In this document: positions 1-39,184 of the stretch, one piece after another | Layout: the number at the start of each line of letters is the position of its first letter | Position numbering within the stretch: the first letter of the stretch is position 1 | Virus record (IMG/VR): IMGVR_UViG_3300005805_000196 | Coordinates: 1-39,184 of that record | DNA length: 39,184 bases | Origin: a virus | Taxonomy: Duplodnaviria > Caudoviricetes | Strand: one strand, 5' to 3' | Program-made: the position numbers and the translations under genes | The notes under the pieces: model-generated | Database searches by the model: none | What the model saw: only the letters and a program-made list of their open reading frames with translations | Told to the model about the DNA's origin: nothing

Positions 1-149
1 ATGCCATTATAATGGCATGTTGGCAGCATGCCATTTATCTCTTACTCAAGCCCCCACTCAGCTTGGGTCGTATTGTTTACTACAAGTCATGCAGTACAAA
101 CAATAAGATCTGCATGATACACTTCACGTTGCACGCCGGTGAAGTATAA

Positions 150-225
150 TGGCGCTCCTGGCAGGACTTGAACCCACAACCTGCCGGGTAGAAACCGGAC
201 GCTCTATCCATTGAGCTACAGGAGC
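150..225 (-). tRNA. tRNA-Arg(TCT)
   Basis: Cloverleaf GCTCCTG...CAGGAGC-GCCA, anticodon loop TT-TCT-AC, T-loop TTCAAGT, encoded CCA. Confidence 0.95.
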
Positions 226-271
226 ATATTTACTGCTCAGTAAATAACTGTTATTTACTAAACATGACTTG

Positions 272-361
272 TGAATGGACGCAAATCTCATTTACTTTGC
301 CGCCTCAATGATCGCCCCTCGGCAAAAGGACCGCCACCTGCGCAGCGTTTGCATCCATTCA
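272..361 (-). ncRNA. Putative structured small RNA, unknown family
   Basis: 14-bp closing stem TGAATGGATGCAAA/TTTGCGTCCATTCA (G-U on minus strand) encloses hairpins CGCTGC/GTGGCG and TTTGCCG/CGGCAAA. Confidence 0.6.
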
Positions 362-430
362 AAAGTCATATTCAATTTGTCAAACAACATTGTCTTTATA
401 GCTGCTGTCGTAAATTAAGACAACAGGAAT

Positions 431-504
431 TGGCACCAGCGCAAGGATTCGAACCCTGACAAGCAGTTTTGGAGGCTGCCGTGCTACCGTTACACTACGC
501 TGAT
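431..504 (-). tRNA. tRNA-Trp(CCA)
   Basis: Cloverleaf, loop CT-CCA-AA, GGTTCGAATCC, CCA end. Confidence 0.95.
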
Positions 505-511
505 ATTGATA

Positions 512-603
512 TGGCGGAGGGTAGAGGATTCGAACCTCTGGGACAACTTTCGATGCCCGACTCGTTAGCAATGAGCTGCTTTCGACCACTCAGCCAACCC
601 TCC
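512..603 (-). tRNA. tRNA-Ser(GCT)
   Basis: Long variable arm, loop TT-GCT-AA, G73, CCA end. Confidence 0.95.
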
Positions 604-609
604 ATAAAT

Positions 610-683
610 TGGCTGCCCCTCTAGGACTCGAACCCAGATAGCCGGAACCAAAATCCAGCGTCCTACCATTAGACGAAAGGGCA
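610..683 (-). tRNA. tRNA-Gln(TTG)
   Basis: U1-A72, loop TT-TTG-GT, CCA end. Confidence 0.95.
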
Positions 684-689
684 ATAAAC

Positions 690-763
690 TGGATGCTTCT
701 CGTGGATTCGAACCACGGCCTACTGTTTCAGAGACAGTTGTCCTACCGCTAGACGAAGAAGCA
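690..763 (-). tRNA. tRNA-Gln(CTG)
   Basis: U1-A72, loop CT-CTG-AA, CCA end. Confidence 0.93.
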
Positions 764-770
764 ATAAACT

Positions 771-846
771 TGGGGAGACTAGAGAGAATTGAACTCTCGC
801 CTGCGGACTCACAAACCGCCGTCCTCGCCACTAGACGATAGCCTCC
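771..846 (-). tRNA. tRNA-His(GTG) with encoded G-1/C73
   Basis: G-GAGGCTA/TAGTCTC-C-CCA, loop TT-GTG-AG. Confidence 0.93.
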
Positions 847-852
847 ATCAAC

Positions 853-928
853 TGGTACTCCTGACGGGATTTGAACCCGTGTCTTTGCCTTGAGAGGGCA
901 ATGTCCTAGGCCTCTAGACGACAGGAGC
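853..928 (-). tRNA. tRNA-Glu(CTC)
   Basis: Glu-type D arm TCGTCTAGAGGCCTAGGAC, loop CT-CTC-AA, CCA end. Confidence 0.95.
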
Positions 929-945
929 ATGAATAGAATCAGCGA

Positions 946-1018
946 ACCTTCGTGTTGGATTTCAACCAACGTTTCCAGGCCTCCGGCCCGGTGTCCTAGT
1001 CCTATAGACGAACGAAGC
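946..1018 (-). ncRNA. Pseudo-tRNA or tRNA mimic with a Glu-like body
   Basis: All four stems present, but anticodon loop CC-GGA-GG (no U33), T-loop TTGAAAT, G1:G72 mismatch and no CCA. Confidence 0.7.
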
Positions 1019-1022
1019 AGGC

Positions 1023-1116
1023 ACAAGCGAAGAGATTGCAGTCTCCTCGGTCATATACCTGGCTGACTGACTACACTCGTGAACTGCAATTTATGAGCCG
1101 TCAAAATCTCGCTTGT
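1023..1116 (-). ncRNA. Putative rod-shaped structured RNA
   Basis: Nested stems ACAAGCGA/TCGCTTGT and ATTGCAGT/ACTGCAAT with internal loops; strand assumed from the array. Confidence 0.5.
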
Positions 1117-1193
1117 TTTTATAGAGGTATCAGCCCCCTCTACCGGTACACACCAGAACAGATCTAGAAACCGCTCTTTAGTAATCCGGCGAT

Positions 1194-1268
1194 TGGTGGA
1201 CCCTAGGAGAGTCGAACTCCTGACTTCGGTATGCAAAACCGACGTGTTCCCACTAGCACTAAGGGCCC
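1194..1268 (-). tRNA. tRNA-Ala(TGC)
   Basis: G3:U70 identity pair, loop TT-TGC-AT, CCA end. Confidence 0.95.
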
Positions 1269-1273
1269 TAAAT

Positions 1274-1376
1274 TGAATCGCGGTTGGAATCGAACCAACA
1301 ACCCACTACTTTACCACGGCCAGTGGCGTTTCATGGTCTGGCAATGCCTTTATTTTGAGAGCCAAATTCAGATTCA
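1274..1376 (-). ncRNA. tRNA-like RNA with canonical T-arm and expanded other arms
   Basis: Closing stem TGAATC/GATTCA; T-arm GTTGG-TTCGATT-CCAAC; stems TTTGGC/GCCAGA and CCATG/CGTGG; no CCA. Confidence 0.55.
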
Positions 1377-1418
1377 TGCTGGCCGCATGAGCCCTACTAT
1401 TCCCTCTCCAGCGAAGTT

Positions 1419-1494
1419 TGGAGGACCCTCTCGGATTTGAACCGAGAACCCTCTGAGTAAGAGTCAGATGCTCTGCCAATTGAGCTAAGGGTCC
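1419..1494 (-). tRNA. tRNA-Lys(CTT)
   Basis: Cloverleaf, loop CT-CTT-AC, CCA end. Confidence 0.95.
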
Positions 1495-1502
1495 ATTGTA
1501 AC

Positions 1503-1578
1503 TGGTGGGCGCCTCGGGAATCGAACCCGTTCAATGTCGCGGTGTAAACGCGATGCCTTCCCATCTGGCGCTGCGCCC
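1503..1578 (-). tRNA. tRNA-Val(TAC), non-canonical core
   Basis: Loop TT-TAC-AC, GGTTCGATTCC, CCA end; G at position 8 and mismatches at the acceptor/T-stem junction. Confidence 0.85.
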
Positions 1579-1596
1579 ATTATCTTCATGACTAAT

Positions 1597-1672
1597 TGGT
1601 AGAGCATACCGGATTCGAACCGGTGTTCGCGGCGTGAAAGACCGACGTCCTAGACCTCTAGACGAATGCTCC
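1597..1672 (-). tRNA. tRNA-Glu(TTC)
   Basis: Glu-type D arm, loop CT-TTC-AC, CCA end. Confidence 0.95.
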
Positions 1673-1678
1673 ATAATT

Positions 1679-1768
1679 TGGCGGAGTGATGGCGGAATCG
1701 AACCCCTGGCCCGTAGGCTCCTACCGCTTTCAAGGCGGTGCCAGCATCCCCGGCTGGACATGCACTCC
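1679..1768 (-). tRNA. tRNA-Ser(TGA), atypical 8/4-type fold
   Basis: Loop CT-TGA-AA, variable arm GCC-TACG-GGC, G73-CCA; bulged 8-bp acceptor, 4-bp T-stem, 5-bp D-stem. Confidence 0.85.
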
Positions 1769-1772
1769 AAAT

Positions 1773-1847
1773 TGGTTGCAGAGACAGGACTTGCACCTGT
1801 GGCCTTCTGGGTATGAGCCAGACGAGCTGCTTCTGCTCCACTCTGCG
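1773..1847 (-). tRNA. Initiator-like tRNA-fMet(CAT)
   Basis: C1:A72 mismatch, loop CT-CAT-AC, CCA end; T-loop TGCAAGT; anticodon stem TCTGG. Confidence 0.88.
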
Positions 1848-1851
1848 TTAT

Positions 1852-1992
1852 TCTGATGTTTTCTGGTGTGCATGGGTCAACAAATATTGTCTCTCTCCTC
1901 TACTAAGGAAATTGGTAACAATTGTTTCGCCGTAGTAGCGACCGCACGCCCGCGTCAGCGGTAGCGCCTCATGCACACTAGAAAACATCAGA
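1852..1992 (-). ncRNA. Putative multibranch structured RNA
   Basis: 23-bp inverted repeat (1852-1874 / 1970-1992, 1 mismatch) enclosing several GC-rich hairpins; strand assumed. Confidence 0.6.
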
Positions 1993-1998
1993 TGTTAC

Positions 1999-2113
1999 TC
2001 TGATGTTTTTTACCACCGAATTTTACTCGCTGCGTTATCGCCGCAGCTTTCATCCTCGGTTCCGCCCGTTTGGCCTAATCACGTGCAGGCCGCGCCCTCG
2101 TTGCGCTATCAGA
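1999..2113 (-). ncRNA. Putative structured RNA directly downstream of a sigma70-type promoter
   Basis: TCTGAT/ATCAGA closing stem; GGCCT/AGGCC, ACCGA/TCGGT and GCTGCG-GCGATAA-CGCAGC stems. Confidence 0.6.
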
Positions 2114-2119
2114 TCAAGG

Positions 2120-2148
2120 ATACTATCCTAGATCCATCACGTTTGCAA
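2120..2148 (-). promoter_or_regulatory. sigma70-like promoter TTGCAA-N17-TAGTAT overlapped by a palindrome (2112-2134)
   Basis: Hexamers and 17-nt spacer read directly; predicted +1 near 2113 coincides with the RNA stem start. Confidence 0.55.
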
Positions 2149-2176
2149 CAAAAAAGCCCTCCTTTTGGGAGGGCTC
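2148..2176 (-). terminator. Intrinsic terminator (attenuator terminator)
   Basis: AGCCCTCC-CAAAA-GGAGGGCT followed by TTTTTGTT. Confidence 0.9.
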
Positions 2177-2215
2177 GATGAAGCAGGCTGTTGCCCTTCT
2201 GCTACATCGAACCCC
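2170..2215 (-). promoter_or_regulatory. Antiterminator hairpin overlapping the terminator 5' arm
   Basis: GGGGTTCGATG (2215-2205) pairs 11/11 (two G-U) with CATCGAGCCCT (2180-2170), plus AGCAG/CTGCT. Confidence 0.8.
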
Positions 2216-2291
2216 ATGGCGGAATGGCTGAGCCATTCGACCAGGAATTTTTGAATCGTGTTTCTTGTGTGTGCTTTTGTGTCCTCATCAT
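2202..2291 (-). CDS. Putative attenuator leader peptide MMRTQKHTQETRFKNSWSNGSAIPPWGSM (29 aa, leaderless)
   Basis: ATG 6 nt after TATAAATA; TAG stop lies in the antiterminator 5' strand; too short for the ORF track. Confidence 0.7.
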   Translation of the reverse strand: MMRTQKHTQETRFKNSWSNGSAIPPWGSM

Positions 2292-2297
2292 GTTTGC

Positions 2298-2329
2298 TAT
2301 TTATACCCTGAATTCTGAATTTTAGTCAA
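2298..2329 (-). promoter_or_regulatory. Composite promoter: T4-type late box TATAAATA plus TTGACT -35 (18-nt spacer)
   Basis: TTGACT-AAAATTCAGAATTCAGGG-TATAAATA. Confidence 0.75.
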
Positions 2330-2462
2330 CAGGGTAAAATTTATTTTCTACTTCGTGTTCACGTTCAAAGAAAGACTTGAGTTCCATCTCATCAAGCCAC
2401 TCCTCGTATCCCTTCCAGAGGGTCGGATCGTTCTTGATCATTTCAAACTCGTTGTCTTCCAT
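2322..2462 (-). CDS. Small acidic hypothetical protein (46 aa, MEDNEF...)
   Basis: GAGGA RBS and upstream promoter; start trimmed from the track ORF 2322..2639. Confidence 0.65.
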   Translation of the reverse strand: MEDNEFEMIKNDPTLWKGYEEWLDEMELKSFFEREHEVENKFYPVD

Positions 2463-2487
2463 TTGTTCCTCACTTGTTACTTTTTGT

Positions 2488-2516
2488 AGTATCTGTGAAC
2501 TCGAATTTAATGTCAA
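2488..2516 (-). promoter_or_regulatory. Early-type promoter TTGACA-N17-GATACT
   Basis: Motif read directly; one of four similar promoters. Confidence 0.6.
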
Positions 2517-2532
2517 CGCTGTTTTGACTCTC

Positions 2533-2841
2533 TTAACTAACCTGCTGAAAGTACCGCTCAAGACCTTCAGAGGTGGCGGGGATACCGCTGAACTGAGAGA
2601 GCCTCTTCTTTTGAGGGCTGACATAGCCCTTTGACTCAAGGATCCGAAGCGGAGGAATACGCTTGTCCATCTCGCCGAGATACTCTTCGACAGTAAAGTT
2701 CTTCATTAAGAACTTCTTGAACGGGGCAACGCCCCTCTTACCGTACTTGAATCGAGCGATGAACTGTACCGGCTCTCCGGGAATGGAGTACACCAGGCAA
2801 TCGCCAGACATCCACAAGTTCTTGTTGGTGAAAGAGGTCAT
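2533..2841 (-). CDS. Hypothetical phage protein (102 aa)
   Basis: GAGGAG RBS, own promoter, plausible composition. Confidence 0.75.
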   Translation of the reverse strand: MTSFTNKNLWMSGDCLVYSIPGEPVQFIARFKYGKRGVAPFKKFLMKNFTVEEYLGEMDKRIPPLRILESKGYVSPQKKRLSQFSGIPATSEGLERYFQQVS

Positions 2842-2873
2842 TTCTATCTCCTCAGTTCTTCAGCTTATGCCTT

Positions 2874-2902
2874 ATAGTCTGCTTTCTTCGATTTAATGTC
2901 AA
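2874..2902 (-). promoter_or_regulatory. Early-type promoter TTGACA-N17-GACTAT
   Basis: -35 overlaps the TGA stop of the upstream gene. Confidence 0.6.
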
Positions 2903-3156
2903 CTCTGTTCTTGCTTGCTTAGTCCCAGCTTATTGTTTTGTTCTTTTTCAAACACGATCCTAGTCGTCAGTTGAATCAACTGATCAAGCAGCTGTTGCTT
3001 CATATCTTCTACGTCTTTTATACTAAGAGAGCCACGATCCAGCAAGTGGTTGATCATGGATTGAAAATAGCCTGCTGCATAATCGTTGCCAGTATACACA
3101 GCTCGACTAGCAATCATGAACGCTTCTGTGAGCTTTTGATTCGAACTCAAATTCAT
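2899..3156 (-). CDS. Hypothetical protein (85 aa)
   Basis: Tightly packed ORF on the coding strand. Confidence 0.6.
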   Translation of the reverse strand: MNLSSNQKLTEAFMIASRAVYTGNDYAAGYFQSMINHLLDRGSLSIKDVEDMKQQLLDQLIQLTTRIVFEKEQNNKLGLSKQEQS

Positions 3157-3159
3157 CTC

Positions 3160-3288
3160 CTATCGGTTGAGTTGATGAAAGCACGTTTCATACGAATGCT
3201 TTTTTTGGCAGATCGACATTCCATCATCAGCCGTGGCTACAAGGAATGCTACCGCAAAAGCAAGAGCCAGAAGAACAATCTTTATCAT
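3160..3288 (-). CDS. Small exported or membrane peptide (42 aa, MIKIVLLALAFAVAFLVATA..., two Cys)
   Basis: Hydrophobic N-terminus; ATG 6 nt after a -10 box (leaderless). Confidence 0.6.
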   Translation of the reverse strand: MIKIVLLALAFAVAFLVATADDGMSICQKKHSYETCFHQLNR

Positions 3289-3294
3289 ATAAAC

Positions 3295-3323
3295 ATCATC
3301 TCCTGACTGTAAAAATATGTCAA
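3295..3323 (-). promoter_or_regulatory. Early-type promoter TTGACA-N17-GATGAT
   Basis: -35 overlaps the TGA stop of the upstream gene. Confidence 0.55.
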
Positions 3324-3523
3324 CGCTGTTTATATTCCTGCATTCCCAAGGACATAACAGCCTTATCATTGGCTTCCCTGGTCCTACATCCATAGACGAA
3401 GCCTTTCAGGTAATTATACCTGCCATCAGAGACAAGGTCTTTGATAAATTTGGCATTAACTTTACTCCAACCAAAGTCGAAGTTGTACCCAAGGTCAAAA
3501 CCTTCATTGTAGTCATCCGACAT
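3320..3523 (-). CDS. Hypothetical protein (67 aa)
   Basis: GGAGG RBS, upstream promoter. Confidence 0.7.
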   Translation of the reverse strand: MSDDYNEGFDLGYNFDFGWSKVNAKFIKDLVSDGRYNYLKGFVYGCRTREANDKAVMSLGMQEYKQR

Positions 3524-3549
3524 CTACATACCTCCATAACAACAAAACG

Positions 3550-3578
3550 ATTATCACGACAGGGAGAAAAAAGGTCAA
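3550..3578 (-). promoter_or_regulatory. Early-type promoter TTGACC-N17-GATAAT
   Basis: Motif read directly. Confidence 0.6.
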
Positions 3579-3628
3579 CATACATATACTGGCACATATA
3601 CCCAACTTTACAAGGAAAAAAGTTAAAA

Positions 3629-4042
3629 ATGAAAATAATTTTAACTATTTTTTTGTTAATGTTTTCAACTTTTGCATATGGACAAAACATGTCTGTGACC
3701 CTATCTGGTGTGAGCATTCACACTAAAAAAGGATTCAATGCGCTGAACGCTGGGATTGGTTTAGAAAAGGTTGTTTATGGGGATTTTAGCATTGCAGGTG
3801 GTGTATTCAACAACAGTATAGATAACACTAGTGCCTATCTAGCTGTAAAGCACAAAGTTGTTGAAATTAGTGATATTTCTGTCAGCTTGATGGCAGGAGG
3901 AGTGACAGGGTATCAACCCAACGCCACTCCATTTCTTTTGCCTGAGATTTGCTATAAATATGTTTGTGTCGTCATTGTGCCCCCTGTCAATGACAGGGTC
4001 GTGGGGGCAGCTGCTTTCTATGTCAAAATACCAGTAAATTAA
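3629..4042 (+). CDS. Signal-peptide outer-membrane beta-barrel, PagP-like (137 aa)
   Basis: Sec signal MKIILTIFLLMFSTFAYG; SIH..FNALNAGIG, GVFNNS, GGVTGY motifs; amphipathic strands. Confidence 0.6.
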   Translation: MKIILTIFLLMFSTFAYGQNMSVTLSGVSIHTKKGFNALNAGIGLEKVVYGDFSIAGGVFNNSIDNTSAYLAVKHKVVEISDISVSLMAGGVTGYQPNATPFLLPEICYKYVCVVIVPPVNDRVVGAAAFYVKIPVN

Positions 4043-4275
4043 CTGTCTTTGTAAAGCTTAACGTTCGCTTTGTCTAACTGAATTGACTTTTTGTCACCAT
4101 AGTCAATTGTATACTTTTTAGGTGCGCCTTTGTAGAGACCATGTCGGATCTCCCCAACATAGCCCACTTCATTGTGATAATGTTTGCCGGGAGCATGGAT
4201 GCGAACTTTGCTATTAAGTTTGATAGCCTCGTCTAAAATTTCGAAATGCTGTTTAAAGGACTTAAATTTTTCCAT
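4039..4275 (-). CDS. Small basic protein with KOW/SH3-like C-terminus; possible internal head protein
   Basis: N-terminus FKSFKQHF..LDE resembles T4 capsid-targeting leaders; KVRIH..G.....EVGYVGEI. Confidence 0.65.
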   Translation of the reverse strand: MEKFKSFKQHFEILDEAIKLNSKVRIHAPGKHYHNEVGYVGEIRHGLYKGAPKKYTIDYGDKKSIQLDKANVKLYKDS

Positions 4276-4284
4276 AGGTAAATC

Positions 4285-4689
4285 CTAGCTAGTTGGTAGT
4301 TTGCGGCCGATGTTGTATTTAGCTACAAGCTCCCACTGATCCTTCTCCTTGAACGGCAAGATCTTGATCTGGTTCAACGGGGCAACAGGATCATCTGTTC
4401 TTGATGGTTCTGCAAGCTCTATTAGCTCCCACTCGTCTAAGAGATTAGCAATCGTGTTTCTACGTGCAATGTCGTCATCTGAGAAGTTTGTTGGCTTGCC
4501 ATCGAGGGCAAACAACTCCTTAAAATGCACAATGTAGTACTTACCCTGCTTGTGAAGAATATGACAAGACTGAAAAATCTTCTTGTCCTTCTTAGAAGCA
4601 ACACCAATCCGGGTCAACGTCTCACGGACTTTTAGGAAGTCATCATCGTCTTTAAGTCTCACTTCAATCAACGACTCTAATACACTCAT
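4285..4689 (-). CDS. regA: Translational repressor RegA
   Basis: DDFLKVRETLTRIGVAS, QSCHILHKQGKYYIVHFKELF. Confidence 0.97.
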   Translation of the reverse strand: MSVLESLIEVRLKDDDDFLKVRETLTRIGVASKKDKKIFQSCHILHKQGKYYIVHFKELFALDGKPTNFSDDDIARRNTIANLLDEWELIELAEPSRTDDPVAPLNQIKILPFKEKDQWELVAKYNIGRKLPTS

Positions 4690-5072
4690 CCGACACCACC
4701 TTTGTTCATTCTTGTTCTTATTGCTTGTTTTTGTTGTTCGGTGAGAACGGAAAGAGCCTGGATAGCTTTCTTTGTGCTGTATCCATAGTAATCCTTCACG
4801 AGCTCAACGAGGTCATCTTCACGCTTCTTTGCCCACTTGGCAAAGCGCCTCTTAGGTCTCACTGTATTTAGTAAAAACTCGAATTGAAGCTTGTTGTCAA
4901 TTTGGCGTGAATTCATCTCGTTTGCCGCGAGGACAGTGTCGATAAAGTACGATAAAGAGCGGTTGACAACAAAGGGATTGTACGATTTCTCGACAAGATC
5001 CTTGTTGTCAGCCGCCTCAATCACATTGACTTTTGTGTGGTTGATTGCGTTCACAAAGTCAAATGGGTTCAT
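4686..5072 (-). CDS. gp62: Clamp loader small subunit
   Basis: YNPFVVNRSLSYF.D, KRRFAKW, YYGYS; synteny. Confidence 0.95.
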   Translation of the reverse strand: MNPFDFVNAINHTKVNVIEAADNKDLVEKSYNPFVVNRSLSYFIDTVLAANEMNSRQIDNKLQFEFLLNTVRPKRRFAKWAKKREDDLVELVKDYYGYSTKKAIQALSVLTEQQKQAIRTRMNKGGVG

Positions 5073-6004
5073 TTGAATTCACACTGAACCATGATCTCAG
5101 CCATGCAAGCTGCAAGATTGATCTCAGGATCAGCAACGAACGCTGCCTTGTATTGGTAGTCAGCAAGGATCAACACAAGTTGAGGAATTGATTGTGGCTT
5201 GAAAAGCCCTGCTGCTTCGTCGTAGAACTTCCTGAAAAAGACATTGCAATCAACATCAGAGTTCTCACCAACCCACTTCCTTACGTTTGAGTAGTTCTTT
5301 GCCTTCATGTCATCGACTAGCGTTGCAATTCCAGCATCATCAAGCCTAGAAAGGATGCCAGCATCAATCTTTCCATTGACGCCGTATCTCTGAAGCTCGT
5401 TGAGGATCCTTCGCCAATCAGGAAAGTGCATGCTGATCAGCTGAGCTACGACAGCATTGTCAAACGTCACTCCCTCCATCTCGAGGATCTTTGCAACCCT
5501 GATATGGAACTGCTTTGCTAGCTTCGGTGCATCCTTGCCTGATATCTTGAAGTCGATCACACCACATCTAGACTGCAGAGGTTCAATGATCCTGTTCTTG
5601 TAGTTGCATGTCAGGATGAACCCACAGTTCCTCGAGAACTCTTCCATGAAGTTGCGAAGAGCTGGCTGCGTCGAGTTTGCGTTTAGATAGTCAGCCTCAT
5701 CAAGGATCACATACTTCCGTCCCCCCATCAGAGAGACGGAAGATGCGAAGTTCTTGATCTCAACCCTCAGCGTGTCGATGTTTCCGTTCATCGACCCGTT
5801 GATCACCATATAGTCAGCTTTCAGCTGCTCGAGCAGAGCTCTTGCAACAGTGGTCTTACCAACTCCTGGCTTTCCAGCCAGGAGAAGGTTAGGAACATTC
5901 CCTTGCGAGATGAACTGCTCGAATGTCTGCTTTAGATCACTAGGAAGAATGCAATCATTAATCGTATGCGGTCGGTATTTTTCCGTCCACAAGAAGTTTT
6001 CCAT
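5069..6004 (-). CDS. gp44: Clamp loader large subunit
   Basis: LWTEKYRP, GKPGVGKT, DEAD, SRC. Confidence 0.97.
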   Translation of the reverse strand: MENFLWTEKYRPHTINDCILPSDLKQTFEQFISQGNVPNLLLAGKPGVGKTTVARALLEQLKADYMVINGSMNGNIDTLRVEIKNFASSVSLMGGRKYVILDEADYLNANSTQPALRNFMEEFSRNCGFILTCNYKNRIIEPLQSRCGVIDFKISGKDAPKLAKQFHIRVAKILEMEGVTFDNAVVAQLISMHFPDWRRILNELQRYGVNGKIDAGILSRLDDAGIATLVDDMKAKNYSNVRKWVGENSDVDCNVFFRKFYDEAAGLFKPQSIPQLVLILADYQYKAAFVADPEINLAACMAEIMVQCEFK

Positions 6005-6019
6005 AACAAATACTCCACA

Positions 6020-6703
6020 TCACTGTTCAAAGGTCGAATTAGATTCAGTGGCAACCCAATACTCTACATTGTGGGTGATTGCATCACCAAGCCCTTGAGC
6101 CTTAAAATAAGCAATCCCCTTTGATGTTGCCTTGACAATGTAGTTCTCGTTGATCATCTTCAGGTTGTCGATCTTGAAGATCAACTTGAATTCATGCGAC
6201 GTCTCACCAAGATCAATCCTGTAGATGTCGCCTGTGGGGTTCTTTGAGTTCACTGTCTGAATAGAAAGATACTGTCTATCGCCACATATTGCAAGCTCTG
6301 GTAGCTGAAGTGTTGCAATTGCTCTTTGAATTGAATGTAGGTTGCTGGCAGAGAGCTCAAACTCAATTTCGTGCTGTGGAAGTTGGATGTCCTTTTCGGG
6401 AGGAAGGACAATTGTAGATGTGTCTGCATACGTGTAGTTGACAGACTGCCTTCCTTCCCTAATCGTCATATGACCTTTGTTGAACTCAAGGGTTGGTGTC
6501 TTGAATAGCGACAAGACACCGATAAACTTAGAAAGATCATAGATAGCAAACTGTGACGGAAAATTCTCCGCCACAGTTGCCTTAGCCATCACAGTCTTAG
6601 ACACTGAGACTGTCTTCAACACATTGCCAGGCTTGAACAGCAGTGACTGGTTGATTGAAGAGAAGTTTCTCAGGATCGCAAGAGTTTCATTACAAAGACG
6701 CAT
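6020..6703 (-). CDS. gp45: Sliding clamp
   Basis: TLAILRNFSSINQS, FAIYDL..F; synteny. Confidence 0.96.
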   Translation of the reverse strand: MRLCNETLAILRNFSSINQSLLFKPGNVLKTVSVSKTVMAKATVAENFPSQFAIYDLSKFIGVLSLFKTPTLEFNKGHMTIREGRQSVNYTYADTSTIVLPPEKDIQLPQHEIEFELSASNLHSIQRAIATLQLPELAICGDRQYLSIQTVNSKNPTGDIYRIDLGETSHEFKLIFKIDNLKMINENYIVKATSKGIAYFKAQGLGDAITHNVEYWVATESNSTFEQ

Positions 6704-6704
6704 T

Positions 6705-7559
6705 TCACTTGTCCTTCTTTTTAGGCTTCAGCTTGTCAACATCTGCTGTAGCTGCTGCACCAATTGCAGCAAGATCAGCAAGGCTGCCACCAAAGATGTA
6801 GCTACCAACATGCTGGAGCTGCATCCATGGGCACAACCAAACCTTGCCACCCATCTTAGCTACGTTGTAGCAGAACATATAGTCTTCTGAGAGATAGCGC
6901 TTCGACTCTGGATCGATGATGCAGTCGAAGTAAGCCATGATCTCACGCGTACCGTCAAAGTGCTCAGTGCGAACATGATCAGGCTTGTACCAGAGATGTG
7001 GGAATGCCTTCTGATAATCCTCAAACGTCTTGCGACGAATCATCATGAAGCCAGTACCAATCTCCATCACCTCGCAAGGCTCACCAATCGGAATCTGACC
7101 AGATCCACCCTTCGGGTTGAACACGTAGTCACCAACGAACTTCTCAAGAACGTTAGGGTTTTCATCAGCAACACCCTTGTCGACAGCCTGCTTGATCTTT
7201 TCCCAAGAGATGCACTTCTTAGGATACGGACCACCCATGACATCATACGGGCTCTCATCAGTCATCAGAGCCAGCAGGGCAAGGACGTCCTGAGGATTGA
7301 AACCGATGTCGCTGTCGATGAACATTAGGTGTGTTGCACCTGAGCGCATGAACTCGTCTACGCAATAGTTACGAGCTCTCGTGATCAACGACTCATTAAA
7401 AAGAAAGTATAGCTGAAGCTGAATGTCGAGCTTAGCACATTGAGCAGCCAGATCAGCAACAGACCTAGCAAACATGCCGACACACTGACCACCATACATT
7501 GGAACAGCAAGAAACAACTTCTTCTTGCGAAGCTCCTCTACAGTCACCTTAATTTCCAT
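6705..7559 (-). CDS. GT-A fold glycosyltransferase-like protein
   Basis: PMYGG, ESLITRARN, FIDSD (DxD), GTGFMMI, YLSEDY. Confidence 0.8.
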   Translation of the reverse strand: MEIKVTVEELRKKKLFLAVPMYGGQCVGMFARSVADLAAQCAKLDIQLQLYFLFNESLITRARNYCVDEFMRSGATHLMFIDSDIGFNPQDVLALLALMTDESPYDVMGGPYPKKCISWEKIKQAVDKGVADENPNVLEKFVGDYVFNPKGGSGQIPIGEPCEVMEIGTGFMMIRRKTFEDYQKAFPHLWYKPDHVRTEHFDGTREIMAYFDCIIDPESKRYLSEDYMFCYNVAKMGGKVWLCPWMQLQHVGSYIFGGSLADLAAIGAAATADVDKLKPKKKDK

Positions 7560-8034
7560 TCTTATTCTCCTTTGTCATGTTATACTGCCCATTGTATAGG
7601 TGTGCTGTCTCAGCCTTGACCATTACAAACTGTGCAATTCTTGTATTGCGTTCAATTACAGCGTTGCCCATTACGTACAGAGTTCCGCCGATGCTGTTTT
7701 CAAATCCACTGTCGTAAAGGCCACTCATTACAAAGAGGCCATTGCGGTTTAGTGAAGAGCGAGGAATAAGGTAACCAGCATATCCTTCTGGCACCTTAAT
7801 GTGGTGCTGCGTTTCGAATTGATAGACACCCTTACCAAGAGCAAATAGACCATGTTCAGGTGAAGGAATCATCTCAATTCTGGGTCTGTGAATCGGCTTA
7901 CCTGTGTCGGTAATCACAAACTGGGTATCCATGTTAATTGCAAACAACCGATCAATTCTAACATCGATTGCATTTGGCTGAATGCAAGCAGGATCAACGT
8001 GCGAAATACCAAAATTAGAAGGGTGTACGAACAT
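7549..8034 (-). CDS. Trimeric dUTPase/dCTP-deaminase family protein
   Basis: IQPNAIDV, PRSSLNR, YDSGF, RIAQ. Confidence 0.85.
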   Translation of the reverse strand: MFVHPSNFGISHVDPACIQPNAIDVRIDRLFAINMDTQFVITDTGKPIHRPRIEMIPSPEHGLFALGKGVYQFETQHHIKVPEGYAGYLIPRSSLNRNGLFVMSGLYDSGFENSIGGTLYVMGNAVIERNTRIAQFVMVKAETAHLYNGQYNMTKENKNGN

Positions 8035-8318
8035 TACTTATCCTTTCCATAGTGCATCATCAAGATGATGTAGTGGATCGCCTTCAACAGATCCTTCCTG
8101 TTCCTGCCATCCTTCTTTCCGTAGCGTGCGAGGTACTTGATTGCGGTATCGCGACAAGTCGTCTCAGCACTACCAAGAGACTCCCACATATCTACAGTCT
8201 GAAACTGCTTGTTGCCAACATAGTGAGCTCCATACGTCTGCTTGAGATAGTCATAGACCTCTTGCAGAGACTCATCTTCACTGAACCTAAACGGAAAATC
8301 ATTATCAGACATCATCAC
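8034..8318 (-). CDS. DUF3310 (T7 gp1.7 nucleotide-kinase-like) protein
   Basis: HY, AIKYLARYGKKDG, DLLKAIHY. Confidence 0.8.
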   Translation of the reverse strand: MMMSDNDFPFRFSEDESLQEVYDYLKQTYGAHYVGNKQFQTVDMWESLGSAETTCRDTAIKYLARYGKKDGRNRKDLLKAIHYIILMMHYGKDK

Positions 8319-9235
8319 GCTCCTAAATTACTCGCCAATGGATAATAAGGACGATTAAAGTTTAACTGTTTGTTAATATGTTCGACATTGTGCCAAATCA
8401 GAGTCTCTTCGTGATCACCAGCAGCATCCGCGTGAGCGAGATCCAGGCCAACGCGAATAAACCGCCCGGTGCTTCTCTTCCAAGAGAAATCAACTTCTTT
8501 TTCAAACTTACCTGTATGCGATCCGGTCGGGCTGCGGTCAAACGCTATGCCATTAATCGCATACCAATAGGCGGCACTGCTATCCCACGTGTCGATCATG
8601 TAAAGGAATTCAGACACCAGCGAGATCTCATTTGGCCCATCAACCATACCAAGGAAGTGTATCTTCTTACCTGCACGGGTGATCACGTCAAGGATTCCCC
8701 TTTCCGCAAGGATTCTCATTGTATGCCAACGTGAGAGGAACCTCTGAAGATTGTTACCCTTCTCTGCATTGAATGCCAGAGGAGCAGCAAGGATTGAAAC
8801 ACCAATGTAGTCTACAATAGACGAATTTGCAGCCCAATCAAACGCCCTAAAATAATCATCAGGATCGCCCTGTCTCGACTGAGGCACGAAGAATGTACCG
8901 AAGCCAGCTGCTCGAAACTTAGGAGCAAGTTCCTTTGCTGCCTCAATCGTTTTCCAAGAAGGCTCATTTGGGTAGTCGCTCATAACAACATAATCAGCAC
9001 CAACCTTCTTGCCAATGTCGATCAGCTTCTCAGACGGATACATCGGCAGTCCGCGCTTGAACATCTCAAACGCAGAGTTGTCGAGGATCTTGATCTTGGT
9101 AGTGTCGCTCTTGAATGCCTGAGCGTAGGTCTCATCTTCTTCTGCAAGATGAGCGAGGATCAGATGAGCCCCGCTATCTTGCATACTCGAAGACAGAAAG
9201 TCCGTTGGTGCTATATGGCAAAACTTCGTCATCAC
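8315..9235 (-). CDS. dpdA: TGT-fold DpdA-like 7-deazaguanine transferase (DpdA3-like by context)
   Basis: ILDNSAFE, MSDYP, IHFLG, WDSS match the TGT/DpdA motif series; adjacent to que genes. Confidence 0.7.
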   Translation of the reverse strand: MMTKFCHIAPTDFLSSSMQDSGAHLILAHLAEEDETYAQAFKSDTTKIKILDNSAFEMFKRGLPMYPSEKLIDIGKKVGADYVVMSDYPNEPSWKTIEAAKELAPKFRAAGFGTFFVPQSRQGDPDDYFRAFDWAANSSIVDYIGVSILAAPLAFNAEKGNNLQRFLSRWHTMRILAERGILDVITRAGKKIHFLGMVDGPNEISLVSEFLYMIDTWDSSAAYWYAINGIAFDRSPTGSHTGKFEKEVDFSWKRSTGRFIRVGLDLAHADAAGDHEETLIWHNVEHINKQLNFNRPYYPLASNLGA

Positions 9236-9259
9236 TTACCTCATAACAAAAAGAGTTGA

Positions 9260-9514
9260 TTACTTTGAGAAAGGATCCTTACCGTCAATGTAATGATCTA
9301 CAATGGCAGGATAGACTTTCTTGTGTTGTGGATACTTTTTTTCAAACTTAGTCCTCAACTCATCGTGAGTAGGACCTTCTGGGTTCTCCATGTGCTTGAA
9401 AACAAAGTTTCTCATCTTACTATATGTCGGCTTATCGACAGCTACGCCCTTAATCTTTTTCGTCATTGGAGCCTGGGCCACGGCTTCCTTAATGATTCGT
9501 ATTACATTAGTCAT
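9260..9514 (-). CDS. Basic hypothetical protein (84 aa)
   Basis: Fills the intergenic space on the coding strand. Confidence 0.6.
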   Translation of the reverse strand: MTNVIRIIKEAVAQAPMTKKIKGVAVDKPTYSKMRNFVFKHMENPEGPTHDELRTKFEKKYPQHKKVYPAIVDHYIDGKDPFSK

Positions 9515-9525
9515 TTATGATTCCT

Positions 9526-9915
9526 TTAGGCTCTTTGACTATACAGGTTGCAACCATTCTCACCATCCTCGCTAACTGTGATGGTAAGATCACGACCTGG
9601 GTATTTATCTTGCATGTACTTCAAAAGATCGCTCGCAATCATCTCGCAGCTACGGAAATCAAGCTGAAGAGTCTTAGTATCAAAGAGAGCCTCGAGTTCG
9701 CGCTTGAGAAGGATGAACTCAATGTCTCTGTCATCATGAAACACTTCGACTTCAACCTTGAAGTGAAAGATGTGTCTGTGAGGATATCCAAGAAAGCTGA
9801 CATCCTTCAAAGCAGGATTATCGAGGGCAGCAGGATACTTGTGAATGCCCTCCTTCTGGAACGTCACCCAAATACAGGTCTTTTGTGTGTGAAATTCATT
9901 CGCTGAAATTCTCAT
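9526..9915 (-). CDS. QueD-like T-fold protein, DpdL-like (putative CDG decarboxylase)
   Basis: EGIH, LGYPHRHIFH, DRDIEF, SCEMIA, VSEDGENG; second T-fold paralog beside true queD. Confidence 0.65.
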   Translation of the reverse strand: MRISANEFHTQKTCIWVTFQKEGIHKYPAALDNPALKDVSFLGYPHRHIFHFKVEVEVFHDDRDIEFILLKRELEALFDTKTLQLDFRSCEMIASDLLKYMQDKYPGRDLTITVSEDGENGCNLYSQRA

Positions 9916-10310
9916 TTGTACCCTCCAACAATAAAATCTCTAAGATTATAGCCATCTTTAGTGGCTTTAGTGACTTCATCTGGTGCCAAATACCTAAGCT
10001 CAGTCACGCCAGACATGTCAGAATACTTGTGTTTTTCAACACCAACATAGCTCTCAACCATAAAGGAACCTTTTGGATACAGCAACTGAAAAAACTTCTC
10101 AATGAGCTTTGCTTCCTCAGCTTCTTTACAGTAGATGCTCCAAATGACCGAGATATCCCAATCATTGTATTGATCAGGATTTCTCCCATAGCCAATGGAA
10201 GCGTCTCGTGAGAAACGCTCCATTACGTCATATCGAATCGTCCATCCAAATTTGTACAGGGTCTTTCCCGTCTCCTTATGGACAAACTTCATCATATAAG
10301 CTTTGGCCAT
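9912..10310 (-). CDS. GIY-YIG/T5orf172-like nuclease-domain protein
   Basis: AYMMKF...LYKFGWT...RF...LIEK pattern. Confidence 0.5.
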   Translation of the reverse strand: MAKAYMMKFVHKETGKTLYKFGWTIRYDVMERFSRDASIGYGRNPDQYNDWDISVIWSIYCKEAEEAKLIEKFFQLLYPKGSFMVESYVGVEKHKYSDMSGVTELRYLAPDEVTKATKDGYNLRDFIVGGYK

Positions 10311-10987
10311 TACTTCATCCTGGCTGAGTTGAGGAACTCGCGTCTAAGCTCGGAATTGATCTCAGAGAACGCACCGCGTGTTGCTAGAGTCATCGTGCTC
10401 GACGAAGTGTCTTGGATGCCACGTGACTTGACACAATAGTGAACACCCTCGATGTAGACAGCAACATCCTGCGATTCTGTAATAAACGCAATCGTTTCTG
10501 CAACCTGCTCAGTCAGTCTCTCCTGGACCTGAGGACGCTTTGCAAAGAACTGTACGATACGATTCAGCTTCGATAGGCCTAGGATAGTATGCTTAGGGAT
10601 GTAGGCAACAGTTGCCTTGCCATCGATGATGACAAAGTGATGCTCACAATTAGATTGAACGTTCACGTTTCGCTCTAGAACAAAGCTAGAATTCTGCCCC
10701 ATCTTATTGTCAATTCGTGTGCACTTTGGGAAGTTGTCGTAGTTGAGACCAAAGAAGATCTCTCTCACATACATCTTTGCAACACGGTTAGGCGTGTCCA
10801 TTAGTGAATCGTCTGTAAGATCCAACCCCAGCTCCTCCATGATAGAAGTGAAGTGCTTGGCAATCTTGCCGATCTTGCTCCTCTCGTTCTTCTTGACTAG
10901 CTCATAGTTCATTGGCGTCTCAAGACCAACACTAATCAAATGCTGGCGGACCTGCTCGCCAAGAATAGGATCATTCTTATCCATCAC
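10310..10987 (-). CDS. folE: GTP cyclohydrolase I
   Basis: TPNRVAKMY, CEHH, GLSKL, RPQVQERLT, HYCVKSRG. Confidence 0.97.
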   Translation of the reverse strand: MMDKNDPILGEQVRQHLISVGLETPMNYELVKKNERSKIGKIAKHFTSIMEELGLDLTDDSLMDTPNRVAKMYVREIFFGLNYDNFPKCTRIDNKMGQNSSFVLERNVNVQSNCEHHFVIIDGKATVAYIPKHTILGLSKLNRIVQFFAKRPQVQERLTEQVAETIAFITESQDVAVYIEGVHYCVKSRGIQDTSSSTMTLATRGAFSEINSELRREFLNSARMK

Positions 10988-11460
10988 TCAAACTCCCTAT
11001 CTTCTCTGTGGCCAACTCTCATTGCCATATTAGAATCTGTCTCACGAACTTCAACCTTGCAGCACCAAATCCTCTTGGCTTCCTCTGCTCCGTAATTAGG
11101 AAGGAAGATTGTGTTAACATACTCATAGAGGAAGTCGGCCAGACCCTCGCAGCCTGTCTTCTCAACTTCCGTAATCTTGGCAAGACTGAGCTCACCAAGA
11201 CGAAGAAGCTCATTACGCTTTGGATCATCCTGCGCAACAAGCAGCGTATGATCAAACCAGTCCTCCAAAAGCGCCTTGAGGGGCTTGAGACCACCAAAAT
11301 CCATGCACCAATTGCGGGCGTCTAGCGTGTCACACTCAAACTCAAAATGAAACGACAAAGCATATCCATGAATGAGATTGCAATGACTATCAGCCCTCCA
11401 CTGCCTATAGGCAACGGGCCCTAGATGTCTATATGTCTTTGTGCTAATATACTTTGCCAT
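10984..11460 (-). CDS. queD: 6-carboxytetrahydropterin synthase
   Basis: HCNLIHGY, DFGGLK, FDHT, GCE, VEVRET. Confidence 0.92.
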   Translation of the reverse strand: MAKYISTKTYRHLGPVAYRQWRADSHCNLIHGYALSFHFEFECDTLDARNWCMDFGGLKPLKALLEDWFDHTLLVAQDDPKRNELLRLGELSLAKITEVEKTGCEGLADFLYEYVNTIFLPNYGAEEAKRIWCCKVEVRETDSNMAMRVGHREDREFE

Positions 11461-11471
11461 GTTCTTCTCCG

Positions 11472-12392
11472 TTACTTACCGATCACGTTACCATAAACGT
11501 AAACGTGCACTCGCGGTGCGATCTTGTATCCACGCTTCATCCCCTCGTCGGCAATTGCTGCAGCGGACATGTGGCCATCAATGTTGCCACCCTGACCATC
11601 AAGGTCACCGCCAACAGGCATTACCCAAATTGGATAGTTGATTCCACGTCTGCGGATCTCTTCTACAATACCAGCAAGCTCATTCCAACACTTTTCCGTG
11701 CCGTTCACGACAAACTTGAACTGGCCTGCAGACGACAGGCAATAATACTTCTGCCAATTGTCATAGTTGATTGCGTCAGTAGCAATCTCACCAGCGACAT
11801 TGAATAGCTTGGGGCTGATCGAGAAGAACAGTTCGCCATTATACTTCTCCCGATTAGAGAAATAGAAGACAAAGTCCTTCGTCAGCTCCTGTGTGCCATT
11901 TGTTTCGAAAGTGATGAACTTGACTGGATTGTTGTGAATTGTCTTCAGTGCATCCACGACAGCGGCGCTGCAAGCCTGCGCGTGCTTCATAAGAGGCTCG
12001 CCACCAGTAAACACAAGATGTGTAGCATTGCCAGTAGCGGGATGAACAAACTTACCTTCTGGATTGTGATCATTCTTCATCAGATCCTGAAGCCTCTCTG
12101 CAATCTCAAGAGGCGTTCCACTTCGCTGAAGATGCTTGAACTTCTTTGCCCACGAGTACGAGGAATCACACCCTCTGTGGAATACAGGAAGATCTTCAAT
12201 CGTCTTGTACTTAGAGACATCAAGATCCTGATAAGGCAGCTCGTATGTGGAAGGATCAGTGGGGTCCTTCTGGCCAAATCCATTGCACTGAAGGTTGCAA
12301 AGGAAGAAACGAAGCCATACGCTAGGCGTGCCGACATAGTGTCCTTCGCCCTGGAACGAGTGGAAGATCTCGCTGTAATGGTAGACAGTCAT
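11472..12392 (-). CDS. queE: 7-carboxy-7-deazaguanine synthase (radical SAM)
   Basis: EIFHSFQGEG, CNLQC, CDS, TGGEP, ETNGT, SPKL, RVH. Confidence 0.95.
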   Translation of the reverse strand: MTVYHYSEIFHSFQGEGHYVGTPSVWLRFFLCNLQCNGFGQKDPTDPSTYELPYQDLDVSKYKTIEDLPVFHRGCDSSYSWAKKFKHLQRSGTPLEIAERLQDLMKNDHNPEGKFVHPATGNATHLVFTGGEPLMKHAQACSAAVVDALKTIHNNPVKFITFETNGTQELTKDFVFYFSNREKYNGELFFSISPKLFNVAGEIATDAINYDNWQKYYCLSSAGQFKFVVNGTEKCWNELAGIVEEIRRRGINYPIWVMPVGGDLDGQGGNIDGHMSAAAIADEGMKRGYKIAPRVHVYVYGNVIGK

Positions 12393-12393
12393 T

Positions 12394-12897
12394 TCAAATC
12401 TCCTTGCTCTTCAGCATTTTCTTCTCGAACTTTTTGGCTTTCTCGAGATGATATAAGTTGGCTCTCTTGGTGAAGATAATACCATTTAGGTGATCCAATT
12501 CGTGTTGGAAGCACCTTGATGTTATTCCATCAAACTTTTTTGTCGTAGTTGTTCCATCATACGACGTGTAGCGGACCTTGATCAACTTCGGTCTCTTTAT
12601 AGGAACAAAAAGATGAGGGTATGAAAGGCAGCCTTCTTCAAGCTGGACATCTTCAGACGAAGTGTCGATTAGCCTGGGATTAAAGCAGACAATTGCTTCG
12701 GGAGCAGATCTCATGACAAAGACTCTGAAAGGGAGACCAACCTGATTTGCAGATAGTCCCATTCCGTTGTGGTGATTCATTGTCTCAATCAAGTCATTGG
12801 CAAGCTCGACTGAATTCATTGGTGGATTGAGGAAATCAAATGGCTCCAATTCTTGCCTAAGTATTGGATGATTTCGGTCTACAAGTTCACGAATCAT
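12394..12897 (-). CDS. def: Peptide deformylase
   Basis: GMGLSANQ, EGCLS, HELDH. Confidence 0.96.
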   Translation of the reverse strand: MIRELVDRNHPILRQELEPFDFLNPPMNSVELANDLIETMNHHNGMGLSANQVGLPFRVFVMRSAPEAIVCFNPRLIDTSSEDVQLEEGCLSYPHLFVPIKRPKLIKVRYTSYDGTTTTKKFDGITSRCFQHELDHLNGIIFTKRANLYHLEKAKKFEKKMLKSKEI

Positions 12898-13585
12898 GCT
12901 GCACCTCTAGTTTGTCCTTGTGGACGAAAATTGCATCACTTGATGTGACGATGTCGTTTATCTTGTTGCTTGTTACATGCACCTTTACATAATCCATTTT
13001 ATCAAAGTATGCATCTATTTGTTGATTGTTTTCTCCATACTCAACAACAACGGTAGGCTTGTGCTTTTTAATTGTGTTCTTCGCTGCTTTCAATGCAGGG
13101 ACTTCATACGTCTCAAGATCAAGCTGAATCAAGTCTAATTCTGGGTAGTCAATACTGTCCAGTGTCATTGTATAGACAGGAAACCCTTCCTCCATGATTC
13201 TACTCATGCCAACATTCTCAGGGCACGATTGCATTTTGAGAAAGCCACACTTATCGCTAAGAGCTGCATTGAACTTAATAATTCTTTCACCGCAATTGTG
13301 TGACAAACAATAGAAGTTCAGCGGCTCTGGCTCAAACGTATAGACATTGTCAAAGAAAGTTGAGAACAACATAGGGTATAAACCACAATTGCCGCCAGCC
13401 TGTATCATTGCTCTTCGATTAGGGGTGTACTTCAAGATAGATTGGATGTTTGTATTCCAATCAGAAAGAATAATTGGTAAACACCCTAGATCCGATTTGA
13501 CCCACAATAGCTTTTGATTAATCTTCTCACCTCGGTGCATTATTGGAATCGTCAGATCCCTGTAGATCTCATAATTTACCGTCAT
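12887..13585 (-). CDS. FkbM-family SAM methyltransferase
   Basis: QAGGNCG, FEPEPLN, IQLDLETYE. Confidence 0.85.
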   Translation of the reverse strand: MTVNYEIYRDLTIPIMHRGEKINQKLLWVKSDLGCLPIILSDWNTNIQSILKYTPNRRAMIQAGGNCGLYPMLFSTFFDNVYTFEPEPLNFYCLSHNCGERIIKFNAALSDKCGFLKMQSCPENVGMSRIMEEGFPVYTMTLDSIDYPELDLIQLDLETYEVPALKAAKNTIKKHKPTVVVEYGENNQQIDAYFDKMDYVKVHVTSNKINDIVTSSDAIFVHKDKLEVQHDS

Positions 13586-15294
13586 TGTGCAATCCTGCTA
13601 AAGTTTTTCACTTTCTCAAACTTAACGACTGTATCGAACTTGTCAAATAACTGATCGCCCTTATGGCTTATGATAAGGACATTAGTTTCATTTGACAAAG
13701 CCATCAACAGCTTCAAGAATTCATCCGTTCCCCCAGAGTCAAGCGAGCTGTCAAAGATCTCATCCATGATCAGCAGGTTTGTGTTTGTGCTGTTTCTCAT
13801 CTTGGCAACAGCTCTCCATGTGAACAGCAAAGCCAAGTCAATTCTAAGCTTCTCACCCTCAGAGAATGAATTGTACGAGAAGTCATCACGGTACCTTGAC
13901 TTGATAGACTCCTCGAAGTGTTCGTTGAGCTCGAAGTTGACAAAGAAGTCCATTGCAGCCAGATACTTATTAATAAGCTTGTTCATTACAGGAACATACT
14001 GCCTTACAATCTTCGTCTTAATGCCAGTGTCTTTCAGAAGCACTGCTGCAGTCTCAAGTATCTGCTTTTGCTTGGCAAGCGTCTCTTTTGCTGCAACAAA
14101 CGCTGTCAATTCATCGTTAAGAGACTGTAGCAACTCTGCGTTGCCTCCAGGAACTTCGATGTTCGACTGCTCGTGCAACGATGAGTTTAGGTCTCGAATA
14201 AAATTCGTGTGCGTTCTGATGGAAGACTGATGTGTAGAGATTGTTCGCTGATGTTTGGTGATCTGTTGCTGGATTAACTCAATCGCAGAAATGCGCTCTT
14301 CAGCATCACGAATATCCTTCTCTATGCGAGTCATTCCCTCTACTATTTTTGCAGACTCGTCTGTTCTTGTATTAATGCTTTGCTGTTTGAACTCGCTGGT
14401 GATTTCTTGGCTGCATGTGGGGCACGAGTCGTTGTTTTGAAAGAATGAAATCTCATTTTTCAAGCCTCGCAGCTTGTCCTCAAGCATTCGTTCAAACGTT
14501 GCTAGTTTGTTGACTCTTGCGTCAACCTTCTTTTTGTCTGTAATAGACGACGCAAGTGTTTTGATCTCATCTTCGAGGGATTTGATCGCATTCTCTTCCA
14601 AGATGATTTGATCATTGAATCTAAGAATCTGATCTTCGATCTTTTTAATGTTTTGCTCATTGTTTATCTTTAGCTGATCAATGTGTTTCTTCTCTAGATC
14701 AATCTTTTCTTCGGTGAGCTTGGTGTTGTAGTCGTTATTTATTGTGTCGTCCTTGTTCTTTTGGATCTTGTCCTTCAGAAGGACATTCATTGTAGAGAAG
14801 ATACCAATGTCAAGCAAATCCTCAATGATCTCGCGCCTATTTGCTGCAGAAAGCTGCATGAATGGCACAAAAGATGCAGATCCAAGAATGACAATTTGAG
14901 AGAATGCCTTATGACTTAGTTTGAGAATTGTCTTCTCAAACATCTCTTGATATTCTTTCGATTCCGCATGCTGGTCGAGCATCTTTCCATTCAAGTGAAT
15001 CTCAAACACAGTAGGTTTGATGCCACGACGAACAAGATATGTTTTTTTCCCAATGGTAAACTCGACCTCAACAAGCAGCCCCTTGTTGTTTATTGTGTTG
15101 ACAAGTTGGGGTTTGTTAATATTTCTGAAAGGCTTACCGTAGAGGCAGAAAGAAAGAGCATCGAGGATTGTAGACTTGCCAGCTCCATTCTCTCCAACAA
15201 TTAACGTCGTCTTATACTGATCAAGAGTGAACTCAGTGAACGCGTTTCCTGTGCTGAGGAAGTTTTTGTATCGGATCTTATGGAAGACAATCAT
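13582..15294 (-). CDS. gp46: Rad50-like recombination ATPase
   Basis: GENGAGKS, CPTC hook, FSEGEK, DEIFD. Confidence 0.97.
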   Translation of the reverse strand: MIVFHKIRYKNFLSTGNAFTEFTLDQYKTTLIVGENGAGKSTILDALSFCLYGKPFRNINKPQLVNTINNKGLLVEVEFTIGKKTYLVRRGIKPTVFEIHLNGKMLDQHAESKEYQEMFEKTILKLSHKAFSQIVILGSASFVPFMQLSAANRREIIEDLLDIGIFSTMNVLLKDKIQKNKDDTINNDYNTKLTEEKIDLEKKHIDQLKINNEQNIKKIEDQILRFNDQIILEENAIKSLEDEIKTLASSITDKKKVDARVNKLATFERMLEDKLRGLKNEISFFQNNDSCPTCSQEITSEFKQQSINTRTDESAKIVEGMTRIEKDIRDAEERISAIELIQQQITKHQRTISTHQSSIRTHTNFIRDLNSSLHEQSNIEVPGGNAELLQSLNDELTAFVAAKETLAKQKQILETAAVLLKDTGIKTKIVRQYVPVMNKLINKYLAAMDFFVNFELNEHFEESIKSRYRDDFSYNSFSEGEKLRIDLALLFTWRAVAKMRNSTNTNLLIMDEIFDSSLDSGGTDEFLKLLMALSNETNVLIISHKGDQLFDKFDTVVKFEKVKNFSRIAQ

Positions 15295-15297
15295 GAA

Positions 15298-16362
15298 TCA
15301 CTCAATTGTCAATGCTTCTGAGTACAATTGATGAAGAACATTTTTCACCTCTTGCTTGTTGTGTTTGAGATCTAGTTGATCAATGTAGCCATTGAGGATT
15401 GTCAGGGTGTCCTCTGCCTCGTTGACAATCGTCTCATCTGTTTCAAGATTGAGATTCAAATGATCTTCTACCACCTGAAGGTTTTGAATACCACTTTTTT
15501 CTAATCTTTCGATGAACAAATCAAACCAGTAAGGGTTGGTTTTGTTCTTGATAATCACCTTGACAAATGTGTCTTTCAAGTTAGAGAAATCATGAACGAT
15601 CACCTCATCCATTGACTTGTTCAAATCATCGTAGTAGACCTTGAAAAACATCTTGTGTGGGTTTGGTATGAATGTCAACGACCTATCATCTGTGTCGAAG
15701 ACATGAAATCCCTTCTGGTCGTTATAATCTGACCAAGTAATCTCATAAGCAGTACCAAGATACGTGATGTTCCCTTGAGTAGATCTGTGGTGATAGTGAC
15801 CACTACAGACAAGATCAAACTTCTGAAACACACTACGATTCAAGCCATCTTCAATCACGATGCCTCCTTTATACATTTCAAAACCTGAAACTTCAAGGTG
15901 GCCAAAGAGAATGTCAGCGCTGCACGTGTTGATTAGGTTCATTGTCTCCTTTTCATTCTCAGGACAAATCCACGGGATCAATGCAATGTTACACCCATCA
16001 AAATTACAAACCTGCGGTCGAGCATAGAACTTAATCTTCTCACAATATGCATACATCTCCTGCATCGAGTTCACTTCATTTGTGTTCTTGAAGAACGTGT
16101 CGTGATTGCCGATCAGCATGTGAAGATCAATCCCGCGCTCGATTGCAGGAGCAATCAGGTCTTCCCTAAGCCTTCTTGCAGAGAGGAAGTTGATAAACTT
16201 CCTTCTATCTACAATGTCACCAAGATGAATGATCGTTTTGATCTTGTGCTCATCTATGTACGGAAACAAGACGGTATCATAAAACTTCTTGAAGTAGTTT
16301 CCAAATGCAACGTTATCGTTTCTAGCACCAAAGTGAGTGTCTGTGATCAGAGCTATCTTCAT
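15298..16362 (-). CDS. gp47: Mre11-like nuclease
   Basis: DTHFG, GD, GNHD, GHYH. Confidence 0.97.
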   Translation of the reverse strand: MKIALITDTHFGARNDNVAFGNYFKKFYDTVLFPYIDEHKIKTIIHLGDIVDRRKFINFLSARRLREDLIAPAIERGIDLHMLIGNHDTFFKNTNEVNSMQEMYAYCEKIKFYARPQVCNFDGCNIALIPWICPENEKETMNLINTCSADILFGHLEVSGFEMYKGGIVIEDGLNRSVFQKFDLVCSGHYHHRSTQGNITYLGTAYEITWSDYNDQKGFHVFDTDDRSLTFIPNPHKMFFKVYYDDLNKSMDEVIVHDFSNLKDTFVKVIIKNKTNPYWFDLFIERLEKSGIQNLQVVEDHLNLNLETDETIVNEAEDTLTILNGYIDQLDLKHNKQEVKNVLHQLYSEALTIE

Positions 16363-16365
16363 AGT

Positions 16366-16584
16366 TTACTTCCTGTTCAATCGTCTTGAGGAGTTGTTCT
16401 CAAGCAGCGTTTCTTTTTCGTATCTTGCAATCTCATAAACAAGAAGATCATGAATACGCTTTGCAGTCTGATAATCATTGTACCTACGGAATGTAGGAAC
16501 GGACGAAGCGCGAAGCCTGCTGACAAGCTCAACAATCACTTGGGGGCACTGATTTTCTAGTTCAAGCTTTTGCTTCGTGTTCAT
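16366..16584 (-). CDS. Hypothetical protein (72 aa)
   Basis: GAGGAG RBS before MNTKQ; lies between gp55 and gp47. Confidence 0.6.
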   Translation of the reverse strand: MNTKQKLELENQCPQVIVELVSRLRASSVPTFRRYNDYQTAKRIHDLLVYEIARYEKETLLENNSSRRLNRK

Positions 16585-17128
16585 TTTCATTCTCCTCAAT
16601 GAATTTCTCAATTCCTATAGTACGCTTTGCACGTTTCTTTGTCAACGACTGTTCAAATGTTTTGATGAATTCATGCATGTTTTCAGTGTCAAGGTTAACA
16701 TAAGCAGGGTTAAAGTCCCTATCTTCTCCTTCCTGTATTTCAACAAGACTGTTCATCAACATAGAATTCTCTAGAATCTTATGCTTTGTATAGAGTTGTT
16801 TCTTTTCCTTTTGAATGCGCCTCAGAAACGCGTAGTAGATAATTTGAGTAAAGTATGCAAATGGATTCTCAGATTTTTTTGGATTGAAGTTATGTATGTA
16901 CATAAAACAGTTTTCAATCCCATCACTAATCATTTCATCTCTGAAGGGGTAGTTAATGAAGTTTGGTTTATGGGAGAGATTGGTTGCTATTAGCAAGATA
17001 CATTCACCAATGTAGTTTGGCATCTGAGGTGTTGGCTCACCTGTCTTTGCAGCTTTTTTAACAAGCAACTTGTGTTGCTTGAGTGCCTTCAGCAACTGCT
17101 CATTGTTAACATAATGTCTCTTGCTCAT
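16562..17128 (-). CDS. gp55: Late-transcription sigma factor
   Basis: HYVNN, YIGEC, EMISDGIENC, NPFAYFTQI. Confidence 0.97.
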   Translation of the reverse strand: MSKRHYVNNEQLLKALKQHKLLVKKAAKTGEPTPQMPNYIGECILLIATNLSHKPNFINYPFRDEMISDGIENCFMYIHNFNPKKSENPFAYFTQIIYYAFLRRIQKEKKQLYTKHKILENSMLMNSLVEIQEGEDRDFNPAYVNLDTENMHEFIKTFEQSLTKKRAKRTIGIEKFIEENENEHEAKA

Positions 17129-17138
17129 GATGGGATCC

Positions 17139-17166
17139 TTGACATTTTAATTCTCCAGGGTATAAT
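17139..17166 (+). promoter_or_regulatory. Consensus sigma70 promoter TTGACA-N16-TATAAT, antisense to the surrounding genes
   Basis: Both hexamers perfect; intergenic. Confidence 0.65.
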
Positions 17167-17177
17167 GAACTGCTGTT

Positions 17178-17510
17178 CTAATGAACTATATGGCCTTTGG
17201 CTAAACTTATAGTACCGACTGCGTCTTTTGCTTGTTCGCTTGATGATCTTAGCGAGTCAATTGCTGCTTTGTAATACACAACTGAGGTATCACTTATTTC
17301 GTTAAGACACATGATGTGACTCAGATTAAATTCATAAACATCTACCTTGGCAAATGGACAAAACTTTTGTACAGTGACAGAGGGAATGCCGAAGTTGGTA
17401 GACGAATAAATTACCTGAAAGGGGTTCTTTAGCACAATTGATGACTGACTTTTATAAGTCATCTCTGCAATCAGTTCTGCTCCTGAAACTAGCTTGACAA
17501 CAACATACAT
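17178..17510 (-). CDS. T4-like conserved protein, probable Sm-like fold
   Basis: VVKLVSGAELIA...IVLKNPF; position between uvsW and gp55. Confidence 0.75.
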   Translation of the reverse strand: MYVVVKLVSGAELIAEMTYKSQSSIVLKNPFQVIYSSTNFGIPSVTVQKFCPFAKVDVYEFNLSHIMCLNEISDTSVVYYKAAIDSLRSSSEQAKDAVGTISLAKGHIVH

Positions 17511-17514
17511 TGTG

Positions 17515-18969
17515 TTAGCTCCTTAGATTGACATTATAAATCTTGTAGTCAAATTGCTCTTCATTGTAGATTTTGATTCGCTCTCTAAAGTGTTTCAACG
17601 TGTGGTTTTCCCGCGATTTCCAAGCTATATTATCTGCTATGTCGTAGAGAGTAGCAACTTGTTTTTGATCGTTCTTGCGCAGAGAACGGCCAATTGATTG
17701 CAAGGTTCTGATTCTTGACCTGCTTGGAGATGCAAAAATTACATTGTGAAGATTCGTAATATTGACACCTGTGCTGAATGTACCATACGATGCCACAATG
17801 ATGTTGTTAGATGTTTTCTCGACAAGCTGACGCACTTCCTCACGCTCCTCGCCTGTAATCCCCCCATGAATGTAAAAGATCATCTTGTCGCCACGAACGC
17901 TGACAATGTTGTCATAGAGATCATCGCCATGCTTCTCAACGAGATTAAAAAGCAGTAGGGTGTTGCCATTCAGAGAAAGAGCAAGATTCTTAAGGAAAGC
18001 ATTTCTTTGTGGATGAGATACAAGGAAGTTGACCTCGTCTGGATATGTGGCGCCTATTTGCTTCTGCTTCTCATTGTCCGGATAGTTTAAGACAATTGCT
18101 TTAATATCAAACTCTGAAAGGTACTTGTCCTTGATTAGCTGTGCAGTTGTAGTCGTTTGTTTGACGGGACCAAACAATCCTTCTAGGACAAGTTTGTGTG
18201 TCTGTGTACCATCAAGTGTTCCAGTCAGACCAAATCTATACTTACAGGCTGATAACTTAGACATGATTGAAACTAGTGACTTTGCTTTGTAAAGATGAGC
18301 CTCGTCTCCTACAACAACACCAAATTGAGCAAACCATTTCTTAGGAAGCTCATATATTGATTGCCATGTTGATATTACAATTGTAGCATTAGATGTCTTC
18401 TCTCTTCCACCGAGAATCATATGGATGTCATCTTCAAATCCATACGACTTGAAATCTGATGTCATCTGGTGTACAAGTGAGATTGTTGGAACGATAACAA
18501 GAATCTTCTGTTGGAGGGCTTTGTACCACATAGCTATCATGTAGATAATGAGAGACTTACCAGAAGCAGTAGGAGACAGAACTAGCCTACGCTGCTTTCT
18601 GATACAATCTACAAATGCTTCTAACTGATATTCTCTTGGCTCAAATGGAAGGTTTAGTGACTTTATAAAGTCTCTTGCTTCTACGAGAGAAAGGTTAAAG
18701 TCGTTGAAATTATCTTTGTCTATAGCTTCATAACCACGTTGTTTTGCAAAACTATGCAGGTGCTCGTGTAGCCCAGCATAGATTGTTCTTGTCATAGAGT
18801 TGAACAGACGAATCTTTCCATCCCACATCTTGTTCCTGTATGCCGGCATGAATTTAGCGCCAGGAATATCAAACGTGAAGTAGTCAGAGAGTTCTTGAGC
18901 TGTTGAAGGCTCACACTCTACCTTGATGAATGCCTCATCTGACTTTGAAAGAATTATTTGCTCCATCAA
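17515..18969 (-). CDS. uvsW: SF2 helicase UvsW
   Basis: WDGKIRLF, PTASGKS, DEAH, QSIGR. Confidence 0.97.
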   Translation of the reverse strand: MMEQIILSKSDEAFIKVECEPSTAQELSDYFTFDIPGAKFMPAYRNKMWDGKIRLFNSMTRTIYAGLHEHLHSFAKQRGYEAIDKDNFNDFNLSLVEARDFIKSLNLPFEPREYQLEAFVDCIRKQRRLVLSPTASGKSLIIYMIAMWYKALQQKILVIVPTISLVHQMTSDFKSYGFEDDIHMILGGREKTSNATIVISTWQSIYELPKKWFAQFGVVVGDEAHLYKAKSLVSIMSKLSACKYRFGLTGTLDGTQTHKLVLEGLFGPVKQTTTTAQLIKDKYLSEFDIKAIVLNYPDNEKQKQIGATYPDEVNFLVSHPQRNAFLKNLALSLNGNTLLLFNLVEKHGDDLYDNIVSVRGDKMIFYIHGGITGEEREEVRQLVEKTSNNIIVASYGTFSTGVNITNLHNVIFASPSRSRIRTLQSIGRSLRKNDQKQVATLYDIADNIAWKSRENHTLKHFRERIKIYNEEQFDYKIYNVNLRS

Positions 18970-19400
18970 CCACCTACTTTAAACTTTTCCCACGCTATTA
19001 CATTGTTGATCTGATAGCCTCTTGTCGAAATGCTTTTGATAATTGATTCAACAAAACTAACCTTTTCAGACTGCAACCCAATACGTAGATTTATGTTGAT
19101 AATGTCTGCATCACCCTCGATGTAGACAGGAATGTCTTGCTTAAGAACCTTGAGCTGGAAGGGTTCCCATCCAAGCTCCTTGTATTCTTCATCACTCAAG
19201 ATACCTTGATAATACTGATACTTTAGCTTATAGAGGGATTTGTAATCCATCTCGAGCTTACGTAGCGACAGTCTTTCATTTGAAAATATTTTGAAGTACT
19301 TGTTGTGGAGCCTGGAGATTTTCAAGCTCTCTTCACCAAGTTCAGTACGATCAATCTGGGAATCCTCTTCCCACAAAGATTGGATTTCTTCGAGCTTCAT
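18966..19400 (-). CDS. uvsY: Recombination mediator UvsY
   Basis: W.EDS.ID, LHNKY, RGYQINNVIAWEKF; start trimmed to MKLEE. Confidence 0.93.
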   Translation of the reverse strand: MKLEEIQSLWEEDSQIDRTELGEESLKISRLHNKYFKIFSNERLSLRKLEMDYKSLYKLKYQYYQGILSDEEYKELGWEPFQLKVLKQDIPVYIEGDADIININLRIGLQSEKVSFVESIIKSISTRGYQINNVIAWEKFKVGG

Positions 19401-19417
19401 AACAAACCTATTGCTAG

Positions 19418-19963
19418 TCACAATTTGGTGATATTGTACTTCCTGTATCGGAAATTAGCAACAGCATCAAGGTACTGAACATCACTATTAGTCGTATCAA
19501 ACACGAGCTGTGACAAGCTGATTGGGAATAGATCAACAAATGTGATTTCAAGATTTGGATTCTTTGAGCTTGTCAAGACCATAAGGGTAGCATCTGAAAA
19601 TACACCACTACCAGAAGGAATTCTCTTGTTCCTGCCAATCTTTGGGTCTCCATCTACCAGATCTTTGTACTGATCAAAGTTGTCAGGAAAACCCATCCCT
19701 ACTAGCCAGTTGTGAATTTCAAGATAGTTCTTCATGTCTTCGTCAACACCAAACTGAAGTCTTAGTATGCCGTATGTTAGTGCTGTAGAAGGAAACGACA
19801 ACTTGACAAATGGAGTAGGAATCTCTGTCCCCATGAAACCTACTTCAGGCAGATTGATTGCCTTGACGAAGTAGTTTGTCGTAGGCGTCTTCTTGATCGT
19901 GAACTTAAAGTTCAGAGGGGATAAGAAGTTGATGTTTGTGGGCTGATTTGTAATAGCTGACAT
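19418..19963 (-). CDS. gp3: Tail tube terminator/completion protein
   Basis: NFLSP..F.F, VDEDMKNY.EI.NW, SDATL, FPISL. Confidence 0.92.
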   Translation of the reverse strand: MSAITNQPTNINFLSPLNFKFTIKKTPTTNYFVKAINLPEVGFMGTEIPTPFVKLSFPSTALTYGILRLQFGVDEDMKNYLEIHNWLVGMGFPDNFDQYKDLVDGDPKIGRNKRIPSGSGVFSDATLMVLTSSKNPNLEITFVDLFPISLSQLVFDTTNSDVQYLDAVANFRYRKYNITKL

Positions 19964-19978
19964 GGGGCCTCCTACTAC

Positions 19979-19986
19979 TATTTATC
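19979..19986 (-). promoter_or_regulatory. Late promoter GATAAATA (gp3)
   Basis: ATAAATA core just upstream of the RBS. Confidence 0.7.
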
Positions 19987-19991
19987 CACAC

Positions 19992-20021
19992 AAAAAAAGA
20001 GGGCGGCCGAAGCCGCCCTCT
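19992..20021 (-). terminator. Intrinsic terminator after gp23
   Basis: AGAGGGCGGC-TTCG-GCCGCCCTCT-TTTTTT. Confidence 0.92.
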
Positions 20022-20043
20022 ATAGTCGACCTTTTGTGAAAGA

Positions 20044-21393
20044 TCACATCAGGTTTGTTACTAGGACTCTTCTGTAGTAGTTGTTTGAGTCCTTTGTTAG
20101 AGCTCCAAGACCAACTGTCGTACCCTCTGCGAATGGGTTTGCAACCATTCCGTAACGAGTCTTGAAGCCGATCTTTGGCTGGAAGCTGTCTTGGTCAACT
20201 GCACGTACCATCTGTAGTGGGACGTATGGGCAGTAGAACAGACCAGCGTCGAATGCGCTCGAACCCTTATAGCCAACTGTCAGGTAGTTACCACCTGTGG
20301 CATATGGGTCGATGTAAACGCGCATACGACCGTTAAGAACACCAGCAAATGTGTTGCCAGTGTCATCAACGTTAAGATTGTTGCTGTTCAGTGCTGGGGC
20401 GTAGTCGAGAACACCAGCCATCTGCAGTGCTGAAGCTACGTCAGACGAGCAGATGATGATGTTACCCTTGCCACGACGTGTTCCCTTGGCAATCTGGTTA
20501 GCTTCGCGCTCAACCTGGAACATCAGACCCTTGAACTTCTCAACTGACCAACGGCCGTTTGAGTCTGTGTCTAGGTCAAAGATACCTCCTGTCGTTGTGC
20601 CTTCTGAAGCACCCTGCTTTGCTGTGACGTTGATTGTACGAACAACTTCACGGTTAATTTCTGCAAGGATTTCAGCCGACAGAATGTTTGACAGCTCTGT
20701 CTCTGCGTCAAGACCATGAATAGCCTTCAGGTCCTGTGCAAGTTCCATTGAGTACTCGGCCTTCAGTGCACGGCTCTTTGCAGTTACCGTTACTTTCTCG
20801 ATAGCAAATGCCATCTGAGCGAAAGCTGAGTTGCTGTCTGTGCCAAGAGCTTCAGCCTGAGCTGTCGACATGCCGCCAGCAAAGTTGTAAACGCCTGTCT
20901 CAGCCAAGTTTGCTGTCTGTGTTGTGTTGCCTGGAAGTGTACCAGTCATCTTCAGACCAAGTGTGTTTGCACCAGAAACAACTGTTGCAAACTGAGTGTT
21001 AGCTTCGTTGAACAGAGCTTCAACGCCGCTGTTCGAGCTGTTGCTGTACTTAGAACGCATAGCGAAGATCAGGCCTGTTGGACCAGTCATTGGCTGAACG
21101 CCGCAGATGTCGTATGCAATCAGGTTTGGCATTGAACGGCGAACCAGTGAGATCAACACTGGGTCGAAGTTGTCAATGTTATCGCCAGTCTGGTTAGCTG
21201 GAATTGACGATGTCATTGCTTCTGAAAGAAGGAACTGTGAACCACCAAGTGAGGCAGTCTCTCTCAGAGCCTTTTCTGTGTTCTCAAGAATGGTAGCAGT
21301 GATCGAGCGCTTGTGTGAGTCCTTGATAGGTGATAGATCAGGGTGCTCAAGCACTGGCTGCCACTTCTTCTGTAGTTGTTCATTAAGATACAT
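20044..21393 (-). CDS. gp23: Major capsid protein
   Basis: GVQPMTGPTGLIFAMR, KSRALKAEY, FYCPYVPL, GFKTRYG. Confidence 0.99.
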   Translation of the reverse strand: MYLNEQLQKKWQPVLEHPDLSPIKDSHKRSITATILENTEKALRETASLGGSQFLLSEAMTSSIPANQTGDNIDNFDPVLISLVRRSMPNLIAYDICGVQPMTGPTGLIFAMRSKYSNSSNSGVEALFNEANTQFATVVSGANTLGLKMTGTLPGNTTQTANLAETGVYNFAGGMSTAQAEALGTDSNSAFAQMAFAIEKVTVTAKSRALKAEYSMELAQDLKAIHGLDAETELSNILSAEILAEINREVVRTINVTAKQGASEGTTTGGIFDLDTDSNGRWSVEKFKGLMFQVEREANQIAKGTRRGKGNIIICSSDVASALQMAGVLDYAPALNSNNLNVDDTGNTFAGVLNGRMRVYIDPYATGGNYLTVGYKGSSAFDAGLFYCPYVPLQMVRAVDQDSFQPKIGFKTRYGMVANPFAEGTTVGLGALTKDSNNYYRRVLVTNLM

Positions 21394-21430
21394 TTAAGTT
21401 ACTCCTTAGTGTGTAATGTGCTGTTAGTAA

Positions 21431-22420
21431 TTATTTCTTGATGCCGCGTGAAATAGCTGACACGTAGCGATTCATTGGATGAGAAGACGAAATACGAGGT
21501 GTTTCAGACTCATCCTGTTCTTCAACTTCCTCAGAGATTACGTTTGTTGTCTTCTTTTCTGTTGGGAAGTAGTTTTCCTTGACGACCTTGAGCTTCTTTT
21601 CGTATGTCTCAACATCGTCGAAGTCGATACCCTCAGCAAGGCTGAGGAACTTGTCGGTCTGTGTTACTGTCAGACCTTCTGCAACGTTATCAAGAATTTC
21701 CTTCTTGGTATACGTCTCGAGCATCTTCTTGAGCTCGATATTTTCATTGATAGCGCTGTCGAGAGTTGCTTCTAGCTCTTCTGTCTTTGAAGCAAGCGTC
21801 TCGACTACATCGACCTTCTCATCTGGAACATCGATGTAATTTTCTTCAAATACCTTCTTCATACCCGTCATGAAGCTTTCCATAATTTCAAGCTTCAGAG
21901 AAGATTCAATGGCAACTTCATTGTCCTTGACCCACTGCTCAACAACGTAGTCAAGATACTGATCTACTTTCTCTACGAGAGACTCAGCAAGCTCATCTGT
22001 TGCCTCATCAAGTTTTGCCTGATACTCTTCCTCAAGAGAAGCTCTCTGCTCCTCGACTGCAGAAGAAACTGCTGCTTCAAAAATTGTCGAAGCCTTGCTC
22101 TTAAAATCTTCCGAAAGCTCTTCGCCGTTGAACATTGCATCAATATGCTCTTTCATTGCTCCGCCCTTTGCTGTTACTGATGCTCTGTTCTTTACAGACA
22201 TGTCACCAGTTGGTTTTGTGTTGTTTGCTGGATCTGTCTCTTCAACATCACCCTCTACGCTAGCAGCGTTTTTATCGCCCTGGTCCTTAGAGTTTGGAAG
22301 AGATGTCTTTTTTGTTGTTGGATCTGGAACAGATGCTGAACCAGTTGCACCACCGCCTGTTGATACGGCCTCGTCAACTTCTACCTGCTCTTCAATCTTT
22401 CTTCTTAGCGTAAGTGCCAT
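21431..22420 (-). CDS. gp22: Prohead core scaffold
   Basis: LSEDFK.KA.TIFEAAV, YLDYVVEQW; GGAG RBS before MALT. Confidence 0.95.
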   Translation of the reverse strand: MALTLRRKIEEQVEVDEAVSTGGGATGSASVPDPTTKKTSLPNSKDQGDKNAASVEGDVEETDPANNTKPTGDMSVKNRASVTAKGGAMKEHIDAMFNGEELSEDFKSKASTIFEAAVSSAVEEQRASLEEEYQAKLDEATDELAESLVEKVDQYLDYVVEQWVKDNEVAIESSLKLEIMESFMTGMKKVFEENYIDVPDEKVDVVETLASKTEELEATLDSAINENIELKKMLETYTKKEILDNVAEGLTVTQTDKFLSLAEGIDFDDVETYEKKLKVVKENYFPTEKKTTNVISEEVEEQDESETPRISSSHPMNRYVSAISRGIKK

Positions 22421-22441
22421 TTTAGTCTCCTGCAATTTGAA

Positions 22442-23110
22442 TTATTTATGTTTTTGGGTTCTTAGAGTTTTCATGAAATGCTCGAAAATCTTGAGGCTAG
22501 TTTGTTCTGTATTTTTACTTACCACCGACTTGTTGATGGCGTTCTTATACATCTCAAGCTCTCTCAGATTACCATTTTCCCAAACCCACTCTTTGCCTTC
22601 CATGATTCCACGGACAAAGGCGTTTGGGGCAGAAGGATCGGCAACAATGTCTGCAGCTGTAGAAAGAAAGAAGTCATCTTGAACCTCCATGATTCCTTTC
22701 TTGTTTTCTTTCAGAGATCCCATTCCTCTAGAAGAAACGCCTAGATTAGCGCCCTCATCGATAAGGTTCTTTACAATCTGACCAAATGGAGTCTCAGTCA
22801 TTACCTTGGCCTTGCCAATAAAGTTTGAGCCATCTTCACGAAGCTCTTTGATCATGTGTGAGACACGTTCCAAATTAATAGTAGGGCCAGATGGATGACC
22901 AAGTTCACCGTAAGCTCTGTTCTTATTAATATGCTCAGTGGTATATCTCTCTACTTCTTTTTGAAGAACGCCACGGGGATAAACTCTTCCATTCTTGTTC
23001 TGGATGTCGCCCTGAAGAAACACACCTTCAATGAAGTAATTCTTTTTACCGTTCTCTTTTTGCTCTGTGACAATGTTGACTGTCTCAAGCTGTTCTGTAA
23101 TGAGCTTCAT
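22442..23110 (-). CDS. gp21: Prohead protease
   Basis: MKLITE, NGRVYP, GELGHP, GVSSRGMGS, DPSAP.A. Confidence 0.97.
   Translation of the reverse strand: MKLITEQLETVNIVTEQKENGKKNYFIEGVFLQGDIQNKNGRVYPRGVLQKEVERYTTEHINKNRAYGELGHPSGPTINLERVSHMIKELREDGSNFIGKAKVMTETPFGQIVKNLIDEGANLGVSSRGMGSLKENKKGIMEVQDDFFLSTAADIVADPSAPNAFVRGIMEGKEWVWENGNLRELEMYKNAINKSVVSKNTEQTSLKIFEHFMKTLRTQKHK
22443..22450 (-). promoter_or_regulatory. Late promoter CATAAATA (gp22-gp23)
   Basis: Overlaps the gp21 stop. Confidence 0.65.
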
Positions 23111-23111
23111 A

Positions 23112-23450
23112 TTAGTACTCGCTTGTGAATGTTGAGATCTTTCCGCAGTCAACGATGATTGATCCTGTTGATCCAGCAGATAGCGTGACTACAACGTTTG
23201 CAGCAGGAAACTCACCAAGAGCAACACCTGTACCAGCAAAATCAAAGTATCCTGTGCTTTCTAAAACAAGAAGTGTGTTTGCACCTCTTGATACAGTCCA
23301 TTGACCATTTGATGACCAAAAGATCTGGTTAATAATTAATCCGTTCACTGTCTCATTGGCATCAGTATTTGCTGATGAAAGATTCTGTGTTGTTGTAGCT
23401 GTAGCTCTTAGAACAAGCTTACCGCCCTTTTGATTAATGATAACTGGCAT
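23112..23450 (-). CDS. Beta-rich hypothetical virion protein
   Basis: GAGGAG RBS; located in the head module. Confidence 0.75.
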   Translation of the reverse strand: MPVIINQKGGKLVLRATATTTQNLSSANTDANETVNGLIINQIFWSSNGQWTVSRGANTLLVLESTGYFDFAGTGVALGEFPAANVVVTLSAGSTGSIIVDCGKISTFTSEY

Positions 23451-23451
23451 G

Positions 23452-24015
23452 TCACTCCTCGATTTCTACTTGCTCTGCAAGTTCTACTAGATGTTCAAAT
23501 GAAGTGACATCTTCAAACATAGAGTAGAAATTTTCTCTGTTTTCATCTGGAATAGACTCATGAATAGCATCCATTGTTTTAAAGAGGTCGGCATCCACTT
23601 CAACAACCGTGCCATCATCCAACTCAACTTCTTCCATTGCCTTCTTGCGAAGTGTGGCAAAATAGATCGATTTACCCTTCTCTTTGCCGTACTGCTTCAT
23701 CATAGACTTCTTCATAGAGCTAGAATCGTACTTCTTCTTGAGACGCTTTTCATTTGCCATCTCAGTAGAAGTCATTTCACGCTCTTGAACGTAATCTACT
23801 TCTTCGTAGACTCTTTCTGAATCTTTCTCGTCTTTGTACCCATGCTGTTCATGCTCAGCCTTTTTTACAGTGCGGCCATTCAATCTATTCCAATTATCAT
23901 CTTCAGTTGCCGGACTAAGCTTTGAGACATCGACAGTGTGTTTGTCAATAAATCTCTGTTCATCTGGTGACTTGACTTTTACACTCTCGAGAATCTCTCT
24001 AATGCTCTTAGCCAT
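23452..24015 (-). CDS. Putative prohead core protein (gp68-like position)
   Basis: Highly charged; between portal and protease; start trimmed to MAKSIRE. Confidence 0.65.
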   Translation of the reverse strand: MAKSIREILESVKVKSPDEQRFIDKHTVDVSKLSPATEDDNWNRLNGRTVKKAEHEQHGYKDEKDSERVYEEVDYVQEREMTSTEMANEKRLKKKYDSSSMKKSMMKQYGKEKGKSIYFATLRKKAMEEVELDDGTVVEVDADLFKTMDAIHESIPDENRENFYSMFEDVTSFEHLVELAEQVEIEE

Positions 24016-24223
24016 TTTCCGGTTCCTCTGTGTCATATTCGTCTTGTTCTTCTTCGTCTTCGTCTGATGGGATGCCAAAAAACTTAGCAGCAACATCAAT
24101 CTTTTTGTCTTCAATTGCATCCTTTAGCTTGTCAATTACAATAGCATTAAATGCTTCTTTGGCCTTTGTGGGCTCATTTGACAAAGTAAAGTCAACTAGA
24201 TCTCTCACAGAATAATCGCTCAT
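24008..24223 (-). CDS. Small acidic prohead core protein (gp67-like)
   Basis: GGAGG RBS, acidic tail, follows gp20; GATAAATA at 24235-24242. Confidence 0.75.
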   Translation of the reverse strand: MSDYSVRDLVDFTLSNEPTKAKEAFNAIVIDKLKDAIEDKKIDVAAKFFGIPSDEDEEEQDEYDTEEPENG

Positions 24224-24240
24224 AAATCCTCCATTATTTA

Positions 24241-25764
24241 TCATTTAGGCTGACTATCAGCCTGCATTTGCTGTTGAAGCATTTCATCTTGTTCAATCTC
24301 TTGATCCATGTCTTCAATATCTTCTTCTGTCTGTCTTAGCACATTCTTGCGAACATATTCTCTTGAGTAATAAGATCCGACATAAGGAGAAATCTGAGTC
24401 AGCATGTTTATTCTATTTTTGAGAATCTCTCCTTCCTTTACTTCTGCAAAGAAGTTGTCTTTACCGTAATCAAAATTGATGTAGTTCTCTACAGCTGTAA
24501 ACTCATCTGCAGTCATGACCTGCTTTAGAACTAGCTGTTTTTCTAGAACTCTCAAGAAAAGCGAGTTGAACTTTGTGCGAAGTCTATTAATGAACTTACT
24601 GAACTTGACTTCATCTCTAGTTATTTCTGTCGTGTAGTTTGCGGCAAATGGCCCTTCGTTACTGAGTCTGGAAACAGGAACATACAGAGAATTGTAAAGC
24701 TTCTTTTGGAAGTAAAGAACATCATCCATCTGACCAAGATTCTGACCTGCTGGAAGAGTCGTGATTTCCGTACCTTTGTTTCCTTCGCGTCTTGGGAACC
24801 AGTAGTCCTCAAGCATTGTCATGAATCTTCTGTCGTCTTTGATGTCACCAGTTGTTGCATCGTAGACAAGACGATTCTTATGCTTGACCATCATCTCTCT
24901 GATGTACTGCTCTGCTTTGAGCTTTGGCATATTACCAACATCAATGTAGAAGATTCTTCTTTCTGGAGCTCTTGATATACGATAGATTACTGTTGCGTCC
25001 TCAAGAGTTCTCAGCTGATTGAGAGGCTTGATTGCCTTGTGAAGATAAGACAGAACCATCTGATTGTTAGTGTCCATCAGACCAGATGTGCACTGAACAA
25101 TGCTGTCTTTTGCAATCTTCACTCCCTGTGTGCCGACACTACCTGAAGCTGACTGCATCAGCTTTGCATTGAAACCTTTTTCATTGTAGATGTAGTACTC
25201 GTTTGTGTTCTGGACCAGTGTGACTTCTGTTCGAGCATCACGCTTTCTCTTGACTTCACGAATCTTTCTAATCTTTCTAGGATCAATGTAACGAAGTTCT
25301 TGAATGCCTTCTGCAGGCATCTTCACGTCAAGAATGACATGATAGTAAAGACGACCGTCTACATACCATCTCTTGAATACATCAAATCCTCTTGTGTTAA
25401 ATTCTAACAGTTCAAGGACCTTGTCAAATTCAGCTGAGATTAGTTTCTTTGCTTTAGGAGAGAGATTAATTTGATCCAAGTTGATTGTGACAATTTTAGT
25501 TTCCGGTTCTGAGACTATTGCCTCATTGACAATGTCATCTACAGCATTCTCTACTTCAGGATGCTGCATCATTTCTCTATACTTAGTAACAACTTCTGCT
25601 TCGGTTCTTGCTGTTCCGTCTAGGTCAACGACTGTGCCGTACGATCCGCCTGCAGCAACAACAACAGCCCCATCATCTTCTTGTCTTGCAACAAACGATG
25701 GGGTGTTGTTCTTTTGTTCTTGCTCGTCATCTTTACGCTTAATTTCAAATCCAAAAAGATTCAT
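24241..25764 (-). CDS. gp20: Portal protein
   Basis: WYVDGR, YRISRAPERRIFYIDVGN, EDYWFPRREG. Confidence 0.98.
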   Translation of the reverse strand: MNLFGFEIKRKDDEQEQKNNTPSFVARQEDDGAVVVAAGGSYGTVVDLDGTARTEAEVVTKYREMMQHPEVENAVDDIVNEAIVSEPETKIVTINLDQINLSPKAKKLISAEFDKVLELLEFNTRGFDVFKRWYVDGRLYYHVILDVKMPAEGIQELRYIDPRKIRKIREVKRKRDARTEVTLVQNTNEYYIYNEKGFNAKLMQSASGSVGTQGVKIAKDSIVQCTSGLMDTNNQMVLSYLHKAIKPLNQLRTLEDATVIYRISRAPERRIFYIDVGNMPKLKAEQYIREMMVKHKNRLVYDATTGDIKDDRRFMTMLEDYWFPRREGNKGTEITTLPAGQNLGQMDDVLYFQKKLYNSLYVPVSRLSNEGPFAANYTTEITRDEVKFSKFINRLRTKFNSLFLRVLEKQLVLKQVMTADEFTAVENYINFDYGKDNFFAEVKEGEILKNRINMLTQISPYVGSYYSREYVRKNVLRQTEEDIEDMDQEIEQDEMLQQQMQADSQPK

Positions 25765-25786
25765 AATTCACCTATAATAAAAAGAA

Positions 25787-26338
25787 TCAAGTTCCGCCTG
25801 CATTGCCTGTGATGCCACCAGAAACCTCCCAGAAGTCATAGGCAAACGTGACACTAAACTCTTCAATTCTATCCTGCTCAGCCCAATCAAGGCCCATGCC
25901 AGAAATATCCTGGGGGAAGATGCCGTTGAATTGATATGTTCTGATAGGAACACCAGTCTTTGAGTACTGGACTACCTGAGCCTGTGCTTTGTATAGAAGA
26001 GGGCTTGCAGAACCAAATGCTCTTACGTTACCTTCAAAGCTCTGGATTCTATTTGACCATTCTTCCATCGCATTTCTGATAAGGAAGTCTTCATCATTGA
26101 TTACAGTTACTGCCCAACCACCGTATCTTCTATCGCCCGCAAGCTTGATTCGTCTTCCAAAGTATGGAACTTCCATCACACCCAACTCTGCATTAGGAAT
26201 TGAAGTTGCTCTAACCATGAAAGGCACTCTAATGTCAGCTACCGAGTTTGCAGGGTTCTGAATCGTCACCTGAAACAGTGTTGGTCTTGCACCACCAAGG
26301 ATTAGCTGACTTTTGATCTCATTTACGTTGAACGCCAT
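25787..26338 (-). CDS. gp19: Tail tube protein
   Basis: GGARPTLF, YFGR..KLAGDR, INDEDF, IEEF.VTF. Confidence 0.97.
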   Translation of the reverse strand: MAFNVNEIKSQLILGGARPTLFQVTIQNPANSVADIRVPFMVRATSIPNAELGVMEVPYFGRRIKLAGDRRYGGWAVTVINDEDFLIRNAMEEWSNRIQSFEGNVRAFGSASPLLYKAQAQVVQYSKTGVPIRTYQFNGIFPQDISGMGLDWAEQDRIEEFSVTFAYDFWEVSGGITGNAGGT

Positions 26339-26358
26339 TTTTGAATTCTCCTATACCC

Positions 26359-28713
26359 TTAGAATTGGCCAACAATCTCTGAGAATTCTACACCTGTTCT
26401 CACAGCGACGAAGTTCAGCTGGATGAAGTTGATTGAACGTGCTGGCTTGATGTAGATGTCGCCAACAAACTCGTTACGATCTATTACTTCTCCTGTGTTG
26501 TTTGTTTCGTCACAAACAACCTTGAAGTCGTAGATGCCGCGTCTTCCTTGAATGTCTCTCAGGAATGGCTCAACGAGATTCTTGAACTGAGCTCTTGTAA
26601 ACTCGTCGTTCAACTCAAACAGTGTGAACTTAGCTGCTGTTGCAATTGCCTTCTCAAGAACAATGAACAGACGACGAACATTGATTCTGTCGAAAGCGCT
26701 TGGCTTAGCCAACAGAGTCTTGTCGCCGTAGAGTAGTGTTCCCTGACCAGGGAAGGTAACGACAGGATTGATGCCACTCTTGTAAAGGACATCTCTGTCA
26801 GCCTTACCTGGATTGTATGCTAGCTTGATTACATTCTTAATAATACCGCGGTTGAAGCCTGCAGGAGAGAACCAAGGATCTCTTGTGTCGTCTGTTCTTA
26901 CTGCAAGACCGGCCATGTCACCGTTTAGAGGAATGTATCGATAGACATCATTGTAGCGGTCGTACTGATACTTGTACCCAGAATCAAGGACTGCATACGA
27001 TGTGGATGTCAGAGAATTTCGGAAAGTGACAATGTCGTTCGATTCATCTCTTCCTGCATTCTGAACAACGTCTGCCTTATCTGGGCTGATGAAAGCTACG
27101 CAGTCTTTTCTAACTTCGCAGATATTGTCAATAATGTAGTTTGCCATTTGCTGACCGTTAGTGCTGCCTCTTGCCTTACCAGCGACGATCAAGGAGATGT
27201 CGACATCTTCTGCTGATTTGAATAGGTCATAGCCTGATGACAACACACTTACAGGAACATCGCTTTCATTATCACCATCTGACCCAAAAATCATTGAAAG
27301 AGACATTGGAACTGAGCTTGTGGCAGATGTGATGTTTAGTGATGTATTTGATACTGCTGTTGTTCGATCGTTAACCCACCAAACGTAGGCTGAATTGTCA
27401 TTAATTACTGTCTTGTAGTAGTTGGTAGCACCTTCATTTGTCTTTGCATCTGATGCTCTTGACACGCTCTGATAGACTTCTAGGATTGTTCCAGGAACCC
27501 CAGTGAACTTACCATCTTCGTCTGTGACAACAACATGCAACTCATCATTTGCTGATGTGTTTCCAAAGCTTGTCACGTAATCGGATCTGCCAGGAGCTGC
27601 ATCTACGTTATCAAAGAATTCCCAGTATCTTACGATCGTATTTGAAGAAGCGTTAGTTGTGATTGAATAGTTTGAGTCAAACGACAACACAACAGATGCT
27701 GCTGCATTTGATGTGCTGTTACCAGCATTTGCTACTGCACCAACAGCGGTTACCTTTAGATACTGCTTGCCAATCGTGCTGTTACCTGCCTCGACAATGT
27801 CGTTGACTGAAATTAAGCCAGCAATTGTTGAAGCAACATTGCCAATTTCAGAATTCGTAATCGTAGCATTAGCAGCAAACACAGTTACTGTAGCTGTGTT
27901 GCTTCCAGAAACAAATGCAACATTTGAAGTTGTACCATTTGCCCACAGATTATAAGTGTTAGAAGTGTTGGATCCTATGTAATACTCACTTGAATTGAAT
28001 GAAATGTTTGAATTGTATTGGTTGGCTGTATCACACACAGAAACCTTTAACGAATTTCCAAGTTCTCCAGGGAATCTTGCAATGTATGCTACTTCAGTAC
28101 CAAACGAGTCGTCTTTGACTTCATAGTCATCTTCATTCTCTACAACATACAGAGCTAGTTTGCTAGCAAGAGCCGATTGGTTTGCAATTGAAGTAAATAC
28201 AGCATTTGAAGAGACAAAATACAAAGTGCTCGATGACACAGTTCCAAGGGTTGCCTTTGATAGAACAATTGCTGTCGTATTTGATGTGTCTGAAGTGTTA
28301 CCAATAGAGGCTACTGTTGTTCCTACAGCAATATTAGCACCATATACAACCATGCCTACTGCTACATTAGCAGCTGTTGTGTTTGCAAAGCCTGTGACAG
28401 TTGTATTAGCACCAGATGTTGATAAACCTGAAATTGTATTTGAAAACCCAGTAGTGTTAGCAGCACGGCTAACATACAGCTTGTTGCCATATGCAAGGAA
28501 GTTAGCGGCGCTAAAGAACGTTTCTGGATTGTGATTTGTTGGCTTTCCAAAGCGGTTGACGAGGTTGGATTCCGAGTCGATCAGGATTCTCTTGTCGACT
28601 GGACCCCATCTGAACACGCCAGAAATTGCACCTTCAGTTGTAGAAACTGCAGGAACTACCGTTGTCAGGTCGATTTCAGATACGTTTACGCCTGGACTAA
28701 CTTGAAATGGCAT
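26359..28713 (-). CDS. gp18: Contractile tail sheath protein with Asn/Ser/Thr-rich insertion domains
   Basis: SPGV...EID, PWFSPAG, FDRINVRRLF, IKPARSINFI. Confidence 0.98.
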   Translation of the reverse strand: MPFQVSPGVNVSEIDLTTVVPAVSTTEGAISGVFRWGPVDKRILIDSESNLVNRFGKPTNHNPETFFSAANFLAYGNKLYVSRAANTTGFSNTISGLSTSGANTTVTGFANTTAANVAVGMVVYGANIAVGTTVASIGNTSDTSNTTAIVLSKATLGTVSSSTLYFVSSNAVFTSIANQSALASKLALYVVENEDDYEVKDDSFGTEVAYIARFPGELGNSLKVSVCDTANQYNSNISFNSSEYYIGSNTSNTYNLWANGTTSNVAFVSGSNTATVTVFAANATITNSEIGNVASTIAGLISVNDIVEAGNSTIGKQYLKVTAVGAVANAGNSTSNAAASVVLSFDSNYSITTNASSNTIVRYWEFFDNVDAAPGRSDYVTSFGNTSANDELHVVVTDEDGKFTGVPGTILEVYQSVSRASDAKTNEGATNYYKTVINDNSAYVWWVNDRTTAVSNTSLNITSATSSVPMSLSMIFGSDGDNESDVPVSVLSSGYDLFKSAEDVDISLIVAGKARGSTNGQQMANYIIDNICEVRKDCVAFISPDKADVVQNAGRDESNDIVTFRNSLTSTSYAVLDSGYKYQYDRYNDVYRYIPLNGDMAGLAVRTDDTRDPWFSPAGFNRGIIKNVIKLAYNPGKADRDVLYKSGINPVVTFPGQGTLLYGDKTLLAKPSAFDRINVRRLFIVLEKAIATAAKFTLFELNDEFTRAQFKNLVEPFLRDIQGRRGIYDFKVVCDETNNTGEVIDRNEFVGDIYIKPARSINFIQLNFVAVRTGVEFSEIVGQF

Positions 28714-28756
28714 CGTACTCTCCCATAAATTTTAGGTTGTTGGGTCAAACTCGTAT

Positions 28757-28764
28757 TATTTATG
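28757..28764 (-). promoter_or_regulatory. Late promoter CATAAATA (gp18)
   Basis: Intergenic ATAAATA core. Confidence 0.7.
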
Positions 28765-28779
28765 TTTTTAGGGGTTTGA

Positions 28780-31713
<2,934 letters not shown>

Positions 31714-31717
<4 letters not shown>

Positions 31718-32541
31718 GGGAGATCTGTTTTAGTGATAATATAACCATAGTCTTCAGAGGCATCAATTTCTATGTAGTCTACAGAAGCTGCAGCATTAGA
31801 AGTCGGTTGCCCATTTGCAGTCAAGCCTGGTCTTACTTCTATTCTAAGAGTAGGATCTGTGTTTCCTACACCTTCCGCTGCAGTGTTTGTTGTAGGAATG
31901 TACAAATTTGTGTTTGCAAATTTGATAACCTTCGACTTCTTGACAGGGCCAAAGATATAACCTTTGAGTGTGAACGAAAGTGTCCATATAATTACCCTAT
32001 CTTCTTCAATCTTGCCCTCATACGAATCATTCAATGTGACATTGTCTAGGACAATTGGAATGTCCATTGCAATGCTCATTGATGGAATCAAATTGACTGT
32101 AGACGTCCAGTCTGGTGTAAAGAATGGTAGGATCTGCTCAACAATTCTAGAACCATCTTCTGCAAACCTTGTCATTACATAAAGATTAAAAGTGATGTCA
32201 TAAGGAACTGGAACGTACTGATACTGAAGCTTGTTAGGCTCATTTGTCAGCACCTTGAAATTCTTCTGAACTGTCTGGAGCTTTCTGTTTGGTGAGTACT
32301 TAATGTCTCTTATCTCAAATCCCATTCTAGGAAGCTGAATCTGGACTGGCTTATTGAGGTTAGGATCCTGAGTGTTTCTTACAAGGAACTTTTCCTTTGG
32401 ACCATATGCCAATGGAACCTTCATTGTCTGCACAGTCTCACCAGCCGAGTTTGTCCTGTTAATGTAGATGCTGTTGAACAATGTGCCAAACAGAATCACA
32501 TACTTGCGGATTGTGTCATGGAAGAAAGTTGCTCCTAGCAT
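31714..32541 (-). CDS. gp15: Tail sheath stabilizer/terminator
   Basis: FGTLFN, VPLAYGPK, LPRMGFE, EQILPFF.P. Confidence 0.96.
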
Positions 32542-33266
32542 TAGACTCTTCCTGTCTCGCTGAATGGATCTAGCTCTGTGAAGTCTAGAATGTTGTCACT
32601 TACTGTCTGAATATCGTCATTGTCAGCTATTGGATCTGCAGTGTTAATGTCATATTTTTCTTGAACAAGGTCGTATCCATTTTCATCCTGAATAAACAAT
32701 CCACCCTCAGAAAGTATACCATAACCAGACATGCTGGTTGAATAGTTCTTTTCAATATCATCAATTTCCTTGATTCCTGTGTTCAACTTCTCGTTGTTGT
32801 AGACAAATAGCTCACACTGAATGTCGAAAGTCTGTAGCGAGCCCATCTGATAGAAGATTGCTTCGTGCTCGACAAACTTGATCTCAAACAGCTTCTTATT
32901 CAGAGGGAAGTAGATTAGATCACCTTCTTTAGGTCTTACCTGAGACGTGTATGAACCAACTTCCTCACTGAACACGCGTCTTGAAACTGTGAATGTCACA
33001 GTGTCGTTGATCTGTAGATTAAACTTAGAAAGGAAGTCACCCTGACCTCCAAACCCTTCCACATTCTTAATATACATCTCAAGCATGTAGAAACCATTGA
33101 ACTCAGAGATTGTGTCTTCTGTGAGAACATTGTCTACTTTGACCAACGTTCTAGGTAGGTAAAACAAATCGTGGCCGTAGATTTTGATTGACTCGACAAT
33201 TAAGTCGTCAATCAACTGTTGTTCCATACTTGAATTAAAGTTGTTAAAGTAGAAGTTTGTTGATAT
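32541..33266 (-). CDS. gp14: Neck protein (first ATG at 33227; probable true start at ATA 33266)
   Basis: ESIKIYG...YLPR, FLSKF, RPKEGDLIYFP, FVEHE. Confidence 0.93.
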   Translation of the reverse strand: MSTNFYFNNFNSSMEQQLIDDLIVESIKIYGHDLFYLPRTLVKVDNVLTEDTISEFNGFYMLEMYIKNVEGFGGQGDFLSKFNLQINDTVTFTVSRRVFSEEVGSYTSQVRPKEGDLIYFPLNKKLFEIKFVEHEAIFYQMGSLQTFDIQCELFVYNNEKLNTGIKEIDDIEKNYSTSMSGYGILSEGGLFIQDENGYDLVQEKYDINTADPIADNDDIQTVSDNILDFTELDPFSETGRV

Positions 33267-33278
33267 GACACAAACTCC

Positions 33279-34019
33279 TTATCCAATAAAGTCGTTTGAT
33301 GGCAACGAGTAGCTATTGATAACTGTGCGTTCTAGCTCTTCTATTTCATTAGATGCATCATTGTAAATCTTGTCGCCGTTGAACGTGACGCCACCAGGAA
33401 GCTGCATCCCAGAGAACTTAGAAAGATTAGAACCCCACTGCCTTTTGATCAAGGCAGTGCAATAGTTCTGAAGCCATCTGTCACTCCAAACATCTGTATA
33501 TGTGTCTGGGTCAAGAACTGAATAAGCCTCCACTACGATATAGTCACCTACATTGAGTTTATCCCAGTTCATGTCGATATACAGCTTGTCATTGTGTCTG
33601 TTGTATCTGATCGGCTGCTTACCTACAAGAAGCTCTTCAAGGACCCTGATATGCGTGAATGCCATGTAGTAAGGAATCATTGACACGGATGTCAATGTGT
33701 ACAAATCGTTCAATGCAATCTGATATCTAATGTTGAATAAGTTGTTTGTGCTGAGGGAATCGCCTATATCAAAGATGTTGACAGCACCGATGATGTTTTC
33801 TGGAAGAGTGATGTACTTATCAGACACATTATTTGCTGTGATTTGATGCTTGTAGTAAATCTTTTCAGTACCATCAAAATGGTAGTCCCAGTACATCTTG
33901 AGTGCTTCATCAATGCGATCTTCAACTTGATCATCGTCGACATTGATTTCAATAACAGGCTTGCCTAGTCTTCTCAAGCAATATTCTTTGAATTCGGAGC
34001 GAGATGTGGGGACTGCCAT
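33279..34019 (-). CDS. gp13: Neck protein
   Basis: YCLRRLG.PVIEINVDD.Q, KRQWG.NL.KF...LPGG. Confidence 0.97.
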   Translation of the reverse strand: MAVPTSRSEFKEYCLRRLGKPVIEINVDDDQVEDRIDEALKMYWDYHFDGTEKIYYKHQITANNVSDKYITLPENIIGAVNIFDIGDSLSTNNLFNIRYQIALNDLYTLTSVSMIPYYMAFTHIRVLEELLVGKQPIRYNRHNDKLYIDMNWDKLNVGDYIVVEAYSVLDPDTYTDVWSDRWLQNYCTALIKRQWGSNLSKFSGMQLPGGVTFNGDKIYNDASNEIEELERTVINSYSLPSNDFIG

Positions 34020-34044
34020 TTCTGACCTTTTGAGCTGTTTAGTG

Positions 34045-34052
34045 TATTTATA
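34045..34052 (-). promoter_or_regulatory. Late promoter TATAAATA (gp13 operon)
   Basis: Exact T4 late consensus in the intergenic gap. Confidence 0.8.
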
Positions 34053-34055
34053 AAC

Positions 34056-34826
34056 TCAAAGACCCATTTGTTCTCTAATTTTTGTTGCACTTATGCTAGT
34101 GATGGAAGCATCAAAGGCCTCTTGCTCAATCTTGTAGCCGACATCCCTTCCGTATGTAATGTTTACGATGTTTGGAACGACAATCACTTGAAACATCCCC
34201 TGATACTTAGGCTCCAAATCTTTTTTAATTCTTTCGATCACCTGTGATGCATTAAATGGATTAGAATCATTCCAACCCTGACAATCTCTTATCATAATAC
34301 AAACCTGACCAGTTTTAGCGATAGCTCTCTCAAACAATGCCCTATGGCCTGGATGCCAAGGCTGCCATCTACCAAGCATCTGTACTGTTTCTTTGTTAGA
34401 TTGAAAGATTGGCCGTCTTAAATTATTTTGAATATGATTAGAAACAAAAGCTGCCCATATATCTGCGTTTTGTTCTGTGATTCTAAAGTCGTAGGTTTCA
34501 GGAGCAACGAACATCTTGTTAGTGTCTTCAAATCTTCCTTCCTCAATAGTATCCATCCATACCACCCAGTCAGGCTTGATTGTTGCTCTCATTTCAGGTA
34601 GAGGGCAAACAAAATCACAGACCACATACTTTTTCTTACTCTTCGACGCCACAGACTGCATTCTTGTTGCTTGTCTTAGACGCCCTTCAGGTGAGAAATC
34701 CCAATCATTCGACACCCTCCTAAGCTCATCGCCATTAAGATGCTCTACATCCCCTAGCAGTTCTGTTATCTTTTTAGCAAAAGTAGTCTTCCCAGAACCA
34801 GGAAGACCCATAACCAAAATTTTCAT
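34056..34826 (-). CDS. APS-kinase-like P-loop domain fused to an HxGH nucleotidyltransferase domain
   Basis: GLPGSGKT, NGDELR, DFS.EGR, FVCP; then GRWQPWHPGH, SISATKIR. Confidence 0.8.
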   Translation of the reverse strand: MKILVMGLPGSGKTTFAKKITELLGDVEHLNGDELRRVSNDWDFSPEGRLRQATRMQSVASKSKKKYVVCDFVCPLPEMRATIKPDWVVWMDTIEEGRFEDTNKMFVAPETYDFRITEQNADIWAAFVSNHIQNNLRRPIFQSNKETVQMLGRWQPWHPGHRALFERAIAKTGQVCIMIRDCQGWNDSNPFNASQVIERIKKDLEPKYQGMFQVIVVPNIVNITYGRDVGYKIEQEAFDASITSISATKIREQMGL

Positions 34827-34835
34827 TAGTATCTC

Positions 34836-35474
34836 CTATTTTACATTAATTGAAATGTTATGATAGCCAGAAGCAGACGACCCTTCAAAGAAGTAGTTTG
34901 TTCCAAGACAGTAACGTCGTATCTTTGAAGTAGACTTTTCTGTTGCATGCTTTATCCATCCCGGAAACACAATTAGTGTGTTTGTTTTTGGATAGATTGT
35001 TAGATTGTTGTTGTTGTACTGATTTGGTTGCTTTTTACTGAACGCAAATTGAAATGTTTTAAAGATTTGGTCAAGACCATCTTGCCAAAAGTCTATGGGT
35101 GCCATTGTTTGATTTGACATATGCTCATCAAAGTACAACACACAACTAATCATCGTATTTCGATGGGAATGTTGCTCATGAAATGTTCCACAGACATTCA
35201 TTGACAACCATGACCTAAACATTTTGAACTTGTCATCAATTCCTAGCACAGTCTCGGTGTATAGTGAAACATGCTTGTCGCAAGCTGCCTTTATTCTATC
35301 CAATTTGTGTTGTTCTAAAACATGGCTTTCTTCACTGAGATAGTTGCCGTCCTCTCCATATTGTTTTTGTAGACTGATTGACTTGAGTGTTTCAACCTCA
35401 TCTTCCGTAAGGCCATCGCTATCTGATAGCTGCTGTACCAGAATTGGAACACTGTACAGGTTTATGATTGTCAT
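34836..35474 (-). CDS. 2OG-Fe(II) oxygenase
   Basis: HSH...SCVLY, FPGWIKH, distal R. Confidence 0.8.
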   Translation of the reverse strand: MTIINLYSVPILVQQLSDSDGLTEDEVETLKSISLQKQYGEDGNYLSEESHVLEQHKLDRIKAACDKHVSLYTETVLGIDDKFKMFRSWLSMNVCGTFHEQHSHRNTMISCVLYFDEHMSNQTMAPIDFWQDGLDQIFKTFQFAFSKKQPNQYNNNNLTIYPKTNTLIVFPGWIKHATEKSTSKIRRYCLGTNYFFEGSSASGYHNISINVK

Positions 35475-35475
35475 C

Positions 35476-36114
35476 TCAAATCAACTTAAAGTCCTTCATC
35501 CGTCCTGGCTTATGGACTTTGATGAAGATGTTTACTGATTCAGCGACATTAGACAATGTATTGAGGTTGATGTCTAGTTGCTTAGGAGCAAGCATGCCTT
35601 CTTCCTGGAGATTTCTCCAGTAGTGAATAATCTCATATGTGACGTCCGTGACCTCAAGATCAATATCATGATAAAGGCCAAATGTACTATCACTCAATTT
35701 TTTCTTGATTGATTCCATATTGACCATTTGATCAAACATTCTGAATGTCTTTGGTGTCAAGATCCGTACATGTGTATAGTCATCAAAGAATAAGTCGCAT
35801 CTATGATGAGGAACGTTGACAAACCATTCTGCGCCCGGTTTACTGACTCGGTACATCTCTTTGATAATTGCAGTGAAGGCTTTGGGAGATTGACCAAGAT
35901 GCTCAAGAATGTTGTCTGCATGGATTTTATCGAAGAAATTATCTTCCCAAGGCCAAGGTGTCAATTCAAAGTCCCACACTTGGTCAGGGTTACACTTAGG
36001 TTCGACGTCGACGTTCCAATAGTCTTCTAGCTTCTTGAAGCCACAACCCATGTTCAAATTTGAGTGTTCGGGTGTCAAAGGAGTGATGTTAGAGAGCATT
36101 GCTAATCCTTTCAT
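35476..36114 (-). CDS. Class I SAM methyltransferase (type 11-like)
   Basis: LNMGCG, NVD, LEHL, EMYRV, DYTH. Confidence 0.85.
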   Translation of the reverse strand: MKGLAMLSNITPLTPEHSNLNMGCGFKKLEDYWNVDVEPKCNPDQVWDFELTPWPWEDNFFDKIHADNILEHLGQSPKAFTAIIKEMYRVSKPGAEWFVNVPHHRCDLFFDDYTHVRILTPKTFRMFDQMVNMESIKKKLSDSTFGLYHDIDLEVTDVTYEIIHYWRNLQEEGMLAPKQLDINLNTLSNVAESVNIFIKVHKPGRMKDFKLI

Positions 36115-36848
36115 AATCTAGGCTTTGCTAGAACGTTATTTCCAATTACATTATAATGGTACTTATCTAGTCCAAGATAGTCAACAATCTCATTGAGAAT
36201 CGACTTTCTGTTATCAGAGTGTTCTATAAAAATGATAGGGTTGAACTTTGAAAGTGTTTGCTGGGCGCCTTTTAAGACTGCAATATCCATTCCTTCAACA
36301 TCTATCTTCAAGAAGTCTACTTTTGGTATTTTGAATGTTTCGACAAAGCTATCTACGGTGATTACTTGCACAACACACGATCTGCCTGACTTTGACGTAA
36401 TCTTGTCTTCAACTAGACTGAAGATACCAAAATCTTCTTTTTGGTAGTAGTCTGGCTCGTCTATCATTATCCATTCATTATGTTGACCAATTGCTATGTT
36501 ATATGTGAACACATTATCAAAGTTGTTGAGAGCGATGTTACCAGATAGCATCTGAAAAACAAGTCTCTGAGGCTCGAAGCAGTGGATTGTCCCGTAAGGA
36601 AACATCTTTGCAACCCACGTTGCATATGTTCCAATATTAGCACCTATATCAAAGATGACAGGATTCTTTTCTTCTCTAAGGGATAACAATGTGTGATGCG
36701 CCTCTATAGAAGAGGCGCTGCCATGATCTAAAAGCCATTGACCATGGCCCACTTGCTCATGATTGCAATCAAACCTGTTCACTATCATAGAACCATGATC
36801 AGAGGAAACAAGAACGTTTCTTCTGACCTTGTCAGTGACAGAAAACAT
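36111..36848 (-). CDS. FkbM-family methyltransferase
   Basis: FDIGANIG, FEPQ, KIDVEG. Confidence 0.9.
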   Translation of the reverse strand: MFSVTDKVRRNVLVSSDHGSMIVNRFDCNHEQVGHGQWLLDHGSASSIEAHHTLLSLREEKNPVIFDIGANIGTYATWVAKMFPYGTIHCFEPQRLVFQMLSGNIALNNFDNVFTYNIAIGQHNEWIMIDEPDYYQKEDFGIFSLVEDKITSKSGRSCVVQVITVDSFVETFKIPKVDFLKIDVEGMDIAVLKGAQQTLSKFNPIIFIEHSDNRKSILNEIVDYLGLDKYHYNVIGNNVLAKPRL

Positions 36849-37654
36849 TAGATCCAGGCGTCCCAGAAAATCTCTCTGTTGTATTGCTGATAAAGATCAA
36901 GACCCAAATACTCAACACAATTGATAGTTGTTTTCTCAAGCTTAGGCTTAATCTTGTGAAGATTCTTGAATCCAATAGCAACATCATTATACACTTCTGA
37001 TTGTTCAATATGTCCAAAGTTATGTTCAAAAGCAGGAAGCTCAAAGAAGTCATAGATTCTCTTTGTCTGAGACTTTGGGCTATTACAGAATCTAGAATAG
37101 TCAACAAAAAGAAGTCTGTCAAGATACCCCATGATGATTGCATCTTTCATATGAGCATGCGCAAGACCCATAGGACCGTTAGGGCCTGCATAGAAATAGG
37201 CTCTTGATGAAATAGTTGAAGCTTCTCTCAACGATTGATCTGGTAGCGAGAAGAAGTCTGGGTTGCTCTTTCTTAGCTTTTCAAACGATGCAAGAATCTC
37301 GGCTGGATTTCTGACAAGGCATAGAATTTTCACTTTTCTTTGCATTGTGTTTTCCAATAGACCAATCTGTGAGATCCATTGACGATCTTTGTCAAAAACA
37401 ATTGGTTTGTCGATGTGTTTATAGTACCCATCCAGCACACTAGAAAGGACACCTTGTTTTGCCTGATCGTTAGGATACTCTTTGTTCATGTCAAAACTAT
37501 TCCAGTTTGCATGAATGGAGCCAACAAGAGACGAAAGAGAAGAAACCGCTTCCGAATGAATATCTGGATTCTGTTTGAGAATGTTGCAGATCATAGTAGA
37601 GCCAGAACGAGGTAGTCCAGCTATAAAGTGTAACGATTTCATTTTATACAGCAC
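36848..37654 (-). CDS. Sulfotransferase
   Basis: 5'-PSB GLPRSGST and 3'-PB VRNP...LAS. Confidence 0.88.
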   Translation of the reverse strand: MLYKMKSLHFIAGLPRSGSTMICNILKQNPDIHSEAVSSLSSLVGSIHANWNSFDMNKEYPNDQAKQGVLSSVLDGYYKHIDKPIVFDKDRQWISQIGLLENTMQRKVKILCLVRNPAEILASFEKLRKSNPDFFSLPDQSLREASTISSRAYFYAGPNGPMGLAHAHMKDAIIMGYLDRLLFVDYSRFCNSPKSQTKRIYDFFELPAFEHNFGHIEQSEVYNDVAIGFKNLHKIKPKLEKTTINCVEYLGLDLYQQYNREIFWDAWI

Positions 37655-38684
37655 CTTTCAAATCAAAATGTTCAATGAGATCGGATTCTAATTTCTTGAA
37701 TGTAGAGGTCCAATCACCAAACTGTTCTTGTCTATATATGCGAGTTGTTTTTTGATACCAAGGACTATGATCTCCACCGTAGGCCCAAACGTGATAGGGC
37801 AGTATCGGAACAATTACCCAAGTAGGCTTGCCCATAGCGGAAGCAAGGTGAGCGATAGATGTGCATGATGTAATGATCAAATCTAGATTTTCAAAAGCAG
37901 CTGCAGTATCTTCCCACGATAACATAAGGTGTTGAAGATCAGAAATTTCTTCTGGCAGTTCTCTTGTATCGGTGTCTCGCTGAAGACTGTAGAATTTAAG
38001 TTTATCATACTTATGCAAATTGATTAAAGGTTCGGGTGGAAAAATTCTAAACTGTTGATGTTCAAACAGAGGACTGCCGCTCCATCTGATACCAATTTTA
38101 GGCTTGTCTGAGTTGAGGATTGATTTCCAAATAGGAACGCTCAAAGGATTTGCAAAAATATACGGATTGTTTGGAACAGTATCAAATGTGTGACCAAAGA
38201 TCCAGCTGCAGCTAAATCCTGGAATCCAATAATCGTGTTTTGTTGTTCTCACTTCATTTACAGTAACGCATTTTGATACACCTGGAATGCGAGAAAACAA
38301 TGAATGAAGGCGAGCATCACACGACATAATGCAAGTGCCTTCACGCTTGACAACTTCAGAGGCAAATCTAGCATAGATCATCTGATCTCCAAAACCACCT
38401 TCCATGTTGAGAATGATAGTTTTGTCTTTCATTGTATGAACTTGTGGATTCCAAATTGGCTTATCAGTTGGAATCTTGCTGTCGCCATAGACTCTAAGAA
38501 ATCTACCTGCTTCTAGACTCTGAAAGCCTGCTTGCAAATCTCCTTGATTAATTAGGAACCATCCACGATTGAATTTGTGTTTTAGATCGTTCGGATCTTT
38601 TTGTTCCATTAGCTGGGATATATTCCAAGCTTCTTCAAAACGACCGCGAATCATTAGATTCAATTGTTGATCAATTAGATGCAT
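37644..38684 (-). CDS. GT-B glycosyltransferase with short TPR-like N-terminus
   Basis: EGGFGDQ...ARF, IGIRWSG, DLIITSCTSIAHLASAMGKPTW. Confidence 0.85.
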   Translation of the reverse strand: MHLIDQQLNLMIRGRFEEAWNISQLMEQKDPNDLKHKFNRGWFLINQGDLQAGFQSLEAGRFLRVYGDSKIPTDKPIWNPQVHTMKDKTIILNMEGGFGDQMIYARFASEVVKREGTCIMSCDARLHSLFSRIPGVSKCVTVNEVRTTKHDYWIPGFSCSWIFGHTFDTVPNNPYIFANPLSVPIWKSILNSDKPKIGIRWSGSPLFEHQQFRIFPPEPLINLHKYDKLKFYSLQRDTDTRELPEEISDLQHLMLSWEDTAAAFENLDLIITSCTSIAHLASAMGKPTWVIVPILPYHVWAYGGDHSPWYQKTTRIYRQEQFGDWTSTFKKLESDLIEHFDLKGAV

Positions 38685-38718
38685 GTTTTCACCCTTGTTG
38701 ATAATATACGAGATATTG

Positions 38719-39183
38719 TTAGAAGATAGCCAATCCTACATATCTACCCATTTCTACCTTTGTAAAATTATTTGAGCTAATTAAAACAGGAGAGCTAACA
38801 CCATCAAGATCAATTCTTGCACCCTGTCCTACCCTACGGCCCTGCGCGGCGTTGAGCCCCCACACAAAAAGATGACCACTATGATTTAATCCCGCACTAG
38901 TGAAAAACCCACATGATATAGCAGTCCAGCTAGAAGATCCTATTTGAACGGGCGAACTTCTATTAATTACTGTACCATCACCAAGCATTCCTTGACTATT
39001 TAGACCCCATGCAAACAAAGTACCTCCGGATCTTATTGCACTGGTGTGATACAAACCAGCAGATATAGCAGTCCAGCTAGAAGAGCCAATTTGTACAGGA
39101 GAATTTCTACTAATTTCAGTATTATCACCCAAACGACCAAAATTATTAAATCCCCATGTAAATAAAGTACCTCCGGATCTAAT
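38719..39183 (-). CDS. RCC1-repeat beta-propeller protein, 3' part (open to the window edge)
   Basis: 49-aa repeats LF.WG.N..G.LGD.T...R.SPVQIGSSSWTAIS. Confidence 0.9.
   Translation of the reverse strand: MRSGGTLFTWGFNNFGRLGDNTEISRNSPVQIGSSSWTAISAGLYHTSAIRSGGTLFAWGLNSQGMLGDGTVINRSSPVQIGSSSWTAISCGFFTSAGLNHSGHLFVWGLNAAQGRRVGQGARIDLDGVSSPVLISSNNFTKVEMGRYVGLAIF
38915..39180. repeat. 147-bp-period coding repeat (RCC1 blades)
   Basis: gatatagcagtccagctagaaga at 38915 and 39062; aaagtacctccggatct at 39017 and 39164. Confidence 0.85.
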
Positions 39184-39184
39184 T

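Follow-up and report, generated by a model that had tools for sequence, protein, structure and literature searches.

Why phages carry tRNA genes is an old question, and the current answers, codon supply and the replacement of cleaved host tRNAs, assume simply strong expression. For the locus studied here the original prediction was of a leader-peptide attenuator that senses translation and turns on the tRNA array behind it, and we ask whether such a switch stands there and what it would report. If it does control the array, some phages make tRNA on demand, the conditions that open the 150-nt switch would tell the purpose of the tRNAs, and ribosome-mediated attenuation would be seen to reach tRNA genes as well as late transcription in phages.

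By gene content, the window (the whole 39,184-nt virus record analysed here) comes from a T4-like phage of lake water. Its minus strand carries all of the capsid, portal, sheath, terminase, clamp, clamp loader, RegA and gp55-like late sigma factor genes, and DNA of the window is contained in lake and freshwater sequencing runs. The nearest cultured matches to its capsid are Stenotrophomonas phage DLP6 (71%) and Sinorhizobium phages phiM12 and N3 (68%). The leader element at the head of the tRNA array is genuine, with all of its parts where they had been predicted (Table 1).

Table 1. Features of the leader, its surroundings and the tRNA array in the window.
Feature	Position	Strand	Basis
gp55-like late sigma factor	16562..17128	-	PHROG 234, E 1.6e-60
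Sigma-70-like promoter and conserved 46-aa ORF, upstream of leader	2322..2516	-	promoter scan, ORF list, relatives
-35-like hexamer TTGACT	2324..2329	-	sequence; same position in L120, L147
TATAAATA, T4-type late promoter motif	2298..2305	-	late-motif comparison; position kept in relatives
29-codon leader ORF, no SD	2202..2291 (TAG 2204-2202)	-	ORF list, relatives
Hairpin inside ORF, candidate polymerase pause hairpin	2222..2238	-	folding, shuffles, relatives
Predicted antiterminator, outer helix 2215-2205/2180-2170 (11 bp), inner helix 2203-2199/2186-2182	2170..2215	-	folding, shuffles
Predicted intrinsic terminator, 9-bp stem, -16 kcal/mol, six T	2150..2176	-	folding, terminator rule
Conserved structured RNA, first element past terminator	2013..2121	-	15 sequences, 9/16 predicted pairs with double-sided change
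23-bp stem closing 95-nt insert, differing or missing in relatives	1852..1992	-	folding, relatives
tRNA array, 14 tRNA or tRNA-like genes	150..1847	-	12 by ARAGORN; 14 with Rfam and relaxed ARAGORN

Promoter motifs, reading frame and folds of the leader

The promoter had been read as TTGACT with an 18-nt spacer. That sequence is present, in the order TTGACT, 18 nt, TATAAATA, 6 nt and the ATG at 2291, but TTGACT-N18-TATAAA fails the sigma-70 scan rule, and the part of the promoter that is invariant in relatives is the late motif TAAATA. The same motif precedes the adaptor, sheath, scaffold and tube genes of the window, and the likely reader of TATAAATA is the gp55-like late sigma factor. T4 late transcription starts about 5-7 nt after its motif, so the predicted RNA begins at or just before the ATG and would be near-leaderless. 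The T4-type late motif is given as NATAAATA in PMC2984593, a source that also mentions overlapping early and late promoters, and TTGACT may possibly belong to an overlapping early promoter of the sigma-70 type. In most relatives the sigma-70-like promoter is a separate one, 30-50 nt further upstream, and no terminator was found between the 46-aa ORF and the leader.

Two features upstream of the leader ORF touch on how it might be fed. A three-copy repeat at 2505-2535, 2891-2921 and 3312-3342 carries TTGACA on the minus strand, and we read its copies as an early-promoter family feeding small ORFs towards the leader. In four relatives (L097, L098, L081 and L127) an ORF of 5-6 codons, close to the leader ATG on its upstream side, starts 6-9 nt past a sigma-70-like -10 box and has its stop inside TAAATA, and an upstream 54-aa ORF in L082 shares that stop. 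The 5-6-codon ORF could possibly couple translation, loading the leader on early transcripts.

The leader ORF has the 29 codons originally described, with no SD-like purine run ahead of its ATG. Folding added a hairpin inside the ORF that was absent from the original prediction; only 0.3% of 300 shuffles were as stable for the window, and at most 5.3% in 10 of the 12 short leaders defined below. Across nine close relatives its stem is invariant and its loop variable, and a hairpin at the matching place is present in short leaders and mostly missing from long ones. The hairpin can be extended to 2249-2210, and then sequesters part of the antiterminator 5' arm.

Beyond the ORF, the 11-bp outer helix, the inner helix and the terminator folded in our models as the original prediction had described. 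The stop codon comes right after the outer antiterminator 5' arm, the terminator stem spans 2176-2154 with its T run reaching 2150, and the two predicted structures are mutually exclusive, since 7 nt of the terminator 5' arm are common to both. The 150-nt leader had a folding z of -4.3, with 0/200 shuffles as stable, and none of 500 shuffles of the ORF end matched the antiterminator duplex (-26.9 kcal/mol). The background came from 80 regA-anchored loci in related T4-like phages, which gave 41 terminators. The window duplex, at -28.1, beat every competing helix of these terminators, the top two of which were themselves from tRNA-array leaders (L001 and L008). A wider test placed 17 of 19 leaders within the top 5% of this background, to which L001 and L008 belong. 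A looser test of the window leader, on the probability that the arm is paired in nascent RNA, came out weaker, at 0.99 against a shuffle mean of 0.69, with 4.5% of 200 shuffles as high.

Searches with the exact antiterminator pattern and the terminator-flank pattern gave 0 matches in viral contigs. No Rfam family matched the leader, the best leader model being Phe_leader with 19.6 bits against a cut-off of 55, and for the terminator part only. A near-identical leader, bridging the terminator, is present in contigs of three of four RNA libraries, although contigs cannot show transcription, strand or ends.

What related phages keep

Related loci were gathered by patterns from the downstream RNA and from the upstream 46-aa ORF. 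Chance pattern matches were removed by eye (21/43, 5/21 and 2/7 loci, the last two being L087 and L089), and loci at contig ends (L099, L100), with no tRNA nearby (L103-L112) or with duplicate ORFs (L124, L138) were left out. A fixed rule for a terminator and a short ORF of up to 60 codons was then applied to 27 loci, and both were found in 18 of the 20 loci that had the downstream RNA as their anchor, and in three of seven regA-anchored tRNA arrays. The 60-codon limit leaves the start codons of L161 and L165 uncertain, and L157 fails the terminator rule although its hairpin is visible. In L152 the downstream RNA is present but the terminator is missing, and four of the seven regA-anchored arrays lack a leader. 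Among cultured relatives no leader was found in DLP6 101000-114200 or phiM12 93500-97000, and blastn of the window region, the downstream RNA and three relatives' leaders against cultured phages returned only tRNA matches or matches under 40 nt. The layout is thus not universal among related phages.

Nineteen leaders, from the window and 18 related loci, were carried forward and fall by sequence into about eight lineages. In all of them the stop lies 22-35 nt ahead of the terminator stem. Twelve are short (the window, L120, nine of the L081 group and L147), with 28-31 codons, 15-17 amino acids, no SD and an ATG 4-6 nt past TAAATA in every case. The seven long leaders have 34-60 codons and 19-20 amino acids, and one of them, L164, has a clear SD. 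The same RNA lies downstream of the window leader and of the long L129 and L164, which links the short and long forms.

The encoded peptide is not conserved. Most pairs of short leaders show pN near pS. The tail of L097 is frameshifted and meets a new stop one base away, and the window and the L081 group read the in-ORF hairpin in different frames. A nascent-peptide arrest leader of the SecM, TnaC or ErmCL kind was rejected on these grounds, as there is no conserved arrest peptide. Despite the frame shifts, the leaders keep the place where the ORF starts, its open frame, a stop where the antiterminator 5' arm ends and the competing helix, in differing sequences.

An open frame would arise by chance with P 0.06-0.31 per lineage. 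At least five unrelated pairs of antiterminator sequences (window/L120, L081 group, L147, L129 and L164) were each matched by fewer than 1% of 500 shuffles, while four of the seven long leaders (L161, L165, L001 and L017) failed this narrow duplex test. Among the nine closest relatives the helices are invariant (98.8% paired) with 0 double-sided changes; the helix covariation is between lineages, from per-sequence folding and not from one alignment. No motif was common to all lineages in the leader sequence.

A conserved, open, short leader ORF is thus found together with a predicted antiterminator and intrinsic terminator that exclude each other. The SD of L164 and the presence of all 20 amino acids in four of the seven long leaders point to translation in the family. 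Conservation across lineages and the ribosome-mask folding below support the proposed ribosome-coupled terminator/antiterminator switch, and we conclude that a real, conserved attenuator probably stands at the head of this phage tRNA array and is coupled to the ribosome.

Ribosome position and the signal that might be sensed

Coupling was modelled by masking a ribosome footprint on the RNA before the terminator 3' arm emerges, with kinetics approximated. With each of three footprint sizes, the antiterminator of the window leader was predicted to hold the terminator arm (P about 1.0) until the A site is at codon 24-26. Eleven of the 12 short leaders were predicted to switch at codon 24-25, and L147 at 27-28. 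The predicted sensing zone is therefore codons 2 to about 23, and the five or six codons that close the ORF would be structural. In L097 the arm was predicted to re-pair elsewhere at codons 27-29, and in 6 of the 19 leaders (L120, L082, L161, L165, L001 and L008) the terminator dominated the equilibrium model at every ribosome position.

For the window leader the equilibrium model puts the terminator state lower in energy (-49.9 vs -46.7 kcal/mol) and favours it with 0.69, whereas in nascent, untranslated RNA the antiterminator forms first with 0.99; the switch must therefore be kinetic, which the order of synthesis would allow. Across the short leaders the antiterminator was likewise predicted first when no ribosome was present (P 0.68-1.0). 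Successive minimum-energy folds of the ribosome-free window leader passed from a long hairpin over part of the arm to the antiterminator and then the terminator. With part of the antiterminator arm tied up in that first hairpin, the model is ambiguous for the untranslated window leader, and the suggested response to initiation failure is, for this copy, plausible but ambiguous.

The original prediction took the ORF for a sampler of about 22 codons and 15 amino acids, many matched to tRNAs in the array. The 15 amino acids stand (C, D, L, V and Y are missing), but the distinct codons number 21, and 29-codon pieces of this phage's own genes average 14.7 amino acids and 21.2 codons, which places the window at chance (P 0.57 and 0.64). 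A purpose-built codon sampler was rejected against two nulls, and codons 1-24 alone gave P 0.26. The match to array anticodons was not significant in the window (P 0.11-0.24), nor in L098 or L081; block 1 of L082 gave P 0.005 against the gene null and 0.09 against the composition null. Amino-acid content is above chance in five of the seven long leaders (L129, L164, L001, L008 and L017; P 0.027 or less), of which the first four carry all 20 (P 0.013 or less). The sampler argument holds for the long relatives and fails for this copy, and the coverage of the short subfamily is incidental. Set against the relatives with 20 amino acids, the short subfamily naturally lends itself to asking what breadth a sensor of this kind needs.

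Among working systems, the one that comes closest is the whiB7 uORF attenuator of mycobacteria and not trp or his. There, efficient uORF translation leads to a rho-independent terminator and inefficient translation to an antiterminator, a single codon of an amino acid is enough for sensing, loss of the start codon raises read-through, and uORF length and sequence vary by species, some lacking several amino acids (10.1101/2023.06.02.543512). The window leader resembles it in the layout of a short ORF ahead of a predicted terminator/antiterminator pair, in a variable ORF sequence with no run of a single control codon, and in a stop that lies on the antiterminator arm. It differs in falling short of the near-complete amino-acid coverage of the whiB7 type, at 15/20, and in being phage-encoded, near-leaderless and placed after a late-promoter motif; where whiB7 encodes a transcription factor, this leader would gate a non-coding RNA and tRNA genes, and no homology is claimed. 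By analogy with whiB7, where one codon suffices, broad sensing would not need selection on content, and we accordingly take the short form for a sensor of ribosome lag in general.

Our preferred reading, to which we give a probability of about 0.6, is that the switch wired to this ORF is a ribosome-coupled attenuator reporting generally slow or missing translation and not one amino acid, the short form being a general lag sensor that covers about three quarters of the amino acids. Guided by the phage late sigma factor, host RNA polymerase would start at or next to the ATG, a ribosome would load onto the near-leaderless RNA, and the in-ORF hairpin would probably pause polymerase until the ribosome catches up. 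A ribosome at about codon 24 would cover the antiterminator 5' arm, allowing the terminator to form at ~2150. A ribosome held earlier, whether slow to load or waiting at a hungry codon (each of the 15 amino acids would serve), would let the antiterminator form first, and polymerase would go on to transcribe the conserved RNA and the tRNAs. The resulting tRNA would relieve the input, closing a negative feedback loop. That related phages keep the layout in different sequences makes read-through into the tRNA genes when ribosomes lag likely.

The main rival to a lag sensor keeps the same switch and has the short subfamily read ribosome loading or the stage of infection instead of decoding speed, which we think unlikely. 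Inefficient leaderless initiation would make read-through the default, with termination when free ribosomes are plentiful or arrive from an upstream ORF, as on early transcripts. The 12 short leaders without an SD and with codon content at chance suit this account, as do the antiterminator predicted first in ribosome-free RNA, the early and late promoter-like sites that both feed the leader, and the upstream stop inside TAAATA, 8-9 nt before the ATG, in the L081 group. However, any translated frame of such geometry should answer hungry codons, as that of whiB7 does, and the long relatives have been selected for amino-acid content.

Less probable again is a fixed leaky terminator, in which the competing helix keeps read-through at one level and the short ORF is a degenerating leftover of the long sensor for all amino acids. 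A constant leak would not need an open frame, and all 12 short leaders have kept the start spacing, the length of 28-31 codons and the stop on the arm through compensated frameshifts, even though diversity is at chance level and pN near pS in the short subfamily and the terminator has been lost in L152.

We see little room for an incidental ORF and a switch thrown by something that binds the leader, either a protein such as an antitermination factor of phage or host, or an RNA, as in a T-box-like contact with tRNA. An RNA-binding RegA homologue is encoded nearby, and the stem of the in-ORF hairpin is invariant in close relatives whatever the frame; against this, no leader motif is common across lineages, the position of the stop is conserved and Rfam gave no T-box or riboswitch match. 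A T-box riboswitch was rejected, with no Rfam T-box match at E up to 10. A single-signal attenuator, answering Trp starvation, a nascent-peptide stall or a stall at Pro-Pro-Trp (a ribosome stall motif), is very improbable: all 12 short leaders contain Trp and the window has Pro-Pro-Trp, but the only Trp of L120 is within the last five codons, too late for a stall to leave the arm exposed, Pro-Pro-Trp occurs in no relative and the peptide is not conserved, so Trp sensing and the Pro-Pro-Trp stall were both rejected.

The known leader-peptide attenuators of amino-acid operons, trpL and hisL alongside pheL, offer a partial parallel. The trp/his/pheST geometry claimed for this leader stands as far as the attenuator layout goes, but there is no control-codon run for any one amino acid in the leaders, and the stop is on the antiterminator arm. 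Like the pheL-type leader, described as a short ORF with a 1:2 pause hairpin, a 2:3 antiterminator and a 3:4 terminator with a U run (PMC3082878), it has a short leader ORF, a candidate 1:2 pause hairpin and predicted 2:3 and 3:4 structures. Unlike trpL, hisL and pheL, it precedes a structured RNA and tRNA genes and not biosynthetic or synthetase genes.

The Anabaena trn operon shares the logic of a tRNA array that is switched on when translation suffers, but control there is by a repressor protein at the promoter (PMC8421152, PMC10272220), and the main text of PMC8421152 has no attenuation or leader wording. The tRNAs of T5-like phages counter tRNA-cleaving defences, with rescue depending on expression level (PMC11555353, PMC10264068), and suggest a likely purpose for a phage tRNA supply; expression in that case is explained by a strong promoter, and the main text of PMC11555353 does not mention attenuation. 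The original prediction knew of no described phage element of this kind, and our literature search, which covered titles and the openings of abstracts and few subscription papers, likewise found no leader-ORF attenuator before phage tRNA genes. A tentative extension is that large T4-like phages use a test ORF to sense tRNA-destroying host defences or a drain on tRNA late in infection and de-attenuate their own tRNA array, as an inducible, protein-free counter-defence that would here take a stripped-down leaderless form on a late promoter.

The downstream RNA, the tRNA array and the rest of the genome

The conserved RNA past the terminator precedes the first tRNA in T4-like and jumbo phages (L129, L147, L152, L157, L161, L164, L165 and others). 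It matches no Rfam family at gathering score, and its exact pattern was found 0 times in GTDB genomes. Its model, run against the E. coli rnpB locus, gave a best local match of 29 nt (9.1 bits, rough E 0.015 in 801 nt), which, as the target was chosen after the fact, is a lead only; the stretch presumably belongs to the domain that reads the tRNA elbow. RNase P catalytic RNA was not found in four relatives' records.

The stem-closed insert that follows appears exchangeable: it differs in L098 and L097, is replaced by two tandem cassettes in L102, is missing from L088, and is skipped or replaced in lake contigs. From this pattern it looks like a slot for variable small RNAs.

The tRNA array probably runs past the contig end, and complete or longer relatives have 24-34 tRNAs. 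Within the arrays of relatives, promoter-like sites precede Arg, Thr and Tyr, and the rule used detected no terminator. A second leader before the Tyr/Gly/Leu block was considered and rejected, as a promoter-like site was found there instead. Given these internal sites, control by the switch may be limited to the first tRNA block or to late transcripts, and so it may set that block and late read-through, not the whole supply.

Several smaller observations concern the array and the genome. A weak tRNA-like gene at 946-1018 (minus strand, 33 bits, anticodon GGA) is missed by default ARAGORN. The inter-tRNA spacers at 1020-1190, 1280-1415 and 255-380 (minus strand) contain hairpins and T-loop-like ends with no Rfam match at cut-off, and a 25-nt inverted repeat (261-285/348-372) lies in a tRNA spacer. 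Before the tRNA array of DLP6, an unannotated stretch (L183:1840-2080) resembles a two-piece tmRNA with a tag-like frame. Elsewhere in the window, FolE, QueD, QueE-like and peptide deformylase genes are consecutive at 10310-12897 (minus strand) and probably represent a 7-deazaguanine pathway. The large terminase (857 aa, 28780-31353) and the sheath protein (784 aa, 26359-28713), both on the minus strand, are long for T4-like phages, possibly through an intein or insertion.
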